DNA from: a virus
Direction: 5' to 3' (one strand)
DNA length: 64,000 bases
Virus record (IMG/VR): IMGVR_UViG_3300005529_000002
Location: 35,933 to 99,932 of that record
Shown here: positions 1-64,000 of the stretch, one piece after another
Layout of the letters: every line of letters begins with the position of its first letter
How positions within the stretch are numbered: position 1 is the stretch's first letter
Notes under the pieces: generated by a model
Seen by the model: only the letters and a program-made list of their open reading frames with translations
Database searches by the model: none
What the model was told of the DNA's origin: nothing
Program-made: the position numbers and the translations under genes

Positions 1-112
1 GCGCCCCGGTGGATGACAGGGAACCGCCCGGTACCGGATCGGAGTGGTAGACGTCCTCCGGCATGCCGTCGTAGACCCCGGCCTCAGTGACCGTCGCGGT
101 GGCGGTGGTCAC
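1..112 (-). CDS. RecE/exonuclease VIII-like PD-(D/E)XK nuclease, N-terminal fragment running off the window
   Basis: GTGA overlap with the upstream stop; translates MTTATATVTEAGVYDGMPEDVYHSDPVPGGSLSSTGA, typical actinophage RecE-like N-terminus (YHxDP..SLSSTGA). Confidence 0.7.
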   Translation of the reverse strand, partial: MTTATATVTEAGVYDGMPEDVYHSDPVPGGSLSSTGA

Positions 113-1107
113 TGCGTACCGCCTTCCAGGCCGCGCACGAACTCCGCGGCCTCCTCGCCGCATTCGGCCAGTACCGTCCCGATCAGCCGCCCGGCCTCAC
201 CCGCTGCGCGCTCTGCTGCCAGCGCCTCCGCATCCCGGTGCGGGTGCTCGCATCCGGAGGCAAGCTCAGGGAAGGCCCTCTCGGGGGCGGTCAGCCCGTT
301 CACCAGCCGGCCGTAGAGCCCCAGTGCCTCCTCCAGTTCGAGCGCGCCCGCCTGGACTGCGGGGCTTTCAGACACGGAGAGAGCGCGGCTCCATATCCCC
401 CAGCAGTGCATGAGGACCGCGGTGTGCTCATCCGCCGGCGCGGCGGGCGCTGCCGCCGTGAACACCTGAGGCTCAGGTGCCGGCTGGCCGTGCAGCAGGG
501 CGTCCCTGGCCTCTGTCGCGGCCTCGATCAGGTCATCGAGCCATTCAGTGCTCATCACGTCGGCGACGAACCAGTCGCCATCCGCCTCGGCACCGAGACG
601 CAGCCCGGCCGCGGGGCATCCGCCGGCCCGCGTGATCCCCGCGAACGACGGCCGGCCGTGCAGCGCCTCGTGCCGGTAGAACAGGCTGGTCGCTCCCTCG
701 ACTGCGCGCAGGAACGCGCTCGGCTCGCTGCCCGGCTGCCCGTCCGGCGGACCGCTGTCCTGCGGCTCCTCGCTGATCACGGCGAACAGCTCGGTCTCCG
801 GCTGGTCCGCCGGCTCGGGCCTTCCCTCGGGGATGGGCCGGATGTTCCTGATGCCGTCGCGGACCCGCTCCAGCAGGTCCGCCGTGTCCCCGCCGGAGGT
901 GTCCGGCAGTCCTGCTTGCGATGCCCCGGTGAATGCAAGGACCGGCGCCGGCTGCGCCTGCTCGCCGGGGCTGGCCGGGACCTCGCCGAAGGCCGGGCAG
1001 GCATCCGGCGTGACCGGTGCCTGAGGGCGGCGGCGGGGGAGCCGCAGCCGGCGCCTCGGCTTCGGCTCAGGCAGGAGGGCGTGCCTGCCCGCTGTCGCGG
1101 CGCTCAT
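109..1107 (-). CDS. Hypothetical phage early protein
   Basis: ATGA overlap with the upstream gene; part of a coupled leftward operon. Confidence 0.7.
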   Translation of the reverse strand: MSAATAGRHALLPEPKPRRRLRLPRRRPQAPVTPDACPAFGEVPASPGEQAQPAPVLAFTGASQAGLPDTSGGDTADLLERVRDGIRNIRPIPEGRPEPADQPETELFAVISEEPQDSGPPDGQPGSEPSAFLRAVEGATSLFYRHEALHGRPSFAGITRAGGCPAAGLRLGAEADGDWFVADVMSTEWLDDLIEAATEARDALLHGQPAPEPQVFTAAAPAAPADEHTAVLMHCWGIWSRALSVSESPAVQAGALELEEALGLYGRLVNGLTAPERAFPELASGCEHPHRDAEALAAERAAGEAGRLIGTVLAECGEEAAEFVRGLEGGTQ

Positions 1108-1631
1108 GCGGCCACGTCCGTACCGGCCGGAGCCGTGACCGGCTCGCACACCCACTCGATGATCTCCACCGGCTTGACGACCTTGCGCGTCACGGCAGGG
1201 GTGACGATCTCCTCGACCTCGCGGTCCTCGGTGCCGGCCACGACCCGCTTGCAGACCGCGTCACGGTGGGCGCTCAGCTTGACGTGCCAGCCTTCCCACG
1301 TCCCGGTCATCTCGAAGTAGGCATCTCCCTCGCGCTCCCAGGTCCGCTTGTCCCACTTGCAGCGGCGGAACGCCCGGATGGCCGCGGCGATCCCGGCGCG
1401 CTCGTCCGTCTCGCCGAAGAAGTAGATGCCGACGCTGCGGTCGCGGACGTGCGGCATCGGGATGTCCGGGTGCCCCGCGACGAAGGCGAACAGGTCCGCG
1501 ACATCGGCGGCGTACTGCTCGCGGGCAGCCCGGCGCGGGTCCGGCGGGGAGACTCTCCTCGCCGCGTCCTCTTCGAGCGCCAGCGCGTGCGCGATGTCTC
1601 TCTCGGCTGGCGTGATTGCTGTGCGGTCCAC
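1104..1631 (-). CDS. Hypothetical phage protein
   Basis: GAGGGAAAGGGA RBS before GTG; C-terminus VCKRVVAGTE..VEIIEWVCEP typical of actinophage small proteins. Confidence 0.75.
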   Translation of the reverse strand: MDRTAITPAERDIAHALALEEDAARRVSPPDPRRAAREQYAADVADLFAFVAGHPDIPMPHVRDRSVGIYFFGETDERAGIAAAIRAFRRCKWDKRTWEREGDAYFEMTGTWEGWHVKLSAHRDAVCKRVVAGTEDREVEEIVTPAVTRKVVKPVEIIEWVCEPVTAPAGTDVAA

Positions 1632-1720
1632 TGCGTATCCCTTTCCCTCGGTTACGATTGGCGGGTGGCGTATCCCGCCCGCCCCGCCCCGGCGATCTGA
1701 CCCGCCGGGGCGAATCCTTC

Positions 1721-1957
1721 TCAGGCGGCTTTCCGCCGCCCCTGCCCGCGTGCCTGCTCGATCCGCTGCTGGATCTCCTCCACGCTGAGCGGGTGACCGG
1801 GGTAGCACGCCCGTTCCGCTGCTGCCCTGGTGCCGTGGACGGAGGCGTACTCGTGCAGGTCATCCCACGCGGCCCGGTACGCCGCGCCTGCTGCTTTCAC
1901 TGCCAGGTCGTAACGGTCCCGGGCAGCGGGAGGGAGAGTGCCGCGGAAGGCGGTCAT
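1721..1957 (-). CDS. Hypothetical protein
   Basis: ATGA-coupled, 78 aa. Confidence 0.65.
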   Translation of the reverse strand: MTAFRGTLPPAARDRYDLAVKAAGAAYRAAWDDLHEYASVHGTRAAAERACYPGHPLSVEEIQQRIEQARGQGRRKAA

Positions 1958-2595
1958 GCGGCACCGTCCAGGGCGGCCTGCGCTTCTTCCCACGTCTTGC
2001 TCAGGTCGCCGTGCACGGCGGCGATGAGGCTGTCGAGGTAGGCGGCGCGCTCCCGGTCCTTGCGCGCGTACCGCTCAGTAAGCTCCGCCATCTCGTGGGC
2101 GTACTTCATCAGCTCGCCGAGAGTGGATAGCTCGGTGAACTTGTCATCGGGGAAGAAATCGAAGAGGGTGAGCTGCTCGCTGCCGCTCCCGTTTGCGTGG
2201 CGGGTAAACTCGCGCGCCGCGTCCCTGGCTCGCTCGCCGCTGTCACGCGGGTCGAACGGCAGCGTGTCCGGGGGCGCCTCGACGGGCGGGAAACCGGCGC
2301 GGGCAAGTGCGTCCCAGTTGGCGAAATCCGTGAGCGCCTCACGGATTTGGGCTTCGCTCGGATAGGTCCGGGCGGCGCGCAGGCGACGCTGGATCTCCTG
2401 TTCGGTGAGCTTGTATCCGCCCGCCGCAGCCCGCCCGATCAGCTCTGCTAGTACGCCGTGCTTGAGGTTGCCGGCAGGAGTCGTCTTGGCGGGGTCGGTG
2501 AGAAGATCGCGGCCGAACGCCCACCGTTCCAGGACGCCACCGGTGTCGCTAGCGGCGATGTTCTTCTCGCGCCGCAGGAGGCGGGCGTACCTCAT
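1954..2595 (-). CDS. Hypothetical protein, possible DUF1016-N-like DNA-binding domain
   Basis: ATGA-coupled to the Cro-like gene; W.FG..L ... GYKLTEQEIQRRLRAARTYP ... NW pattern. Confidence 0.6.
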   Translation of the reverse strand: MRYARLLRREKNIAASDTGGVLERWAFGRDLLTDPAKTTPAGNLKHGVLAELIGRAAAGGYKLTEQEIQRRLRAARTYPSEAQIREALTDFANWDALARAGFPPVEAPPDTLPFDPRDSGERARDAAREFTRHANGSGSEQLTLFDFFPDDKFTELSTLGELMKYAHEMAELTERYARKDRERAAYLDSLIAAVHGDLSKTWEEAQAALDGAA

Positions 2596-3044
2596 GCCGC
2601 CACGCTTTCCTTGGCGAGGCGGATGAGGGCGTCGGCGACAGTCTGCCCTTCGGTCATCAGAGGGCGCACCGCCCGGTAGAGGTCCATGAAGGTGCTGCGC
2701 TCCCGCTCGGCCGCCGCCCGCGCCGCCTCGATGTCGCTCTGGGTCCTGGCGAACAGCGTGACCTTCGCGCAATCCAGTTCCACGCCGTCCATCAGCGCGA
2801 CCTCGGACGTGCGCCAGCGGCCGCGCTCGAGCATCGCGGCCGGGCAGGCGAGGGCGGTGGCCATTTTCCCGAGCAACTCAGGACTGGCGTTTCGGGTGCC
2901 GCGTTCGATCTCGCTGATCAGGCTGACGGTCACGCCGACCCGCGCGGCCAGTTCCGTCTTCGTCAGTCCCGCCGTCTCGCGCGCCCGCGTGACCGCCTCA
3001 GGCTCGTGATCGAGGGGGAATTTTGCTTTAGATCGCTGGGCCAT
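2592..3044 (-). CDS. Cro-like XRE helix-turn-helix regulator
   Basis: RARETAGLTKTELAARVGVTVSLISEIERGTRN; divergent from the CI-like gene; leaderless promoter. Confidence 0.9.
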   Translation of the reverse strand: MAQRSKAKFPLDHEPEAVTRARETAGLTKTELAARVGVTVSLISEIERGTRNASPELLGKMATALACPAAMLERGRWRTSEVALMDGVELDCAKVTLFARTQSDIEAARAAAERERSTFMDLYRAVRPLMTEGQTVADALIRLAKESVAA

Positions 3045-3050
3045 GAGGCG

Positions 3051-3079
3051 AACCTAGTGCGTAGTGGTGCGAAGGTCAA
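3051..3079 (-). promoter_or_regulatory. Leaderless sigma70-type promoter of the Cro-like operon
   Basis: TTGACC (3074-3079), 17-bp spacer, TAGGTT (3051-3056), 6 nt, ATG. Confidence 0.8.
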
Positions 3080-3100
3080 GCGAACTTCGCACCACTACGC
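3059..3100. promoter_or_regulatory. Operator: perfect 16-bp inverted repeat with 10-bp spacer
   Basis: GCGTAGTGGTGCGAAG-gtcaagcgaa-CTTCGCACCACTACGC; extra TGCGAAG half-sites at 3144-3150 and 3154-3160. Confidence 0.8.
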
Positions 3101-3169
3101 GGATGATGCATACTTGTGACCGGGAGTGGGTCCTAGACGCGAGTGCGAAGTTATGCGAAGGTGTGGCCC

Positions 3170-3742
3170 ATGGACGCGCGCCCGGAACCGCCGCCAGAGG
3201 GCGTGCTGATCGCCGCAGCCCTGAAAGACGCCCGGATCTCGGTACGCGAGGCAGCCCGGCGGGCAGGCATCAGCGAAGGCTGGTGGCGGCAGGTCGTCAA
3301 CGGCTACCAGAGCCTCAGCGGCGGCGCTTACGGAACCGTGCGGGCACCCGCCGAGACGCTCGCGCGCATGGCGCAGGCCGCCGGGGTGACCGCTGATGAC
3401 CTGACCGCTGCCGGGCGAGCGGACGCAGCGGCCGAGCTGGACAGGCTGGGCAGCGGCGCGTCCGCAGGGCCGCCCGCCGCGCCGCCAGCCCCCTACCTGC
3501 CGCCTCACGAGGACATGACCCGCGATGACGTGGAGTTCTACGAGGACCAGGTGCGGCGGGACCTGGTACGGCACGGCACGGACGCCCCGCCGGAGGTGAT
3601 CTTTCCCGGCAGCGAGCTGGAGCAGCGGATCTGGCGGGAACCGGGGATGCACCGGGAGACGAAGGTGCGGCTCATCGCGATCCGCCGGTTCGACCGGGCG
3701 CAGGCGGCGGCACTGGACCAGAGGGGGCGCACCGGGTCATGA
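3170..3742 (+). CDS. CI-like immunity repressor (XRE HTH)
   Basis: ISVREAARRAGISEGWWRQVVNGYQ...TLARMAQAAGVTADDL, actinophage repressor pattern. Confidence 0.85.
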   Translation: MDARPEPPPEGVLIAAALKDARISVREAARRAGISEGWWRQVVNGYQSLSGGAYGTVRAPAETLARMAQAAGVTADDLTAAGRADAAAELDRLGSGASAGPPAAPPAPYLPPHEDMTRDDVEFYEDQVRRDLVRHGTDAPPEVIFPGSELEQRIWREPGMHRETKVRLIAIRRFDRAQAAALDQRGRTGS

Positions 3743-3912
3743 CCCGTTTCCGGCTATATCGCACCTAGTTCGCATCGTAACGGTTCAGTCACGAACTGTT
3801 GGCAGTATTGCCCGGTTCCCATCATATGAGAAGAATCACAGCGTGGCTGGGGGGGAACCAGCCCGCTAGCGAGGCTGGAGGCGCGTCAGGGAACGCGCAG
3901 AGGGGACGGGCC

Positions 3913-4821
3913 ATGCAAGGCGCGGCGAAGCAGGATGAAGCAGCAGCGGGCACAGGCCGGGACCAGGGCGTCCTCGCCGAACTGGGGCGCTGCCTCCGCG
4001 ACACCAGGACAGTCCTGGCAAGGATCGGCCGCGACCCCCGCAACAGCCTCGCCATCGCCGAGCTCATCCACTTCGGCCATCGCATCGCCGACCTCGACGG
4101 GCCGCTCCGGTCCGCGCCGCACCTGATCGCCATCGGCGAGGAACGCGAGCGGGACCGGGCCGCGGCGCAGGCCCGCCAGCGTGCCCGCCACGCGGCACCC
4201 GGCAAGCGCCTGCTCCGCGCCGTCCCGGTAGCGGCAGCGGCAGGCGCGGCACTCAAGACCGCGTTCACCGCGGTCACCGCGCACCGGGCCGCTACCGCGT
4301 CGCTGGCTCTCGCCGCTTCCGTGGTGACCGCTGGGGGCCTCACCCTCGCAGTCCAGCCGTACCAGACGCAGACGGTGCCGCCGCAGCCTGCGGTCACCCA
4401 GGCCGCGGCCCTGGCCCCCGCCGCCGCGTTCCCGTCGGCTGTGCCCGCCGTGGTCACTCACAAGCGCAGGCACCGGCCGCGCCGCGCCGTGACCTCGCCG
4501 GCCCCGCAGCCCTCCACCGCGCCGCCGCCGAGTTCCCCGCCGCCGTCCCCGTCCGCCTCCCCCTCTCCCGGCGTCCTGGCTGTCTCATCCCCGGTGCTCC
4601 AGCTCGAGGGCGGCACCGGGGAGGTGGCCCTCACCGCGCAGGGGGGCCAGGTGTCGTGGGAGGCGTCCGCCCCTGGGTGGGTGTTCCTGTCGCCGGCCTC
4701 GGGATCCCTGGCGGACGGGGAGACGGTCACGGTCACGGTGACGTGCCACCGTGAGGGTCCTGGCAGCGCCGTGGTCACGTTCGCGCCGGGGGTCGCCGTG
4801 CAGGTCACGTGGGGCGGCTGA
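3913..4821 (+). CDS. Single-pass membrane protein with Pro-rich linker and C-terminal BACON-like domain
   Basis: AGAGGGGA RBS; TM SLALAASVVTAGGLTLAV; C-terminal LTAQGGQVSWEASAPGWVFLSPASGSLADGETVTVTV. Confidence 0.7.
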   Translation: MQGAAKQDEAAAGTGRDQGVLAELGRCLRDTRTVLARIGRDPRNSLAIAELIHFGHRIADLDGPLRSAPHLIAIGEERERDRAAAQARQRARHAAPGKRLLRAVPVAAAAGAALKTAFTAVTAHRAATASLALAASVVTAGGLTLAVQPYQTQTVPPQPAVTQAAALAPAAAFPSAVPAVVTHKRRHRPRRAVTSPAPQPSTAPPPSSPPPSPSASPSPGVLAVSSPVLQLEGGTGEVALTAQGGQVSWEASAPGWVFLSPASGSLADGETVTVTVTCHREGPGSAVVTFAPGVAVQVTWGG

Positions 4822-4836
4822 CGGAAGGCGAGGCGT

Positions 4837-5685
4837 TCAGTAAGGCTTGACCGCGACCCCGCATAGCGCGTAGCTCGGCGCGTCAGACGGCGCGGACTCT
4901 CTCCACCCGGGCCGCCATCCCCGCGCGGGCACCACGCCCGGCTTGAGCACGTCCAGGCCGGAGAACCACGTCTCCACCTCGCCGGCACTGTGGTTCCACA
5001 CGCTCCCGGCTGTGTAGACGCCCTGGATCGCCTCCCACAGCTCCGGGTCATCGCACCGGGCGACGGAGACGACCAGGACGCTGCCGGGCGCGAGCCGGGC
5101 CGTGATATCCCCGGTGATCCGCCGCGCCTCGGAAGCGCCGCAGAAGTGGAGCACCATGCCCAGCACCACGCAGCACGGCTCCTCGAGGCCGATGACGGCG
5201 CCTACGGCCGGGTCCGCGAGGATCGCGCCGGGATCGCGGATGTCGCCGGGTACCGCCGTCACCCCGGTGCCGGACAGCAGCGCCTGGGCGTGGGAGACCG
5301 CGACCCGGTCGATGTCGGCATAGACGACGCGGGCATCCCCGATGACGGCCCGTGCCGCCGTGTGCGTGTCGGTGACCTGAGTGACCGTCCCGTCCGGCAT
5401 GGGGACGGCGCCGCCTGCGGGGAGGCCGGAGCCGAGGTCGAGGTACTGGGCGATGCCCCGCTGGCGTGCGCACCAGGTGACGGCCCGTTCCAGGAACTGG
5501 CGGTTCCGCACGGCCATCTCGCGGGGCACCGGGAGATGGCCCGGCTGCGGCGGGCCGAACAGGGCTTCGACCTGCTGCGCCATTTCCCGGTCGGCGGCGA
5601 AGTTGTCTTTCCCGCCGAGCCAGTAGTCCCAGACCCTGGCGATGTTCGGCTTGCTGGTGTCGATGCCGGGTTCATGGGCGGGCAT
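4837..5685 (-). CDS. Actinobacterial SAM-dependent methyltransferase (Methyltransf_19-type)
   Basis: IDTSKPNIARVWDYWLGGKDNFAADR, QYLDLGSGLP, RVVYADID, GDIRDP, VLHF motifs; GAGAGGAG RBS. Confidence 0.93.
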   Translation of the reverse strand: MPAHEPGIDTSKPNIARVWDYWLGGKDNFAADREMAQQVEALFGPPQPGHLPVPREMAVRNRQFLERAVTWCARQRGIAQYLDLGSGLPAGGAVPMPDGTVTQVTDTHTAARAVIGDARVVYADIDRVAVSHAQALLSGTGVTAVPGDIRDPGAILADPAVGAVIGLEEPCCVVLGMVLHFCGASEARRITGDITARLAPGSVLVVSVARCDDPELWEAIQGVYTAGSVWNHSAGEVETWFSGLDVLKPGVVPARGWRPGWRESAPSDAPSYALCGVAVKPY

Positions 5686-5997
5686 GATGCTCCTCTCGCT
5701 GGTGCCTGCGGCCCGTGCCGGGCGGAGGCTGGACCCGTGGCGGCCGGGGGGCATGCCGCCGTGTCCTTGCCGTCTCGCCCGGCACGGGGGGTCCCGCGCC
5801 GGGAGCGCTCCGGGACTAACGGCATCCCTCATGCAGCGCCCGGCGCGGGCTCAGCGCCGGCGCGGAACCAGGTGCGGCAGGAGCGGCCGAGCCACCACCG
5901 CACCAGTCGCGTGCCGCCGGCGCCGTCCGGTTCGTGCCGCGTTCGCTCCGGCGCGGGCCGGGTCAGCCCGCGCCGCGCTGCACGCCCCCGGACGTCT

Positions 5998-6135
5998 TCA
6001 CTTGTAGCCGGTCCCTCCGCAGTCCGGGCACGGGAGTGACACCGGCTCATCAGGCCTCTTCGACGACCAGTCCGGGTTCGCGATGATCCCGCCGCCGTGG
6101 CAGCGGGTGCAGTCGGGCTCACCGACCTTCGCCAT
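5998..6135 (-). CDS. Small DnaJ-type zinc-finger protein (45 aa)
   Basis: CTRCHGGG...CPDCGGTG; CAGGAG RBS. Confidence 0.7.
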   Translation of the reverse strand: MAKVGEPDCTRCHGGGIIANPDWSSKRPDEPVSLPCPDCGGTGYK

Positions 6136-6463
6136 GCTCCTGGTCCCTTCTTCTCGCTGCGGTCCTCTTGCGGCCGTGCCGGGCGGCCGGAGCCGCGCAC
6201 CCCGTCCAGGCGCCCGTCCTTCCCTCCGGTACCCGGCACGGCCTGAGGCGGTACCGCAGGGGGCCCCGCAAAACAGGCCCGGTACCGCCTTTCTCACCTC
6301 CCGAATGAGCGACGGGAGGAAGTTTTGATGTGGCCGCGCTGGCGGCTGGGGACCGGGCTGGGAGCTGGAGCGTCTCGCTCCCGCCCGGAACCGCCAGCGC
6401 GGCGGCACGGCAGCGGCCCGGCACGCCCGCCAGGACATCGGGCCAGCCGCCGTGGTCCTCCCG

Positions 6464-6781
6464 CTACCGGTACGGCGGGGCCGTGTACCTCCGGTCAGCC
6501 GCGATCCTCGTGGCGCACGGGTCCTGCCGGCACGCTGCGCCGAGCCGCCCGCACCCGGAGCATCCGGCGGTTACCCCGACGTAATGGTCGAGGAGCACGC
6601 CGTCAGCCCCGCCTGCGCACGTCATCACGGGCGGCGGGTCATCCATCCCGCACCCCAGGCACCTCGGCGCGCCGCTGACCGTCACGGCGCGGATATCGAG
6701 CCTGCCGGCCGTGATCCGGGCACCGCCGAGCCGCCACGTGCGCCGCCACGCCCTGACGGCGACCAGGACCCCGCCACTCAC
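6464..6781 (-). CDS. Hypothetical Cys-rich protein
   Basis: GTGA-coupled; two CxxC motifs. Confidence 0.55.
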   Translation of the reverse strand: MSGGVLVAVRAWRRTWRLGGARITAGRLDIRAVTVSGAPRCLGCGMDDPPPVMTCAGGADGVLLDHYVGVTAGCSGCGRLGAACRQDPCATRIAADRRYTAPPYR

Positions 6782-7017
6782 TGCCCCGCCTCCGCTGCCT
6801 CGTACCCGGCCGTGACGCTCGTGGCGTACGCCTGCACTTCAGAGCGCAGGTAGCGGCGCTGGCCGCCCGGTGTGCGGTGCACGGTCAGGGGCAGGCCGCC
6901 GCGGAGCACACGGTGACCCAGCGTGTCCGTCTTGATGCCGAGCAGCCCTCCCGCATAGGCGGCGCATATCGCCGGCTCGACGGCGGCAATCTGGCTGCTG
7001 GTCATGCGGGGGCTCAC
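6778..7017 (-). CDS. BldC-like / MerR-type winged HTH protein
   Basis: HRTPGGQRRYLRSEV matches the BldC wing motif RTxGGHRRY..EV; GTGA-coupled. Confidence 0.7.
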   Translation of the reverse strand: MSPRMTSSQIAAVEPAICAAYAGGLLGIKTDTLGHRVLRGGLPLTVHRTPGGQRRYLRSEVQAYATSVTAGYEAAEAGQ

Positions 7018-7286
7018 GCGGGCACCGCCACCGGGCCAGGCACAGCCGCGTCCCGCAGCCGCCGGGCAAGCGCCTCGATCGCGGCCCGCGACTTCGCGCC
7101 GAGCGGACGGCATGCGCGCTTCTTCCGCCGCCGCATGAGAAGCCACAGCACGATGCAGATCACGGCGGCAGCCCCGTTCGGGACGCCTGCCACGCCCCAG
7201 GTGCGCACGCTGACTGCCGCCAGCAGCGCCGACACGACCGCGTTCGCCACCGCGACCAGCAGCAGGCCGGCTTCGCCGCCTCTCAC
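7014..7286 (-). CDS. Small two-TM membrane protein
   Basis: Two hydrophobic segments followed by RRRKKR; GTGA-coupled. Confidence 0.7.
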   Translation of the reverse strand: MRGGEAGLLLVAVANAVVSALLAAVSVRTWGVAGVPNGAAAVICIVLWLLMRRRKKRACRPLGAKSRAAIEALARRLRDAAVPGPVAVPA

Positions 7287-7498
7287 TGCGCAGCCTCCCC
7301 CGGGTACCGGGCGTCCAGCTCGCCGCGCAGCTCGTGCAGGTCCCTGGCCCGGACCGGTCTCCCGCCGCTCAGCGGGTAGGCGACCGGGCACTGGGCTTTG
7401 GCCAGCACCACGACATCATCGTGGGTCTCGCGGAACCTGGCCAGCCATTCCAGGTCGTCCGCCGCGGCCTCGCCGCGGCTCACGGCGCGCGCGGTCAC
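7283..7498 (-). CDS. Hypothetical protein
   Basis: GTGA-coupled at both ends. Confidence 0.65.
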   Translation of the reverse strand: MTARAVSRGEAAADDLEWLARFRETHDDVVVLAKAQCPVAYPLSGGRPVRARDLHELRGELDARYPGEAAQ

Positions 7499-7890
7499 AG
7501 CCGCTCCCGGCGGTCGAGAGCTTCGCGGAACAGCGCGTTGAGGCCGTCCGCCGACCAGGCCGTGAACTCGCACCCGTCGCCGCCGCGTTCCCGGCCTTTC
7601 CACAGCACGCCGTCCGGGGACATCTCGGTGCGGATGTCCTCGAACCAGTCGCCCCACGCCAGCCTCAGCGCGGCCAGCGCGTCCAGGTCCGCCTCGCGGC
7701 GGGCCTCCTCGGCTTCGAGGACGCGGAGCTGGCGGCCGATCAGGTCCCGCTGCCCCTCCGGTGCCTCCGCCATCTCCCGCAGGACCATGACGCGCTCATC
7801 CGCGAGCTGGCCGGCGGTCATCGTCTTGTAGTCGGCCGCGAGGCCCGACAGGGCCTCTGCGACGCTGTGCAGCCGGGCCGGGGGCGTCAT
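7495..7890 (-). CDS. Hypothetical protein
   Basis: ATGA-coupled; LAALRLAWGDW...W..R...FTAWSADGL motif seen in small actinomycete proteins. Confidence 0.65.
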   Translation of the reverse strand: MTPPARLHSVAEALSGLAADYKTMTAGQLADERVMVLREMAEAPEGQRDLIGRQLRVLEAEEARREADLDALAALRLAWGDWFEDIRTEMSPDGVLWKGRERGGDGCEFTAWSADGLNALFREALDRRERL

Positions 7891-8090
7891 GATGCATCCC
7901 GCGGCGGCAGCCAGTCCAGCATCGCGTGCCTGCGTTCCGGCAGGCGCCCGCCGGGCCGGCCGACAGGTTCGCGGAGCGGCCCCGGCGGACTCTCTCCCAG
8001 CGCCTCCCGGACCCGGCGCAGAACCGCCAGGCCAGTTTCCCATCTGACTGCCTGCCCCCCGGCAGCATCTCCCCAGGCTGCCCCTGCCAT
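7887..8090 (-). CDS. Hypothetical protein, first gene of the GntR-divergent operon
   Basis: AAGGGAG RBS; overlaps the next start. Confidence 0.6.
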   Translation of the reverse strand: MAGAAWGDAAGGQAVRWETGLAVLRRVREALGESPPGPLREPVGRPGGRLPERRHAMLDWLPPRDAS

Positions 8091-8126
8091 CTGCGTCTCC
8101 CTTCTCAGCCAGCCGTGCCGGCGTGC

Positions 8127-8168
8127 TGTAGCCGTCTATAGCCTGCCCTGGCGATATGTAGCCTGCCC
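8127..8168. promoter_or_regulatory. Direct repeats T(G/A)TAGCC(TGCCC), candidate GntR operator
   Basis: Copies at 8127, 8137 and 8157 (10/20-bp phasing) in the divergent intergenic region. Confidence 0.55.
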
Positions 8169-8209
8169 CGGGCGTCTGTGCTGGTCAGCGGCTCTCTATC
8201 GTCTAGGGC

Positions 8210-8455
8210 ATGACTGAGCGTGACGGCCCTCGCTACGATCCGCACGGCGCGCGGCTGGTCTATGCCCAGATCGCGGACGACATCGCGGGCAAGATCGCCC
8301 GCGGCGTCTACACCGAGCGGATCCCCTCCCTCGACGGCATCGTCCAGGAATACGGATGCGCCAGGATGACCGCCCGCCGCGCGGTGCGCGAGCTGCGGGA
8401 CCGGGGCCTGGTCGAGACCGTCCAGGGGAAAGGCTCGTTCGTCATCAGCCGTTAA
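8210..8455 (+). CDS. GntR-family wHTH-only regulator (KorSA-like)
   Basis: YAQIADDIAGKIARG..RIPS...EYGCARMTARRAVRELRDRGLVETVQGKGSFV; leaderless, TATCGT-7 nt-ATG. Confidence 0.93.
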   Translation: MTERDGPRYDPHGARLVYAQIADDIAGKIARGVYTERIPSLDGIVQEYGCARMTARRAVRELRDRGLVETVQGKGSFVISR

Positions 8456-8620
8456 CACGATTCCCTCCCGCATCTGCTCGTGGTGATCCCGTCACGGAGA
8501 CAGTTCACATCATGAGATTCGCATGCGATAGTGATCGGCATGGAGTAGACGGGAGCACATCGGAGCACGGAATGCTCCGCCCCCTCTTGTGCTGCCGCTG
8601 GGACGCGAATGGTGTGCGCG

Positions 8621-10048
8621 ATGCCCGGGATAGACGGCGCTAGCCTGCGCGAATGGCGCAGGTCACGAGGCTGGGATGAGCCGAGGCTGGCGAGGGAGGT
8701 CCGCGAGGCTGCCCGCAGGCGCGGCGAGAGCTGCGCTGTCCAGCACGGCCTCGTCAAGATGATCAAGGCGTGGGAGCGGGGCGACCACCGCATCTCCGAG
8801 CGGTACGAGCTGCTGCTTCACGGGCTCGGGTACGGTAGCCCCCCGGAGGGCCCGGCCAGACGCGCCGTGCTCGCGGGAGGCGCGGGAGGCGCGATGCTGG
8901 CATTCGCTGACACGCTGCTGTTCGGCGGACCCGATGACAGCGGCGCGCGGGTGGCGCGTGCCGTCCGGCATCCGGCAGGGATCGACCAGGAATCGGTGGA
9001 CTCGCTCGCGGGCGTCCTGGCCGCCCAGCGGCGCACCGAGGACTCGATAGGTGCCAGGGCCGTCACTGCGCCCGTGCTCGCCCAGCTCGCCGCCATCGAG
9101 GATCTCGTCAAGGACGCGCGCGGCCCGATGCGCCGGCCGCTGATCGGGGTCGCCCAGCAGTGGGCCCAGTTCAGCGCCTACCTGAAACGGGACGCGGGCG
9201 ACCGGGCCGGGGACGCGGCCCTGCTGTCCCGTGCGCTGGAATGGGCAACCGAGGCGGGCGACGTGACGATGATCGCGACCGCGCTGACCCAGCGCGCCGC
9301 GTTCGCCCTGGAAAGCGGGGAGCTGGGGACGGCCATCGGGCTGGCGCAGGCAGCCCGGAGCGACCGGAGGGCGGCCAGCGGGCAGCGGGCCTACGCCTGG
9401 GCCACCGAAGCGCGCGCCCACGCCATGGCAGGCGACGCAGGCGCGGCGGAGCGGGCCATCGGGCAGTCGCTGGAATGCGCCGGAGACCTCACGCCGCCCG
9501 GCTCGCGCAAACCATGGCTGTACTGGATGAGCCCGGAATATTTCCAGTGCGCCAGCGGCATCGCCCTGGTGCCCCTGGCCAGCGACCCGCGTCACCGCCG
9601 CCGGGCCGTCGCCGCACTGGAGGAAGGGCACGGGGCCCTTCCGGCGGACTACCGCGCTTCGGCGTGGACGGCAGTGAACCTTGCTCACCTCGCTGCCGTG
9701 CACGTCCGCGGCGGGGACCTGGACGCGGCAGCGGACGCGGCGATGCGCGGGGCAGCGATAGCGCGCGCCACGGCATCAGCGCGGCTGGCAGTGATGCTGG
9801 AGTGCGTCAGGCGCAGGATGGAGGCGGCGGTACCGGGCCATCCCCTCGCGGACGAGCTGGGCCGTGCGCTGGAAGCCGTGCCCCTGTTACGATCCTGCTT
9901 ACGCACACCGCGTCAAGACGCCCCCGCCGGTCCGCGACTGGCGGGGGCGTCTGCTGCCTCAGCCGCCGGCGGCGGGCACCTTCAGGCCGGCGGTCATAGC
10001 CGCGAGGCCCCTGCCTGCCCGCCCCCGCCACATTCAGGTAACGGATAG
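8621..10048 (+). CDS. XRE-HTH plus helical/TPR-like transcriptional regulator (actinomycete type)
   Basis: N-terminal LREWRRSRGW..LAREV...IKAWERG; RRAVL motif; ARAHAMAGD and PWLYW segments; last ~55 aa look like read-through. Confidence 0.8.
   Translation: MPGIDGASLREWRRSRGWDEPRLAREVREAARRRGESCAVQHGLVKMIKAWERGDHRISERYELLLHGLGYGSPPEGPARRAVLAGGAGGAMLAFADTLLFGGPDDSGARVARAVRHPAGIDQESVDSLAGVLAAQRRTEDSIGARAVTAPVLAQLAAIEDLVKDARGPMRRPLIGVAQQWAQFSAYLKRDAGDRAGDAALLSRALEWATEAGDVTMIATALTQRAAFALESGELGTAIGLAQAARSDRRAASGQRAYAWATEARAHAMAGDAGAAERAIGQSLECAGDLTPPGSRKPWLYWMSPEYFQCASGIALVPLASDPRHRRRAVAALEEGHGALPADYRASAWTAVNLAHLAAVHVRGGDLDAAADAAMRGAAIARATASARLAVMLECVRRRMEAAVPGHPLADELGRALEAVPLLRSCLRTPRQDAPAGPRLAGASAASAAGGGHLQAGGHSREAPACPPPPHSGNG
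9916..9952. terminator. 17-bp hairpin
   Basis: AGACGCCCCCGCCGGTC-cgc-GACTGGCGGGGGCGTCT (one G-U pair). Confidence 0.55.
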
Positions 10049-10128
10049 TGCGCGCCGGTATCACCGCCGCGTCCCGCCGCGTCTGGTTATGCGTATCCGC
10101 GCATAACTACGCCAGAGGGAGAACGGGA

Positions 10129-10485
10129 ATGCCGACGTGGAAGGTACCGGCCGTGATCGCCGTATGCGCGGGACTGGCCGGGTGCGCCAGCCTCGCCGGC
10201 TCCAGCACGCCCGCGAGCCAGGTGAGCGCCAGCGCGAGCGCCCCGCCGTGCACCACGGCGGCCTGCGTGATCACCGAGATACAGGACACCCTGGTGGGCA
10301 CGGCAGCAAAGGACGGGGCGGCGTTCACCAAGTTCACCTGCTCTCCCTCCTCGCTCAAGGTTTCAGCCGGCCCCACCTACACGGTGAAGTGCACGGCCTA
10401 CTACTCGGACGGCATGACCGCGAGAGGCACCGGGAACTGGCTGCTGAAGACCGGCGACGTGACGTTCGTCCCGTCGGGCGCCTAG
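10129..10485 (+). CDS. Lipoprotein
   Basis: Signal peptide with LAGC lipobox; GAGGGAG RBS. Confidence 0.8.
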   Translation: MPTWKVPAVIAVCAGLAGCASLAGSSTPASQVSASASAPPCTTAACVITEIQDTLVGTAAKDGAAFTKFTCSPSSLKVSAGPTYTVKCTAYYSDGMTARGTGNWLLKTGDVTFVPSGA

Positions 10486-10525
10486 CCGGCCCGGCACAGC
10501 CCGCCGTCCGGTATATGTACCTTCC

Positions 10526-10834
10526 GTGACCCGGCGTGCAATCGTCCTGCTGATCGCGGTGCTCGGCATCTGGCACCTGGCCTCCTCGCCGCGCCGCCCG
10601 CCGGAGCCTCCCGCCGCCGGGGTCACCGCAGAGGAGGACCCGCCGGCCGGGGCGGGCATCCTCAGGCTGGCTGCCGTGCCGGCCTGCTACATCGCGCTCC
10701 TCGCCGCAGCAGTCGCCGGCTGGAAACTGCTGCGCATCCCTGATCACGGGTCAGAGACACTCTGGTTCTGCGCCGGTTTCCTGGCACTGTCCGGGTACGC
10801 GACGGTGAAGGTCACGTCCTGGAGTGCCGGGTGA
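10526..10834 (+). CDS. Small membrane protein
   Basis: Three hydrophobic segments. Confidence 0.6.
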   Translation: MTRRAIVLLIAVLGIWHLASSPRRPPEPPAAGVTAEEDPPAGAGILRLAAVPACYIALLAAAVAGWKLLRIPDHGSETLWFCAGFLALSGYATVKVTSWSAG

Positions 10835-10921
10835 GCCCCGGTTATGCGCTCCTGCCGCTCTCGCGCTCGCCGTCACCTGCGGGAGGTCCCAGGACCCGGG
10901 GGGTTCCGGAGTCCCGGGGAC

Positions 10922-11176
10922 TCAGGGGCGCGGGGGTTCGGCTTGGCCTGCTACGACTTCGGCGAGGTAGTTCGGCGTGTACCGATCGGGCCGCGTCCAT
11001 CCGCTGACCTCGACGCCGAAGTCCTCGGCCATGGTGCCGGCTGCTGCCTTCTGCGCGCCGGCCACGTCGTCTGCGGCGACGGCCGGGTAGGAGCACACCA
11101 GGTCGGTCCCGGCGCGGAGGACCCACGCCTCAGCGTCCGCCGGGTCCTCCCAGCAGAGCCAGTATTCGGTGATCAT
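10922..11176 (-). CDS. Hypothetical protein
   Basis: CAGGAG RBS; acidic globular composition. Confidence 0.7.
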   Translation of the reverse strand: MITEYWLCWEDPADAEAWVLRAGTDLVCSYPAVAADDVAGAQKAAAGTMAEDFGVEVSGWTRPDRYTPNYLAEVVAGQAEPPRP

Positions 11177-11179
11177 GAC

Positions 11180-11497
11180 TTATCTCCTGTGCTCTGCACG
11201 GTCTGGATCCGGTCCGCCTGCTCGCGGTAGGCGGCGAGCGCCTCGTCGAGTAGTAACTACCGCAAGTCTCAGCCGCGAAGTAAGGCCACTGTCACCCCGG
11301 AGTAAGTGAGCTGTAGCCGAAATGGGCCAATCATCGCGGAACCGTGAATCCGTCACGCCAGCCCCGAGCCCCGCCAGCCACGCACCCCATCCGCGTCCCC
11401 AGCCTGCCGCCATGCCTGCCCAGGCCAGGACTGCCCCGGCCGGGACGCAGGCGGCCCCGCCGATGATGACCGCATTCAGGTGGAAGGTGATGCTCAC
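11180..11497 (-). CDS. Membrane protein, possibly disrupted in its 3' half
   Basis: TAGGCT-7 nt-GTG leaderless start; hydrophobic N-half followed by an atypical lower-GC stretch. Confidence 0.4.
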   Translation of the reverse strand: MSITFHLNAVIIGGAACVPAGAVLAWAGMAAGWGRGWGAWLAGLGAGVTDSRFRDDWPISATAHLLRGDSGLTSRLRLAVVTTRRGARRLPRAGGPDPDRAEHRR

Positions 11498-11507
11498 GAC
11501 GGGGAGC

Positions 11508-11783
11508 CTAGTTCGAGATCCTGCACCGGGGGCAGGAATCCCCGCCCGGCGTGGCGGTCCACCCTGGCGGGAGCTGCGGCTCGCCGAAGTCCACCTCGGC
11601 CGCGTCCCCGCAGCCGTCGCAGCGGACAGCCGCCGCCGTGACCGCGCCGGGCTCGATCTCCGGCAGGCTCGCCTTGAGCTGGCGGAAGCGTTCTGCGGTG
11701 TCTGCTTCCCCGTCCGCTATCTCAGTGGTCAGGGTCGCGTCGCCGGTCGCCTTGTCGATCGTGAGACGCTGGATCTCCCTCAC
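11508..11783 (-). CDS. Zn-ribbon protein
   Basis: CDGCG...PPGW...DSCPRC; GTGA-coupled. Confidence 0.65.
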   Translation of the reverse strand: MREIQRLTIDKATGDATLTTEIADGEADTAERFRQLKASLPEIEPGAVTAAAVRCDGCGDAAEVDFGEPQLPPGWTATPGGDSCPRCRISN

Positions 11784-12202
11784 GGTTTCGAGCCCGGCTC
11801 TCCGCACAGCCGGGAGTCGTGAGCGCGCATCTGGACCCACTCCCACGTCTTGAGCGCTTCCTGCCGTAGCGTCTGCCCTGTGTCGTGGTTGTGATGGCCT
11901 TCGAGGCAGGCTACCGAGCCGAGCACGTTCCGCATCAGGCATTCCTTGTGGGCGTGCCGGATCGAGGACCCTTCGAGGGTGTGGCACGGCGTCGCCTGCC
12001 CGCTGTCGCCTGCCGCCTCGTCGAACAGCTCGTCGCAAAGCAGGCAGGACTCACCGGACGGGAACGGCTTGCGCATCTCCTCGATCAGCCGGCCGGCCTC
12101 GTCGTAGCAGACGTAAGACCACCAGGGTTTGCCGAACCATCCCCAGTTGGCGCGGCGGACCTCAATCGGCATGTCGTCAACTGGCGTCTTAGGCTCACTC
12201 AT
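11780..12202 (-). CDS. Hypothetical Cys/His protein
   Basis: CLLC...HKEC; ATGA-coupled. Confidence 0.75.
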   Translation of the reverse strand: MSEPKTPVDDMPIEVRRANWGWFGKPWWSYVCYDEAGRLIEEMRKPFPSGESCLLCDELFDEAAGDSGQATPCHTLEGSSIRHAHKECLMRNVLGSVACLEGHHNHDTGQTLRQEALKTWEWVQMRAHDSRLCGEPGSKP

Positions 12203-12372
12203 GCCGGCCATTCTCCGCGTCCCTCCGCCCATCGCCGGAAATTCTCCTCGATCGTGCCTTCCGCCGGGTCCCTCATCGACGCGAGCGCCCTGACGGCCTT
12301 CTCCGGTGTGGGGTCATCCTCGGACCAGCCGGGACGGGGGTCCCACCCGCCGTGCTCGATCACGTACCTCAT
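12199..12372 (-). CDS. Hypothetical protein (57 aa, not in the ORF track)
   Basis: MRYVIEHGGWDPRPGWSEDD...; ATGA overlaps at both ends. Confidence 0.65.
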   Translation of the reverse strand: MRYVIEHGGWDPRPGWSEDDPTPEKAVRALASMRDPAEGTIEENFRRWAEGRGEWPA

Positions 12373-12719
12373 GATGCGCCCCCGTTCTCGCGGGTCATCC
12401 TGCGTACCGCCTCGATGGCGTCATGCGCGCGCTGCACCGGTTCCTCCAGTTCAGCAGCCAGTTCCTCGGCGGTGAGCGTACTGCTCGCCGCCTCGTCCAT
12501 CAGGTCCCCGAACGGCATCCTGGTCCGGATGGCCTCCGGCCGAAGCCACGTGCCGCGTGCCGCCGCGGTGAGCCTGGCGATCTCAGCCTCGTCGGCGACA
12601 CCGTAGAGCGCGAGCATGGCCTGGACGTCGGTCACGCTGACCGTGTTCGTCCCGTTCTCGACCCGGACGAACTTCGACGACGACCAGTCCAGGCCTGCGG
12701 CTGCCTGCTTCTGGGTCAG
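12369..12719 (-). CDS. WhiJ/Scr1-like XRE HTH protein, CTG start or N-terminally truncated
   Basis: LTQKQAAAGLDWSSSKFVRVENG..VSVTDVQAMLALYGV; first codon is CTG in a CTGA overlap. Confidence 0.6.
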   Translation of the reverse strand: MTQKQAAAGLDWSSSKFVRVENGTNTVSVTDVQAMLALYGVADEAEIARLTAAARGTWLRPEAIRTRMPFGDLMDEAASSTLTAEELAAELEEPVQRAHDAIEAVRRMTRENGGAS

Positions 12720-12916
12720 CCCGGGACACGCCGGAAACCCGGCCGCCCGTTCTCCTCCCGCTCGATCCGCCGCCCCATCTCGACGAGCTGGTCCTCGCAG
12801 AACGCCCGTGCCGCCTGTACCTCCACGGCCTCGCGGAGCCGGGCGAGTTCGGCGAGGATGCCGGCGAGCTGCCCGGCCAGATTGTCCTCGGGCGGGCGCG
12901 TACGATCGCTTACCAC
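12716..12916 (-). CDS. Hypothetical protein
   Basis: GAGAGAGG RBS; coiled-coil-like. Confidence 0.6.
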   Translation of the reverse strand: MVSDRTRPPEDNLAGQLAGILAELARLREAVEVQAARAFCEDQLVEMGRRIEREENGRPGFRRVPG

Positions 12917-12996
12917 GGTTCCGGGCCTCTCTCTGCGGGGTCGGGTTCCCAGGCCGGCCGGGGTGTTCTCAGCACCTCGGCCGGCTGCTTTTCACG

Positions 12997-13116
12997 TCAG
13001 GTCCAGCGCTCCTCGCGCGCCATCTGCTCGGCTTCGGGATCAAGCTGGCCGGGGGACTCAGCGGTCACGCCCATGGCGATCAGCGCCTCGCGGAGTTCTG
13101 CGAGCGTCATCGTCAC
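12997..13116 (-). CDS. Small hypothetical protein (39 aa)
   Basis: GTGA-coupled. Confidence 0.5.
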   Translation of the reverse strand: MTMTLAELREALIAMGVTAESPGQLDPEAEQMAREERWT

Positions 13117-13481
13117 GCCGCCTTCCGCACCGCGTTGAGCACTCGCACGGCAGCCACGTGGTAGCACGGCCGCTCGTGCATCCCGGCGGGGCATGTGCAC
13201 ATGGCGCTGTGCACCAGGTAAGTCACGTCCCCGCTGCTGCTGCTCGCCCTGTAGACGCCGGGCCGGGAGGTGGGCACGAGGCCGCCGTCCGCGATCAGTT
13301 CCGCAGCCTTGCCGCGCTGAGCCAGGGTGAAGCCGGCGAACGCGGTCTCGATGGCGGCCTTGCGGATCCGCGCCAGGCAGCGCGGGCCGTAGCCTGCGGC
13401 TACCGAGGCCGGGGCGGTCAGCTTGCGCCCGCAGCCGGGCCGGAGGCACCTGGCGGTGCGGCATTCTGCGGTATTGCTCAT
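13113..13481 (-). CDS. DUF6011-like Zn finger plus SWIM Zn finger protein
   Basis: CLRPGCGRKLTAPASVAAGYGPRC and CTCPAG....CYH motifs. Confidence 0.8.
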   Translation of the reverse strand: MSNTAECRTARCLRPGCGRKLTAPASVAAGYGPRCLARIRKAAIETAFAGFTLAQRGKAAELIADGGLVPTSRPGVYRASSSSGDVTYLVHSAMCTCPAGMHERPCYHVAAVRVLNAVRKAA

Positions 13482-13487
13482 GAGTCC

Positions 13488-13516
13488 ACTGTAGGGCACA
13501 CTGTAGCCACAGTCAA
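13488..13516 (-). promoter_or_regulatory. Leaderless promoter with overlapping CACTGTAG direct repeats (candidate RHH operator)
   Basis: TTGACT, 17-bp spacer, TACAGT, 6 nt, ATG(13481); CACTGTAG at 13487 and 13499. Confidence 0.75.
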
Positions 13517-13560
13517 TCCACATGAGAGGATATGCCGTGAGCGACAGAAAGGCTTACGCC

Positions 13561-13767
13561 GTGCCCCAAGAAGGAACCCCGATCCGGCGCATCCGCATGG
13601 ATGACGACCTGTGGGAACGACTAGAGCAGGCAGCCAAGGCAGCCGACCCGGACTCGAACCGGACGGCCCTGCTGCGGAAGTTCGCGCGCTGGTACGTCGG
13701 CGACATCGACGACATGCCGCAGCGCCCAGCCGCCCCGAAGATCCGCGACGGCAAGACACGGGCATGA
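13561..13767 (+). CDS. Ribbon-helix-helix DNA-binding protein
   Basis: GTPIRRIRMDDDLWERL...RTALLRKFARWYVG; start could be 13537. Confidence 0.8.
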   Translation: MPQEGTPIRRIRMDDDLWERLEQAAKAADPDSNRTALLRKFARWYVGDIDDMPQRPAAPKIRDGKTRA

Positions 13768-13795
13768 CCCCGCTGGCCGGAGTTACGATGCCCTC

Positions 13796-14044
13796 ATGAC
13801 CGCCCAGCCCGAAGACGCCCACGAGATCATCCACCTAGGCGGCGAAGCAGCGGTGATCGTCCCGCTTGAGGAATACCGCACCCTGAAAGCACTCCGGGAC
13901 AACGCCACCCCGGACGCGATCGAGCTGGCCGAGATGGACGCCGCCATCGCAGAGCACCAGGCATGGGAGGCGGCCGGGGCACCTGGCGGCTACCTCACCC
14001 ACGAGGAAGTCATGGCCGAACTGCTGACTGAGCCTCAGCCGTGA
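13796..14044 (+). CDS. Antitoxin (Phd/YefM-like)
   Basis: AAVIVPLEEY...LTHEEVMAEL; acidic; GTGA-coupled to RelE-like gene; leaderless TACGAT. Confidence 0.8.
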   Translation: MTAQPEDAHEIIHLGGEAAVIVPLEEYRTLKALRDNATPDAIELAEMDAAIAEHQAWEAAGAPGGYLTHEEVMAELLTEPQP

Positions 14045-14271
14045 GAGTCCTGTGGCTCACCCGGGCAAAAGAGCAGGCCCGCGAGCACATGCACGACCAG
14101 GCCGCGCTCCGCGAGCTGAACGCCGCCGTCACCGCTTTAACACAGGACCCGGAACCGCCTGAGGCTTTCGTTCGCGGCGAGTACCGCAGGCTCCGCGCCG
14201 GAGACTGGCGCATCCTGTACGAGTTCCGGGGCGACCTGATTATCGTCGTCAGGGTAGACCGCGCCAGCTAA
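14041..14271 (+). CDS. relE: RelE/ParE-family toxin
   Basis: YRRLRAGDWRILYE....IIVVRV motif. Confidence 0.85.
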   Translation: MRVLWLTRAKEQAREHMHDQAALRELNAAVTALTQDPEPPEAFVRGEYRRLRAGDWRILYEFRGDLIIVVRVDRAS

Positions 14272-14383
14272 GCGGCCGGGCGGTCGGTTCCCGACTTCCG
14301 GACATCCCGGGACACGACTGGTCCTGACCCGGGGGTGTCCGTTTTGCCCGTTGGTCGGTTTCCGGCCTGCAATCGGTCCGCAG

Positions 14384-14581
14384 CTATTCGGGCCTGGGGT
14401 TCTCAGGCTCGCCGGGGCGGCGCGGAGGTTCGTTCGACTCTCCGGCCATCCACAGCAGCCATTGGGTGAATCGCTCCTCCATGGTGGAACCATCCCGGTG
14501 AACCGCTTCTTTGGCGCGCATGTAGAGGTCCCGGTCGGGCCGTAGCGGCGGCCGGAAAGTGCGCCTGTGTCGGTCTGCCAT
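14384..14581 (-). CDS. RHH-like regulator divergent from the transfer operon
   Basis: LRPDRDLYMRAKEAV...MEERFTQWLLWMAGE...PRRP pattern. Confidence 0.65.
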   Translation of the reverse strand: MADRHRRTFRPPLRPDRDLYMRAKEAVHRDGSTMEERFTQWLLWMAGESNEPPRRPGEPENPRPE

Positions 14582-14591
14582 GTTGCCGACA

Positions 14592-14637
14592 ATCATCGCA
14601 TGATCCGCTTGCATGATGGCCCCGGCTGCCGTACCGT
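14592..14637 (+). promoter_or_regulatory. Promoter/operator of the WhiB-TraB operon
   Basis: TTGCAT (14609), 17-bp spacer, TACCGT (14632); ATCATcgcATGAT palindrome and GCATGAT direct repeats overlap the -35. Confidence 0.6.
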
Positions 14638-14766
14638 GAATGTGGGCATCCCACACGGAAGCCGCGACCGTCCTGGTAACTCGACTACCAGGAACAAGGC
14701 GGGGCATGGCCAGCGACTCGACCGCGGCCATGCCCCTTGGCCCAGCCTGCTAAGGAGGCCGGACCC

Positions 14767-15066
14767 ATGGGTCATCATGCCATCACGCAGCTCTGGCTCA
14801 GCAGCCTCACCCGCCGCGCCGCTGCCTTCCTCGCCGCGGTCTTCAAAGGCCCGTGGTGCCTCGGATGCGACTGCTGCGGAACCACCCTGAAGAAGGGCCG
14901 CCGTACCCGCTGGTTCCTGACCCGTGAAGCAGCAGACCGCGCTGGTCTCGAAGCCGGCTGGCAGACCGCGGCGGGCAGGAGCGATTCCGAGATCTGCCCC
15001 GCCTGCCTGGAGCAGCGGGGCCAGGCGGTCACTTTCTCTCAGGACACCCCGGCCGGTGAGTCATGA
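14767..15066 (+). CDS. Zn-ribbon protein
   Basis: AAGGAGG RBS; CDCCG...GW...ICPAC. Confidence 0.7.
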   Translation: MGHHAITQLWLSSLTRRAAAFLAAVFKGPWCLGCDCCGTTLKKGRRTRWFLTREAADRAGLEAGWQTAAGRSDSEICPACLEQRGQAVTFSQDTPAGES

Positions 15067-15350
15067 GCCTCCCCGCCTGGAGCTGGGCAGACCGCGCCGC
15101 GTGCAAGGGCACCGACCCGGACGCGGCATTGTTCTTCGGGCTGGACGGCGAGCGCGGCCCCGAGCGGGATAAGCGCGAAGCAGCGGCCCGGACAGTCTGC
15201 GCGCCGTGCCCGGTGCGCATCGCCTGCCTGGACTACGCCATCGCCAACGCCGAGCGGTACGGCACGTGGGGCGGATTCAGCGAGGACGAGCGTGCCGCTG
15301 AGCGCCGCCGCCAGATGCGCCGCGCCGCCAGGAAGCAGGCAGCGGCATGA
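15063..15350 (+). CDS. whiB: WhiB-family Fe-S transcription factor
   Basis: W..RAAC..D..LFF...VCAPCPVRIACLDYA...YGTWGG.SEDER. Confidence 0.96.
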   Translation: MSLPAWSWADRAACKGTDPDAALFFGLDGERGPERDKREAAARTVCAPCPVRIACLDYAIANAERYGTWGGFSEDERAAERRRQMRRAARKQAAA

Positions 15351-15568
15351 TCCGCGTCCTGCTCGCCGCCATGCTGGCCGCAACCGGCCACGCAGGGGCA
15401 TCGGTACTCGTCGCCGTCCTCGTGATCGCGGCCCGGCTGGCCAGGGTCCTGCTGCCGGTGCTGCCCCAGCTGGCCGTCGCCGTTCCCGCAGTCGCGATCG
15501 TCCTGACCGGCCTCCTGGCGTTCCGGGCCGTCAAGGGATGGCCTCACCTCGCGGCGGTGGCCGGATGA
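15347..15568 (+). CDS. Small membrane protein (Spd-like)
   Basis: Hydrophobic 73 aa, coupled to whiB and traB. Confidence 0.7.
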   Translation: MIRVLLAAMLAATGHAGASVLVAVLVIAARLARVLLPVLPQLAVAVPAVAIVLTGLLAFRAVKGWPHLAAVAG

Positions 15569-17736
15569 CCGCCAGCGGCCCGCAGAACCTGCCCGCCGTC
15601 CCTGGCGAGTCCGGCGCGGACGAGATCGTCGACGGGGTGATCGTCGACGAGCCGCCCGGCGTTGACGGGCCGGCGGCCGGCGTCGCCGCCGTCATCCGGG
15701 TTATCGTGCGGCCTGAGCACGCCAAGTCGGCCGGCCGTCACCTGGCCTACATCCCGCTCGGCTTCGCCGTCATGTGCCGTCGCCTGTGGGACAGCCGGAC
15801 GACAGCCCGCTACGAGCGGTTCATCCGGGCAGCCGAAGCGGCCGGGAACCACGAGGCCGCGCTGGAGTGGGACGACCAGACGCAGACGTTCCGCCGCGAC
15901 CGGCACCAGCGCCGCGTCGACATGATCGAAGTGCCCGTCCGGGTGCTGCTGATGCTCCCGAAGATCGGCATGGGCCTGCTCGGCGTTCTTCTCTGCCTCG
16001 GCATCATGCTGGCTGTCGCCACGGGGCACGTCTCCGAGGTCGCCGTCCCGGCCAGGGTGCTCGCACGGATCGTGTTCTGGACGGGACTCGTGCTGTCGGT
16101 GTCCTGGGGTCCGCTCCTGCTCTCGCTGCCCTGGATAGCCCTCGGCGCGCTGTGGTGGACCGGCCGGGCGCACGCCAACGCGAACCTGACCGGCTGGCTG
16201 GTGCCGGATAAGGACGAGGAGGACGCCGGCATCGTGGTGACGGCGGACACGATCGTGCTGGCCCTCCAGAACCTGGACAAGATCCCCGCGCTGAAGAAAG
16301 CGTTCAAGGACGGCTGGCGGCCAACATTCCACACGCTGCCGGTCAAGGACGGCCGAGGCTACTTCACGGTGTTCAGCGTCCCGCTCGGCGTCACCGCCGG
16401 GATGGTCGCCGACCAGCGGCCGGTGCTCGCCCGCAACGTGCACCGCGCCGAACCGGAGGTGTGGCCGACCGACGCCGAGAAATCCGGTCAGGGGCCGGCA
16501 GGCACCGTCGCCATGTGGATCGCCGACCCCGGCGTCCTGTCCAAGGCCGCGCCGGAGTACCCGCTCATGCACGAAGGCACCGCCGACGTGTTCACGGGCG
16601 TGCCGGGCGGGGTGGTGGCGCGCGGCGACGGCCTCCTCATCCCGGTCGTTGGCAACAACTTCGTGGCCGGCGGCCAGATGGGCCAAGGGAAGTCCAACGC
16701 CTGCCGCGTGCTCATGCTCGGCTGCGCCCTGGATCCGCTCGCCGTGCTGGACGTTTTCGTGTTCGCGAACAACGGCGACTTCGACGCGTACGCGCCCCGG
16801 CTGCACATCTACCGCAAAGGCGTCGAGGACGACGTGGTCCTGGCCGCCCTCGGCCGCCTGCACCAGCTGTATGGCGAAGTCGGCCGGCGCGAGCAGCGTC
16901 TCGCGGACCTCGGCGCGAAGAAGGTCACCCGCGGACTGGCGCAGGAGCACCCGGACCTGCGGCCGGTCATCGCCCTGTTCAGCGAGTGCCATGAGCTGTT
17001 CGGCCACCCCGAGTACGGCGAGGAAGCCGCCGACGTGGCCACCAAGACAATCAAGCGGGCGCGGAAGACCGCCGTCTCCCTGGGGTTCGACACCCAGAGC
17101 AGCCGCAAGGAAGCCATACCGCCGAAGCTGGTCGAGCTGGTCAGCGTCAACGCGTGCTTCTACGTCAAGACCTGGCGCTCCAATGACGGCTTCCTCGGCG
17201 ACGGGTCGTTCGCCGCGGGCATCCGCGCGACCGAGCTGCGGCCCGGCCGCGACCGGGGCACGTCGGTAATCACCGGCGTGTCCGAGGCGCAGTTCGAGCT
17301 GCTCCGCTGGTATTTCGTGGAGGTCAACGACGACACCGGCTATGACGCGGCGGCCGAGGTGATCGGCCGCGCCATGGCGAGCCTCGCGCCCGGCACGCGC
17401 CTGACATCAGGCGAGCCGCTGCCCGAGATCGAGCGCCGCGACCTCCTCGACGACCTGGACGAGGTGCTCGAATACGAGCGGGTCAAGCTGGCCGACTTGC
17501 CCGCGCTGCTCCGCGAGCTGGCCGGGGACTGGGGACCGTACCGGAACCTGACCGGCACCCAGCTCCGCGAGCTGCTTGATGACCTGGACGTGCGGACCAC
17601 GAACGTCGGGAACGTGCCGAGGCTCGACCCGGCCGACCTGCGCCGTGCGCTGGCCGGAAGGGGTGAGTTAGATCGCGCCCCTCTACCCGGAACAGGCCCT
17701 GCGGGCACCTGCGGACGGGGACCTAACCCCGCCTAA
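15565..17736 (+). CDS. traB: TraB/TraSA-type FtsK-family conjugative DNA translocase
   Basis: N-terminal TM helices; Walker A GGQMGQGKS; Walker B-like IALFSECHELF; KRARKTA...TQ motif; C-terminal wHTH-like domain. Confidence 0.85.
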   Translation: MTASGPQNLPAVPGESGADEIVDGVIVDEPPGVDGPAAGVAAVIRVIVRPEHAKSAGRHLAYIPLGFAVMCRRLWDSRTTARYERFIRAAEAAGNHEAALEWDDQTQTFRRDRHQRRVDMIEVPVRVLLMLPKIGMGLLGVLLCLGIMLAVATGHVSEVAVPARVLARIVFWTGLVLSVSWGPLLLSLPWIALGALWWTGRAHANANLTGWLVPDKDEEDAGIVVTADTIVLALQNLDKIPALKKAFKDGWRPTFHTLPVKDGRGYFTVFSVPLGVTAGMVADQRPVLARNVHRAEPEVWPTDAEKSGQGPAGTVAMWIADPGVLSKAAPEYPLMHEGTADVFTGVPGGVVARGDGLLIPVVGNNFVAGGQMGQGKSNACRVLMLGCALDPLAVLDVFVFANNGDFDAYAPRLHIYRKGVEDDVVLAALGRLHQLYGEVGRREQRLADLGAKKVTRGLAQEHPDLRPVIALFSECHELFGHPEYGEEAADVATKTIKRARKTAVSLGFDTQSSRKEAIPPKLVELVSVNACFYVKTWRSNDGFLGDGSFAAGIRATELRPGRDRGTSVITGVSEAQFELLRWYFVEVNDDTGYDAAAEVIGRAMASLAPGTRLTSGEPLPEIERRDLLDDLDEVLEYERVKLADLPALLRELAGDWGPYRNLTGTQLRELLDDLDVRTTNVGNVPRLDPADLRRALAGRGELDRAPLPGTGPAGTCGRGPNPA

Positions 17737-17841
17737 CCCGTCTAACGCGACCTAACTTCTGCAGGTCAGGGACCTGCGGGCAGCGATCGCCCCCACCTAA
17801 CGAGGGGGTTAGAAAACTAACCCCCGCACCCGTGAGCTAAC
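17665..17841. repeat. clt-like cluster of CTAAC repeats at the traB 3' end
   Basis: CTAAC at 17723, 17733, 17742, 17752, 17797, 17817, 17837; inverted GTTAG at 17667 and 17808; GCAGGTC/GACCTGC inverted repeat at 17761-17777. Confidence 0.7.
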
Positions 17842-17859
17842 CCGGGAGGATCACATCCG

Positions 17860-18195
17860 GTGCTGTCGAGGACCGTCAGGCGGGAAGCCCGCAAGCGGAT
17901 CGGGAACCCTCTGCGCGAAGCGGTGCGCCGCGCCGCCGAGCAGTGGTGCCCTGAATGCCAGAAGCGCGTCCAGCCATTCCACCTGTGCATGGTCAGGACC
18001 GATTTCAGGCAGCGCAAGGCGGAAGCCGGACGGCAGGTCAGGCGCGGCGGAGGCCCGGAAACTGCCAGGGGCGGCCGGCGGGACGCGCGCACGGCGCACG
18101 ACTACCAGACCTGTCCTGACCGCGGCTGCCCGCGCCCGCTGTGCCGGGCGTTCCGCGAAGGCCAGCTCGCCTGCCCGCTACCTCACCAGGGGTGA
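17860..18195 (+). CDS. Cys/His-rich hypothetical protein
   Basis: GGGAGG RBS; CPEC..HLC and HDYQTC...C...C. Confidence 0.7.
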   Translation: MLSRTVRREARKRIGNPLREAVRRAAEQWCPECQKRVQPFHLCMVRTDFRQRKAEAGRQVRRGGGPETARGGRRDARTAHDYQTCPDRGCPRPLCRAFREGQLACPLPHQG

Positions 18196-18228
18196 TGTCT
18201 TGAACCAGCACAGGAAGGAGCGCAGGTC

Positions 18229-18663
18229 ATGAGCTGTCCCGGCTTGCACTGCCCTGGCTGCTCAGAGGGCCAGTCGCTCGGCATCCTCGGCACAGTGGCG
18301 GTGGCCGTCATCATCGCCGATGAGACAGTCCGGTGGGCAGCCGACCGCATCTGGTGGATCGGCGGCACGGCGGCGGCATGTTTCGCCCTGTCGGTGGCCG
18401 TGACCATGTGGCTCGAAAGACGCGCCGATGCCCGCGGAGTCCGGTACGCCGAGCTGCACGGCATCGCGTCGCGCGCCGACGTCGAGGAGCTGACCCCGGC
18501 CGGGGTCGCGTGGCTGGCGAGCCGCGAGCAGCCGCGCGCCGCACTCGGCGTCCGCGAGGTGCACTTTCACTTCGGCGGCCTGAGCGCCGATGAGCAGGCC
18601 CACATCATCCGCACCACGCTCGCGGGGCACCCCGCTCCCGGCCCGGAGGAGATAACCAGATGA
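18229..18663 (+). CDS. Membrane protein (Spd-like) with N-terminal Cys motif
   Basis: AAGGAG RBS; two TM segments; EVHFHF. Confidence 0.7.
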   Translation: MSCPGLHCPGCSEGQSLGILGTVAVAVIIADETVRWAADRIWWIGGTAAACFALSVAVTMWLERRADARGVRYAELHGIASRADVEELTPAGVAWLASREQPRAALGVREVHFHFGGLSADEQAHIIRTTLAGHPAPGPEEITR

Positions 18664-18914
18664 AGCTGTTCCGCAGGCGCGGCGTGCCTGCCAGGCCCGA
18701 CTACATGACGCAGGCAGAGCACCTCCAGGAGGCCGGACGCCTGGCCTGGGTCATTGACGACGTGATGCAGTCCCGCGCGAAGCGCAGCCTCGGCGATGTG
18801 ATCGCGCTCGCCCGGCTGCACCTGGAGCTCGCCCAGGTCGCGCGGCACAACGAGGGCACCCGCCTGGATGCCCCGCTACCAGAAGGAGAAACCCCATGTC
18901 ACTGCCGGAAATGA
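18660..18914 (+). CDS. Hypothetical protein
   Basis: GGAGGAG RBS, ATGA-coupled. Confidence 0.65.
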   Translation: MKLFRRRGVPARPDYMTQAEHLQEAGRLAWVIDDVMQSRAKRSLGDVIALARLHLELAQVARHNEGTRLDAPLPEGETPCHCRK

Positions 18915-19216
18915 CCCCGGAGCAGCGTGCCGAGGCGCTGCGGAAGGCCGCCGAGACGCGCAGGCTCCGCGCGGCCGAACTGGAGAAGGTCCGCAAGGGC
19001 CAGATCACTGTCACCGACGTGCTCGACAGCGGCGACTCGCTGCTGCTGCCGGTGCCCGTGCGCCGGCTGCTCCTCGCGGTTCCCGGCATCGGCCCGGCCA
19101 AGGCGGACGCCCTGCTCGACGCGATCGGCGTCAGCGCAGAGTTCCGCAAGAAGCGCCGCGTTCAGGGCCTCGGCGAGGTCCAGCGCAAGGCGCTCCGCGA
19201 GCGTCTCGCAGCCTGA
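18896..19216 (+). CDS. mihF: Actinobacterial integration host factor (mIHF/sIHF-like)
   Basis: LP.MTPEQRAEALRKAAE.RR.RA...LL.AVPGIG..KA...RRVQGLG..QR.AL. Confidence 0.93.
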   Translation: MSLPEMTPEQRAEALRKAAETRRLRAAELEKVRKGQITVTDVLDSGDSLLLPVPVRRLLLAVPGIGPAKADALLDAIGVSAEFRKKRRVQGLGEVQRKALRERLAA

Positions 19217-19226
19217 CCTGTCCCCC

Positions 19227-19268
19227 GTCCCGCATCCGCCCGGTCCCGCTTCCGGGCGGATGCGGGAC
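19227..19268. terminator. Perfect 17-bp hairpin after mihF
   Basis: GTCCCGCATCCGCCCGG-8 nt-CCGGGCGGATGCGGGAC. Confidence 0.65.
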
Positions 19269-19295
19269 CATCGCACCGAGAGAGGTAAGCCCAGC

Positions 19296-20183
19296 ATGAC
19301 GCCCCCGGCCGCCGCCAACGGCACCCATGTCCTGACGCCGGAGTTCGTCGCGCTGCTGCGGCACCGGGAGCTTGCGGACGCCACTGCCGCAGCGACAGCG
19401 GACGCGCCGCAGCCGCGGCGGGAACCGCCATCGCTGTGGCGCCGGCAGCACCTTGACGGCGACACGGTGATCCGCATCGTGGCGGCTTCGGCAGTGCTCG
19501 GTGTCGCCGTCATCGCGGCAGTGGTCAGCTACTCGCATATCTACGACCTGGCCCGCCATCATGGCGAGTCGGGAACCGCCGCCAGGCTCCTGCCGGTGTC
19601 GGTTGACGGGCTGATCGCGTCCGCCAGCCTCGCGCTCTTGCATGCCGCCAGGAACCGCATCGACGCGCCGTGGATGGCGTACCTGATGCTGTGGCTCGGT
19701 GTCGGCGCCACGATCGCCGCCAATGTCGGGTTCGGGCTGCCTGCGGGCTGGCTGTCGGCCGTCATCGCCGCGTGGCCCGCCGCCGCGTTTGTCGGGTCGG
19801 TGGAGATGGCGCTGATGCTGGCCAGGAACAGGCGCCGGGCCGCCGCGGACTCTGGCGGGAACGGATGCCGCAAGCCGCGATGGCGGCGAAGATGGCGGGG
19901 ACAGTGCGCCTGCCGCGCCGTGCCGGATGCGGACCCTCCGGCCGCCGCCCCTCAGCCGCCATCGCAGCCAGCCGCCGCCGCCCCTCAGCCGCCAGTCCGC
20001 GCCCGCAAGCCGGCACGCAAACCCGCCATGTCGGCTGCCGCCAAATCCGCCAGGGCGGATGCGGAACTGGCCGCCAGGCCGCACCTGACCAACGCTGAGA
20101 TCGCCAAGCGCGCCGGAGTGTCGGAACGCACGGTGGAGCGCCGCCGCGAGGCGGCACGGAAAGCTGCGACAATCGGATCGTGA
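19296..20183 (+). CDS. DUF2637/SpdA-like four-TM protein with C-terminal HTH
   Basis: AAVVSYSHI..LA..HGE...LLPVSVDGL...ATIAANV...IAAWP....SVE; LTNAEIAKRAGVSERTV. Confidence 0.88.
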   Translation: MTPPAAANGTHVLTPEFVALLRHRELADATAAATADAPQPRREPPSLWRRQHLDGDTVIRIVAASAVLGVAVIAAVVSYSHIYDLARHHGESGTAARLLPVSVDGLIASASLALLHAARNRIDAPWMAYLMLWLGVGATIAANVGFGLPAGWLSAVIAAWPAAAFVGSVEMALMLARNRRRAAADSGGNGCRKPRWRRRWRGQCACRAVPDADPPAAAPQPPSQPAAAAPQPPVRARKPARKPAMSAAAKSARADAELAARPHLTNAEIAKRAGVSERTVERRREAARKAATIGS

Positions 20184-20630
20184 ACCGGCACCATCAGACC
20201 GCGCTTGACTGGCACTGCCGCCTGTCGGTGGAGACGATGCACCCGAGGTTCTCGCGGCGGCTCTCCTCGGGCCTGTCTGTCGTGCTCACCGTGAACAGCG
20301 GCTACGAATGAATGCTCCTGGAGCTGGGCGGTCCTGTCTGGCATGCGAGCGTGGCGGGAAGCGTGATCCGGGCTGTCCTGGAACGGGAGGCTGAGCGCCA
20401 GCTCGCCGGCGTCGGCGACGCGTCCCTCGGCGAGTGGCGCGAGTGGACGGGCAAGGCGTTCCATATCCGCCGCAGGCTGACCGCGAGAGAGCAGCGGGCA
20501 GTCGGCACTGTCGTTTGACATCCGGGGCAGCGGAGAGGCCCGGATGCGGGCGGCGAGGCTCGGCCCGCTCCTCGCGCTAGCTCCGCCCGAAGTGCTCAGC
20601 GCAGAGATCGGCCCGGCTCCCGCAGCGTGA
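20180..20630 (+). pseudogene. Hypothetical phage gene with an in-frame stop and a +1 frameshift
   Basis: GTG 20180 in frame with ATG 20312 across TGA 20309; coding-like frame resumes +1 at GTT T GAC (20516). Confidence 0.55.
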
Positions 20631-20862
20631 GCATGTCCCGGTAACCTAGACGCAGGCCATTCGGCCGCCAACTTCTCCCGCTGGACCCCTCCCCGATCGG
20701 TGCCGTTCCTTGCTGTCCCACCACGCCCATGTTCTCTTCAGCCTGCTCGCCGTCGTCGCAACCCCCCTCGTCACCGGAGTGATCCTGTGGCGCTCGGACC
20801 ACCTCGACCACCCGCGCAGCCAGGATGATGAGCCGGGCACCGGAGAGGAGGAGGACCGGCCG

Positions 20863-21162
20863 CTACCGGCCGCGCGGCTCCCCGAGGTCTGCCCCGTCGA
20901 TGACGAGCAGCCCGTCCGCGAGCCGTTCCGCTTCGGCGACTGCGGCGAGGATGCCCTCCGCGTCCAGGGTCACGGCTGCCTCCGGCTGGATCACCACGGT
21001 CCCGCCGCGGAGTCCGGCAGCGGACACGAGCCGGCGCACCGCCTCGGTGAAGTACTCGAGGTCATCTGACCTGACCCCGCCCGGGAGCCTGAGGCGGACC
21101 ACGACGGGGCGCGTGACCGCACCGGGGGCGGGGAACAGGGGCGCGGGCCCGTCAGTGCTCAT
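20863..21162 (-). CDS. Hypothetical protein (STAS-like beta/alpha pattern)
   Basis: Leaderless TACCGT-6 nt-ATG. Confidence 0.6.
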   Translation of the reverse strand: MSTDGPAPLFPAPGAVTRPVVVRLRLPGGVRSDDLEYFTEAVRRLVSAAGLRGGTVVIQPEAAVTLDAEGILAAVAEAERLADGLLVIDGADLGEPRGR

Positions 21163-21241
21163 GGGTGCACGGTAACGCCGGGGTCTGACATTCCCGCGCG
21201 GCGTGTTGGCAGCATCCGTCCCGGTCGGTGATCATGTGCGC

Positions 21242-22453
21242 ATGGCGCGCGGCAACTACTGGGAATACTCGTTCCGGAGCAGCGAATCCCTCCGTGAGCA
21301 GGACCGGCGGCAGAATGGCGCGGCTCACGACCCGGCGCAGGCCGGCGCGGGTGACCACCGCTGCGAACGCGGCGACTGGTGCGTCGCGAGGACACGCGGT
21401 GAGGACGGGATCTGGCGTCCCGCGCTCACCTATCAGGTGTTCTGCCAGTCTGACGAGAAAGTGATCAGCGAGCAGGCCGCCCAGATGCCTGGCATGTGGC
21501 TGGAACTGGCGGCGAGGATCGGCGACCCGCTGCGCACAGGCCGGCCCTCCGGGCGCCGGCCGCCGGGCTCCCGGGTGCTGATCTCCGGCGTGGTCGACGC
21601 GCTCCAGCAGGAGATCGCCGCGGTCCTCGGCGCCTGGGCGGCCAGGACACGTGCGATCCCCGGCCTGGACCTGTCGGCCGCACGGCACGCGCCGGGGACG
21701 CTGCGGCGCATCGCGGAGGACTGCGCGGTACTGGCGAAGCACACCGGCCCCCTGCTGGCGCTCACCCCCGGCCCGGTAACCCGCATCTACGACCTGCCCG
21801 CGGCGGCGCGCGAAGACGGGCTGGACCGGGCGAAGGCTACATGCCGCCACTGCGGGCGCGTCATCACCCAGTCGCCGGTATCGAAATGGTGGTGGGCGCC
21901 TGCTGCCGGGATGCGGACTCACGCGACAGATTTCTGCGGCCACGACCCGCAGCCGGGAAGCCTCACCGCGCTCCCGCGGCACGGTCCTGTGCCCGATGAC
22001 CTCGCGGAGGAGATCGGCGGCCAGGAAATCGTCACCGCCGGCGACGGCTGGGTGAAGGTGGTCCGCGACCGCGCCGGCAAAGACGCAGGCGCGGAGATCC
22101 TGGACCTGCACTACCGGTCGCGCAGGCTCACCGGGCACACCCCGGCGCAGCGGGAAGCGTTCGACGGGGTGCCGTGCCGGCGCATCAGCTGCGAGGAGTT
22201 CGCCCTCGAACGGGCCGCGCCCCCGTCTGACCCGTCGGTCCCGGCGATGCATTCCCGCTGCTCGGCGTGCGGCGACGAGATGGACAAGCAGGAGTACGAC
22301 CAGCAGGCGAAACGGTGGGCGTCCAGCCCCGGGGTGCAGGTGTGCAGGCGCTGCTCGGCCGCCGCCCCGGCGCATGATGACTGCCGGTGGACGGCGTGCG
22401 CATGCAGCGAGGCTCCGCACCCGCGCCGCCCGGCCGCCCGCCCAGCCGCGTGA
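21242..22453 (+). CDS. Cys-rich phage protein, candidate late-gene regulator
   Basis: Multiple CxxC motifs; immediately upstream of the late promoter and terminator. Confidence 0.75.
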   Translation: MARGNYWEYSFRSSESLREQDRRQNGAAHDPAQAGAGDHRCERGDWCVARTRGEDGIWRPALTYQVFCQSDEKVISEQAAQMPGMWLELAARIGDPLRTGRPSGRRPPGSRVLISGVVDALQQEIAAVLGAWAARTRAIPGLDLSAARHAPGTLRRIAEDCAVLAKHTGPLLALTPGPVTRIYDLPAAAREDGLDRAKATCRHCGRVITQSPVSKWWWAPAAGMRTHATDFCGHDPQPGSLTALPRHGPVPDDLAEEIGGQEIVTAGDGWVKVVRDRAGKDAGAEILDLHYRSRRLTGHTPAQREAFDGVPCRRISCEEFALERAAPPSDPSVPAMHSRCSACGDEMDKQEYDQQAKRWASSPGVQVCRRCSAAAPAHDDCRWTACACSEAPHPRRPAARPAA

Positions 22454-22465
22454 CCCGAGGGGTAT

Positions 22466-22494
22466 TTGATTTTCCGGTGATGGGGTGCAACACT
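22466..22494 (+). promoter_or_regulatory. Candidate late promoter
   Basis: TTGATT, 17-bp spacer, AACACT. Confidence 0.45.
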
Positions 22495-22516
22495 GAACGC
22501 GTCCCTGGTGGAGTGT

Positions 22517-22546
22517 CCCCGGAGCGCGGTGCGCCCGGGGTTTTCT
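22517..22546 (+). terminator. Intrinsic terminator in the late leader
   Basis: CCCCGG(A)GCGC-ggt-GCGCCCGGGG followed by TTTTCT. Confidence 0.65.
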
Positions 22547-22564
22547 GCTGTTCCGGGGGTGGTC

Positions 22565-22828
22565 ATGCGGCCAGCCCGGGGCGACGGGATGCTCACCACC
22601 CCGCAAGCGGCCCGGCTCGTCGGCGTCTCCCCGGCCACGGTCCGCTCATGGCGTAACCGCGGGTATCTCGCCCCGCAGGGCCTTGACGAGCGCGGCAACC
22701 CGCTGCACACCCCCGAAGCGGTGCGCGCCGCCGAGCGGCTGGTCCGCGAGCACGGCATCAAGGCGTCGGGAATCGACCCGCGGCTGCTCCGCAAGTCCGC
22801 GCGGGGACCCCGCGACCTCGCCGCCTGA
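22565..22828 (+). CDS. MerR-like HTH protein
   Basis: LTTPQAARLVGVSPATVRSWRNRGYL. Confidence 0.85.
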   Translation: MRPARGDGMLTTPQAARLVGVSPATVRSWRNRGYLAPQGLDERGNPLHTPEAVRAAERLVREHGIKASGIDPRLLRKSARGPRDLAA

Positions 22829-22854
22829 CCTGTGTTCCCGCCTGGAGGTGGCCG

Positions 22855-23367
22855 GTGACCGCCTCCGCTTCCCTTGAACCTGGCGACTACGTGGTGGTGC
22901 GGAGCAACGCTTTCGCCGGCCGGATCATCCGGGCATTTACCCGCAGCTGGGCGGACCACGCGTTCGTGTACGCGGGTGACGGCCAGATCCTGGAATCGAC
23001 GCCGCGCCGTGGCGTCCGCCAGTCCCCTCTGAGCAGCTACGCCGGGCTGAAAGCCGCCGCGAACCTCGGAGACGTGCTGACCGGCACCGAACGCGCCGCT
23101 GTCGTCCTCGCCGCCCGCTCATACGTGGGCGATGACTACGGCTGGCGCGAGATAGTGCTGATCACGCTGCGCCGCCTGGGGTTCCGCTGGTCCTGGCTGG
23201 TACGGCCGGACAAGACCGAGCTCATCTGTTCCGAGCTGGTTGCGCTGGCCTATGGGATGGCGGGGCTGGAACTGCTGTGCGGGGAGCCGTCAGCGGCGTA
23301 CGTGACCCCGGCGGACCTCGCTGACCGGGACGGCATGGAACCGGTGCAGATCGGAGAGACGGCATGA
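22855..23367 (+). CDS. Permuted papain-like NlpC/P60 enzyme (YiiX/YebB type)
   Basis: PGD....; DHAFVY (His before Cys); Y; ICSELVALAY; TP.DL. Confidence 0.88.
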   Translation: MTASASLEPGDYVVVRSNAFAGRIIRAFTRSWADHAFVYAGDGQILESTPRRGVRQSPLSSYAGLKAAANLGDVLTGTERAAVVLAARSYVGDDYGWREIVLITLRRLGFRWSWLVRPDKTELICSELVALAYGMAGLELLCGEPSAAYVTPADLADRDGMEPVQIGETA

Positions 23368-23612
23368 CAGCTGACGAGCTGCTGCGGCGGGCCGCGGCTT
23401 GCCAGGCGTGCGGCAAGGAGCACAGGTACCGCGCGATCTCGTCGAATCAGGCGACCTGGGCATCTCCGGAGGACGGCCACGCATACAGGCCGGTCCTCGA
23501 CGCTGACACTGTCGCGAAGCTCCGCTGCCTGGCGACGGGCGAGTATGTCAGCCCGTGGGCGAATCCGGTATCGCTCAAGAGGTCCCTCGCGGACCGGGTA
23601 CTAAGGGTCTGA
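23364..23612 (+). CDS. Hypothetical protein
   Basis: ATGA-coupled; CQAC..H. Confidence 0.65.
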   Translation: MTADELLRRAAACQACGKEHRYRAISSNQATWASPEDGHAYRPVLDADTVAKLRCLATGEYVSPWANPVSLKRSLADRVLRV

Positions 23613-23615
23613 CCG

Positions 23616-23729
23616 GTGGCCCGTATCTGCTCGCAATGCAGGCAGCCAGTCGCCCCGGTGAACGAGTGCATCTGCCCCGACGACGAGGACGACGCGCAGG
23701 GCAGCGGGGACGAGCGCGACTGCGCCTGA
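23616..23729 (+). CDS. Small Cys-rich protein (37 aa)
   Basis: MARICSQCRQPVAPVNECICPDD...; TGATG overlap with the next start. Confidence 0.5.
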   Translation: MARICSQCRQPVAPVNECICPDDEDDAQGSGDERDCA

Positions 23730-23847
23730 TGGACTCCTCCGATCCGGCGCGTGACGCGATACATCAGGCTCTCCAGCAGCACATGCCGAAAGGCTCCGAG
23801 GCGGTCCTGACCGGCTGGGTAGTGATCGCCGAGTGGATGGACGCGGG
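23729..23847 (+). pseudogene. Phage gene truncated by a reverse-strand cassette
   Basis: MDSSDPARDAIHQALQQH...VLTGWVVIAEWMDAG then runs into the antisense of the 23848 gene. Confidence 0.5.
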
Positions 23848-24168
23848 TCACGTCCCGAGCCATGAGGGATCGCCGGCGTCGATCTCAAGCTGGCCGCCTC
23901 CGAACGGCGCGGTGATCTTGCGCCGGGGGCGGGGCTCGCGTTCAGCGGCGCGGCGCTCGAATGCCCGCCGCCGCTGTTCTTCGGCTTCAGCGAACGCCAG
24001 CCAGTCGTCGCAGTCAATGAGCCGCCCGTCCGGGAACTGGACGCCAGCCGGCGAAGCGGTTCCGTCATAGGTCATGGCTACGGCGGTGCCGGCTGCTTCC
24101 TCCTCGCTGTCCCAGATGTCGTAGTGCATCTGGTGATGCCGCCAGAACCACAGCGCTACCTCGCTCAC
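23848..24168 (-). CDS. Hypothetical moron protein
   Basis: GTGA-coupled. Confidence 0.7.
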   Translation of the reverse strand: MSEVALWFWRHHQMHYDIWDSEEEAAGTAVAMTYDGTASPAGVQFPDGRLIDCDDWLAFAEAEEQRRRAFERRAAEREPRPRRKITAPFGGGQLEIDAGDPSWLGT

Positions 24169-24344
24169 AGCCACCCCTTCGACGCCCGTCCGACCTTGCG
24201 CCTGACCTGACGCGGGGCGAGCCTCTTCACCAGCCCTGCGACGCCGCCCCGCTGGAAGGCCAGGAGATCACCCAGGGTCCTGTCTGTGAGGTAGAGGTTC
24301 CGTTCCGCCTTGCGGAGCCCGCCGGTCCTGCTGCGTGCCATCAC
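24165..24344 (-). CDS. Small basic protein
   Basis: GGGAGG RBS; LY...RTLGD..A..RG....VKRL pattern. Confidence 0.65.
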   Translation of the reverse strand: MMARSRTGGLRKAERNLYLTDRTLGDLLAFQRGGVAGLVKRLAPRQVRRKVGRASKGWL

Positions 24345-24532
24345 TGGCCTCCCGCTTTCGCTTGCCGGTCCCTGAGCGCCCGCTGCGCCATCACCTTCGC
24401 GCATGCCCTAGAGCAGTACACGGCGTCGGCGCGGCGGTTCCTGAACGGCTTGCTGCAGTCCTGGCGCGCGCATGTCCGCGCGACCGGTCTCGGGCGACCG
24501 CACTCCGGGCATGGCTCCGTGGCAACCTTCAC
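24341..24532 (-). CDS. CGNR-like Zn-finger protein
   Basis: CARQDCSKPF....DAVYCSRAC; leaderless TACGAT-6 nt-GTG. Confidence 0.7.
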   Translation of the reverse strand: MKVATEPCPECGRPRPVARTCARQDCSKPFRNRRADAVYCSRACAKVMAQRALRDRQAKAGGQ

Positions 24533-24670
24533 AAAGTTATCGTACCACGGTGATACGGTTCTAGCGCGCTGAAATACCACGGACCTTTACCCGCCTGTCA
24601 AGCCCAGCCTGATACCCGGGCACGGCAGCCAGCGTGACCCCCATGCGATCAGCCCGGGGAGGCCAACCCG

Positions 24671-25258
24671 ATGCCAACCTCGGACGAGCCCGGACAGCGC
24701 GGCAAGTGGTGCGCCGAGCACCAGCGGTACGAGTGCGTCAGCCCCTGCAAGGACCGCACCCCCTGCCACAGCCCCCGCATGGTGACCGGCACCGAAAAAT
24801 GCCGGATGCACCTGGGGAAGAAAGCGCAGCCGGTCATCGCCGAAGCCAGGATCGAGCAGGCCGCACGGAAACTCCTCTACCAGCACGACGCCGCCCCCGT
24901 AGCTGACCCGCTCGAAGCACTCCAGCGGCTCGCCGGCCGTGCCCTCGCTCTCGAGGAGACCATCGGCACGCTCGTCAACGATCTCCGCTCGCTCCGGTAC
25001 GAGACCGAGGCGGGCGGGGAGCAGCTCCGCGGCGAAGTGGCCGTGCTCGAGCGGGCGATGGACCGTGCCGGGCGCCTGCTAGTGGATATCGCGAAGCTGA
25101 ACATCGAGGAACGGCTCGCGAAAGTCACGATGCGGCAGGCGCAGATGGCGATGGACGCGCTCGCGGCGGCGATGGCAGGCATGGGGATGAGCGCGGATCA
25201 GCAGCAGGAGGCGCGGAGGCGTGTCGCCCGTCACCTCCGTCTTGTCCCCGCCGCTTAG
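24671..25258 (+). CDS. Terminase small subunit (putative)
   Basis: Directly upstream of TerL; N-terminal C..C..CRMH Zn motif, helical C-terminus. Confidence 0.75.
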   Translation: MPTSDEPGQRGKWCAEHQRYECVSPCKDRTPCHSPRMVTGTEKCRMHLGKKAQPVIAEARIEQAARKLLYQHDAAPVADPLEALQRLAGRALALEETIGTLVNDLRSLRYETEAGGEQLRGEVAVLERAMDRAGRLLVDIAKLNIEERLAKVTMRQAQMAMDALAAAMAGMGMSADQQQEARRRVARHLRLVPAA

Positions 25259-26921
25259 CACGGACCCGTTCGCGGCAGCGCTGGCCGGCCGGCTCGACCC
25301 GCCGCCGCCCCGGATCCCGGAACGCCAGTGGGGGACGCCCGGCGAGCTTGCGCGGGCCGTGGATCCGTCCACGGTGCAGACACCGGCGCTGGACCTGATC
25401 GATGAGGCGCTCGTCTGGGCGTACTCCACGCCCGGTGCCAGGCTGATCGTGTCGATCGGGCCTCAGGAAGGCAAGTCGACCAGGATCTCCAAGGTCGGGG
25501 TGCTGTGGGCGCTGATCCGCAACCCCGAGACGCGGATCGGGATCGTCTCCTACGCGCAGCCTCTCGCGGAGTCTTTCGGCCGGGAGATCCGGAACTGGAT
25601 CACCACGTTCAACGGCGATGACGGTGCGCTGGACCTGGGCTTGCGCATCGCCCCGGATTACGGGTCGGCGAAGCGCTGGCAGCTCGCGGGGCACCGGGGC
25701 GGCGTGCTGTGCGCGGGTCTCCAGGGCGGGATATCGGGGCGCCCGCTCGACACGCTCCTGATCGACGACCCGTTCGCCGACCGCAAGCAGGCCGACTCGG
25801 CCTACTACCGCGAGCTTGTCTGGGAATGGTGGCGTTCGGTCGGTTCCCGGCGCCTGTCACCTGACGGCCCGGTGATCCAGGTGGCTACCCGCTGGCACGA
25901 GGATGACCTTGCCGGGCGGATGCTCGCGGCCGAGGACGGCCACCGCTGGCGGCTGGTCAACATCCCGGCGCTGGCTGACCATGACCCGGCGAAAGGGCAG
26001 TCTGACCCGCTCGGCCGGGAACCGGGGCAGTGGCTCAGGTCCGCCCGCGGGCGGACTGATGCGCAGTGGGAGCAGATCCGGATCGAATCCGGGTCGCGGA
26101 ACTTCGCCGCCCTGTACCAGGGGCGCCCGTCTCCCGATGCGGGGAACGTGTGGAAGCGCCCGTGGTGGCGCAGGTACCGCGAGCCGCTGTGGTCCCAGCA
26201 TCCCCAGGTCCCCGGCGCGTACCTGGTCCGCGACGTGGATGAGCTCGTCATGTCGTGGGACATGACGTTCAAGGACACTAAAGGCTCCGACTTTGTCGCC
26301 GGCGGCCTGCTGGCGCGCCGCGGCGCGGACGTGTTCCTGCTCGACGTGATCCGCAAGCGGCTGTCGTTCCCTGACACCCTGACCGCCTTCGCCGCGTTCT
26401 GTGCCCGGTGGCCCGGCGCTACCGCGAAATACGTCGAGGACAAGGCCAACGGGCCGGCGGTCATCTCGACGCTGCGGTCGAAAATCCCCGGCATTGTCGC
26501 GGTCAACCCGAAGGACTCCAAGTACGGGCGGGCGACCGCGGTCGCGCCGTTCGTGGAAGCCGGGAACGTCCTGGTGCCGGACGCGGAGATCGCGCTTTTC
26601 GACCCTGAGGAACTGATCTCCGAAGCGGCGGCATTCCCTAACGGCTCGCATGACGACCTCGTGGACATGATGAGCCAGGGACTCGCGGAGCTGCTGTTGG
26701 ACGGGACCGGCGCTCAGGCGTGGATCGAGTGGGCGCGGAAGAAGGCCCTCGCCGCGCAGGGGACAGCGCCGGAGGCCGGCGCGCCGGAACCGGAACCGGA
26801 ACCGGAACCGGAACCGGACCCTGAACCCGGTGTGCCGCTCACCCCGGAGCAGGCGAGGAAACAGGCACGGGACGAGATGTACCGGCAGCAGCGGGAAAGG
26901 GCAGCTTCTTGGCAGAGGTAG
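25221..26921 (+). CDS. terL: Terminase large subunit
   Basis: Walker A PQEGKS, Walker B LLIDDP, TRWHEDDL, LYQGRP, SWD, EDKANG, FPNGSHDDLVD. Confidence 0.97.
   Translation: MSPVTSVLSPPLSTDPFAAALAGRLDPPPPRIPERQWGTPGELARAVDPSTVQTPALDLIDEALVWAYSTPGARLIVSIGPQEGKSTRISKVGVLWALIRNPETRIGIVSYAQPLAESFGREIRNWITTFNGDDGALDLGLRIAPDYGSAKRWQLAGHRGGVLCAGLQGGISGRPLDTLLIDDPFADRKQADSAYYRELVWEWWRSVGSRRLSPDGPVIQVATRWHEDDLAGRMLAAEDGHRWRLVNIPALADHDPAKGQSDPLGREPGQWLRSARGRTDAQWEQIRIESGSRNFAALYQGRPSPDAGNVWKRPWWRRYREPLWSQHPQVPGAYLVRDVDELVMSWDMTFKDTKGSDFVAGGLLARRGADVFLLDVIRKRLSFPDTLTAFAAFCARWPGATAKYVEDKANGPAVISTLRSKIPGIVAVNPKDSKYGRATAVAPFVEAGNVLVPDAEIALFDPEELISEAAAFPNGSHDDLVDMMSQGLAELLLDGTGAQAWIEWARKKALAAQGTAPEAGAPEPEPEPEPEPDPEPGVPLTPEQARKQARDEMYRQQRERAASWQR
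26784..26828 (+). repeat. (CCGGAA)5 microsatellite encoding a PE linker
   Basis: Direct reading of the sequence. Confidence 0.9.
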
Positions 26922-27451
26922 CGCGGCAGCAGGCGACGTTCGAGTTCGAGACGGACGGGCCGCCATGGAAGGGCACTGTGGCCGTCAACGGGCACAGGGT
27001 CATGAACGCCGCGTCTTTCGACGTTCACCTGGACTGCGAGTCGGTCCCCGTCGTGACCTTGAACCTGCTCTGCGCTGATGCGCTGCGGCTCGCGTTCAAG
27101 GACGCGGCACTGGTCCGGCTCGGAGACGAGACGCGGGATGGGCTTGTTTCCCTGGGCTGGACGCCGCCACCAGGAGAGGGTGGCCAGCGCCAGCGTATCG
27201 CCCTCCGTATCGCCTGGAGCGAGGACGGCACGGAACGCGCGGAGCTGTTCGGCCCGTGGGTATCCGGCGAGGACCAGGAAGACCTGTCGCACGTGCGGGC
27301 AGCGCTTGCTTTCGCCGCCAGATGGCGGGACGCTACCGGCCTGGAGCCTGCCGACGTGACTGCGATCGTGCTGAACGACCCGGACGGCTGGCTCGCGGAA
27401 CAGGCCCCGGCCGCAGCGGCGCGCCCCTGCGGCACCGAGTGCGACTGCTGA
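26909..27451 (+). CDS. Hypothetical protein (paralogue of the next gene plus an extra domain)
   Basis: VTLNL...DALRLA...TRDGLVSLGWTPP. Confidence 0.7.
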   Translation: MAEVARQQATFEFETDGPPWKGTVAVNGHRVMNAASFDVHLDCESVPVVTLNLLCADALRLAFKDAALVRLGDETRDGLVSLGWTPPPGEGGQRQRIALRIAWSEDGTERAELFGPWVSGEDQEDLSHVRAALAFAARWRDATGLEPADVTAIVLNDPDGWLAEQAPAAAARPCGTECDC

Positions 27452-27720
27452 TGGCGGACACGGACCCACCCCCGGCATTCAGCTTCGACGGCTCGTGGCC
27501 GTTCACCGGGACCCCGGAGGTCTCAGGCCACCCGGTAGCTACCGTCACCGCGTTCACCGTCCAGGCCGCCCCCGACGGCATACCTGCGGTCACCCTGACT
27601 CTCGTCGGCCCGGACGCGCTGCGCCTGGCGCTGGCTCCCGGCGCGGCACGGGTGCAGGTCTCGGACCAGACCCGTGAGGCGCTGATCTCGCTCGGCTGGA
27701 CGCCGCCGTCAGAACGGTGA
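27451..27720 (+). CDS. Hypothetical protein
   Basis: TGATG-coupled; VTLTL...DALRLA...TREALISLGWTPP. Confidence 0.7.
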   Translation: MADTDPPPAFSFDGSWPFTGTPEVSGHPVATVTAFTVQAAPDGIPAVTLTLVGPDALRLALAPGAARVQVSDQTREALISLGWTPPSER

Positions 27721-27733
27721 AGCGGGGGGATGG

Positions 27734-30700
27734 ATGAGCCTCCGGTCCCGCGCGGCACTCCTTGACCGGCCCGGCAGCACCGTGGCCGTCGCCAAGACGT
27801 TCGGTCCCGGTGTCCCGGAGTCGTTCCGGCAGGGCGAGCAGCAGTCCCAGATGACCCCGTCGTCCCCGTTCTCGCCGGGGACCCCGATCGGGCCGTACGA
27901 CGGATACGACCGGGTACCGCGATCCCGCGATTTCGTCACCGGGTACAACATCGCGGCCCGGCCCCGGCTGCACGAACGGGTGTCGTTCGGCACGCTGAAG
28001 GGCCTCATCGAGGCGTACGACGTCGCTTCCTTGTGTATCTGGCACAGGATCGACTCCATCCGGTCCCTGGACTGGAAGCTCGTCTCCGCTGACCATTTCG
28101 ACGGCGACGTCACCGACATGGTGCCGCTCGGCCTCGCCGCCCTGTACAAGCCCGACCGGGAGAACTACTTCGACACGTGGCTGGCCCGGTGGCTGTACGA
28201 CGTGCTGGCCTACGACGCCGCGCCGCTGTACCGGCTGCGGACCCGCGGCGGCCGGGCCGTGGGACTGATGCCGTTTGACGGGACCAGCCTCGCCCCGCTA
28301 CTCGACTACTGGGGCCGCTCCCCGGCCGCGCCGGCACCCGGCGAACCCGAGCCGGAAGCTTACGTCCAGTACGCGAACGGGCTGCCGTGGGGGTGGCTGA
28401 CCCGCAGCGACGTGATCTACCAGCCATTCCGGCCGCACAACGACTCGATCTACGGGCAGGCCCCGATCGAGACGATCATCCTGAACGCCAACACCGACCT
28501 GAGGTTCCAGGTCTACTTCCTCCAGCGCTTCACTGCAGGGAACCTGCCCGCCGCGTTCGCCTCCGCCCCTGAGTCCTGGGGCCCGGACCAGATCGAGCAG
28601 TTCCAGGTGCTGTGGGACAGCTTCATGTTCGAGGATCAGTCCCGCAAGCACCAGGTGCGGTGGATGCCGCCCGGCAGCAAGTTCGTCTGGTCGAATGAGA
28701 AGGACTTCTCCGACCAGTTCTCCCTGTTCCTGATGCGGAAGACTGCCGCCGCGTTCCATGTCGTGCCCGCCGACCTCGGGTTCACCGAGAACGTGAACAG
28801 GTCGTCGGGCGAGTCGCAGGCCGACGTGCAGCACCGGGTCGGGGACCTGCCGCTGATCCGGTACATACAGCGGGTCATCTCCAGTTTCCTGCAAGACGAC
28901 CTCGGTCTGCCGCTCAAGTTCGCGTTCGACATCGGCGAGGAGCAGGACGACCGGCTCGCCCAGGCCCAGGCCGACGACATCTACATCAAGAACGGCACGG
29001 TGTCGCCGAGTTACATCGCGGAGATGCGGTTCGGCCGCACTGACGCACGGCCGGTCCCGAGGTTCATCTTCACCGAGCGCTCCGGGCCGATCCCGCTGAA
29101 CTCGCTGGAAGCGGTGGCGGGGGAAATCGACCCGGCGACCGCCGCACCCGCGCTGGAGGCGGCGCTCCCGCACCAGGTGTTCGAGGAGGCCCCCGGCGTC
29201 GAGCCGAACCCGCCGCTGTACGGGCAGCCGCTCGCGGAGGAGATCTACGGGCCGTCCGCGATCCCGGCGCACACCGAGACGCAGTCCGCGCAGCCGGTGC
29301 GCGAGCCGGACGAGGCCGGGCAGGTCCGCAAGGAGATGGCGGCGTTCCGGAATTACAGCAGGAAGCGGCGGCAGCGCGGGGTGTGGCAGGACTTCGGGTT
29401 CCGTCACGTCCCGGCAGCCGAGGCGGCGCTGCTGAACGCCGAAGGCAAGCGCACGGTCGTCAAGGCCGCCTCCGGCCCGGACCTCAGCCCCGGTTCCGGC
29501 ATGATCTCCCTCGACCTGCCAGACGGCCTGATCGACCCGGTGCAGGGCGGCGTCACCGATCACCATGTCACGATCGTCTATCTCGGCCGGGACGTGGACG
29601 ACGAGGCGTTCGAGGCAGCATGCCTGCGCGCAGCGTCGGCCGCGGCGGGGATGCCGGGGCCGCTGGAGGCACAGGTGGGCGGCATCGGATCGTTCCCGCC
29701 CTCGGATGGCAGCGACGGGAAGATGCCCGTGTGGGCTGGGGTCACAATGCCGGGCGGGGAGCAGCTCCGCAGCGCACTGGCTGACCTGTCGGCCAGCGAG
29801 CACCCGGAGTGGAAACCGCACGTCACCCTCGCCTACGCCGAGCCGGGCGACCCGCTGCCCAGCCCGGTTCCAGCTGTCCCGGTGACGTTCACGCACCTGT
29901 CCGTGCACCGCGGCGGCGACGTGGCCAGGTTCCGTCTCGGCGGGGAGCCCGGCCCGGCCGGCTGCTGCGGCGCGGAGTGCTGCACGAGTGAAGGCGGATG
30001 CTGCGGCGGCTCCGCAGGTTGCCAGTGCGCCGCCAGCAGCGACATAGCCAAGGCGGTGGTGACCGGCCCAAAAGCGTGGCCCGGCTGGGAGCTTGACCTC
30101 CCCGCAGCCGGGTACTGGGCTCCTCTCCTCGCCGCCGCTCTTTCCGGGGCGCTGAGCAGGACCCGTGCTGAGCAGATAGCCCGCGCCTGGCTCGCGGAGC
30201 ACCCGCAGGACCAGCCGGAGCAGGGCAGGCGGGAGACCGTCGAAGCCGCCGCCGCATGGCTGTACGCGCAGGGCCTGGACCTCGTCTCGCCTATCACGCC
30301 GCTCATGCCGGGGATGATCGCGGACGCCGCCCTCATCGGCGGAGTGAGCGCGGCAGCGGCAGCGGACGGCACCCCGGCGGACACCGGGGACTGGCAGCCG
30401 GGGAACCAGGGCGCGGCACGGGACCGGGCGGAAGCACTCGGGCTCGGCGCTGTCCTCGGTGCCGCGCAGGACCGCAGCGACCAGGACGCGCAGCAGGCGG
30501 CCGGCGGGTACATGACCTCCCTGGCCCGCGTGCTGGCTGACAGCGCGTCGTCAGGACTGGGTGCGGCTGCTGCCGGGGCGGCGCTCCTCTCGGCGCTCAG
30601 CGACCCTGAGGCGGCCGGGCGGACGGTGCTGGGCGTGCTCGTCACCGGCATCGGGGCGGCGGCGCTCGCGCTGTACCTGGCACGGAAGGTGCAGCGGGTC

Positions 30701-30835
30701 GCGTTCACCACGGCGCTGGACGCCAGGGTATGCGTGACCTGCTCGCAGTACGCGGCCGGCAGTCCCTACCCGATCGCGAGCGCACCTCAGGTGCCAGTCC
30801 ATCCGGCGTGCCGCTGCGCGATCCAGCCGGCGTAG
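27734..30835 (+). CDS. Portal protein fused to a 2H phosphoesterase (Acb1-like) and a MuF-like domain
   Basis: Portal motifs (YGQAPIE, F..GNLP, AFHVVPADLG); HHVTIVYLG and WKPHVTLAY; DARVCVTC...PVHPACRC. Confidence 0.9.
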   Translation: MSLRSRAALLDRPGSTVAVAKTFGPGVPESFRQGEQQSQMTPSSPFSPGTPIGPYDGYDRVPRSRDFVTGYNIAARPRLHERVSFGTLKGLIEAYDVASLCIWHRIDSIRSLDWKLVSADHFDGDVTDMVPLGLAALYKPDRENYFDTWLARWLYDVLAYDAAPLYRLRTRGGRAVGLMPFDGTSLAPLLDYWGRSPAAPAPGEPEPEAYVQYANGLPWGWLTRSDVIYQPFRPHNDSIYGQAPIETIILNANTDLRFQVYFLQRFTAGNLPAAFASAPESWGPDQIEQFQVLWDSFMFEDQSRKHQVRWMPPGSKFVWSNEKDFSDQFSLFLMRKTAAAFHVVPADLGFTENVNRSSGESQADVQHRVGDLPLIRYIQRVISSFLQDDLGLPLKFAFDIGEEQDDRLAQAQADDIYIKNGTVSPSYIAEMRFGRTDARPVPRFIFTERSGPIPLNSLEAVAGEIDPATAAPALEAALPHQVFEEAPGVEPNPPLYGQPLAEEIYGPSAIPAHTETQSAQPVREPDEAGQVRKEMAAFRNYSRKRRQRGVWQDFGFRHVPAAEAALLNAEGKRTVVKAASGPDLSPGSGMISLDLPDGLIDPVQGGVTDHHVTIVYLGRDVDDEAFEAACLRAASAAAGMPGPLEAQVGGIGSFPPSDGSDGKMPVWAGVTMPGGEQLRSALADLSASEHPEWKPHVTLAYAEPGDPLPSPVPAVPVTFTHLSVHRGGDVARFRLGGEPGPAGCCGAECCTSEGGCCGGSAGCQCAASSDIAKAVVTGPKAWPGWELDLPAAGYWAPLLAAALSGALSRTRAEQIARAWLAEHPQDQPEQGRRETVEAAAAWLYAQGLDLVSPITPLMPGMIADAALIGGVSAAAAADGTPADTGDWQPGNQGAARDRAEALGLGAVLGAAQDRSDQDAQQAAGGYMTSLARVLADSASSGLGAAAAGAALLSALSDPEAAGRTVLGVLVTGIGAAALALYLARKVQRVAFTTALDARVCVTCSQYAAGSPYPIASAPQVPVHPACRCAIQPA

Positions 30836-30857
30836 ACCACCCGCCAGAGGAGCACTG

Positions 30858-31313
30858 ATGACCGTGACGGATGAGCGCACCGTCGAGGAGCGCCTCGCCG
30901 CGCTGGAGACGATGCTCGGACTGCGGGTTCCGGCATGGACGGACGAGCAGGCGGCCGAGTTCAAGGCCGAGTTCGACCGCCGCATGGGCGATGGCAAATT
31001 CGAGCACCACGAGGTCAGGCTGCTGCCGCCCGGTCCCGCGATCGAGCCCCTGCTCACCCCGGAGACGGCCCGCGCCCTGCTCCGCGAGTGCGTCACCGTC
31101 GTCAAGCCAGGCGAGACACTGGTGATCCGGTGCCCGGACTGGTGGGGACCCCAGCAGGTATATGAGTACCAGCGGTACCTGAACGAGATGACTGAAGGGT
31201 TCCGCGCCCTGGCCGTCGTCGGCGAGGAACTGGCCGTGGCCGCGAGTCAGGTTACGGCCGAGGGCTGCGGGTGCAGCGGCCAGGACTCCGGCCGGGCCGG
31301 CGACATCACGTAG
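30858..31313 (+). CDS. Hypothetical protein
   Basis: GAGGAG RBS; RECVTVVKPGETLVIR. Confidence 0.7.
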   Translation: MTVTDERTVEERLAALETMLGLRVPAWTDEQAAEFKAEFDRRMGDGKFEHHEVRLLPPGPAIEPLLTPETARALLRECVTVVKPGETLVIRCPDWWGPQQVYEYQRYLNEMTEGFRALAVVGEELAVAASQVTAEGCGCSGQDSGRAGDIT

Positions 31314-31591
31314 GTGCGGCTCATCTCATAGTCGACATAGACAGCGACGGACTCCGGGTATCTCCACGGTGCCGACCTGACCGCATTCTCGAAATCGCCG
31401 AGTGGCAGGAAGTTGAAGCACGCAGCGTAGACGGTGGCGCTGGTGACCTTGGTCCCCCCGCCTTCCCTGAGGCCGATCTCTTTCAGCTCCTGCTTGTGCG
31501 GGTCGTTCTCCTCAAGCCACCGGTTGAGCCAGGCGAGCGCGCTGGCCTCACTGTCGTCGCAGACGATCACGACATCGGTAAGCACGCTCAC
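31247..31591 (-). CDS. Hypothetical moron protein
   Basis: GGAGG RBS, GTGA-coupled; GGTK.....Y.A.FN...W.YPE.V. Confidence 0.75.
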   Translation of the reverse strand: MSVLTDVVIVCDDSEASALAWLNRWLEENDPHKQELKEIGLREGGGTKVTSATVYAACFNFLPLGDFENAVRSAPWRYPESVAVYVDYEMSRTYVMSPARPESWPLHPQPSAVT

Positions 31592-32145
31592 GGCCTCCAC
31601 TCCTCCCGGTAGCCGGGACGATGCCGGTAGCCCCAGCCGAGCAGCCGGACGGCACGCTCAAGTCCCTCGATCAGCTTCACGTCAGGCCCGCTGAAGGCCG
31701 GGCGCACCGCAGGAGCATCACCTGCCGCCCAGGCGCCGTAGTCGGCCGCCTCAGCTTTCCGCCGTGCCGTCGCAGCGGCCAGCTCGTCCAGGATCGCCAG
31801 TTCCGCATCGCACCGCGCGATCGTGTCACGCGGGTCGTTCGCCTCCATGAGCCGGGTAACCGACGAGTCGCCCATCGCCCAGGTGCCGTGCCATGTGTCA
31901 GTCTCGGTCGGCTCGGCGAAGACGAGGACGCCGCTTGACTGCTCGGTCCACTCGAAAGCGTTGCCCAGCCTGATCGCGTGCTGCGCGAGGTAAAGACGTT
32001 CGGCTACCCGCTGCCGCAGCCATGCCGGAAGTTCCGGCTCGCCGGGCCGGGGGAGCAGGTTCCTGAACTTCCAGCCTGGCGGCATCCTCACCTGAATACC
32101 CGGCTTCGCCGTCAGGTCGTACGGGACCAGTCCGTCTTCGCTCAC
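31588..32145 (-). CDS. DUF6221-like protein
   Basis: NDPRDTIARCDAELAILD...VRLLGWGYRHRPGYREEWRP. Confidence 0.8.
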   Translation of the reverse strand: MSEDGLVPYDLTAKPGIQVRMPPGWKFRNLLPRPGEPELPAWLRQRVAERLYLAQHAIRLGNAFEWTEQSSGVLVFAEPTETDTWHGTWAMGDSSVTRLMEANDPRDTIARCDAELAILDELAAATARRKAEAADYGAWAAGDAPAVRPAFSGPDVKLIEGLERAVRLLGWGYRHRPGYREEWRP

Positions 32146-32229
32146 TCTGGATCACGCTCCCGGCCGTCAACGATGACGTGCCCGTTCACGTCAAGGCTCA
32201 TGCCCTCCATCGTGCCAGGGAGGTGGGGC

Positions 32230-32748
32230 ATGGACGGTTTCCTTGTCGTCATCGACCGCGCCGAACTGCGGGCCGCGATACGGCGCAACCTCGCCGAGCA
32301 GGCCGCCCGCCAGCTTCCGGCACCGCTGCAGCGCGGCGTCGTCCGGCAGATGACCCCCGTCACCAAAGGCGAGGGAGAGAAGCGGTTCCTGCTCGGCCTG
32401 GCCTATCAGGCCGGGTTCGACCCGCGTATCCGCAAGGGGCAGGACGGCGGCCGGGACGCGTTCAGTCCCGAAGAGCTCGAAAAAGCCTGCTGGAGCTTCC
32501 TTCCCGGCGGCGGCCAGATCGGGATAGCCCACCTGGACGGCACTCTCGGCCACATGACCGTTACCGAGAACTACATATACCGGGGGCCGGACTGGGAGCA
32601 GCCGAGCGGCCTGGTGATCAAGTCCGGGATGGCGTGGCTGATCGGCGGGATCTGCGACGAGTACGCGTGGTCGCTGGCCAAATCCGGCAGGGTCAAGGGT
32701 TTCTCGCCGCAGGGCGGGGCGCGCCGCCGCCGTCTCGGGTACGCATGA
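32230..32748 (+). CDS. XkdF-like prohead serine protease
   Basis: KRFLLGLAY...D.FSPEELEKACWSF...H...ENY...W..G....W...KSG..KGFSPQG. Confidence 0.85.
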   Translation: MDGFLVVIDRAELRAAIRRNLAEQAARQLPAPLQRGVVRQMTPVTKGEGEKRFLLGLAYQAGFDPRIRKGQDGGRDAFSPEELEKACWSFLPGGGQIGIAHLDGTLGHMTVTENYIYRGPDWEQPSGLVIKSGMAWLIGGICDEYAWSLAKSGRVKGFSPQGGARRRRLGYA

Positions 32749-32767
32749 GCAGGCGAGGTGATCGCTT

Positions 32768-34780
32768 ATGGATGTCCTGTCCGGCGACGACGAGTTCACC
32801 GGCCTTTACGACGCGGACCTGCCGAGGGCTGACCTGGTGCAGGCTCCGGCGAACGGCGTGGATGAGTGGATCGTCATGAAGGACGCGGACGGTGAAGCCG
32901 GCCTGCTCGACCCGGAGTTCGTCCGTGACCTGATCGGCAAGCAGGCAGAGCCGGAGCCGTCCGGCAGGGAGCGGGTGCAGATGCCGAACGGGGTCACTCT
33001 CACCGGCTCCCCGGCAGCGATGGCGGCATTCATCCACAAGGCGTCGGTACGGGCCGAAGGCGACGGCAACGACGTGGCCAAGGCCGAGATGAGCGGCAAG
33101 AGCCAGAACGACCTGCCAGATTCCGCATTCGCGTACATCGAGCCGGGCGGCAAGAAGGACGAGGACGGCAAGACCACGCCCCGCTCGCTGCGGCACTTCC
33201 CTATCCATGACGCCGCCCACGTCCGCAACGCGCTATCCCGCGCCCCGCAGTCCCCGTTCGGCGACAAGGCCATGCCGAAGATCCGGGCCGCCGCCAGGAA
33301 ATTCGGCATCGAGGTATCGAAAGAGGAGGCGGCCGTGGCCGAGACGGTGACCAAGGACATGTCAGGCGCGATGGCCCCGGAACTGGACGACGGCATCGAC
33401 GGGCTCGACCCCACCGTCCCGCTCGCCGCCCCCGATGAGGACGCGCCCGGCAATCCCGCCGAACCCGGCAGCCCCGCGTGGGAGGCGATCGACGCGGCGA
33501 CCGCGCAGAAGTGGGTCGCCATCGCCGCGCGCCTGAAGAACGCGCTGTGCATCCTGTCCGAGCGGGAACTCCTCGAGGCCGCCTCCGCCGACCCGGACGA
33601 CGCGGAGCACGCCTGGAATCTCGAGGACGCCATGTGCGCCGTCGACTACGTGATCTCCACCCTGGCCGTGTTCGCTGCGGGCGAGCAGGCCGAGGCGGAC
33701 CTGGGCGGCGAGGCGATGGACGCGATCGGCAAGGCGATGACCGCCGAGGGCCTGCCCGCCTCGCTGGACACCGTGGAGGGCCTGTCCGCGGTCGCCAAGG
33801 CCGGCCGGGTGCTCAGTGCCGCGAACGAGGCGCACATCCGCGACGCGGCGCAGGCCCTGAACACCGTCCTGTCCTCGCTGCCGAAAGCCCCGCTCACCGA
33901 TGACGGCCAGCCGGTCGCCAAGGAGGGAACGCCCGTGGAAGGCACCCAGACCGCACCCGAGTCCGGGCCGGACACCGCGCAGGTGGCCAAGGACACGGCC
34001 CCGGCGGGCACGCAGGCCGCCCCGGGCGACACCGCCGCAGCGCCCGCAGGCGAAACCCGGGCTGTCGCCAAGGCATCGGACGGGCTCCGGGTCGCCGTGT
34101 ACGACCGCGCCGGGGCGCTGTGCCTGGTCCCCCCGGACGCCATCACCACGGCCATCGCCAAGGCGGACGGGGACGAGAAGGCACCGATGCAGGCCGTGTT
34201 CGACCAGGACGGCGACCTGATCGGCGTCGTGGACCCGGCCGCGATCCAGCCTGTCGCTGGCACCGGGAAGAAAGCGGACACCGAACCCGAGGCCGAGCCC
34301 GCGCCGGACGGCGATGACATGACCCCGGCTCCGGCAGCGGAGACCGGCACCCCGGCGGACGCCGTCGCAGATGACGGCACCGTCGCCAAGCAGGACCAGG
34401 ACGCTGACGTGTACGCGGTGCTCAAGAGCGCCATCGCGGAAGCAGTGGCAGGAGCGATCGGCAGCGTTCAGCCGGCAGAGGACGTCGCCAAGCAGGCCGA
34501 CGTCGCCGCGCTGCTCGGAGAGGTCGAGACGCTCAAGGCCAGGCTCGCGACGGTGGAAGAGTCCCCGGCGGCACCGAAGGTGTTCACCAACGGCCAGACC
34601 CCGCCCGCGCACCAGATGCGCGGCCAGGACCACGGCGCGGCGGCTCAGGTCGACGTCGCCAAGGCGCGGGCACGCAAGGCGGAACTGTACTCAGCCGATG
34701 CGCCCGAGCAGGCGCGCATCGCCGAGGAGATGCGGGCAGAAGCAGCCGGCGTCTACGCCGCCATGCGCGCAGGCCGCTGA
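32768..34780 (+). CDS. Scaffolding protein with a DUF6582-like domain
   Basis: Acidic, Ala-rich, before the capsid; DLPDSAFA...RHFPIHDAAHVRNALSR; N-terminal DLVQAPANG. Confidence 0.75.
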   Translation: MDVLSGDDEFTGLYDADLPRADLVQAPANGVDEWIVMKDADGEAGLLDPEFVRDLIGKQAEPEPSGRERVQMPNGVTLTGSPAAMAAFIHKASVRAEGDGNDVAKAEMSGKSQNDLPDSAFAYIEPGGKKDEDGKTTPRSLRHFPIHDAAHVRNALSRAPQSPFGDKAMPKIRAAARKFGIEVSKEEAAVAETVTKDMSGAMAPELDDGIDGLDPTVPLAAPDEDAPGNPAEPGSPAWEAIDAATAQKWVAIAARLKNALCILSERELLEAASADPDDAEHAWNLEDAMCAVDYVISTLAVFAAGEQAEADLGGEAMDAIGKAMTAEGLPASLDTVEGLSAVAKAGRVLSAANEAHIRDAAQALNTVLSSLPKAPLTDDGQPVAKEGTPVEGTQTAPESGPDTAQVAKDTAPAGTQAAPGDTAAAPAGETRAVAKASDGLRVAVYDRAGALCLVPPDAITTAIAKADGDEKAPMQAVFDQDGDLIGVVDPAAIQPVAGTGKKADTEPEAEPAPDGDDMTPAPAAETGTPADAVADDGTVAKQDQDADVYAVLKSAIAEAVAGAIGSVQPAEDVAKQADVAALLGEVETLKARLATVEESPAAPKVFTNGQTPPAHQMRGQDHGAAAQVDVAKARARKAELYSADAPEQARIAEEMRAEAAGVYAAMRAGR

Positions 34781-34865
34781 CAAGCCCCTCACCACCAGAC
34801 ATACCGGCCCCTCGTGAGCACCGCTCCGGGGGGCTCAGCCATGCCCCCCGGAAGGAGGCATCGCG

Positions 34866-36377
34866 ATGACCGCAGCAGCAGAAGACATCACAGAGGAAAC
34901 CCTCGCCGCGATCAAGAAGGCCCAGACCACGGGCATCACCGAGGCGACCGGCGGATACTCCTACGACCTGTCGGGCCTCATCAACCTGATCCCGGTCGTC
35001 ACCCCGTTCCGCGACCACGTCCCCCGCACGTCAAGCCCGGACGGCAACCCGTTCGCGGTCTGGCGGGCGTTCATGGACGCCACCAACAGCCAGCCCGACC
35101 CCAGCATGGGCTTCGACTTCGCGGCCCCGGAGATGGTGTTCAACGAGCAGGACTTCCAGGCCCGGTACAAGCCGACCGGCATGGCAGTCAACGTCACCCA
35201 GGACTCGTTTGACCTGGCCAAGGGGTACTACGACCCGTACGCCAACGCCACGTTCCAGACCCTGAACCAGGTGCTGATCGGCGACGACCGCAAGCAGCTG
35301 TGCGCCCAGTCGTTCGCGTTGAAGGCGGCGACCGCGCCGACCCTCACCCAGCACGCCTCAGGCGGCACCATCGGCGCCGTCCAGGTGTACGTCGGCGTCG
35401 CCGGCCGCACCGGCTCCGGGTACTTCTGGGGTTCCGGGAACAGCCAGGGCGCGAGCAGCAACACCACGTTCGGGTCAGGGTCAGCCAACTCGGTGTCGGC
35501 TACCACCGCGGCGCTGCGCGGCGCCGTCGCCTACGACTGGTTCCAGAGCAGCAACGGCACCACCTGGTACTACTACGGGACCACCACGGTCAACGCGATC
35601 ACGATGACCTCCGTCATCACGTCGAACAACGCCGTCTCGTCAGGAGTCACGGTCCCGGACCTGACCGCCAACTGGAACGGCATCGCACCCGGCAAGCCCG
35701 GCTACACCGGCCCGACCTACAACGGGTCGGCCGACAACGGGTCCGCGAACGCCAACGACTATGACGGGTTCCTCGCCTCCCTTTCCGGCGACTACGACGG
35801 CAATGGCAAGTGGACCCAGCCCGGCCTCGGCACCGTGAACCCGTCCGTGTGGAACAGCCTCAACGGCGCGGCGCTGACCCTGACCGGCGGCACCGTCACC
35901 GAGATCGAGCAGTACCTGTTCCTGCCGCTGTGGCAGCAGGTCAAGTGCAGTCCCACCGCGATCATGTGCAACGGCATCCAGGCCCAGGAGATCGCCAACC
36001 TGATCCTCGGCGCCAACAGCGCGACCACGTTCCTCAACACCGATTCCAGCGGCCGCATCAACGTGTCCGCAGGCGGCCGGGTCGGGCACGTCATCAACGC
36101 CTACACGGGCGGCACCGAGGTCCCGATCGAGGTCCACGTCTCGCTGCCCCCGGGCACGATCATCGCCCGCACCGACCGGGTTCCCTTCCCCCAGGCGAAC
36201 ATCTCCAGCGTGCTGGAGCAGCGGTGCCTGCGCGACACCGCCCAGTACGAGTACGGCGTCTCCCGCGTACCCGGGGTGCAGGGCGGAGGCCCGCGGAAGG
36301 AAAGCGAAATCCGCACAGTCAGCGCGTTCATCAACCGCGCGCCGGTCGCGATGGCCGCCCTGTCGAACGTCGCCTGA
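34866..36377 (+). CDS. Major capsid protein
   Basis: AAGGAGG RBS; position; YDL....LIPV.TPFRD..PR, IEVH..LPPGTI motifs; strong codon bias. Confidence 0.88.
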   Translation: MTAAAEDITEETLAAIKKAQTTGITEATGGYSYDLSGLINLIPVVTPFRDHVPRTSSPDGNPFAVWRAFMDATNSQPDPSMGFDFAAPEMVFNEQDFQARYKPTGMAVNVTQDSFDLAKGYYDPYANATFQTLNQVLIGDDRKQLCAQSFALKAATAPTLTQHASGGTIGAVQVYVGVAGRTGSGYFWGSGNSQGASSNTTFGSGSANSVSATTAALRGAVAYDWFQSSNGTTWYYYGTTTVNAITMTSVITSNNAVSSGVTVPDLTANWNGIAPGKPGYTGPTYNGSADNGSANANDYDGFLASLSGDYDGNGKWTQPGLGTVNPSVWNSLNGAALTLTGGTVTEIEQYLFLPLWQQVKCSPTAIMCNGIQAQEIANLILGANSATTFLNTDSSGRINVSAGGRVGHVINAYTGGTEVPIEVHVSLPPGTIIARTDRVPFPQANISSVLEQRCLRDTAQYEYGVSRVPGVQGGGPRKESEIRTVSAFINRAPVAMAALSNVA

Positions 36378-36395
36378 GCCGCCGCGAGATCCACG

Positions 36396-36432
36396 CTGCC
36401 GCAAGGCCGGCCCCGTCCCGGCCTTGCGGCAG
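36396..36432. terminator. 15-bp hairpin after the capsid gene
   Basis: CTGCCGCAAGGCCGG-7 nt-CCGGCCTTGCGGCAG. Confidence 0.65.
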
Positions 36433-36460
36433 GCATCCGCAGACCAGCAAAGGAAACATC

Positions 36461-36901
36461 GTGCGCCTGTACTCGCTCACAAACGCGACCGCGATCGATG
36501 ACCCGGAACACGGCCGTTTCGTGCCGGACCCGGACCATGGCGGCTTCGACCTCCCCGACGAGCTGGCCGAGCGCCTCCACTCTTTCCACCAGCGGAAGCG
36601 GCCTGCCTGGGAGACGGAACTGGAGCGCGATGAGCGCCTCCACGGCGAGGAGTCGGCCCGCCGGCGCGACCCGGAGACGCTGTACAACGCGGTTGCCGGG
36701 ATAGCCGACATGGCCCGGCACCTGGCGGCCCTCCGCGATGTGCCGGATGCCGCGAAGGATGATGTCGCCAAGCTCACTGCGGAGGTAGAGGCGCTGAAGG
36801 CCCAGCTCGCCGCCGCGCAAGGCGCCGCTCTCCCTGGCGATGACGCCGGGGAGAAGCCCTCCCGGACCCGTAAGCCTCCTGCCGCTAAGCCCGCAGCGTA
36901 A
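36461..36901 (+). CDS. Hypothetical head-associated protein
   Basis: AAAGGAAA RBS before GTG. Confidence 0.75.
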   Translation: MRLYSLTNATAIDDPEHGRFVPDPDHGGFDLPDELAERLHSFHQRKRPAWETELERDERLHGEESARRRDPETLYNAVAGIADMARHLAALRDVPDAAKDDVAKLTAEVEALKAQLAAAQGAALPGDDAGEKPSRTRKPPAAKPAA

Positions 36902-36950
36902 CCGCCGCCCAGTCCCCCCGCCCCCGCAGTCTCCCTGGAGGTAACCCCTC

Positions 36951-37313
36951 GTGTCCACAGCTCTCGCCGCCACCGCTGGCAGCCCGGTAGGCGTCCCCAC
37001 CGACCCGGTCTCGTTCCCGGGCGGCACGAACCTTGCCGCCTCGGTCCCGTCCCTCACCCCGACATTCACCTCCGGTACCGCCGCGCAGCTCAGCGACCTC
37101 ACCCGCGACTACGAGTGCTATATCCAGATCGGTACCGGCGGCGGCACCGTCACCGTGGCGATGGGCCCGACCGCCACCCCGACGATCACGCTCGCGAACG
37201 CGGCGGCCGGCGTCAACGGCGAGGTGATCCGGGTGCGCCTGCCCGCGGGCTGGTTCCTGAAGATCACCGTGGCGACCTCGACCATCGCGGGCGTGACCTG
37301 CGTCGGCTGCTAG
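36951..37313 (+). CDS. Virion structural/decoration protein
   Basis: GGAGG RBS; Thr/Gly-rich beta protein. Confidence 0.7.
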   Translation: MSTALAATAGSPVGVPTDPVSFPGGTNLAASVPSLTPTFTSGTAAQLSDLTRDYECYIQIGTGGGTVTVAMGPTATPTITLANAAAGVNGEVIRVRLPAGWFLKITVATSTIAGVTCVGC

Positions 37314-37375
37314 GAGAGGCGCCCGGTCGCGCGTCCGCCAAGGGCATCACCTGCACGGAATCGAGGTGATGCCCT

Positions 37376-38359
37376 ATGACGACGCCCCTGCCCGTAGGTC
37401 CCCTCACGCCCTACATCAGCCCGGAACTGCTGATCCAGGCACCGACGGGCGTGGACTTCTTCAGCATCCCGCCCGCCAGTCCCGCGATGGGCGTCCTGCC
37501 GTCAGCGAACATGGCGGAGATCAGCAACATCTGCGCGCGGGCCACCGACCTGGTCGACCTGTGCGTGCGGCAGCCGCTGCGCGCCACCACCGACACCCTC
37601 CAGCTGTACGGGCCCGGCGCGCCCCGCGTCTACGTGCCGCGCGGCGGCCGGATCGCGCAGCCGGCGAAACTCGTCATGACCCGCTGGCCGGTGCTGGAGG
37701 TCGTCTCCGTCCAGTACTCGCCGAACAGCCTGCCCTACACCTGGTCGGCGGTCCCGGCCGGGCTCGCGGTCCCCGCCAGCCCCGTAACCGGAATGTACGG
37801 GTCGTCGGCGCCCGCATCGGCTGGCGAAGGCGGGCAGGGGATCAACGTGGCCGCCGGGTACATCGACTGGCGGTACGGGCAGGAAGGATTCGCCATCCTC
37901 AGCCGGTACGTCAACGGCTGGCCGCACGCCGGGCTCACCTCCGCCGCTACTGCGGGCGCCCAGTCCGTAGACGTGGACGACTGCACCGGCTGGGTGATCA
38001 CCGCACCGTACCCGGGCGCGGCGACCGGGGCGACCGGGATCGTGTACGACGCCGCCGCGCAGGAAGTCGTGCAGGTCACGGCAGCGTCCGCGCAGTCCGG
38101 GCCCGGCACCCTCACCTTGTCGGCGCCGCTGAGATACCAGCATGACGCCGGGGTGATCGTCTCCTCCCTGCCGCAGGCCGCCGGGTGGGCAGCCATCCTG
38201 TTCGCCTGCGAGATCGCGCTCGAACGCGGCGCGACGGCGATGACCATGATGGAGATCCCCGGCCGCGAAGTCGCCGCCAGAGCGGGTGTGGACACCAGCT
38301 ACGGGTCGCCCGCCTGCTGGGCCGAGAAAATCCTCGAGCCATTCACCAGGATCATCTAG
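37376..38359 (+). CDS. Head-tail adaptor
   Basis: Position; ICARAT..VD.....PL; Y.NGWPH; C-terminal ILEPFTR. Confidence 0.7.
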   Translation: MTTPLPVGPLTPYISPELLIQAPTGVDFFSIPPASPAMGVLPSANMAEISNICARATDLVDLCVRQPLRATTDTLQLYGPGAPRVYVPRGGRIAQPAKLVMTRWPVLEVVSVQYSPNSLPYTWSAVPAGLAVPASPVTGMYGSSAPASAGEGGQGINVAAGYIDWRYGQEGFAILSRYVNGWPHAGLTSAATAGAQSVDVDDCTGWVITAPYPGAATGATGIVYDAAAQEVVQVTAASAQSGPGTLTLSAPLRYQHDAGVIVSSLPQAAGWAAILFACEIALERGATAMTMMEIPGREVAARAGVDTSYGSPACWAEKILEPFTRII

Positions 38360-38372
38360 GCAGGAGTGACCT

Positions 38373-38894
38373 GTGGGCCTGCCGTCGGTCATCGCTTACG
38401 TCCGGGACCAACTCAACGGGATAGCCCTCCCGTTCCCCTCAGTGGAGCTCGCAGCGTACATCACTCCGCCGGACCCGAATGTTGAGACCGTCGTCATGCC
38501 GACGCTGTACGTGCTGACCGCGGACGGCCCGGAGAAGCGCCTCACGATGCCCCGCAACACAGGCCCAGGAACCTCGGCGGGGAACAAGACGATCGACCAC
38601 GACCTGAAACTGCACGTCATATGGATGATCGCGAACACCGCGCCGGGCCAGCCGGGCGCACCTGACGGCGACCTGCTGTTCGGCGGCGTCATCGAGACGG
38701 TCATGGCGGCACTGCGGACCGGGCAGGCGCCGGCCCCTGTCACCGACCCGTTCACGGGAACAGTGACAACGCTCGTGGATACAGGCGAGAAGATGACCTA
38801 CCACTACCTGCCGCGGCATTCCATCAAGAACCAGCGGATGCTCCGCTACGACGGGCTCATCGACTTGCCGGTGCAAGAACTGCTTGAGGCCTAG
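38373..38894 (+). CDS. Tail terminator/completion protein (putative)
   Basis: Position before the tail tube; AGGAG RBS. Confidence 0.6.
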   Translation: MGLPSVIAYVRDQLNGIALPFPSVELAAYITPPDPNVETVVMPTLYVLTADGPEKRLTMPRNTGPGTSAGNKTIDHDLKLHVIWMIANTAPGQPGAPDGDLLFGGVIETVMAALRTGQAPAPVTDPFTGTVTTLVDTGEKMTYHYLPRHSIKNQRMLRYDGLIDLPVQELLEA

Positions 38895-38988
38895 TCCTCC
38901 CTGGAACGCCGGCCAGCTACCCGGCCCCCGGCTTCTCCGCCGCTGCTCACTGCCCCATACCCCCCGCTTCCTGCCGCCTGGAGGTCGC

Positions 38989-39273
38989 ATGCCCCCGTAC
39001 CGGTTCACCGGCCTCACCCCGATGACTTACCCGGAGTCCCGGGACGAGCACGGCATCCCCGTCGGCACTGCCGAGCCGGGTGATGTCCGGGACACGGACG
39101 GTCCTCTCGACTGGCTGTGGGTGCCCGCAGAGGAAAACCGGGACGGGCCCGCGGCGGCAAGCAGGCCCGTGAAGCGGCGCAGCACGGCGGCGGATACCGC
39201 GCCGGGAGACCAGGAAACCGGCGCGCAGGCCGGATCCAGCGACGCCGGGCAGCCCGGCAGCAAGGAGAGCTGA
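38989..39273 (+). CDS. Small hypothetical protein
   Basis: GGAGG RBS; MPPYRFTG. Confidence 0.65.
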   Translation: MPPYRFTGLTPMTYPESRDEHGIPVGTAEPGDVRDTDGPLDWLWVPAEENRDGPAAASRPVKRRSTAADTAPGDQETGAQAGSSDAGQPGSKES

Positions 39274-39276
39274 GCC

Positions 39277-40539
39277 ATGCCGCCCAGCATCCCGACCAGT
39301 TTCTTCCCGGTCTTCTCATCCGCGATGCTGCTCGGCCGGGAAGGCATCACCACCCCCGGCCAGGCGCCGACCGCGTTCACGTCGATCCCGGTCAAGGCAC
39401 TGACGACGAGCCCCAAGATCACCTGGCTGAAAGACCAGAACCTCCGCGGCTCGAATGTGGAGACATTCGGGCAGGCGCAGGGCGGGCGGTACGCGGAGAT
39501 CACCACCCCGCAGTCGCTGGCCTACGCGGACACTATCGGCCACCCGCTGTTCGCGATGTGCGGCGACTACACGGTCACAGGGGCCGCTGCATCGCCGAAC
39601 TCGACGCTGAACGGCGGGGTCGCCGCTGGCGCCACGTCGCTCACCGTCGCGTCCGGGACCGGGTTCGCCGCGAGCCAGTGGATCCAGATCGACACCCTCG
39701 CGAACGCCGAGATCGTCCAGGTACTGTCCGTCGCCTCCAACGTGATCACGCTGGCGACGAACACCCCCACCCGGTTCTCCCACCTGACCGCCGCCCCGGT
39801 CACGAACACCCAGGCCCCGTACGTCCACCTGTTCAGCGGCATCAACCCGGGTTCCTCAACGGGTAACGCGTCCGCCCAGCCGCCCACGTACACGGTGCTC
39901 CACCGCACCGGCCTGCCCGGGGCCGGCAGCCCCGGATTCTCCGCAGACCAGTACCTGTACGGCCACATGACGGACCTGAAGCTGTCCGCCAAGGCCACCG
40001 ACTGGCTGCTGTGGGATTCGAAGATCACCGCGCTGTCCCGCTCGAACCCCGCCGCGAACTACGCCCCTGCTTTCAGCACCGTGACGGGCTGGCCGGCGTG
40101 GCGGGGGTCGATCACCCTCAACGCCGGTGCCGTCTACAACGTGAGCGACATGACGATCGCGATGTCGCGCAAGCCCGACATCATCTGGACTTCCGACGGG
40201 CAGCAGGACCCGTACGCCATCGGCGCCGGCCCGTTCTCGGCCATGTTCACCATCGACTACGACGCCGTCAGCGACGAATCCGCTCTGAACTACGCCCTGA
40301 ACAACACCCAGCCCGCGCTCGTCTACACGATCTCCAACGGCCTGTCGGGCGCCAGCCAGCTGTCGCTGTCCATCGCGGCCGCGCTGGCCGCGCACGAGAC
40401 CGCCGACCTGGCCGCCCAGCGCACCCTGTGGGGTTACAAGACCACAGGCGAGCTGGTGTCCAGCACGAGCGATGCCGGGAACTCGGGCGGGTACAGCCCG
40501 TTCCAGGCCACCCTCACCAACGCCGTGCCGTCCTACTAG
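39277..40539 (+). CDS. Major tail tube protein
   Basis: LG.E...PG; D..LRGS; Y.DTIG..L; C-terminal TLTNAVPSY; followed by the chaperone. Confidence 0.85.
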   Translation: MPPSIPTSFFPVFSSAMLLGREGITTPGQAPTAFTSIPVKALTTSPKITWLKDQNLRGSNVETFGQAQGGRYAEITTPQSLAYADTIGHPLFAMCGDYTVTGAAASPNSTLNGGVAAGATSLTVASGTGFAASQWIQIDTLANAEIVQVLSVASNVITLATNTPTRFSHLTAAPVTNTQAPYVHLFSGINPGSSTGNASAQPPTYTVLHRTGLPGAGSPGFSADQYLYGHMTDLKLSAKATDWLLWDSKITALSRSNPAANYAPAFSTVTGWPAWRGSITLNAGAVYNVSDMTIAMSRKPDIIWTSDGQQDPYAIGAGPFSAMFTIDYDAVSDESALNYALNNTQPALVYTISNGLSGASQLSLSIAAALAAHETADLAAQRTLWGYKTTGELVSSTSDAGNSGGYSPFQATLTNAVPSY

Positions 40540-40588
40540 GACGCCGCGGCCATCCCCCAGCTATCAGCGGACACTCATGCGAGGTTCA

Positions 40589-41083
40589 ATGCACGATGTA
40601 GTTGTGCCAGGCGACGGCGGCTGGTTCGACCTGATCCCCGTACGGGAACTCACGGTGGGCCAGCAGGACGAGTACCTGGACCTGCGGGACCAGCTGTTCG
40701 AGGAGGCGCGCGCCAAGCTGCCGCCGCCCGGCCCCGACCCGGCGAACCCGGCGATGATGGCACCCGCGCCGGAGGTCCGGTTCTCCCGCCAGCAGCTGAC
40801 CCGCCTCCACAACCTGGCGGCCTCCTACGCGGTGACGGGCACGTCGTACGACGGGGTGCTGCCCTGGCATGACGGATCACGGGCGGCGGCGGGCCTTCCC
40901 GCGTGGAACGCGCTGCGGCAGGCTCTCGCCAGGGACGGCGGCGTGTTCGACACGCTACTCGGTGAGGTCCCAAAAGAGGAGAGCCCGACTACTTCCGGCA
41001 TCTCCGGGACTTCATCGTCAGGCGATGCGGATGCCCCCCTCCCGGGCTCCGCGGAGGAGACATCCGCCACGCCCACGGAGTAG
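40589..41083 (+). CDS. Tail assembly chaperone (gpG)
   Basis: Between tube and TMP; slippery C CCA AAA at 40969-40975. Confidence 0.8.
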   Translation: MHDVVVPGDGGWFDLIPVRELTVGQQDEYLDLRDQLFEEARAKLPPPGPDPANPAMMAPAPEVRFSRQQLTRLHNLAASYAVTGTSYDGVLPWHDGSRAAAGLPAWNALRQALARDGGVFDTLLGEVPKEESPTTSGISGTSSSGDADAPLPGSAEETSATPTE

Positions 41084-41199
41084 TCCGCGGCTGGTATCAC
41101 CCGGAGGGGCCGGAGAACCTCCCGGCTGCCGTGCGGGCCCTGCTCGATGACGTGTCGGCAGTGCTGGACCAGATGAGGACTGACACGGGCGGATGGTGA
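40975..41199 (+). CDS. Tail assembly chaperone -1 frameshift extension (gpGT)
   Basis: -1 frame open for 74 codons: RGEPDYFRHLRDF...ENLPAAVRALLDDV...W*. Confidence 0.75.
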   Translation, partial: RGEPDYFRHLRDFIVRRCGCPPPGLRGGDIRHAHGVVRGWYHPEGPENLPAAVRALLDDVSAVLDQMRTDTGGW

Positions 41200-41253
41200 G
41201 CCGGCGGGCATGCCTCACGGCGATCCGCAACGGCCAGTGAGCAGGTGACCTGA

Positions 41254-41667
41254 GTGAATCTCGGTGAGGCCGCCGCCGCGTTCCGGGCCATCGCGGAACG
41301 GGCTGAATCGGGCCTGGCGCGGGAGGCATGCGAGGAAGCCGCACGCGACTACCTGGCGGTCCTGCGGATGGTCACGCCGAAGCGCTCCGGGCGGCTGGCG
41401 GAGTCGGAGCGGATCGACTCGGTTACGGGCGGCGGGACGTTCGCCGTCGCCGTCGTGGCCCCGCACACCAGGTACGCGGCGTTCCGGAACTACGGCGGGA
41501 CGATTACCAGGCACAAGCCGGGGTCGCTCGGGACGCCGGCAGTGGGGTTCTTCGGCCATTCAGTGACGCAGGCCGGCTCGCACTACATGGAACGCGCCGA
41601 AGGGGCAGCGGCGGGACCGGTCTCGGCGGCGTGCCGCGCGGTCGCCGGCCGCTACTTCACGCTCTGA
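41254..41667 (+). CDS. HK97 gp10-like neck/tail protein
   Basis: TPKRSGRLAES...YAAFRNYGGTI...HYM. Confidence 0.8.
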   Translation: MNLGEAAAAFRAIAERAESGLAREACEEAARDYLAVLRMVTPKRSGRLAESERIDSVTGGGTFAVAVVAPHTRYAAFRNYGGTITRHKPGSLGTPAVGFFGHSVTQAGSHYMERAEGAAAGPVSAACRAVAGRYFTL

Positions 41668-41704
41668 CCGGGCTCGTTCTCTCTGCCGCCCCGGGGGGTG
41701 ACCT

Positions 41705-44700
41705 GTGGCGATCGAGGAGACCATTGCCGTAGGCGTCTCCGGGCTCGGTGATGTCACCGCCCTGGCCGATGCGCTGGACAAGGCGGCAGCGTCCGCGGCG
41801 CGGCTTGACGAGGCGGCCGGGAAAGGGTTCAGCTTCTCCGGTGCCGCATCGGGAGCGGGGAAGCTCGCGGACTCCTACGAGGCGGCGTTCGCCCGTATCC
41901 AGGCGCAGTTCGACGCCATGGAAAAGCGGATGGCGTCGATGGGGAAGGCCGCAGGCGGAGACTCCGCGGCGGCCAGCCTCGGCGCGGTCGGGGAGGCGGG
42001 AAAGGCCGCAGCGGCAGGGCTGGATTCGGCTGCCGCGTCCGGGGCGGCGGCCGGGGACGCCCTGAAGTCCGCCGCGGGCGGCGCAGATTCCGCCGCGGCC
42101 TCGTTCGGCGCTGCCGGGGACGCCGCTAAATCGGCGGCTGCGGGGGCGGACGCGGTCGCCGGGTCAGGTGCCGCTGCCGCTGACGGGCTCAAGTCCGCCG
42201 GGGCAGGGGCGGACGCGGCCGCGGGACAGCTCGCGGCGCTGCGTGCCGAGATGACGGCTACGGCGGCGTCGGCGGACGCGACAGCAGCGGCGACAGCGGA
42301 CGCGAACGCGAAGATCGCTCGCGGGCAGCGGCTGAACACGATGGCCGCGCGGGACGCCTCAGCGGAGGCGGTCGCGGCGCAGCGGGCCCAGTCCGCGGCG
42401 TCAAGGCAGGCCGCCGAAGACGCTGCGGCCTCGTCATCGAAACACTCGGCCGTCGTGCTCGGGCTCGCTGCGGCGCTCGGCTACGGCACCGAGAAAGCCG
42501 CTCAGCTCCAGACCTCCGTCACCAAGCTGTACACGTCAGCCGGGGAGTCGCGGGCGAACCTGCCGATGATCTCCCAGGGCATCCTCGCCATGTCCGGGGC
42601 CACTGACACGTCGCAGGCGGACCTGGCAGCCGGGGCGTATTTCGCGGAGTCGGCCGGGTTCCACGGCCGGAACGCGCTCGCCGTGACCAGGGCAGCAGCG
42701 CAAGGCGCGAAAGCTGAGGGCGCGAACGTCCCCGATGTCGCGAACGCGCTGACGACGGTGCTGAACGACTACTTCGGCGGGCCGGCGAAAACCCCGCAGC
42801 TTCAGCAGAAGCAGGCCACTCAGGCGATGAATGAGATCATCGCGAGCGTCGGCCAGGGCAAGATGACCTTGCAGGGGCTGTCCACGGCGCTGCCGGTGCT
42901 GCTGCCGACCGCGAAGACCGCCGGGCTGAAACTGCCGCAGGTGCTCGGCGCCGAGGCGACTATGACCGCCGGGGGCACCACTCCCGAGAACGCGGCGCAG
43001 GAAATCCGGTACACGGTACAGCACCTCCAGAAGCTGTCGAACCCGCAGGCCGCCGAGATGCAGATGCTCGGCATCAACCCTGTCCAGCTCCAGCATGACC
43101 TGGGCAGGCAGGGTCTGACGGGGACGATCGGCGAAGTAGACAACGCGATCCAGAAGCACATGGGGCCGGGCGGCATGGTGCTGCTCGACACCATGAACCA
43201 GGCGAAACTGGCGACCCAGTCCGCGCGCGAGGAGATCGCGGCGATGCCGCCGTCGATCCGGAAGACCGCCGAGGCGTACCTGTCCGGCAGCATCAACGCG
43301 AAGGCGTTCAACCAGGCTGTCCGGCAAGGCCCGGAGTCGGCCAGGGACGCGAACCTGCTCAAGCAGTTCGAATCCACGGCGTCATCGGCGCTCGGGTTCT
43401 CCCAGCTCGTCAAGTCGGGGCAGGGCAACCAGCAGACTGTCGCCGCCGCCCTGGCCACCTTGATGGGCGGCCAGCCCGGCATGCAGGTCGCCGAGCAGGT
43501 CGGCGGCGCGGACCACCTGAAGACGTTCGGCGACAACGTCAGGACGATCGGCGACACAGCCGCGCACACCGGGGACAACATACGGGGCTGGAACGACATC
43601 CAGGGCCAGCTGAATTTCAAGCTCGGGTCGTTCGTCCACACCGCTGAGGCGGTCGCGACCGAGGCCGGGCAGATGGTGCTCCCGGACCTGACGAAAGTGC
43701 TCGGCGTGGCGTCCGGCGCCGGCCAGTTCCTGGCGTCCCACCCTGCGGTGACGCAGCCGCTGATGGCCGGCGGCGGGATCCTGGCGGCAGGGTACGCGCT
43801 CCAGAAAGTCCGGCAGCCGGTCACGGCAGCACTCCAGGGTGCCGGGAAGATCGGCGAGGCGCTGCACATCCCTGGCCTGGACAAGCTGGCGAATATCGGG
43901 AAAGACACGGGACTGGCGGGCGCCGCCACCGGGCTCACCGGGGCGGCCACGTCACTGGACGGGGCGGCGGCCAGCCTGGAAGGCGCGGCGGCCAGCCTGA
44001 AGGGCGGCAGCCTGGCGGGTGCCGCGGAAGGCGGCGGCCTTCCCGGGGCTGCCGCGACGGGGGAACGCGCAGCCGGGTCGGCGGCGGAGAAAGACGCTGC
44101 CCTCGCGGGTGAGGAGGCGGCCGGCGGGTCTTTCCTGAGCAAGTTCCTGGGCGGGGCGAAATCCGCTGCGGGAGGTCTCGGTGAGGTCGCCAGCCGCATG
44201 GTGATGCCGCTCGCGGTCGCGGCGACCGTGAAGCAGGTCGGTGACCAGCTCGCCCCGGCGGGCAGCAACGCCGGCAAGATCACGAGCATCACTCAGCATT
44301 CCAGCCTCGCCGGGCCGTCCGGGTCGCTCGACATCGGCGGATGGTTCGGGCTGCTCGCCCAGCACATGCCGGACCTGTTCGGCAGCGGCGGCAGGCCGCA
44401 GACGGCGTCGCTGGCCGGAGGCGGCCGGTACGCTGCCCTGTCCGGCGACTACCGGCAGTCGGTCCCGGCCCCCTACGCCGCCCCCCGGGCGGCACCAGCG
44501 CCGCTGCCGGCCGAGTCGCAGATGCCGCACCTGTACGCCGCCGCGGGCCACCCCGGCACGATGACCGGCGGCCCCCCGGTCAAGATCCCCGCCCCGGACC
44601 TCAGCGCGGTCGAAGGTGCCACCGCCAAGGCCAAGAACGCCTTGAACACGCTGGGAAACATCCAGGTCAAGCCCGTCAAGGTGCCTGCCCCGGACACTTC

Positions 44701-46375
44701 GGCCGTCGATTCGGCGTCCGCTAAGGTCAAGGGCGCGATGACGGCGCTGTCTTCCATGCACATCAACCCGCTGCGGATGCCGGCCGCCGACCTGTCCGCC
44801 CTGGACCAGGCGAAAGCGAAAACCGCGTCGGACATGAACGGGATCACCGGCACCATGGCGGCAGCAGCCGGCCCGGCCCGCGCCGCGGGTGCAGCGGTGG
44901 CGGCGGGGATGGCCGGCGGGATCAGCGCCGGGACAGGAGCGGCGGTAGCGGCAGCGCACCAGCTCGCCGCCGAGGTCGAGAGCGCCCTCAACGTCTCCCT
45001 CCAGGTGCACAGCCCGTCGAAAGTGTCCGAGCACAGCGGCGAGGAGTTCAGCGCCGGCCTGGCTTCCGGCATAGACAAGGGAAAAACCAAGGCGAAGAAG
45101 TCCGCCGCCGGCCTGTCCGCTTCCACCGTGAACTCGCTGGTCACCGGGCTCCAGGGCGGCCAGTCCGCGGTCGATGCCGCGATGGCGGCGCTCGGCTCCC
45201 CCGCCAAGCCCCAGGACATCACCACCATCGAGGCGACCGTCGCGAAACTGAAATCCGATCTGGCGGCGGGACTGAAGAAGGGCGATGTCTCCAAATCCGA
45301 GGACAGCGCCCTGACGACGATGCTGGACCGGGACAACCAGAAGCTCCAGCGGCTCGCGGCGCAGCGCACGAAACTGGAAACCGAGATCGCCTCCGCCCAG
45401 CAGCTCGGCCAGTCCGCGATCAGCGAGGCGTCCATCCTGAACGCCGGGCAGGCCGCCCCCGCTGAGTCGATCACCGCGCAGGCCAGCAGCCAGACGGTGC
45501 AGGGCATGCAGTACCAGGCGCAGCAGCAGCAGCAGTTCGCGAGCCAGCTGGCCCAGCTGCAGAAGCAGGGCCTCAACGCCCAGTCCATCTCGCAACTCGC
45601 GCAGGGCGGCGCGGCGGCCGGCCTGCCGGTCACCGAGGGCCTCGTCGGGGACAAGTCCGCGATCTCCCAGATCAACCAGTCCGAGAAGCAGATCATGGCG
45701 GCTGCCGGGAGCATCGGGAACACGGGTGCCCCGGCCATGTACCAGGCAGGGCAGCAAGTCGCCTCCCAGCTCGGCAAGGGCCTCCAAGGCCAGCTCAAGG
45801 CGGTTGACAACCAGATGAAGTCCGTCGCCCACGGCATGGTGAGCGCCGTCGAGGCGGGACTGAACGGCAAGGGCCTCAAGGCGGCGATGGCGGCGGACGG
45901 GGCCTCGGCCGGGCAGGGGTTCGCCAGCGGGCTCCAGTCGGAGATCCCCGCCGCGTCGGCGGCCGGGGCGGCGCTCGCGCAGGCTGCGGAAGCAGCGGCG
46001 AAAGCGCAGCTCCAGTCCCATTCCCCGTCGCTGGTGTTCCGGCGCGTCGGGTTCACCGTGCCGGAGGGGTTCGCGCAGGGCATAGGCGACGGTGCCGGGC
46101 CGGTGTCGGCCGCCGCCGGGCGGATGGCGTCCGGTGCGGCAGCGCATGCGGGGATGATGCACCCGTACGGCGGCGGCGGCGGCGGAACACCCAGCGTGGG
46201 CGGGTTCTCCGGTGGGGGCGGCGGTACCCAGGTGGTCCACCACCACTACAACATAACGGTACAGGGCAGTGTCACCACTGAGCGTGACCTGTTCAACGCC
46301 ATGCAGGACAGGCAGCTGGAACGGTCCGCGAATAACTACCGGGGCGGCTGGAACCTGCCGTACAAGGGGGCGTGA
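41705..46375 (+). CDS. Tape measure protein
   Basis: 1556 aa, Ala-rich helical; TP901-type core; HSPS motifs; NITVQGSV at the C-terminus. Confidence 0.95.
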   Translation: MAIEETIAVGVSGLGDVTALADALDKAAASAARLDEAAGKGFSFSGAASGAGKLADSYEAAFARIQAQFDAMEKRMASMGKAAGGDSAAASLGAVGEAGKAAAAGLDSAAASGAAAGDALKSAAGGADSAAASFGAAGDAAKSAAAGADAVAGSGAAAADGLKSAGAGADAAAGQLAALRAEMTATAASADATAAATADANAKIARGQRLNTMAARDASAEAVAAQRAQSAASRQAAEDAAASSSKHSAVVLGLAAALGYGTEKAAQLQTSVTKLYTSAGESRANLPMISQGILAMSGATDTSQADLAAGAYFAESAGFHGRNALAVTRAAAQGAKAEGANVPDVANALTTVLNDYFGGPAKTPQLQQKQATQAMNEIIASVGQGKMTLQGLSTALPVLLPTAKTAGLKLPQVLGAEATMTAGGTTPENAAQEIRYTVQHLQKLSNPQAAEMQMLGINPVQLQHDLGRQGLTGTIGEVDNAIQKHMGPGGMVLLDTMNQAKLATQSAREEIAAMPPSIRKTAEAYLSGSINAKAFNQAVRQGPESARDANLLKQFESTASSALGFSQLVKSGQGNQQTVAAALATLMGGQPGMQVAEQVGGADHLKTFGDNVRTIGDTAAHTGDNIRGWNDIQGQLNFKLGSFVHTAEAVATEAGQMVLPDLTKVLGVASGAGQFLASHPAVTQPLMAGGGILAAGYALQKVRQPVTAALQGAGKIGEALHIPGLDKLANIGKDTGLAGAATGLTGAATSLDGAAASLEGAAASLKGGSLAGAAEGGGLPGAAATGERAAGSAAEKDAALAGEEAAGGSFLSKFLGGAKSAAGGLGEVASRMVMPLAVAATVKQVGDQLAPAGSNAGKITSITQHSSLAGPSGSLDIGGWFGLLAQHMPDLFGSGGRPQTASLAGGGRYAALSGDYRQSVPAPYAAPRAAPAPLPAESQMPHLYAAAGHPGTMTGGPPVKIPAPDLSAVEGATAKAKNALNTLGNIQVKPVKVPAPDTSAVDSASAKVKGAMTALSSMHINPLRMPAADLSALDQAKAKTASDMNGITGTMAAAAGPARAAGAAVAAGMAGGISAGTGAAVAAAHQLAAEVESALNVSLQVHSPSKVSEHSGEEFSAGLASGIDKGKTKAKKSAAGLSASTVNSLVTGLQGGQSAVDAAMAALGSPAKPQDITTIEATVAKLKSDLAAGLKKGDVSKSEDSALTTMLDRDNQKLQRLAAQRTKLETEIASAQQLGQSAISEASILNAGQAAPAESITAQASSQTVQGMQYQAQQQQQFASQLAQLQKQGLNAQSISQLAQGGAAAGLPVTEGLVGDKSAISQINQSEKQIMAAAGSIGNTGAPAMYQAGQQVASQLGKGLQGQLKAVDNQMKSVAHGMVSAVEAGLNGKGLKAAMAADGASAGQGFASGLQSEIPAASAAGAALAQAAEAAAKAQLQSHSPSLVFRRVGFTVPEGFAQGIGDGAGPVSAAAGRMASGAAAHAGMMHPYGGGGGGTPSVGGFSGGGGGTQVVHHHYNITVQGSVTTERDLFNAMQDRQLERSANNYRGGWNLPYKGA

Positions 46376-46379
46376 CCAG

Positions 46380-49229
46380 GTGTCCTTGTCATACACGCAG
46401 ATCACCGGCACGTTCGAGGACGGTTCCGGGAACCCGCTCAGCGGCACGGCCGAGTTCAGCATCAACACCACCCTGTACGCGTCGGGCGTCCCGCTGCTCC
46501 AGCCCAGCGTGCCCGTCCAGGCGCAGATCATCGCCGGCAGCCTGAAGAACGCCGAGGGCGGCACCCTCCAGCTCCTCGACCTGGCCAGCACCGGCATCGC
46601 CTTCGCCGGCCAGACCGGCTTCTGGTTCTGGACAGTCTCAGTGACGATCGGCGGCGAGGTGCTGCCGCCGTGGAGCTTCTTCCTGGAACACTCCGGGACC
46701 GCCGTGGACCTGTACTCGCTCGCCAACACGTCAGCGGGAGGCGGTGGCGGGATCACGCCGCCAGCGGGGGACATCGGCGGCAGCACGTCAGCTCCCACGG
46801 TGGTGTCCACGCACCTTTCCGCGCCGCTGCCGACGGCGCAGGGCGGCACCGGGCAGAACGCCGCGAACAGCGCCGCGCTGCTGGCCGCGCTCGGCGCGCT
46901 CCAGGCCGCCGGCAACCTGTCAGATGTCGCTAACGCGGCTACAGCCAGGACGAACCTCGGGCTGGGCTCCGCGGCCACGCAGCCGTCCTCGGCGTTCGAC
47001 GCGTCAGGTGCCGCGGTCACGGCGCAAGGCAATGCCGAGGCGTACGCGGACACGAGCAAGCTGGCCAAAGCCGCGAACCTGTCCGACCTGGCGAACGCGG
47101 CGACCGCGCGTACTAACCTGGGGCTCGGTTCCGCCGCCACGCAGGATACGTCCGCGTTCGACGCGGCTGGTTCGGCAGTCACGGCGCAAGGGAACGCGGA
47201 AGCATACTCGTCTCCCACCACGACCCTGGGCGACACCATCTACGGCGGGCCGTCCGGCGTGCCGGCCCGGCTCCCGGGGAACACGGCCGCGACCAGGAAG
47301 TTCTGGCGCCAGCAGGGCACCGGGACGGCGTCGGCCGCCCCCGCGTGGGACACCCTCACCCAGGCCGATATCACCGCGGCTTACCCGTGGCAGTTCCTGC
47401 CGGAGAGCTACGGCGCGAAACGGGACGGCGCGTTCCTGTACGACGCCGCGATGACGAACGGGTCGGCGGTGCTGACCGCGGCGGGGCTTCCCGCTCCGTC
47501 CGCGCCGTCCGTGTCGAACTCCGGCACCGGGGGTACCGTCCTGGCGGGCACGTACCAGGTCATCGTCACCTACGTGAACCAGTACGGGGAGACGCTGGGC
47601 AGCACGGCGAGCAGCACGGCAACCAGCGGCACCACGTCATCGATCACGGTCACGTCGCCGCTGCCGTGGACGAACGCCACCGGCTATTACGTGTACTGCA
47701 CCCAGGCCGGCGGTTCCTCCTTCACCCGGCAGCAGGTCCTGGGCAACCCGACGCCGCTGCGCAGCAGTTTCGCGATCACCGCGCCGCCGGCGAGCAGCGG
47801 TGCCGCGCCGCCCGGCTCAAACACTTCGGGTTCGGCGCCGTTCACCAGCGGCGATGTCGGCAAGCACATCATCGTCCCCTCGGCGGGCGGGTTCCTCAAC
47901 GTGCCGCTCGTCACCACCATCGCCAGCTTCCAGTCAGCCAGCCAGGTCACCCTCGCGGCGAACGCTACCCGCACGGTCAACGGGCAGGGCGCGGTATACG
48001 GCACCGATGACACCAGCGCGGTCCAGCAGGCCGTCAATGCCGCCGTCTCCTACGCACGGCTGAGCGAGCAGGCCGCCGCGGAGGTGCTGTTCTCCGCCGG
48101 GATCTACGTAATCGCCGGGGCGCCGGGCGGCACCTACCAGTCCGCGCAGATCCAGATCCCATACGTCAACCCGTACACCGGTCCGAAAGTTGACCTGAAG
48201 CTCACGGGCCCGCAGCAGGCCGGCGGCCCTGTGCACTGGTCCCAGCCCAATCCGCCCGCGGCGGGGGCCACGCTGGCGAGCGTCTATTACAACGACTCCT
48301 CCAGCGGCGGCGGGCCGCCGCCGAACGTGGTGATCGGCGGCCCGGTGCAGGGCGGCGGCCTGTTCTTCGGCGGCAACAACGGCCTGTTCAGCAACATGCG
48401 GGTGATCGCGGACGGAATCAACGTGCTCGTGGCTTACCGGCCATGTGTCGCCGGCCTGGACCTGTACGGCTGCGCCCAAGCCGACATACGGTCATTCGCC
48501 TACTACTGCATGGCCGCCACGGGCACCGCAGCCGGCGGCTGGCCGCCTTACGAGTCTGACGGCGGCAACCCGTCCGCGTGGGGAACTTTCGGCTACCGCA
48601 GCCCCGCGACCGGCAACAACGACCAGAACGACCTTGACCGGGGAACCTTTATCGGCCCCTACCACGGCATTATCATCTCCGACCACTTCTCCGGCGGCTC
48701 TGTCAAGAGCATCTTCTGCAACGACGGGGTCCTCGTGTCGGCTGTGAGCCAAGCACACCACTGCCAGATTGCGTCACTGTCTTTCGAGACCGGGCAGGAC
48801 GCGGTGCGGGTCGACTCCAGCGGGCAGACGTGCGCACTGTTCATCGGTTCGCTGCATGTCGAGTCGCTGTTCGGGTTCTTCATCAACGATTCCGGGAACC
48901 TGCTGTTCGGCGAGATCCGCGCCGAGGACCAGGGCACTACCGGGGTCATCGCCAACGGCAAGAACGGCGCGGCGAACGTGTGCCTGGTCTGGGATTTCCA
49001 GCCGCTCGGCGCGGTCGCTTCCCCGCCTGCGGTCCCCGCCTCCGGCACCCCCTACGTCAACCAGTTCTGGCGGGACGCGACCGTCATCGTGACCGGCGGG
49101 ACCGTCTCGGCCATTTCCGTGGACGGCAGGACGACCGGGCTCACGTCAGGCCCTGTGCCTGTCCGCAACGGCGGGACGATCACCCTCACCTACTCGGTGG
49201 CGCCTACCTGGGCCTGGGACCTGAGCTAG
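46380..49229 (+). CDS. Tail fibre/spike with stalk repeats and beta-helix-like region
   Basis: NLSD.ANAATARTNLGL repeats; YGAKRDG...TDDTSAVQQAVNAA...VLFSAGIY motif. Confidence 0.8.
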   Translation: MSLSYTQITGTFEDGSGNPLSGTAEFSINTTLYASGVPLLQPSVPVQAQIIAGSLKNAEGGTLQLLDLASTGIAFAGQTGFWFWTVSVTIGGEVLPPWSFFLEHSGTAVDLYSLANTSAGGGGGITPPAGDIGGSTSAPTVVSTHLSAPLPTAQGGTGQNAANSAALLAALGALQAAGNLSDVANAATARTNLGLGSAATQPSSAFDASGAAVTAQGNAEAYADTSKLAKAANLSDLANAATARTNLGLGSAATQDTSAFDAAGSAVTAQGNAEAYSSPTTTLGDTIYGGPSGVPARLPGNTAATRKFWRQQGTGTASAAPAWDTLTQADITAAYPWQFLPESYGAKRDGAFLYDAAMTNGSAVLTAAGLPAPSAPSVSNSGTGGTVLAGTYQVIVTYVNQYGETLGSTASSTATSGTTSSITVTSPLPWTNATGYYVYCTQAGGSSFTRQQVLGNPTPLRSSFAITAPPASSGAAPPGSNTSGSAPFTSGDVGKHIIVPSAGGFLNVPLVTTIASFQSASQVTLAANATRTVNGQGAVYGTDDTSAVQQAVNAAVSYARLSEQAAAEVLFSAGIYVIAGAPGGTYQSAQIQIPYVNPYTGPKVDLKLTGPQQAGGPVHWSQPNPPAAGATLASVYYNDSSSGGGPPPNVVIGGPVQGGGLFFGGNNGLFSNMRVIADGINVLVAYRPCVAGLDLYGCAQADIRSFAYYCMAATGTAAGGWPPYESDGGNPSAWGTFGYRSPATGNNDQNDLDRGTFIGPYHGIIISDHFSGGSVKSIFCNDGVLVSAVSQAHHCQIASLSFETGQDAVRVDSSGQTCALFIGSLHVESLFGFFINDSGNLLFGEIRAEDQGTTGVIANGKNGAANVCLVWDFQPLGAVASPPAVPASGTPYVNQFWRDATVIVTGGTVSAISVDGRTTGLTSGPVPVRNGGTITLTYSVAPTWAWDLS
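46914..47207 (+). repeat. Two 132-bp in-frame repeats (46914-47045, 47076-47207)
   Basis: 39 of 44 aa identical. Confidence 0.9.
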
Positions 49230-49284
49230 CGGGCGGACTGAGCGCCCTCCTCGTATCTCGCTGCCACGCTAGGAGGGCTGCCCC

Positions 49285-49890
49285 GTGCCGTTCAGCACCG
49301 CCGCCGCGGACTACGAGCTTGACCAGGAAGGCGCGAACCATTCCCTGTTCGCCAGCCTGCACAGCGCCTACTCGGCCACCGGGGCGAACGAGCTGTCCGG
49401 CGGGTCGCCGGCCTACGCCCGGCAGGCAGTCACCTGGTCGGCCGCGGCGAGCAACAGCAAGGCGCTGAGCAACTCCCCGACGCTGAACGTGCCCGCGGGC
49501 TCGTCGGTGGCGTTCATCGGCCTGTGGGACGCGGTCAGCGGAGGCTCGTTCCGGGGCATGTACCCGAACAGTGCCGGGGCGATCGCGTACGGGTTCAGCG
49601 CGCCCTCCTCGACCAGCATCCTGCTCGCCCCCGGCTCGGCTTACGCGGCGAACCAGACGGTGGTCGTGTTCCCTGTCGCCGGGTCCGCGCTCCCGAGCGG
49701 CCTCACAGCCGGCACCATCTATTACGTCAAATCCCCGTCCGGGGACTCGTTCCAGCTCTCGGCCACCTCTGGTGGCAGCGCGATCACTTTGTCGGCGGAC
49801 GGTGCCGGCGTGATTCAAGCAGTGTCTGTCGAAGCGTTCGTGTCTCAAGGGACGTTCCAGGTGAGCAGCGGCTCGCTGGCGATCATCTAG
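49285..49890 (+). CDS. Minor tail / tail-fibre-associated protein
   Basis: SLHSA.....NELSGGSPAYARQAVTW...IGLWDAVSGG. Confidence 0.8.
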   Translation: MPFSTAAADYELDQEGANHSLFASLHSAYSATGANELSGGSPAYARQAVTWSAAASNSKALSNSPTLNVPAGSSVAFIGLWDAVSGGSFRGMYPNSAGAIAYGFSAPSSTSILLAPGSAYAANQTVVVFPVAGSALPSGLTAGTIYYVKSPSGDSFQLSATSGGSAITLSADGAGVIQAVSVEAFVSQGTFQVSSGSLAII

Positions 49891-50065
49891 CGCGCCGGTC
49901 ACGCGGCCAGCTCGCGCAGGTGAGCCAGCCTGAGCCGAAGCACAGGAATTCCTCCGCCGCGACCTCATGCCGGGCGAGCCCCGGCCAGAGCGATGGCACC
50001 GCGATGAGCCCGCCGACGGCGAGGGCGGCCAGGGCCACCAGGGCAGCCGAGCGCCAGATGTTCAC
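49883..50065 (-). CDS. Small membrane protein (moron)
   Basis: TM segment; leaderless TACTGT-7 nt-GTG. Confidence 0.6.
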   Translation of the reverse strand: MNIWRSAALVALAALAVGGLIAVPSLWPGLARHEVAAEEFLCFGSGWLTCASWPRDRRAR

Positions 50066-50106
50066 GCCAGCGACAGTACCGCTCCCTGGCCGGAGGGGGG
50101 CACCCG

Positions 50107-53100
50107 GTGCCTTCGCAGACCTTCACCGCCTCCGGATCATGGACGGTCCCGGCGAACGCGGTGCCCGGTTCGGTCCAGGTGTACGCCATCGGCGAAAGCG
50201 GCAACGCCGGGACATCGGTGCACGGCTCCACGCCGGGTGCGGGTTCCGGAGGCGGGGCGTGCGGCGGTGAGCCCAGTCTCGGCGGCCTGACTCCCGGCAC
50301 GACCGTCCTGACGCTCACGATCCCGCAGGGCGGCACCGGAAACCCCACCACGGTGACGGGCGGCTCGGTCACCGTCCAGGGAAACGCGGGCGGTTCGGCC
50401 ACCGGGACGAGCCCCGGCAGCGGCGGCGCGGCCGGCACCAACACGGTCGCGTTCCGCGGCGGGAACGGGGCATCGAACTCGGGTTCCGCGTCGCCGGGCG
50501 GCGGCGGTGGCGGGTCGGCCGGGTCCACAGGGCCGGGCGGCGACGCCTCGGGAGCTACCGGCGGTGCGGCCGGGACCGGCGCGGCCGGGCCGCCGTCCCT
50601 GGCGGGTGCGGCGGGGGCGAGCGGGCCGGGGAGCCTGTCCGCCGGCACGAACGGCACCGCCCCGGGAGGCGGAGCGTCCGGCGGCGGGTCCGGCGGGTCC
50701 GTCAACCACACCGGCGGCACCGGGGCGCCGGGCCAGGTCATCATCATCTGGCAGGTTTTCACTTTCGGGTTCGCCGGCACCGGCAAGGGCACCGGGACGT
50801 TCACCGGGACGATCCACAAGACCGGGTCGTTCAAGGGCTACACGAGCGGATGGATGGCCCCCCCGGTCAGGGTCGTCAACGCCTGGTCAGGGACGTTCGC
50901 GCAGCCCGCAGTGTTCGGCAACATGCCGCCGGCGCTCCAGTCCGTCGTGGTGCCGCTCACCCCGGCGGGGAGCCTCGGCCTCGGCACCGGGACACCGTCG
51001 GCGGGCAACTGGCTGTTCTGCGTATCCGGGCTCAACGAGCAGTCCGCCACGTCAGAGGCGACAGTCGCCGTCTCGGATGACGTGCACGACTTCTGGCGGC
51101 CAGGCGACGAGACGACCTCGACGTGGGCCGTGTCGCAGGCGGCTGCCCTGACGCGGACCTCGGGCTGGTACACGCCGAACCTGAAGCGGATCCCGTCCGC
51201 CGTATACGCCGCACCGAACGGCTGCCTTGACGCGCAGTCGGTCATGGTCATCGAGGTGACCGGGCTCGGGCCGTGGGACACCGTCACCGGGATCTACACC
51301 AGCTACGCAGCAGCCGTGACGTCGCTGACCCTGGCGCTTCCCGCGCCCTCCGCCCCGGTGTTCCTGCTCGCCGCCGCGTGCGGGGACTCGGCAGCGGCCG
51401 GGCAGCAGCTCACCCCCGCCGGATGGAACACGCTGCCGCCGGTTTCAGCGTCGAACGGCGTGGATCACGCCTGCGACGCTGTCCTGACCACGGCATGGAC
51501 CACCGGCTCCTCGGCAGTGTCCGTCAACGCCACGGCGGCATCCGCGACGGACCTGTCCGGGGTCGTCATCGGGGTCCTCCAGAACGCCCCGTCACCGATC
51601 CCGGCCGGCGCGAACCCGGCGTGGGCAGGCCGGTTCATCGTGGAGATCGGCCTGGGCTCGGGGTTCCAGACACCGCCGGACCAGGTCACCTGGACCAAGG
51701 TGACCGACAATGAGTGGCCGGGCACGTACGTGCCGGGCTCCGGCACCGTCAAGCGTGCCTGGACCTGGTCCGACAGCGGCGGGATCCAGTACGGCCTCGG
51801 CGGCCTCCAGTCCGGTGAGGGCACCAGCCAGTGGGACAACGCGGACGGCTACCTGACCCCGTCCAACTCGTCCTCGCCGCTGTACCCGGATGTCACCACC
51901 GGCACTCCCGTGCGGATCCGCGCAGCTCTCGGCACCATCGGCGGGAAAACCGTCAACTCGTGGTACGTGGTGCAGCGCAATGCGCTCAAGTTCACCGAGA
52001 AGCGCACCAAGGGCCTGAGGTCGTTCATCGAGGCGGGGCTCACCGACATCTACAGCGTGTTCTCCGCCCCCTGCCCGTCCCCGTACCGGGGCGAGGTCTA
52101 CCAGGACAACCCGCACATGTGGATCCCGTGCGATGACCAGCCGGTATCGGGCGGCGTGCTGCCCACCCAGCTCCGCAACGCGGCCGAGGGAACCGGGCTG
52201 CCGCTCCAGATCGTCCCCTCGCCGAACGGGGTCTCCGGGCAGGACGGCTACTCCTCCTCCGGCGCGTGGACGAGCATCTCCGGGTCCAACCCCGGCGCGG
52301 ACGGCACCGACCTGACGGCCCTGCTGAACGTGGTCGGCACATCGGTTCCGCCGCCTAGCGTCGCGGTCTACTCGGTGGCGGCCGACAGCGGCTGGATGTA
52401 CGGGGACCCGCAGTCCTCCCCCGGTATCCAGGCCGGCGGCGGCCCGGTGACGGCGCAGCCTGGCGCGGCAGCGTGGCAGCAGAGCGGAGCATCGGGGAAT
52501 ACCGGGTCGAACGGCTGGTTCCTGGCCTGCCATGACCCGTCGTTCCCGCCTCTGAGCGGCGGGATCACCGTCGAATCCTGGTTCAACTACGCGTATTTCC
52601 GCACGGCTGCCGGCGTGAACAACGCCGGCACCTTTTACGGGGAAACCGGGCAGCCGTACTGCCCGCTGACGCTGTGGGAGCTGGCGACCGACACCGGCCC
52701 GGTGTGCCTGCTCCAGCTCGACTTGTCCGGGCACCTGGTCTTCACGACGTACAACGGGACGACCCCCACCTCAACGACGGTGTACAACTCGTCTGACCTG
52801 CGGTGCAACGCGTGGGTGAACTACACCGTCGTCATGAACCAGGGCTCGTGGACGGTGTACGTCAACGCCGGCCTCACCGCCAAGGCGACCGGCTCGGGCG
52901 CGGGGATGACATCGGCCTGGACCTGGTTCATAGGGAACGGCGACCTCGGCACCAGCGGCGGGACGAACCTGGCCGCGATCCAGCACGGCGGCAACTGCGA
53001 GGCGTCCCACATCGCGATATACCCGCAGATGCTGCCTGCCTACCGGATCCTGGCCCACTACAACGCGGCCCTGACCGGGTTCGGGCTCATCCCGGCGCCC

Positions 53101-54285
53101 ACCTCGCCGCAGATCGCGGCCACCCAGAACATCTCCGCAACAGGGTTCACCCCGGACGGCTCCGAGTACAAGGGGCAGTACGGGTTCCAGAGCGGGGCAC
53201 ATCCGGCCACCACGTACACGATGAGCGCGGTCGCCGCCGCCGTGGCCGGGGCCTACACCTCCGGCCCGTCAGCCCGCGCGGTATCGGCAGGGTTCGGGAA
53301 TCCGGGCGGGTACGCGAACGCCCTGTACACCTCGTGGACCTCCGCCGCCCCGCTGGTCCAGGTGTTCACCGCCGCCTCGGCCGACGCTGAGACCGAAGCC
53401 GCCGCTGTCCTCGGCGCGGGCGACACGTTCACCGGAGGGTTCGGCAGCGGCGCGACAGGGACCGGACCCGCGCAGGTCAGCGCCGGGACCGGGGCATCGC
53501 CCCCCGCCGCGCCGACTCCGCTCGGGGACCTCGCAGGGGAGCGGATCGAGCGGATCCTCGCCTACGGCAACGTCCCGTACCCGGGCCGGAGCATCGACCA
53601 GGACCCCGCCATGGTCCAGGCCGCGATCGACATCCAGGGCCAGGCGGCGGCCCAGAACCTGGACAACATCCGCCAGTCCGTCACCGGCCTGCTCAGCGTG
53701 GACGGCAACGGCAACCTGTGCTTCCGCGACCGTGCCCGCCTCGCCGCCGACACCCCGGCGTGGGCGCTCGGGCCGGATGTCGGAGCCGGGCAGATCCCCT
53801 ACGACGCCTCCCAGAGCTTCTCGAACGACCCGCAGCGGATCTGGAACCTGATCAGGATCACGCCGTACGCCCCGGACGGCGCGACCCTGGCCACCATCAC
53901 CCCGTCGTCGTTCTCCGCGGCCCTGGCCAGCCAGGAGCAGTTCGGCGCCAGGCCGCTGCCGTTCACCTCCTACCTGCAATCCACTGCCGAAATGCAGGTG
54001 CAGGCCGACTGGCTGCTGTCCCAGTACGGCGGCCCGCTCCGGCGCCGGGTGAGCGGCTTGAAAATCGACGCCGCCCGGCACCCCGCGGCGTGGCCGGCCG
54101 TGCTCGGGATGAACGTGGGAGACCTCGCCACCGTCACCGACATGCCGTTCGGCCCCCCGGTCACGACAGGCACGTACAGGGTCACCAGCATCAGCCGGAG
54201 CATCGCGTTCGGGGGCAACGACTCGGCGGCCGAGGCGAGTCTCACCATTGCCCTGGATTTCGAGCCGAGCACGTATTACTCCTGA
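50107..54285 (+). CDS. Large minor tail/hub protein: Gly-rich N-domain, LamG-like domain, hub-like C-terminus
   Basis: Gly-rich repeats; DNADGYLTP.N.SSP.YP; ITVESWF...SHIAIY...ILAHY; DGNGNLCFRDR. Confidence 0.85.
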   Translation: MPSQTFTASGSWTVPANAVPGSVQVYAIGESGNAGTSVHGSTPGAGSGGGACGGEPSLGGLTPGTTVLTLTIPQGGTGNPTTVTGGSVTVQGNAGGSATGTSPGSGGAAGTNTVAFRGGNGASNSGSASPGGGGGGSAGSTGPGGDASGATGGAAGTGAAGPPSLAGAAGASGPGSLSAGTNGTAPGGGASGGGSGGSVNHTGGTGAPGQVIIIWQVFTFGFAGTGKGTGTFTGTIHKTGSFKGYTSGWMAPPVRVVNAWSGTFAQPAVFGNMPPALQSVVVPLTPAGSLGLGTGTPSAGNWLFCVSGLNEQSATSEATVAVSDDVHDFWRPGDETTSTWAVSQAAALTRTSGWYTPNLKRIPSAVYAAPNGCLDAQSVMVIEVTGLGPWDTVTGIYTSYAAAVTSLTLALPAPSAPVFLLAAACGDSAAAGQQLTPAGWNTLPPVSASNGVDHACDAVLTTAWTTGSSAVSVNATAASATDLSGVVIGVLQNAPSPIPAGANPAWAGRFIVEIGLGSGFQTPPDQVTWTKVTDNEWPGTYVPGSGTVKRAWTWSDSGGIQYGLGGLQSGEGTSQWDNADGYLTPSNSSSPLYPDVTTGTPVRIRAALGTIGGKTVNSWYVVQRNALKFTEKRTKGLRSFIEAGLTDIYSVFSAPCPSPYRGEVYQDNPHMWIPCDDQPVSGGVLPTQLRNAAEGTGLPLQIVPSPNGVSGQDGYSSSGAWTSISGSNPGADGTDLTALLNVVGTSVPPPSVAVYSVAADSGWMYGDPQSSPGIQAGGGPVTAQPGAAAWQQSGASGNTGSNGWFLACHDPSFPPLSGGITVESWFNYAYFRTAAGVNNAGTFYGETGQPYCPLTLWELATDTGPVCLLQLDLSGHLVFTTYNGTTPTSTTVYNSSDLRCNAWVNYTVVMNQGSWTVYVNAGLTAKATGSGAGMTSAWTWFIGNGDLGTSGGTNLAAIQHGGNCEASHIAIYPQMLPAYRILAHYNAALTGFGLIPAPTSPQIAATQNISATGFTPDGSEYKGQYGFQSGAHPATTYTMSAVAAAVAGAYTSGPSARAVSAGFGNPGGYANALYTSWTSAAPLVQVFTAASADAETEAAAVLGAGDTFTGGFGSGATGTGPAQVSAGTGASPPAAPTPLGDLAGERIERILAYGNVPYPGRSIDQDPAMVQAAIDIQGQAAAQNLDNIRQSVTGLLSVDGNGNLCFRDRARLAADTPAWALGPDVGAGQIPYDASQSFSNDPQRIWNLIRITPYAPDGATLATITPSSFSAALASQEQFGARPLPFTSYLQSTAEMQVQADWLLSQYGGPLRRRVSGLKIDAARHPAAWPAVLGMNVGDLATVTDMPFGPPVTTGTYRVTSISRSIAFGGNDSAAEASLTIALDFEPSTYYS

Positions 54286-54299
54286 CCCGGGGGTGGCTG

Positions 54300-54455
54300 G
54301 TGAAGGTCGGCACGCTGGTCCGGATGATCGCCCCGCCGCACCGGCAGGGCCGCGTCGTCAGGATCTCCAGATCCGGGCCGTACGCCACTATCTGGGTCAA
54401 CTTCCCCGGCTGGCACATCGCGAGCTTCTCGCCGGGAGGGCTGGAGATCCTGTGA
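54300..54455 (+). CDS. Small SH3/KOW-like protein (51 aa)
   Basis: MKVGTLVR......GRVVRI......WVNF. Confidence 0.5.
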   Translation: MKVGTLVRMIAPPHRQGRVVRISRSGPYATIWVNFPGWHIASFSPGGLEIL

Positions 54456-54473
54456 CGAGGGAGGGCTGCCCCG

Positions 54474-54728
54474 GTGCCCGACAGCGCCCTCGTGACCCTC
54501 CTCACCGGCACCGGGGTGTGCGGCGTGTTCTGCGTGCTGTTCATCATCGGCGCGATCTTCCCCCGCTCGGTCGTCACCGACAAGAACGCGGAGATCGCCG
54601 AGCTGAAGGAAGCGCTCACGGCCGAGCGGAGCCGGGCAGACACCGCCGTTGCCGCCACGTCAGCGACCAGGGACATCCTCGCCGCCCTCCAGATCGGGCG
54701 GGACATGAAGGCGGGCCATGACGCATGA
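54474..54728 (+). CDS. Lysis-cassette membrane/coiled-coil protein
   Basis: N-terminal TM plus coiled coil. Confidence 0.75.
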   Translation: MPDSALVTLLTGTGVCGVFCVLFIIGAIFPRSVVTDKNAEIAELKEALTAERSRADTAVAATSATRDILAALQIGRDMKAGHDA

Positions 54729-54946
54729 GGCTGCTCGGGAGGCTGACGTCGATGATCCTTCCGTGGCCGGGCAAAGGGGAACGCCAGGCCGCGATCGTCC
54801 GCGCCCGGCAGGAGAAAGAGCGGTCGCAGGCCAGCGCCGCCCACGCGGAACGGCTGGAAGGCCAGGTGCGGCGGATGGCCGCCCAGAACCATTTCGCGGC
54901 ATCGATCGCCGAGCAGATCATCCGGCATCACCGGGGGGCGTCATGA
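54725..54946 (+). CDS. Lysis-cassette hypothetical protein
   Basis: ATGA-coupled; NHFAA.I motif common in actinophage lysis cassettes. Confidence 0.75.
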   Translation: MRLLGRLTSMILPWPGKGERQAAIVRARQEKERSQASAAHAERLEGQVRRMAAQNHFAASIAEQIIRHHRGAS

Positions 54947-55323
54947 CGCAGGCGCAGTGGCTCGTGCTGCTACTCAAGGTCTTCCTTATCAGCGGGTTCG
55001 TGACTCTCGCCGGGTGGATCGCCCTGTACAGCGTCCTGGCGCCATGGTGGCGGAACCCGGTCGGCCGGACCCTGGTCGCCAAGACGGCCTTGATCGCAGC
55101 CTTGTTCATCCCGACCGGCCTCAGCTTGTTCTTCGGCTTCTCCCGGCTCGACTCCTATGTGGCGGCGTGGATCCAGGTGTCGCTGATCGGGCTGGTGACC
55201 CCGGTCATGATCTGGCGCTCGGCCGTGTGGCTGAAACTGCACCGGGCCGGGCGGCTGCCGAGCAACGGGAAGGACGGGTTAGCCGATGACCGATCCCGGC
55301 ACCCATGTGGAACGCGAAGATGA
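54943..55323 (+). CDS. Putative holin (3 TM)
   Basis: YSVLAPWWRNPVGRTL motif; three TM segments. Confidence 0.75.
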   Translation: MTQAQWLVLLLKVFLISGFVTLAGWIALYSVLAPWWRNPVGRTLVAKTALIAALFIPTGLSLFFGFSRLDSYVAAWIQVSLIGLVTPVMIWRSAVWLKLHRAGRLPSNGKDGLADDRSRHPCGTRR

Positions 55324-56089
55324 CAGATGGGCCGTGGAGATAGCAGATCATCCTGGCCGCACCGAATCGCCAGAGTTCCGCAAGGCCAAGGAGACCGCGC
55401 ACCGGATCCTCGCCGCTGTCCGCGAGCAGGACCCGGGCGGGATGCTGGCGTTCCTCGCCGGGCCCGCCGCGGGCCGTCCGCAAGCCCATCACGCTGGCTC
55501 GCTGTGGCTGCACGACGGCCACGGCTGGTTCCTGGTCCTGTCGGTGTGCGGCGTGGAATGGTCCGCCCAGTTCAGCGCATCGTCCGCCCGCGTCGACGAA
55601 CTGCGGGCAACCGCGCGGCGGCTTTACCTGCGGTTCCCCGAGACACTGGATGAGCTCCAGAAGCTCGGGTACCCGGAAGCCGCCCGGATCCTGTCCGAGC
55701 CCATCACCGATGCGGATGGCGTGGCACGGTGGACGGACTCCCTGTTCAACGCATGCGTCATGCTGTCTGCCCCGCTGCATTCGGGTACGGTGCACGGCGG
55801 CCAGACCGGAGGGTGGCACCACTACCCGAAATCCGTCTGGGACCAGCAGGTCACCAAAACGGACGGGTTCACGCTGTGGGTGACAGGCGGCGACGGGCTG
55901 GAGGCCGCGGTGACCCCGGTCGCGCCGCCCGGCTCGGGTGACGGCCGGGTGGAGGTCGTCTACGCGCATCCTGCGTCGGAGCTTCACCGGCAGATGACCG
56001 AAGCTCATGCAGCAGGCCAGCGGCACATCCTCGAGGCGGACCACCCGCTGGCGGAGCAGGCTTTCGCAGGGCAGGAGGGTACCGGATGA
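55286..56089 (+). CDS. His-rich conserved hypothetical protein (DUF6424-like)
   Basis: HPGRTESPEF, HHAGSLW, EWSAQF, WTDSLFNA, LH.G...GGWHHYP. Confidence 0.7.
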   Translation: MTDPGTHVEREDDRWAVEIADHPGRTESPEFRKAKETAHRILAAVREQDPGGMLAFLAGPAAGRPQAHHAGSLWLHDGHGWFLVLSVCGVEWSAQFSASSARVDELRATARRLYLRFPETLDELQKLGYPEAARILSEPITDADGVARWTDSLFNACVMLSAPLHSGTVHGGQTGGWHHYPKSVWDQQVTKTDGFTLWVTGGDGLEAAVTPVAPPGSGDGRVEVVYAHPASELHRQMTEAHAAGQRHILEADHPLAEQAFAGQEGTG

Positions 56090-56226
56090 CCGTGCTCGCG
56101 CACCTCGCACTGCAAGGACCGCAGCCGGGCCGGCAGGGCTGGGAATGCCCGCGATGCCAGACGGTGTATGCGCCGGACATCAAGGCGTGTCACTGCGCCG
56201 CCTCGCGCGGGACAGGCCGACACTGA
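56086..56226 (+). CDS. Small Zn-ribbon protein (46 aa)
   Basis: GWECPRCQTVYAP....C.C; ATGA-coupled. Confidence 0.65.
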   Translation: MTVLAHLALQGPQPGRQGWECPRCQTVYAPDIKACHCAASRGTGRH

Positions 56227-56308
56227 CGCCGTCGCTGGGCTGTCCCGGCTGGAAGAACGGGACGTGCCCGAGCGGGCATTTCTGGCTGAGGAACGGCGAG
56301 CTGGTGCA

Positions 56309-56569
56309 GTGCTAGGCCGTCGCGGGCACCCCCCGGCGCCGCCGCCCGATCACAGGCCGGTCGTGACCCGCGTCACTGGAACGGTTGAGGTCAAGTGCGC
56401 CGCGACAGGACCCGAGCAGCCCGGCCTCGGCGATGACCGGACCCCGTGGCGGCAGTACACACTTGCTGACATCGAGGCATGGTGCGCCGAACTGCGCAGG
56501 CTAGGGGCAGGTGACGGCCTGGTGCTGGATCAGGCGGACGGGCTGGTGGTCACCCTGGACGCATCGTGA
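56309..56569 (+). CDS. Hypothetical protein
   Basis: Coupled to the next gene; start uncertain. Confidence 0.5.
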   Translation: MLGRRGHPPAPPPDHRPVVTRVTGTVEVKCAATGPEQPGLGDDRTPWRQYTLADIEAWCAELRRLGAGDGLVLDQADGLVVTLDAS

Positions 56570-56850
56570 TCTGGCACTCGCTTCTCCACTGGCTGGGGCT
56601 CGACTCCGCCGGCGGCCCCGCCTACCTGGCCTGGTCCGGTTTCGGCAGCGACATCAGCGAGATCGGCATCCTCGGCGCGCTGGCGATGATGATCCGGCGG
56701 CACAACTGCCATGTCCGGCGGTGCCTGCGGATAGGCCGCCACCATGTGGAGGGGACACCGTACGTGGTGTGCCAGCGTCATTCCCCGCACGGCGCGCCGA
56801 CACATCAGGATGTCCTGGACGCGCACGAGGCAGCGACGGGTGACCGGTGA
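56566..56850 (+). CDS. Membrane protein with a Cys/His C-terminus
   Basis: WSGFGSD...HNCHV..C.RIGRH...C.RH. Confidence 0.75.
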   Translation: MIWHSLLHWLGLDSAGGPAYLAWSGFGSDISEIGILGALAMMIRRHNCHVRRCLRIGRHHVEGTPYVVCQRHSPHGAPTHQDVLDAHEAATGDR

Positions 56851-56954
56851 ACAGTGCCGCCGTCTACTGGCTCGCAGTCGCTGCGGCAGTCCTGGCCGTG
56901 CTGGGGCTGCACGTGCCGTTCATCAGGTGGGTCAAGCGGATGAGCGGACGCTAG
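56847..56954 (+). CDS. Small TM peptide (35 aa)
   Basis: MNSAAVYWLAVAAAVLAVLGLHVPFIRWVKRMSGR; GTGA-coupled. Confidence 0.55.
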   Translation: MNSAAVYWLAVAAAVLAVLGLHVPFIRWVKRMSGR

Positions 56955-58234
56955 GCGGCGTGCGCCGGAAGTGCGAGCAGTTCCGCTATCGCGTCGGCTG
57001 GGTCATCGTGGCGCTTGCATGCCTCAATCACCTCGGCAGGCGCTATCCCGGATATCTCCGGCACGCCGCCCGGCCCGATCGCCGCCCGCTCGTACCAGTG
57101 CCGGATCAGCCGCTCGGCCTGCCCAGCGTCAGCAAGGCCGAAATGCTCGACCAGGTCCACCCGGCCGGGCCGGATCACGGCAGGGTCCAGCACGTCAGGG
57201 CTGTTGGTGGTCAGGACGGTCAGCAGGCCGTGCGGCGTCGCGATCCCGTCCAGCGTGTTAAGGAGACCGGATAGGGTCACCTGATCGGGGTTGTCGTCCC
57301 GCCGGGTTGCGGCGTGGAACACGTCGGCGTCTTCGAGCAGCAGCATCGACCTGGGACCGACCCGGCTGGCCACGCGGAGCAGGGTTCCGTCGTTCTTCAC
57401 GTCGGCCAGCGGCAGGTACCAGACGTCCATGCCGAAGTGGGAGGCGAGCGCCCGCGCGACGCTGGTCTTCCCGGTCCCGGGCGGTCCCTCGTACAGGTGG
57501 CCCCGGTGCCACGGCATCGACCGGCGGGCATAGTCGCGTTCGGCGTCGAGGAACCTCGTGACATCGGCAGTCAGCCGCTCGAGCTGGCCGGCCGGGAGGA
57601 TGACGCTGTCCAGTTCGCGCGGCGGCAGGTCGTCCAGGGTTTCCCAGTCGCCCCATTTGCTGAGCATCCGGAACTGCGGCTTGCGCTTGCGGTCGAAGCT
57701 GCGCCGCATGATCGCCGCGATCTGGTCGAGCAGGGCCTTCTGGCCGACGGCGGACGCGGCGGTGAAGATGATCTCCGGCGGCTTCCACGGCCGGCTGTCA
57801 TCGCCCGACTGCGCGAACTCGGCGACGCCTACCCGGATCTTGTGACCGGCGACGGTGATGACCTGCTCGCGGGTCCCGTCGTAGCGGAGCCGCAGCGCGG
57901 GCGGTTCGGGTCGCTCACCTGATGCGGACAGCATGACCGCCCCGTAGGCGTTGTGCCGCGACGTGTAGGCGACGAGCGCCCGCTGGTCGCGGCGCGGCAG
58001 CATCCCGAGCACCCACTCGTGCAGTTCGCCGTACACGTCGTCGGTGCCGGGGACCTTGACGGTGTAGGTGGCCCGTTCGCGGAGCCTTGACCGCATCGTG
58101 CGGGCGGCGGGGAGTGCCATCTGCCCGGCCGCCATCGCCATCGCCAGCTTCGGCGCTTTCTCGCGGAGCACGGCGATCAGGTCCGAAGCAGGGGCGTTGT
58201 CCGGGGATTTAACCGGCGCAGGCTGCGAAGTCAC
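56951..58234 (-). CDS. BCS1-like AAA+ ATPase (moron)
   Basis: R.LDSVIL; Y....PWHRGHLYEGPPGTGKTS; LLEDAD; TLSGLLNTLDG; TTN...LDPAVIRPGRVD; leaderless CACAAT-6 nt-GTG. Confidence 0.92.
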   Translation of the reverse strand: MTSQPAPVKSPDNAPASDLIAVLREKAPKLAMAMAAGQMALPAARTMRSRLRERATYTVKVPGTDDVYGELHEWVLGMLPRRDQRALVAYTSRHNAYGAVMLSASGERPEPPALRLRYDGTREQVITVAGHKIRVGVAEFAQSGDDSRPWKPPEIIFTAASAVGQKALLDQIAAIMRRSFDRKRKPQFRMLSKWGDWETLDDLPPRELDSVILPAGQLERLTADVTRFLDAERDYARRSMPWHRGHLYEGPPGTGKTSVARALASHFGMDVWYLPLADVKNDGTLLRVASRVGPRSMLLLEDADVFHAATRRDDNPDQVTLSGLLNTLDGIATPHGLLTVLTTNSPDVLDPAVIRPGRVDLVEHFGLADAGQAERLIRHWYERAAIGPGGVPEISGIAPAEVIEACKRHDDPADAIAELLALPAHAA

Positions 58235-58302
58235 GGGCCAATTGTGCCATCCGGGACAAGTGGATGGTCCTGACCGTACCGCTTCAGCCAGGAGGTGCCG
58301 CG

Positions 58303-59133
58303 TTGAGCAACCTGATCATGTTCGATTCCATCACCCCGGACCTCCTGCCCACGGGTGCCGGCTACTGCTACGCGGGATACGTGTCCGGCAGGTGGCCTGA
58401 CATCGGCACCATCCGGCAGCGATTCCCGCACGCTCGCACCTTGTCGATCGCCATCGATGCCGCCCATGACGCCGATGCGCTCGACATCGAGACAGGCGAC
58501 GCGACCCCCGCCGACGCGGCGGCCTGGTACGAACGGCAGCGGGCAAGAGGGGTCACCCGGCCCTGCCTGTACGCCAGCGCGGACCTGATGCAGCGGAACG
58601 TGGTGCCCCTCATCGAGGCGTCCGGCATCGCGAGATCCGCGGTGCGGCTCTGGTCGGCGCACTACTCGTATAAGGCGCACATCTGCGGGCCAGCGTCTTG
58701 CCGCCTGATGAGCATCGAGGCGGACGGCACCCAGTGGACGGACACGGCGCTCGGCCGAGACCTGGACGAGTCTCTCCTCGCCGCTGATTTCTTCGGGACC
58801 GCACCGCACCCCAAGCCCGCCCCAGTACCACCGGAGGTCGAAGTGCAGTCAGGCCAGCTCAGTCAGGGTCCCGGCGCGGTCACCGTGATCAGCGTCCCGT
58901 GGGGATCGGCGTCGACCATCGCGTTCGGGTGCGACAACAGCCTCCAGGGGCTGCCCCCGGTCAAGCTCCGTGTCGCTATCTACGACACGGGGTGGCGTGT
59001 CAGCGACAACGTCGTCGTGGACAGCACTAAGGGGCAGACGGTCCTCAAGTTCACGGACAAGGCGCGCACCGGGGTCATCTCGGTGCGGCGGGAAGACCCG
59101 GGGGATGCCGTGGTGGGGTGGCAGGTGTCCTAG
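58303..59133 (+). CDS. Endolysin, GH25-like glycoside hydrolase with a C-terminal beta domain
   Basis: AGGAGG RBS; AGYVSG; LDIETGDA; PCLYAS; LWSAHY; TQWTD...DES. Confidence 0.75.
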   Translation: MSNLIMFDSITPDLLPTGAGYCYAGYVSGRWPDIGTIRQRFPHARTLSIAIDAAHDADALDIETGDATPADAAAWYERQRARGVTRPCLYASADLMQRNVVPLIEASGIARSAVRLWSAHYSYKAHICGPASCRLMSIEADGTQWTDTALGRDLDESLLAADFFGTAPHPKPAPVPPEVEVQSGQLSQGPGAVTVISVPWGSASTIAFGCDNSLQGLPPVKLRVAIYDTGWRVSDNVVVDSTKGQTVLKFTDKARTGVISVRREDPGDAVVGWQVS

Positions 59134-59268
59134 GTTCGGCAGCATCAGGCGTTTCCTCAGCTAGCCGCATGATCCCCTCGGCCAGACCGGGAAGCTCGGA
59201 GGCGTGGACGCCCGGCGCACTCTCAAGTTCCAGCATCGCATCGAGCCACGCGCTCCGGTTCTCCAATC

Positions 59269-59619
59269 TCAGTACCGTTTGCCTCGCCGCTGCACCACTT
59301 CCTCGACCTGCTGGTACCTGAGCTTCTCGGTCAGGCTCATCCGGTCGTGATCGGTGAACGAGTCCAGGTAGATGGTCGCGACGGCGAGCAGGCATTCCAG
59401 GTCATCGCGGAGCCTGCTGTTCTCCTGCGACAGGGCATACTCGGCCGTGAGCTGCTTCGCGCCTTCCGGCGTGGTGACGGCGGCTGGCCAGTGCACGGGC
59501 AGGTCCGGCTTGTCCACCGCTTGCGGGCCGCGCACCTCGGACTCGTGATGGCACCCGTCGGAGTAGTCGGTGTGCACCGATATCCGGATCGGATAGCCGT
59601 GCGAGGCGTGCGGGCTCAC
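59269..59619 (-). CDS. Hypothetical moron protein
   Basis: GTGA-coupled. Confidence 0.6.
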   Translation of the reverse strand: MSPHASHGYPIRISVHTDYSDGCHHESEVRGPQAVDKPDLPVHWPAAVTTPEGAKQLTAEYALSQENSRLRDDLECLLAVATIYLDSFTDHDRMSLTEKLRYQQVEEVVQRRGKRY

Positions 59620-60083
59620 CGCAGCCGCTCCAGGCATTCGGCCCGCGCGGCGGCCACAGGGCTCCCCGGCGCAGCGGCCGAGCGGATGAACGCGCCTATC
59701 TGCCCGCTGTCGCTGAGGCTGATCGCGGTGAGGTCGATGACTCCGCGCAGCCGCTGCACCTCAGTCACCCATTCCAGCAGCGAGTGCGTCTCCAGGTGGG
59801 CGCGCACCGTGTCGTTGAGAGCGGCGTAGTGATCCTTGAGCAACGCGATCGTGTCGTCTTTCGAGCTGATTACCCGGCCCGAGGTGTCGGCCCACGCGTT
59901 GTCGTGGACCCATGTGCATTTGTGCAGCGGGCAGCAGTAGCGGACCCTCGGCGGCTCCCAGCCGTAGCCAGCAACGGCCGCTGCCGCCTCACCCGCTAGC
60001 TCCCGTGCCTTCCGGATCGCCTCAGGTGATGCTGCCGCGATTCCCGCTGCGAGCCCCTCGCTGACTGCTTCCTGGTCCGCCAT
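59616..60083 (-). CDS. Hypothetical moron protein
   Basis: CP...C.W.H...AHLETH pattern. Confidence 0.65.
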   Translation of the reverse strand: MADQEAVSEGLAAGIAAASPEAIRKARELAGEAAAAVAGYGWEPPRVRYCCPLHKCTWVHDNAWADTSGRVISSKDDTIALLKDHYAALNDTVRAHLETHSLLEWVTEVQRLRGVIDLTAISLSDSGQIGAFIRSAAAPGSPVAAARAECLERLR

Positions 60084-60114
60084 GCGGCCCATTCCACCAC
60101 ACCACGGAGGTCAA

Positions 60115-60975
60115 ATGACCGCACCCGTACGCATCCCCGGCAAGCTCGGCCGTCTCCACGCCCGGTTCCCCGCCGGGCTCCGCGAACTCGGCTCCTACGC
60201 CGCAGGCCGGCTCCCCGCGCCGCCCCCGTCCGTCCCGGTGCCGCAGATCGCGGACTGGGACTGCCTCGGCAACGACACTTACGGCGACTGCGGGGTCGCC
60301 GGTCTCGCGCACGGTTTCGAGTCCGCCGCCGCGGACGCCGGCGAACAGGAAACGTTCCCCGGCGCGGACCAGGTCGTCAGCTACTACCTGGCCTACACGG
60401 GCGGCCAGGACTCCGGGGTCGTCCTGTCCGACTTCCTCGCCTACGTCCGGCAGCACGGCTTCTACGGGCACGCGGTGACAGCGTTCGCCCCCGTCGCCGT
60501 CCACGACATCCCCTCACTCCAGTTCGCGACCTGGGCCTACGACTTCGCCTACACCGGGATCGACGTGACGCAGGCGATGATGGACGCCTTCAGCGCCGGG
60601 CAGCCGTGGACCGCCGCGATGGCGCACGGCGATCCCCTCGGCGGGCACTGCATCCCGGTTGTCGCATACGACGGCACGTATCTCTACGTCGTCACGTGGG
60701 GGAAGGTCCAGGCCGTCGAGTACCCCGCCTGGCATGCGATGAGCAGCGAGGCGTGGGCCGTCATCACCGGGGAGGTAGCCGGCGGCGACGGGCACGGGAT
60801 CAGCCTCGCCGCGCTCCAGGCCGACCTTGACCGGCTCGGCGTCCCCGCACCTCCGGCATCCGCCGGCCAGCCCGGCCTGCTCGCCGACGTCGCGTCGCTC
60901 GTCCGCGAGGTAGCCGCCGACGCCAGCCGCGACATCTCCGACGTCATCTCATTCCTGCACGCGCACGGCCTTTAG
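60115..60975 (+). CDS. Papain-like cysteine peptidase
   Basis: GNDTYGDC (Cys), GGHCI (His), VTWG; GGAGG RBS. Confidence 0.82.
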   Translation: MTAPVRIPGKLGRLHARFPAGLRELGSYAAGRLPAPPPSVPVPQIADWDCLGNDTYGDCGVAGLAHGFESAAADAGEQETFPGADQVVSYYLAYTGGQDSGVVLSDFLAYVRQHGFYGHAVTAFAPVAVHDIPSLQFATWAYDFAYTGIDVTQAMMDAFSAGQPWTAAMAHGDPLGGHCIPVVAYDGTYLYVVTWGKVQAVEYPAWHAMSSEAWAVITGEVAGGDGHGISLAALQADLDRLGVPAPPASAGQPGLLADVASLVREVAADASRDISDVISFLHAHGL

Positions 60976-60984
60976 GAGGCTCCC

Positions 60985-61347
60985 GTGCTGAACCGCCTGC
61001 TCGCCCTCCTCCACGCCGAGCCCGCCGCCGTGTCCGTCGCCGCCTCCGGCATCGTCGTGGCCCTCATCGTCGCGTTCAGCCACCTGTCCGGCACCCGGGC
61101 AGGCTACCTGTCCGCAGGGGTCACCGCCGCCGGGACGATCGTGACAGCACTGCTGGCCCGGCCCGTGAACGTCGCCGTGATCGGCGGGGCGGCGGGGACC
61201 GTCCTGGAGTCGCTGGCGCTGTTCGGGGTGCACATGACCTCCGGCCAGATCGCCGCCGTGGTAGCCGCGGTGAACCTGGTACTCGGGTACCTCGTGATGC
61301 GGCCCGCGCTCACCCCCGTAACCAGGCCGCGGCCGGGGGCATCATAG
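60985..61347 (+). CDS. Holin-like four-TM protein
   Basis: EPA start, hydrophobic, R..LTPV end; AGGAGG RBS. Confidence 0.75.
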   Translation: MLNRLLALLHAEPAAVSVAASGIVVALIVAFSHLSGTRAGYLSAGVTAAGTIVTALLARPVNVAVIGGAAGTVLESLALFGVHMTSGQIAAVVAAVNLVLGYLVMRPALTPVTRPRPGAS

Positions 61348-61896
61348 ATGTCCGCCGACAACCGGATCCTCGCGCTCCAGTACGCAATCGAGACCGTCGT
61401 CCCCGACGGCGGGGGCTTCCCGCCCGAGAAAGGCGGCGACGTCACAGCCGTCGCGGACATCTACTACAGGTGGCTTGAAGGCCCGGCCGTCCTGTTCCTC
61501 ACCGCCGATCCCGTTACTTTTGACCAGGCTGCACCGGAGGGTCCGGGCACGCCTACTATCCGGAAAGGAACCGCCGCCGTGCAGCTCACCGATCTTCAGC
61601 AGGTCACCCTGTCCATCGCCGAGGAGGACAGCAAAGGCCAGCCGGTCGCCGACTCTCTCGTGTGGTCTGTCGATGACCCTGGCGTGATCTCCCTCGTGCC
61701 GTCCGCCGACACCCAGTCGTGCCTGTGCGTCGCCGGGACCGACGGCACCGCCACCGTCACGGTCACCGACAACTCGGTGACTCCGCCGCTCACCGGCACA
61801 GAGACGATCACCGTCGTCTCCTCGGCGGCCACCTCCCTGGTCATCAATGAGGGCACCCCGGAGGACCAGCCGCCCGCGCCTGCCCCCGGCAGCTGA
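61348..61896 (+). CDS. Protein with a C-terminal Ig-like domain
   Basis: LVWSVDDPGVISL......VAGTDGTATVTVT; internal RBS and GTG at 61579. Confidence 0.7.
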   Translation: MSADNRILALQYAIETVVPDGGGFPPEKGGDVTAVADIYYRWLEGPAVLFLTADPVTFDQAAPEGPGTPTIRKGTAAVQLTDLQQVTLSIAEEDSKGQPVADSLVWSVDDPGVISLVPSADTQSCLCVAGTDGTATVTVTDNSVTPPLTGTETITVVSSAATSLVINEGTPEDQPPAPAPGS

Positions 61897-61912
61897 GGCC
61901 GCGAGCAAGCAG

Positions 61913-61961
61913 AACGGCCGCCCCGGCTCGTCCTTCGGGACAGAGCCGGGGCGGCCGTTTT
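61913..61961 (+). terminator. Late-operon terminator
   Basis: 17-bp stem AACGGCCGCCCCGGCTC/GAGCCGGGGCGGCCGTT, inner cUUCGg loop, T-run. Confidence 0.8.
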
Positions 61962-62082
61962 CGTCATGCCCGGATAACGGCAAGGGCCGGGCTATCACCC
62001 TTCGGGCCGTATGCAAGAGCCCTGGTCAGGATGCTGTTGTAACCGGCGAGGCAAGGGAAGCCAGCGCCCGGCCCTGCCGTGC

Positions 62083-62694
62083 CTAGTAACCGAGGATGTT
62101 CCCCGAGCCGGGATCCTGCCCGCCGCCGTTGCCTAGCGCGTCGGTCCACGTCTGGGCCAGCGAATGCGGGGGGCGCAGCGAATGAGCTGTCGAATAGGCC
62201 CACGACCAGTCCGTGATCCCGGGACCCCCGAACACGGTCCCTGCCGGGAACGCCTGCTCGAACCACAGCGACGTGGTCTGCTCAGGCGCCGCCGGGGCTC
62301 CGTCCTCCGAAGCCGGGACCAGTGACATGTCCGGTGCGGCGCTCGCGGTGAACGAGTACGACGCGCCGCCTACCGCGGAGCCGGTCACGCCCGACAGGAT
62401 CACCTCCCCGGCGTCGGCGCCGCCCTGGTCGGGGGTCAGCGCCCCCGCGATCGCCGTGAACGTGCCGTTGTCGGAGACGGTCGCGGTGTAGGTGCCGGGG
62501 GCGGTCTGGGTGATGATCAGGGTCCGGGTCAGGTTGTCGCCGGCCCATGTGCCGCCGCCGCCCGAGTCGGGACGGCCGGTGAGGGTGGTGACGGCCTGGA
62601 GGGTCGTGGAGGCGTGCGCGGCCGGGGAAACCGCCAGCGTGCCGGTGAGTGCCGCCGCTGCGATAGCGGCGAGGAGGAGGTGCCTGGTTCTCAT
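62083..62694 (-). CDS. Secreted protein
   Basis: Sec signal ending AHA; CAGGAAGG RBS. Confidence 0.8.
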   Translation of the reverse strand: MRTRHLLLAAIAAAALTGTLAVSPAAHASTTLQAVTTLTGRPDSGGGGTWAGDNLTRTLIITQTAPGTYTATVSDNGTFTAIAGALTPDQGGADAGEVILSGVTGSAVGGASYSFTASAAPDMSLVPASEDGAPAAPEQTTSLWFEQAFPAGTVFGGPGITDWSWAYSTAHSLRPPHSLAQTWTDALGNGGGQDPGSGNILGY

Positions 62695-62992
62695 TGCGAG
62701 TGCCTTCCTGGTGGCTGCGGGAAAGGAGGGGGTTGCGGGCCGGGCGGGCGGCCTTCAGGCACCCCGGCCATCACACCGGAGCCGGGGCGCCGTGAGCAGG
62801 TACCGCTGGCAGCCGCCGCGAAAGGTCGGATCGGCGGTGCCCGGCCCGCAAGCCGGTTCCGGGGACGGGCTTCGTCCTTCAGCGGCGAGCCGGGCAGAGC
62901 AAACCGACGGACCCGGCTGCCGCCTGAGCAGGAGCGCGTTGACTGGAAGCGGATACAGGGAATCCAGCGCCCGCCCCCGGAAGATCAGAGAG

Positions 62993-63724
62993 TCAGAACG
63001 CCTTGCCGAAGTCGGCGCCCCACAGCTGGTTCGATTCGATCGTCTCCGGCGCCCCGGTCAGGAACCCGGTCAGGTTGTCGACGTACAGCTGCGGGCGCGG
63101 CTTGTCGGCCGGGAACGAGCCGGCCGGGTAGGTCAGCACGAACGGGTGCGAGAAGTTCGTGTCCGAGCCGTTGATCGCCGGGAGGTAGAACTTCGCGAAC
63201 CCTGTCGGGTCCTCCGTGTCGACCGCCCACACTGTCTTCCCGGACACGCCGCACGGCTGGAGCGACACCTTCTCGCCGCTGAACGCGGTAGCCGCGACCC
63301 CGGCGCACAGGCCCGTGTCCGCGCCGTACGGGGCGTACTCGACCTCGAACGCTTCCAGGTCCGACTGTCCCGCGCACGTGGGGAACGCCGGCAGGGTGCA
63401 GCCGTAGCGGAGCGCGAACGAGGACGACACCAGGCCCGCCGCGTAGAAGTCCGCCACGGTGCCCTGCGCCGCGACCGTGAAGTCCTCGGCCGGGTCGGCG
63501 TTGGACTGGCCGAACAGGATGACCGGGGTGCCGGCCGCCTGGCCCCGCTTGTAGACGTCCATCAGGAACATCGGGCTGGCGTGGGTGCCGAAATCACGGG
63601 AGAACACGTCGATGCAGCTTCCGCCGCATGACGGGGTGGCCGCGTCCGCGGTCCCGGCGGCTGCGATCCCGCCGATGGTGACAGCGCACGCTGCGATAGC
63701 GAGCGCCTTGGTGGTGAACCTCAT
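62993..63724 (-). CDS. Secreted protein, ricin-B/beta-trefoil-like
   Basis: Sec signal ADA; GLCAGV...VSLQPC...TVW and NQLW motifs; AAAGGA RBS. Confidence 0.75.
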   Translation of the reverse strand: MRFTTKALAIAACAVTIGGIAAAGTADAATPSCGGSCIDVFSRDFGTHASPMFLMDVYKRGQAAGTPVILFGQSNADPAEDFTVAAQGTVADFYAAGLVSSSFALRYGCTLPAFPTCAGQSDLEAFEVEYAPYGADTGLCAGVAATAFSGEKVSLQPCGVSGKTVWAVDTEDPTGFAKFYLPAINGSDTNFSHPFVLTYPAGSFPADKPRPQLYVDNLTGFLTGAPETIESNQLWGADFGKAF

Positions 63725-63901
63725 GGGGTTCCTTTCAGTTTGCCGGCATCCCCCTGCGGGACGCCGTCTGATGCTGCCTCCCTCACGGGAGGCCCGTACC
63801 CCGCCGTGCTGCGGTGGCGGGGAGAAGGTCTAGGTGTATCGGCCCAGGTCAGGCACTAGCTTGTTTACGAACCTATGACGAACGATGAAGGTCCCAAAAG
63901 A

Positions 63902-64000
63902 CTATTCCTCCCCTGGTTCTTCCCAGACCGGTATCACCGCGATATCCGCGGGCTGCCTCGGCCCGGTGCGGGTCACCATGACAGCCCTGACGAGCGGTCT
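63902..64000 (-). CDS. C-terminal fragment of a gene entering from the right edge
   Basis: Open frame DRSSGAVMVTRTGPRQPADIAVIPVWEEPGEE*. Confidence 0.35.
   Translation of the reverse strand, partial: RPLVRAVMVTRTGPRQPADIAVIPVWEEPGEE

Follow-up and report, generated by a model that had tools for sequence, protein, structure and literature searches.

A phage portal gene with an exchangeable enzyme slot and a candidate dnaX-like frameshift signal ahead of its MuF domain

Introduction

A phage portal gene that also encodes a phosphoesterase and a head morphogenesis domain raises the question of what such an enzyme would act on, where it would do so, and how the gene is arranged to carry it. We addressed this question in a 64,000-nucleotide stretch of the IMG/VR virus record IMGVR_UViG_3300005529_000002 (positions 35,933 to 99,932 of that record; hereafter, the window). 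One plus-strand open reading frame of the window (27,734–30,835; 1033 aa and a stop codon) runs with zero internal stops through a portal, a 2H phosphoesterase, a Cys-rich segment, a putative frameshift site, and a MuF domain. A first-pass annotation had described this frame as a portal–2H–MuF fusion, and the description holds: the portal and 2H parts are recognized by Pfam within one open frame and the MuF part through its relatives.

That MuF- or portal-fused 2H domains break down immune nucleotides is an already published hypothesis (Iyer, Burroughs, Anand, de Souza, and Aravind 2017, PMC5512222; Iyer et al. 2022, PMC9503650). Like the gene studied here, the effectors described in the 2H-related sections of these papers join a virion anchor (portal or MuF) to a 2H domain in a late-gene context, and they are proposed to be packaged and to act against nucleotide-based immunity or as RNases. 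Neither a fixed portal–MuF slot in which 2H and NUDIX exchange nor a frameshift at the junction is mentioned in the 2H-related sections of the two papers.

Results

The fusion gene lies between the genes for the large terminase subunit (25,221–26,921, plus strand) and an S78_2/XkdF-type prohead protease (31,978–32,748, plus strand), the latter a candidate for cargo release. In a profile search of the 8.2-Mb assembly, it was the sole match to PF04860. Because the enzyme is fused into the only portal gene of the phage, in a terminase–protease context, it is expected to end up inside the capsid as part of its structure. The locus has the composition of a polyvalent, head-packaged effector, with a virion anchor and an effector enzyme on one polypeptide in a packaging and head gene cluster. 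A search of the whole protein against genome contigs returned zero relatives. The first-pass annotation had allowed for an assembly artefact, which can be discounted since this layout recurs in more than 50 independent viral contigs, as well as in Sonali and Mufasa8, two Arthrobacter phages in culture.

The portal region comprises residues 1 to ~579 (27,734–29,470, plus strand). Pfam Phage_portal (PF04860, HK97-type) matches residues 105–426 at 45.7 bits (cut-off 39.1), phrog_2662 matches residues 69–520 (E 1.2e-37), and residues 1–466 show 43% identity to the gp3 portal lineage of Sonali and Mufasa8. A conserved C-terminal basic helix (residues ~534–570; AAFR..W.DF.F..LN) is present in portal-only relatives too; its columns from E534 to N568 are near-invariant (alignment A2), and in some relatives both the match and the open reading frame stop shortly past residue 579. 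Sonali gp3 and Mufasa8 gp3, each recorded as a “portal and MuF-like fusion protein”, belong to the same portal lineage and have the order portal, cargo, C_CCA_AAA_G, and MuF. They differ from the window protein in that their cargo is NUDIX rather than 2H and their MuF domain is recognized by Pfam; a single product is given in their records.

The motifs, PF13563, an AF2 model, and VIA structure comparison delimit the 2H phosphoesterase cargo domain at residues 577–737 (29,462–29,944, plus strand), close to the limits first proposed (~29,501–29,942). Pfam 2_5_RNA_ligase2 (PF13563) matches residues 611–715 at 31.8 bits (cut-off 27) and scores 34.3 bits on the isolated region. The two HxT motifs had been called intact, and they are: H611-V-T613 (29,564–29,572) within HHVTIVYLG (residues 610–618) and H696-V-T698 (29,819–29,827) within WKPHVTLAY (residues 693–701) have all four H and T residues invariant in a family alignment of 29 sequences. 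The domain forms a distinct family of ~130–230 clusters at 50% identity, whose members nearly always reside inside large multidomain phage proteins. Cultured phages searched with the 2H module gave distant matches only (at most 32% identity), for example gene 18 of Gordonia phage Dexdert. A weak 2H match was also observed in an unpublished genome (G042).

The AF2 model of residues 575–743 shows a 2H fold (pLDDT 92.1). Its closest VIA matches are the Deinococcus CPDase 5h7e (Z 15.4, rmsd 3.1, 148 residues aligned), TT0787 (1iuh; Z 14.7), human Usb1 (Z 14.2), and E. coli LigT (5ldm; Z 14.1, rmsd 2.2, 142 residues aligned). Across the best folds 5h7e, 1iuh, and 5ldm, rmsd ranges from 2.2 to 3.2 over 142–148 residues at 22–24% identity, and identity to bacterial CPDase structures is 20–24%. 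Bacterial LigT proteins and CPDases share a Pfam clan with the window domain and lack a sequence-level match to it among solved chains; a search against the sequences of solved structures gave chance-level matches only (E ≥ 0.039).

The first-pass annotation had compared the domain to Acb1 and proposed that a portal-tethered enzyme destroys immune messengers. Structure comparison against Acb1 and LigT upholds the 2H fold but places the domain nearer the LigT-type enzymes and Usb1 (Z 14–15.4) than Acb1, whose structure 7t26 ranks 36th (Z 10.3, rmsd 3.6, 125 residues aligned, 18% identity), after LigT, Usb1, AKAP18, and VP3. By profile, the domain falls outside the Acb1 family: PF23474 scores 11.9 bits (cut-off 27; E 0.19) over 17 residues around the second HxT only. 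The tethering, the intact motifs, and the fold of the earlier proposal therefore stand, the Acb1 family assignment does not by profile, and immune messengers are a candidate substrate only. Acb1 of T4 and FBB1, likewise phage-encoded, has a 2H fold and a pair of catalytic HxT/S motifs, but is a free cytoplasmic protein and not a virion fusion. The C-terminal 2′,5′-phosphodiesterase of rotavirus VP3 (Z 11.3) resembles the window protein in placing a 2H domain on a virion-core protein, although that virus is a eukaryotic RNA virus, the substrate is 2-5A, and the carrier is non-homologous.

The top structures (CPDase, TT0787, LigT, and Usb1) and the Pfam family itself raise another reading, in which the domain is a 2′,3′-cyclic phosphodiesterase or a Usb1-like 3′ exoribonuclease working on RNA and not on signalling nucleotides. 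It would either trim host RNAs or heal the ends left on tRNA or mRNA by host anticodon nucleases and toxin RNases. In certain carriers, the 2H module is joined to Zeta/AAA_33 P-loop kinase domains, an association that recalls kinase plus CPDase healing modules, and an RNase role is considered just as likely in the 2H-related sections of Iyer et al. 2017 (PMC5512222). We nonetheless consider an RNA-end function rather unlikely. Neither the phage contig nor the assembly yielded an Rnl-type RNA ligase as a 2H partner, 2H versions of this kind never associate with RNA ligases according to the same sections (PMC5512222), and a CPDase alone yields a 2′-phosphate end, which does not amount to RNA repair. 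The fold does not by itself set the substrate, since VP3, Acb1, and a cGAMP phosphodiesterase of poxviruses all have it; viruses have repeatedly deployed LigT-like phosphodiesterases against nucleotide signalling (PMC11410667). The NUDIX domains found in the same slot also argue for small-nucleotide chemistry.

The cargo of 35 genes bearing the heptamer described below is 2H in 12, NUDIX in 20, both in one, and none in two. In P0028, ~53% identical to the window protein overall, a NUDIX domain occupies the exact position of the 2H domain; 2H and NUDIX exchange within one slot of orthologous portals, which is a new observation. Since the 2H module is 55–75% identical between carriers whose portals are only 24–28% identical, we regard it as a mobile cassette. 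A Cys-rich segment with nine Cys in 22 residues (29,960–30,031, plus strand; CCGAECC...GCQC) follows the cargo in the window; not all family members have it, and it is also found in P0020, P0028, and L032, irrespective of cargo type. Domains added in relatives include NUDIX, ADP-ribosyltransferase, Zeta kinase, and GNAT.

The company that 2H keeps allows for a role in NAD and ADP-ribose metabolism. Here, 2H and NUDIX would process ADP-ribose 1″-2″ cyclic phosphate, ADPR, and cyclic ADPR isomers, and would support or undo ADP-ribosylation or blunt an NAD-based defence such as Thoeris. The two domains swap or co-occur in the slot, the closest relative (P0002) carries a C-terminal ADP-ribosyltransferase beyond MuF, and the plant Appr>p cyclic phosphodiesterase matches structurally (1fsi/1jh6; Z 10.9–11.8). 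Portal- and MuF-fused NUDIX and 2H domains are placed in NAD–ADPr conflict networks in the corresponding sections of Iyer et al. 2022 (PMC9503650). The Appr>p match is, however, weaker than the LigT-type matches, the window protein has no ADP-ribosyltransferase domain, and the NUDIX cargo, compared with NCBIfam subfamilies, gives generic MutT-like matches far under every cut-off. We find this role quite improbable.

The MuF/SPP1-gp7-like head morphogenesis domain covers residues 778–1033 (30,065–30,832, plus strand), from a WPGW start to a CxxC...HxxCxC end. In the window protein, this part has zero PF04233 match up to E 1, as in the search of its own genome, and TIGR01641 reaches 12.8 bits against a cut-off of 39.65. 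The MuF-like end of the first-pass annotation is borne out through relatives despite these failing scores. A profile of residues 770–1033 built from 21 relatives matches residues 737–985 of Sonali gp3, including its PF04233 domain (E 1.7e-34), PF04233 itself is matched by 18 of 30 aligned C-terminal parts (best E 6.3e-15), and PHROG head-morphogenesis matches occur at E 3e-4. The end motifs lie at residues 996–1003 and 1023–1028, where C1000, C1003, H1023, and C1028 are invariant and C1026 nearly so (alignment A2); all five equivalents are invariant in alignment A4. The nearest viral structures to the AF2 model of the MuF part (pLDDT 92.9) are capsid morphogenesis and MuF-like proteins, the top BFVD matches, at a modest TM of 0.4–0.55. 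VIA-align of this model against 48,161 solved chains gave a best Z of 6.5, helical noise with zero solved relatives, and a search of cultured phages with the MuF part recovered the zinc-ribbon end only. The C-terminus of the window protein is a divergent MuF/SPP1-gp7 domain.

The junction between cargo and MuF contains candidate elements of a programmed −1 frameshift. A slippery heptamer C_CCA_AAA (30,067–30,073, plus strand) lies in the X_XXY_YYZ register over G778-P779-K780, with codons 779–780 in register with the upstream frame. Upstream is a Shine-Dalgarno-like element, AAGGCGGTGGTG (30,050–30,061, plus strand), which ends 5 nt before the heptamer and whose AAGG core ends 13 nt before it. 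A predicted hairpin (30,079–30,113, plus strand) begins 5 nt 3′ of the heptamer, and a TGA in the −1 frame (30,094–30,096, plus strand) would end the shifted product. A −1 slip is predicted to give a 787-aa portal–2H form ending in ..PK-SVARLGA. The candidate arrangement resembles that of E. coli dnaX, which combines a Shine-Dalgarno-like element, a heptamer of the X_XXA_AAA type, and a hairpin, gives long and truncated forms from one gene, and stops its shifted product a few codons after the slip; its heptamer is A_AAA_AAG as compared to C_CCA_AAA in the window.

The heptamer is in register in 52 of 52 genes having both parts, as well as in Sonali and Mufasa8. Two genes (L034 and L042) have G_GGA_AAA in place of C_CCA_AAA, which keeps slipperiness and loses Pro-Lys. 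In six of the 52 (L027, L047, L053, L056, L069, and L083), MuF is readable solely in the −1 frame, from the heptamer onward; the 0 frame stops 9–29 codons past the heptamer, while the MuF frames are open for 259–568 codons. These six genes reverse the dnaX topology in that the long form requires the shift, as in tail chaperone G/GT. Sequencing error as their origin was ruled out, as they come from six metagenomes with an A-run of always four and an identical junction. A separate MuF start was ruled out for L027 and L083, whose MuF frames have no ATG, GTG, or TTG start, and is unlikely for the others.

The window gene and 45 of the 52 relatives read MuF in the 0 frame, and among cultured phages of Microbacterium and Arthrobacter, portal–MuF fusions have been annotated with no reported frameshift (PMC7302621). 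The heptamer might accordingly be the leftover of a frameshift-dependent ancestor, with only the 1033-aa protein made and all 12 of 12 subunits bearing 2H and MuF. Because MuF is in frame in the window phage, the site could at the least be a little-used inherited feature here. Several observations make a plain fusion unlikely. Every in-frame gene retains the rare codons CCA (5.3% of Pro in related genes) and AAA (12.9% of Lys) despite protein identity of just 40–60%, and two genes switched to G_GGA_AAA. A −1 stop follows in all in-frame genes at 1–25 codons (median 4, as compared to a control median of 56) and is often built from rare T-ending codons (GGT GAC, GAT GAC). The predicted hairpin of the window is stable, a 45-nt segment folding at −23.6 kcal/mol as compared to −14.9 ± 4.0 for segments elsewhere in this gene (3rd percentile). 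Downstream structure falls in the lowest decile for 18 of 37 relatives and overlaps conserved coding motifs, and 26 of 37 relatives have AAGGNGG or GGNGGTG in the 25 nt ahead of the heptamer versus 1.1% of background windows; the related genes are kin, and such counts overstate independence. Both the hairpin and the Shine-Dalgarno-like element coincide with conserved coding sequence (VAKA, WPGW). We found no published frameshift in a portal/MuF gene in the limited collection of literature searched. Taken from the nucleotide sequences of the family, a conserved dnaX-like −1 frameshift signal between cargo and MuF is new, and the window phage may use it.

Discussion

With modest confidence, we favor an account in which the portal gene is a carrier, made of a portal, a swappable cargo slot (2H, NUDIX, both, or nothing), and then MuF, whose share would be set by the frameshift. 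Unshifted ribosomes would make the 1033-aa portal–2H–MuF protein and slipping ribosomes the 787-aa portal–2H form, giving a mixed portal ring in which the slip rate sets the number of MuF-bearing subunits. Portal C-termini point into the capsid interior. Given this orientation and the precedent of the SPP1 MuF protein as a portal-binding internal head protein, we infer that each virion may hold up to 12 enzyme copies inside its head. SPP1 gp7 is brought into the capsid interior in few copies by portal binding and aids the start of infection (PMC6316719); where SPP1 gp6 and gp7 bind, the window protein would use a covalent link, in frame or by frameshift, with an enzyme in between.

The 2H domain would be a packaged effector cleaving phosphodiester bonds of small nucleotides, with immune second messengers as the likely targets. 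We advance this substrate assignment tentatively, as one that falls somewhat short of probable; no SMODS CD-NTase or Csm1 was detected in the host assembly (95% complete). The enzyme could do so once freed by proteolysis and ejected alongside the DNA, or else at an earlier stage, within the producing cell and ahead of assembly. An enzyme tied to the portal can reach the cytoplasm of the next host solely if cleaved off, and cannot otherwise.

At ejection, portals stay behind on the capsid, there is hardly any linker between the conserved C-terminal helix of the portal and the 2H domain, and a cleavage site or release mechanism is not evident. The enzyme may thus never be delivered, acting in the producing cell before procapsid formation or inside the capsid, with the fusion serving co-expression rather than injection. 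We think this doubtful. The prohead protease is encoded two genes downstream, and effectors linked to MuF are widely regarded as ejection proteins from inside the capsid, as proteomics has shown for some phages (PMC5512222, PMC6316719, bioRxiv 10.64898/2026.04.10.717836). In the favored carrier account, the cultured phages Sonali and Mufasa8 make the claims of recoding and packaging directly testable, since they carry the same heptamer, and the exchange of 2H and NUDIX provides natural controls.

Enzymes fused to portal or MuF form a known class of effectors that are presumed to be injected, for which this locus and its relatives define a grammar of portal, slot, recoding site, and MuF. In the broadest form of the proposal, which we offer as a possibility well short of an expectation, portal genes in a widespread actinobacterial-phage group would be modular vehicles, with a frameshift setting the MuF fraction and 2H a virion-delivered messenger degrader active from the first seconds of infection. 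A frameshift in a portal gene, if true, would be a new means of setting the composition of the unique capsid vertex. If the 2H domain acts as an RNA-end enzyme, it would point instead to an early conflict at the RNA level; if immune nucleotides are its substrate, it would be the first case in which a phage meets signalling-based defence with a counter that is pre-packaged and not expressed.

A portal protein fused to a 2H domain and a divergent MuF end

The first-pass annotation had described one open reading frame (ORF) with a portal domain, a 2H phosphodiesterase domain and a MuF-like end, a description borne out by Pfam, by PHROGs and, through relatives, by a MuF profile. The ORF spans 27734–30835 (+) of the window and encodes 1033 residues. 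Pfam assigns residues 105–426 to Phage_portal (45.7 bits, cut-off 39.1) and residues 611–715 to the 2H family 2_5_RNA_ligase2 (31.8 bits, cut-off 27). Against PHROGs, the protein matches a portal family (E 1.2e-37) and its residues 976–1032 match head-morphogenesis (MuF) families (E about 3e-4). The motifs quoted in the annotation map to residues 610–618, 693–701, 996–1003 and 1023–1028. The gene lies between those for the large terminase (25221–26921) and an XkdF-type prohead protease (31978–32748), in a head and tail module of the usual siphophage type. No other PF04860 match occurs in the 8.17-Mb, 95%-complete host assembly that contains the phage, so the fusion ORF must be the working portal.

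The portal proper runs to about residue 579. Toward its end is a conserved basic helix (alignment columns E534 to N568 are nearly invariant), soon after which the ORFs of some relatives stop. Three IMG/VR relatives of the same portal lineage (L020, L021 and L023) end shortly past this helix, at the equivalent of residue 579, and their ORFs contain neither an enzyme domain (hereafter cargo) nor MuF, so the carrier occurs as a plain portal too.

On its own, the C-terminus of the fusion ORF fails both the Pfam MuF model and TIGR01641. A profile of residues 770–1033 from 21 relatives matches residues 737–985 of gp3 from the cultured Arthrobacter phage Sonali (E 1.7e-34), a region that includes its Pfam MuF domain, and PF04233 is matched by 18 of 30 aligned C-terminal parts of relatives. 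The cysteines and histidine of the CxxC...HxxCxC pattern are invariant or nearly so in family alignments. The predicted structure of this end (pLDDT 92.9) has MuF and minor-capsid proteins as its nearest viral structures, with modest TM-scores, and VIA-align found no similar structure among 48,161 solved chains. The C-terminal domain belongs to the MuF family but is divergent.

A database search with residues 570–1033 returned 127 proteins, many in the same portal-2H-MuF order, and Sonali gp3, annotated as a "portal and MuF-like fusion protein", has NUDIX in the cargo place. This recurrence rules out an assembly artefact, a concern of the first-pass annotation. Other relatives add NUDIX, ADP-ribosyltransferase, Zeta-type kinase, GNAT, DUF7178 or intein domains. 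In the closest database relative (P0002, 1759 aa), portal-2H-MuF precedes a C-terminal ADP-ribosyltransferase (PF03496, residues 1547–1688), so cargo can stand on either side of MuF in one carrier. The portal domains of P0002 and two further database relatives, P0008 and P0038, are broken by insertions of at least 400 aa after the equivalent of residues about 184–253. Precomputed Pfam matches (LAGLIDADG_3 in P0038; Hint_2 in the related entries P0093 and P0118) suggest that these insertions are inteins.

A LigT-type enzyme in an exchangeable cargo slot

Searched against 1.84 billion representative proteins, residues 575–743 gave 1048 matches with E ≤ 1e-3, of which 134 had E ≤ 1e-30, mostly long multidomain proteins with a few stand-alone forms of 150–170 aa. 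Both HxT motifs are intact, as first noted, with both histidines and both threonines invariant across a 29-member alignment. The AlphaFold model (pLDDT 92.1, pTM 0.86) has a clear 2H fold, and was compared with solved structures by VIA-align (Z) and Foldseek. The highest VIA-align scores were to Deinococcus CPDase (5h7e, Z 15.4), Thermus TT0787 (14.7), human Usb1 (14.2) and E. coli LigT (14.1), followed by AKAP18 and rotavirus VP3 (about 11.3), coronavirus ns2 (MHV, 4z5v; 10.9), phage Acb1 (7t26; 10.3), a Burkholderia phage phosphodiesterase (9q2g; 10.0) and the penguinpox cGAMP phosphodiesterase (9.6); Foldseek gave a similar order. The nearest predicted viral structures are actinophage proteins annotated as RNA ligase, structural protein or capsid morphogenesis protein. 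The Acb1 Pfam model reached 11.9 bits on the fusion ORF, below its cut-off of 27. Motif invariance, fold ranking and the failed Acb1 model therefore make the domain a 2H enzyme of LigT type with an intact catalytic site, outside the Acb1 family. The initial observation of an intact 2H enzyme fused to a portal stands and the interpretation is supported in part. The substrate cannot be read from the fold. The nearest folds favor RNA as the target, through 2',3'-cyclic-phosphate ends or 3' trimming; we rank this reading second and consider it rather unlikely.

A second, unrelated PF13563 2H gene (59 bits) lies on a contig of the host assembly (G000:C108:19330-19761) and is presumably a cellular LigT-like enzyme. 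The Gordonia phages Dexdert, Tiamoceli and Twonlo carry a distant 2H domain (32% identity) within genes annotated as RNA ligase, head maturation protease or capsid maturation protease, which suggests that cultured phages also fuse 2H cargo to prohead proteases.

The 2H module (residues 577–737) is 55–75% identical in carriers whose portals share only 24–28% identity with this portal, and its position among them varies; it thus behaves as a mobile cassette. Within the same portal lineage, database relative P0028 is about 53% identical throughout and has NUDIX exactly in the 2H place, with the same flanks. Cargo among 35 genes of the lineage is 2H in 12, NUDIX in 20, both in one and none in two. 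In L059 (IMG/VR), the portal-frame ORF stops inside the NUDIX cargo and the remainder lies in another frame starting about 90 nt earlier; this break differs from the frameshift site described below and could reflect either a genuine disruption or a misassembly. Between cargo and frameshift site, the window gene has a Cys-rich segment (29960–30031; 9 Cys in 22 residues, CCGAECC..GCCGG..GCQC), which might bind metal or form disulfides. P0020, P0028 and L032 have comparable stretches, with 2H or NUDIX cargo; most relatives lack them.

A conserved slippery heptamer at the cargo/MuF junction

In seven related loci, among the 80 examined of 179 IMG/VR relatives, the MuF part is out of frame with the portal-cargo part, always in the −1 frame. 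In six of the seven (L027, L047, L053, L056, L069 and L083; class B), the frame changes at an in-register C_CCA_AAA that encodes a conserved Pro-Lys immediately ahead of WPGW, where MuF starts. In these six genes the 0 frame stops 9–29 codons past the heptamer, and the MuF frame is open for 259–568 codons, an arrangement resembling tail chaperone G/GT. L027 and L083 have no start codon in the MuF frame, which in L083 opens only 6 nt ahead of the heptamer; in these two genes, only a −1 slip would allow MuF to be made.

The signal occurs with both topologies. It is present at the junction in 52 of 52 genes with both parts, the window included, two of them with G_GGA_AAA, which keeps slipperiness and changes the residues; Sonali and a second cultured Arthrobacter phage, Mufasa8, share it at residues 738 and 739, respectively. 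CCA accounts for 5.3% of proline codons and AAA for 12.9% of lysine codons in these genes. Where MuF is in frame, the −1 frame meets a stop a median of 4 codons on (never beyond 25), compared with 56 at control positions, and this stop is often built from rare T-ending codons (e.g., GGT GAC, GAT GAC). In 92% the heptamer is directly followed by G. Stable downstream structure is commoner than expected, with 18 of 37 genes in the lowest decile of same-gene windows, and 26 of 37 have AAGGNGG or GGNGGTG in the 25 nt upstream versus 1.1% of background windows; since the genes are related by descent and the flanking elements coincide with coding motifs, all these frameshift figures overstate independence. 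Even so, the pattern is difficult to account for unless slippage has been selected. The literature searched yielded no report of frameshifting in a portal or MuF gene.

In the window, the heptamer lies at 30067–30073 with MuF in frame, and the fold after it is −23.6 kcal/mol versus −14.9 ± 4.0 for same-gene windows. The predicted hairpin spans 30079–30113, and the upstream element reads AAGGCGG. A −1 slip would yield a 787-aa portal-2H product ending at TGA 30094–30096, a layout similar to that of dnaX, with its long tau and truncated gamma. The last residues of this product would be ..PK-SVARLGA, and those of its Sonali counterpart ..PK-SAYPSVLEG. CCCAAAA occurs only three times on the plus strand of the window (30067, 40969 and 63893) and never on the minus strand. 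The same C_CCA_AAA_G at 40969–40975 is in register in ORF 40472–41083, upstream of the tape measure gene (41705–46375); its −1 frame is open for 74 codons, to 41197–41199, and it is likely a tail-chaperone shift site.

Proposed working and substrate of the 2H enzyme

Portal C-termini point to the capsid interior. We propose that subunits with and without MuF would be combined in the portal ring, each of them carrying 2H, and that the enzyme would be a packaged effector. Entry into the next host would require its cleavage from the portal, for which the prohead protease is a candidate; left uncut, the enzyme would act in the producing cell. In SPP1, the MuF protein gp7 enters the procapsid in few copies via portal binding and promotes the start of infection (PMC6316719).

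Small signaling nucleotides are ranked first as substrate, tentatively and at somewhat short of an even chance, because NUDIX alternates in the cargo slot, because no Rnl-type RNA ligase partner was found on the phage contig or in the host assembly, and because viral LigT-like phosphodiesterases have repeatedly been used against nucleotide signaling (PMC11410667). ADP-ribose-derived molecules rank third and are improbable. Neither CD-NTase nor Csm1 was found in the 95%-complete host assembly, which carries no weight for or against an anti-defense role.

Portal-MuF fusions have been reported in Microbacterium phages (PMC7302621). Iyer et al. (PMC5512222, section 20; PMC9503650, section 3.4.5) report that 2H domains occur in fusion with MuF or portal and propose that they are RNases or degraders of nucleotides in nucleotide-activated defense; the initial anti-defense inference thus restates a published, still hypothetical proposal. 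The fusion alone is a further case of a published kind. What is new is the exchangeable slot for cargo, together with a recoding site that is conserved; these make the locus worth bench work.

Follow-up and report, generated by a model that had tools for sequence, protein, structure and literature searches.

A putative programmed −1 frameshift signal at the enzyme/MuF junction of a phage portal gene

The fused portal gene of the prophage in the window (the whole 64 000-nucleotide stretch of viral DNA analysed here) very probably carries a functional programmed −1 frameshift signal of three parts, built in the manner of that of dnaX, through which one gene would yield a portal protein both with and without its MuF domain; on the strength of sequence comparison we put the probability of this reading at about 0.86. 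At its centre lies a slippery heptamer, C CCA AAA, at 30067–30073 on the plus strand, which is followed by G at 30074, stands in X XXY YYZ register and is kept in relatives; a Shine–Dalgarno-like stretch precedes it and a predicted hairpin follows it. Comparison with related genes brings out the signal, shows that it is conserved as nucleotide sequence, and reveals the need for a shift in those relatives in which MuF lies in the −1 frame.

The gene (27734–30835, plus strand, 1033 amino acids in the zero frame) was defined from its open reading frame and from profile matches. It belongs to the head module, directly after the large terminase gene (25221–26921), and its heptamer precedes the tape measure gene by 10 kb. 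Its downstream neighbours include one that is protease-like. The protein comprises, approximately, a portal region (residues 1–520), a 2H phosphoesterase (580–735), a linker whose coding sequence carries the recoding signal (740–790) and a MuF-like C-terminus (790–1033). This order of domains, already read from the translation in the original prediction, was borne out by matches to PF04860 at residues 105–426 (45.7 bits, above the curated cut-off of 39.1), to the 2H/LigT-like family PF13563 at residues 611–715 (31.8 bits, above the curated cut-off of 27) and to PHROG head morphogenesis families at residues 976–1032 (E = 3e-4 to 7e-3). The H-x-T motif of the 2H family is present twice (HHVTIVY and PHVTLAY). 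A profile search with PF04233 (Phage_Mu_F) gave no match to the 1033-residue protein itself at E ≤ 0.1; eight of the 30 full-length aligned homologues matched this profile, the best with E = 5.6e-13.

The codons of the open reading frame at 30065–30076 are GGC CCA AAA GCG. After a slip of one base the −1 frame (30073–30096, plus strand) reads AGC GTG GCC CGG CTG GGA GCT TGA, that is seven codons (SVARLGA) and then the TGA at 30094–30096, so that the predicted product has 780 + 7 = 787 residues compared with 1033 for the unshifted protein. The in-register heptamer, the end of the −1 frame seven codons on, and truncation rather than extension by the shift had all been claimed for this gene and were recovered on reading its codons; the claim that the codons at the site are rare also held, since among 76 related open reading frames (that of the window included) CCA accounts for 5.0% of Pro codons and AAA for 9.9% of Lys codons. 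CCCAAAA occurs three times in the window against 1.5 expected, and at least three copies were found in 19 of 100 shuffles; its frequency is within chance expectation, and the significance of the site therefore rests only on the comparison with relatives. Rfam held no matching frameshift element for the site. Slippage by RNA polymerase was ruled out because the run of four A's is too short, the known examples requiring some seven or more.

The second copy, at 40969–40975 (plus strand), stands as had been described: the octamer CCCAAAAG is in register both there and at the portal-gene site. It falls in a gene (40577–41083) that was called a putative tail assembly chaperone by its position only, between a tail-tube-like gene and the tape measure gene, and its −1 frame runs to a TGA at 41197–41199. 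A search with the tail chaperone protein found no relatives for comparison of the 40969 site. The third copy, at 63893, was taken as chance because it lies three codons into a 38-codon open frame without a Shine–Dalgarno-like stretch.

Related loci were found using an alignment-based search together with tblastn (a pattern search of genome contigs with the single protein found none), and those with a tblastn match spanning the junction were counted (n = 75); the proteins of these relatives are only ∼45–65% identical. Codon usage was taken from the 76 related open reading frames, which present 76 distinct junctions. The test named for the original prediction, retention of the heptamer at synonymous positions in homologues, came out in its favour: an in-register slippery heptamer stands at the junction in 73 of the 75 loci, as CCCAAAA in 66 and GGGAAAA in seven. 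The chance of the heptamer at a Pro-Lys pair, estimated from the codon usage of the same frames (in which C is the last base of 51% of codons), is ∼0.25%. The change from Pro-Lys to Gly-Lys, which uses GGA (7.8% of Gly codons), retains the pattern X XXA AAA and not the peptide. The base after the heptamer is G at 70 of the 76 junctions. The signal is also found where the portal has a gene of its own and the gene after it has the order NUDIX–signal–MuF. In one respect the original reading needs amending: what the signal accompanies is the enzyme/MuF junction rather than the portal as such.

The upstream element, AAGGCGGTGGTGA at 30050–30062 (plus strand), a putative Shine–Dalgarno-like stimulator, encodes K-A-V-V-T, is complementary to the 3′ tail of 16S rRNA and ends 4 nt before the heptamer. 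Neither this element nor the downstream hairpin figured in the original prediction. Its duplex with the 16S tail has a predicted energy of −13.5 kcal/mol against a mean of −5.6 kcal/mol in the same open reading frame (0.4th percentile); on repetition with a slightly different control set, 0.7% of positions in the frame were at or below −13.5 kcal/mol. Because the window's own genome contains 16S rRNA as a 5′ fragment only, the sequence of the tail was confirmed from two other genomes in the family of the host. Across the 76 junctions the pairing has a mean z of −2.0 and falls in the lowest 5% at 36 (binomial p about 1e-26), while GGT makes up 65% of the Gly codons in the stretch against 9% elsewhere (p = 1e-27) and GAT 61% of the Asp codons against 11% elsewhere (p = 3e-10), all three p values overstating independence because the loci share ancestry. 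Judged by these comparisons the stretch is conserved by way of the rare synonymous codons GGT and GAT, and its spacing from the heptamer varies by several codons among the relatives.

The hairpin predicted downstream (30079–30113, plus strand; 13 base pairs, a 3-nt bulge and a 6-nt loop) starts 5 nt after the heptamer and overlaps the codons for W-P-G-W-E-L-D-L-P-A-A-G. Its folding energy is −23.8 kcal/mol (z = −1.6 against shuffles), and its region lies at the 2.4th percentile of windows of the same open reading frame in 45-nt folding energy. By the latter measure the relatives have a mean z of −0.9 against controls from the same frame, with 46 of the 76 junctions in the lowest quartile; a stricter measure, in which the outer base pair was forced closed, gave a mean z of −0.47 and odd structures, and the plain folding energy was given the greater weight. 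Downstream structure thus appears to be enriched among the predicted folds, moderately so against the G+C-rich background, and is not universal.

Homologues with MuF in the −1 frame had been anticipated, and they were found at 12 of the 76 distinct junctions. At these extending junctions the zero frame stops 9–29 codons past the heptamer and the conserved W-P-G-W/MuF part runs for 259–568 codons in the −1 frame, reachable by a slip only; as far as the sequences tell, MuF cannot be made in these relatives unless ribosomes shift. A tree built from 68 portal parts requires nine switches between truncating and extending layouts, at least eight of them forced by well supported branches. Such frequent interconversion means that truncating genes may descend from extending ones, and it would suit an account in which the heptamer slips and only the extending relatives use the signal, the truncating genes holding an inherited remnant and their short product being a tolerated by-product. 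Two relatives (L044 and L091), in which the full fusion is apparently the sole product, have indeed dropped the heptamer and kept the fusion. Neutral leftovers, however, would decay at saturated synonymous sites, and 64 distinct truncating junctions keep the two rare codons, the preceding C, the rare codons of the Shine–Dalgarno-like stretch and a nearby −1 stop. The −1 tails at these junctions have a median of four codons (49 at control positions) and are of ten codons or fewer in 84% of cases (16% at control positions); stops within one codon, present at 30% of them against a background of 3%, look selected. We consider the remnant account unlikely.

It is very unlikely, to our minds, that the conserved feature is instead a protein-level motif, V-A-K-A...P-K, for instance a site cleaved by a prohead protease, or the signature of a linker, with the heptamer incidental to it. 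A peptide does not fix its synonymous codons, and CCA-AAA is used at all Pro-Lys junctions where ∼0.5% would be expected; the use of GGT and GAT upstream, the swap to G GGA AAA, the nearby −1 stops and the 12 junctions with MuF in the −1 frame would likewise be left unexplained. What speaks for such a motif is that P779 and K780 are invariant, and K773 and A774 nearly so, in an alignment of 30 proteins, that V-x-K motifs recur in other interdomain linkers of these proteins, and that the downstream neighbourhood includes the protease-like gene. A cleavage site and a frameshift signal could coexist.

The MuF part is closely preceded by the stretch that is strongly complementary to the 3′ tail of 16S rRNA, and this stretch could also mark an internal ribosome-binding site for the separate translation of MuF, in place of a frameshift stimulator. 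This would call for a start codon at a suitable distance, which the MuF frame lacks: although W-P-G-W begins 2–7 codons after the site in the extending loci, nine of the 12 have no ATG, GTG or TTG anywhere from the preceding −1 stop to a point 30 codons beyond the site. The conserved heptamer would have no explanation either, and we hold an internal start to be even less probable than a protein motif. That the CCCAAAA is a chance occurrence, as three copies in 64 kb within expectation might suggest, or that one-base assembly errors in the A run mimic a −1 layout in the relatives, is scarcely credible given the retention of the heptamer in 73 of 75 relatives and the sources of the extending layouts, which are four Kitasatospora isolate genomes and eight different metagenome contigs, all distinct in sequence; an A4 run is moreover not error-prone in short-read assemblies.

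In the frameshift reading, ribosomes that remain in frame would complete the 1033-residue portal-2H-MuF protein, and those whose Pro and Lys tRNAs slip back by one base would add seven further codons and stop, releasing the 787-residue portal-2H protein without MuF. One gene would in this way supply, at a fixed ratio, portal subunits that bear the MuF head-morphogenesis domain and others that lack it, and we infer that the shift may set the stoichiometry of MuF on the portal ring. The ratio may matter for assembly, for example by limiting the crowding of MuF domains inside the 12-subunit portal ring. Slipping may well be frequent, of the order of tens of percent, and this would account for the ease with which the frame of MuF has flipped in evolution. 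More tentatively, and with some doubt on our part, the Shine–Dalgarno-like stretch, heptamer, hairpin and MuF may form a portable module by which a fixed fraction of the molecules of any upstream head-borne cargo (portal, 2H or NUDIX) is coupled to MuF; if slipping were near one half, as in dnaX, the choice of the zero or the −1 frame for MuF would be almost neutral, which would explain the nine switches of layout.

Annotations everywhere give the portal/MuF region as an ordinary gene or an ordinary fusion. If the signal works as proposed, many portal-MuF fusion genes of actinomycete phages and prophages, those of cultured Arthrobacter phages included, are misannotated and encode two proteins, or a MuF gene without a start of its own. 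The portal vertex would then be a defined mixture of subunits, with a bearing on how the number of MuF-type proteins and of their enzyme cargo (2H, NUDIX, ADP-ribosyltransferase) in each capsid is controlled, and the repeated flips between truncating and extending layouts would offer a natural experiment on the constraint that the efficiency of frameshifting puts on gene architecture. If the portable-module proposal is also true, the structural genes of tailed phages would have, next to the tail chaperone shift, a second recoding event that is widely conserved, one that sets the number of portal subunits or cargo enzymes tethered inside the capsid.

Among cultured phages, blastn gave a 250-nt match in the portal only, and tblastn identified homologues in the Arthrobacter phages Sonali and Mufasa8 (portal ∼42% identical). 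Both carry the same in-register heptamer with −1 tails of nine codons, together with a Shine–Dalgarno-like stretch and a hairpin at the site, and the signal is thereby open to testing. Our literature search found no published account of a frameshift at this MuF junction. Gene 3 of Sonali is annotated as a 'portal and MuF-like fusion protein', and portal-MuF fusion genes are described in Microbacterium phage clusters EA and EB (PMC7302621). These actinobacteriophage genes have the same domain fusion as the window, those of Sonali and Mufasa8 being true homologues with the same signal; in the descriptions of the fusions in Sonali and in clusters EA and EB they are given as plain fusions and a frameshift goes unmentioned. 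Some 'false positives' of PRFect join MuF-like and VIP2 ADP-ribosyltransferase genes, and it was suggested that adjacent MuF-related genes which are fused elsewhere might be joined by frameshifting (PMC10885494). The junction in that case follows MuF (MuF/toxin), whereas that of the window precedes it, and the case was presented without a site, a conservation analysis or a truncating example.

The three parts found here occur in the same order in the dnaX signal, which the window's signal resembles in its working without being homologous to it. In E. coli dnaX, which encodes tau and gamma, a programmed −1 frameshift is directed by a Shine–Dalgarno-like stretch, an A AAA AAG heptamer and a hairpin; translation in the −1 frame ends almost immediately, the shorter product lacks C-terminal domains, and both forms join one assembly. 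The heptamer of the window, C CCA AAA (G), likewise ends in an AAA-type Lys codon, and its shift likewise truncates. Differences are that dnaX is a polymerase subunit gene and the window's a phage head gene, and that only the window's signal has relatives in which the same signal extends. If the signal works, the rare-codon Shine–Dalgarno-like element would give high-G+C Gram-positive bacteria a clear example of a stimulator in the style of dnaX.

In tailed phages, programmed frameshifting is textbook knowledge for the tail assembly chaperone and is known in a few capsid genes. The −1 frameshift of the chaperone pair G/GT is attributed to lambda and most long-tailed phages (Xu, Hendrix and Duda 2004, as cited in PMC7302621). 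Like it, the portal-gene site is a conserved −1 shift signal within a structural gene of a phage, and by our reading it too would fix a ratio of short to long product. The G/GT pair has its place after the major tail gene and before the tape measure gene, and the portal-gene site at an enzyme/MuF junction in the head module; the window's shift, unlike that of G/GT, shortens the protein. The 12 extending junctions would work in the manner of G/GT, and within the window the putative chaperone gene seems to rely on the identical CCCAAAAG, at 40969.

The codons at positions 30065–30076 of the window are GGC CCA AAA GCG, which places the heptamer C CCA AAA (30067–30073) in the X XXY YYZ register. 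Beyond it the −1 frame reads SVARLGA and then TGA (30094–30096), which would yield a product of 787 aa; the sequence features described in the original prediction of a programmed −1 frameshift were correct on both points. Taken alone, the heptamer is no excess over chance (three copies of CCCAAAA in the 64 kb window versus 1.5 expected). The third CCCAAAAG (63893–63899), three codons into a 38-codon open frame (ATG AAG GTC CCA AAA) in locally A+T-richer surroundings and with no Shine–Dalgarno-like stretch upstream, is probably a chance occurrence. The putative tail assembly chaperone (40577–41199) has an in-register CCCAAAAG at 40969; its zero frame stops at 41083 and its −1 frame reaches TGA 41197–41199 (75 more codons). 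The upstream Shine–Dalgarno-like match of this site (CGGUGAGGU) is weak (−7.6 kcal/mol), and no relatives of the putative chaperone were found with which conservation of the 40969 site could be tested.

The window lies within contig C106 of a draft genome (8.2 Mb, 70% G+C), and the named relatives of the portal-fusion protein of this element are actinomycete prophages. The region is the structural module of a tailed phage, with the large terminase (25221–26921), the 1033-aa portal-2H-MuF gene (27734–30835), a protease-like gene (31978–32748), capsid-region genes, a tail gene (39277–40539), the chaperone-like ORF (40577–41083), a Neck1-like ORF (41254–41667) and the tape measure gene (41705–46375). 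The 1033-aa protein contains a portal domain (PF04860, residues 105–426), a 2H phosphoesterase domain with both H-x-T motifs (PF13563, residues 611–715) and a MuF-like C-terminus, in which PHROG head-morphogenesis families match residues 976–1032. In profile searches PF04233 matched eight of 30 aligned homologues and not the window's protein itself. A cysteine-rich insert (CCGAECCTSEGGCCGGSAGCQC; 29960–30032), possibly metal-binding, separates the 2H domain from the candidate frameshift signal; its cysteine pattern is near-identical in homologues P0002 and P0006, and in other homologues the insert is either missing or of another Cys/His-rich type. V-x-K motifs (consensus P-V-A-K-E and A-V-A-K-E-L) recur in the portal/enzyme linker (29290–29340) and in homologues; these could be places at which the prohead protease releases the domains within the capsid, or additional Shine–Dalgarno-like stretches.

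Hundreds of homologues with a portal, 2H or NUDIX, MuF architecture were found among 5.8 billion proteins. In an alignment of 30 homologues (51–64% identical to the query) the enzyme/MuF linker is highly variable in length and sequence; despite this, P779 and K780 are the same in every protein, and K773/A774 in almost all. DNA was obtained for 80 viral contigs and 16 genome loci, of which 75 loci gave a junction-spanning tblastn match. The original prediction had proposed looking for CCCAAAA at this junction in homologues, some perhaps with MuF in the −1 frame; an in-register slippery heptamer was present precisely at the junction in 73 of the 75 (66 CCCAAAA and seven GGGAAAA). The sole two junctions without one, L044 and L091 (Streptomyces sp. 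NPDC005302), have the linkers ...VVKARAEDWPGW and ...VAKAAAGEGPDD...DWPGW and apparently produce the full fusion only. Since CCA and AAA are rare in these related ORFs (5.0% of Pro and 9.9% of Lys codons; GGA is 7.8% of Gly) and 51% of codons end in C, a conserved P-K dipeptide would give the heptamer by chance about once in 400. The exchange of P-K for G-K retains the X XXA AAA pattern and not the peptide, and therefore indicates selection on the nucleotides. In 70 of the 76 junctions a G directly follows the heptamer. A second in-register CCCAAAA in one relative (L011:6373), 26 codons past the junction site within the W-A-P-K motif of MuF, has a −1 frame open for 380 codons and is likely to be chance in G+C-rich DNA.

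Pairing with the 3′ tail of 16S rRNA (GGAUCACCUCCUUUCU, checked at the 16S 3′ end in two genomes of the host's family) is far stronger in the 16 nt upstream of the heptamer than elsewhere in these ORFs. The energy for CAAGGCGGUGGUGACC in the window is −13.5 kcal/mol versus a mean of −5.6 kcal/mol (0.4th percentile); the 76 junctions have an average z of −2.0, with 36 in the lowest 5%. Within the five codons preceding the site, 41 of 63 Gly codons are GGT (versus 8.8% elsewhere; p about 1e-27) and 17 of 28 Asp codons are GAT (versus 10.9% elsewhere; p about 3e-10), which shows nucleotide-level selection here too. The conserved peptide V-A-K-A-x4-P-K is thus for the most part a shadow of AAGGnGGUGAU-N5-CCCAAAAG. 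Downstream, a bulged 13 bp hairpin (30079–30113) begins 5 nt past the window's heptamer (−23.8 kcal/mol, z −1.6 versus shuffles, 2.4th percentile of its ORF). A G+C-rich hairpin 4–8 nt 3′ of the heptamer is common among relatives, in which the stems differ in sequence (GCCUCC/GGAGGC, GCCCCC/GGGGGC, GGCCCC/GGGGCC) and are encoded either by an extra linker or by the W-P-G-W codons. The enrichment of downstream structure is moderate (mean z −0.9; 46 of the 76 junctions fall in the lowest quartile) and smaller under a stricter measure, so the hairpin is supportive and not decisive.

The 76 distinct junctions fall into two layouts. In 64, as in the window, the zero frame encodes MuF and the −1 frame is closed by a stop after a median of four codons; control positions in these ORFs have a median of 49. 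The stop comes within one codon in 30% of the loci, versus 3% at control positions. The relatives with MuF in the −1 frame do exist: in the other 12 the zero frame ends 9–29 codons past the heptamer, and the conserved W-P-G-W...Y-W motif and the remaining MuF run for 259–568 codons in the −1 frame. Four of these belong to prophages, each in the genome of a different Kitasatospora isolate, and so speak against assembly error. On the portal-part tree, with which the IQ-TREE topology is consistent, nine layout switches are needed, at least eight of them forced by well supported branches; slipping may be efficient enough for such frame flips to be nearly neutral.

If the site in the truncating genes were a relic, it would be difficult to see why 64 lineages retain the rare codons and nearby −1 stops. 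A protease-site or linker motif explains neither the synonymous codon choice nor the GGGAAAA swap, nor the −1 stops and the −1-frame MuF. Internal initiation of MuF fails because start codons are missing: nine of the 12 extending loci have no −1-frame ATG, GTG or TTG between the preceding −1 stop and a point 30 codons beyond the site, and in seven of these the −1 frame opens just four codons before the shift point, so that MuF could be made only via a slip at the heptamer. RNA polymerase slippage requires longer A runs than that of the heptamer.

The programmed −1 frameshift is thus supported by the conserved heptamer, the relatives with MuF in the −1 frame and the close −1 stops, with amendments. 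The signal had been placed at the 2H/MuF boundary of the portal gene; the boundary before MuF stands, and the portal as such does not. The enzyme preceding MuF is either 2H or NUDIX, and in L012 and L058 the portal has a 632-aa gene of its own, followed by a gene comprising NUDIX, signal and MuF, which ties the signal to the boundary before MuF. The portal genes of L058 (L058:3962–7039) and L060 are interrupted before the portal domain by an intein, with matches to Hint, LAGLIDADG and intein-splicing domains, a Pfam combination also seen in several database homologues. Some homologues, such as P0002 (1759 aa) and P0111, have an ADP-ribosyltransferase domain (PF03496) beside the portal, 2H or NUDIX, and MuF-like regions, and in the alignment of 30 a single 2H domain gives a weak match (E 0.008) to the anti-CBASS Acb1 family. 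These matches fit middle enzymes that are virion-borne cargo, possibly anti-defence.

The cultured Arthrobacter phages Sonali and Mufasa8 share the signal, with CCCAAAA in register at codons 737/996 and 738/1001 (stop included), −1 tails of nine codons each, Shine–Dalgarno-like energies of −12.4 and −11.1 kcal/mol, respectively, and a CCCUCC/GGAGGG hairpin in both; their records annotate one product for this gene. Actinobacteriophage genome papers describe portal-MuF fusions without any frameshift (PMC7302621), and the PRFect paper goes no further than remarking that frameshifting might join neighbouring MuF-like and VIP2 genes (PMC10885494). Full-text searches, in which few subscription journals were covered, found no account of a frameshift at the enzyme/MuF junction, so that this absence is not proof; Rfam holds no matching element.

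The sequence comparisons establish a conserved candidate frameshift signal. The mechanism proposed for it is a −1 ribosomal frameshift of the dnaX type. The Shine–Dalgarno-like stretch would exert a pull on the ribosome, the rare AAA codon and the hairpin would make it pause, and the Pro and Lys tRNAs would re-pair on CCC AAA. A slip would remove MuF in the window and add it in the 12 relatives, so that either layout would give cargo with and without MuF; the ratio may serve capsid assembly, for example by capping the MuF copies on a 12-subunit ring.
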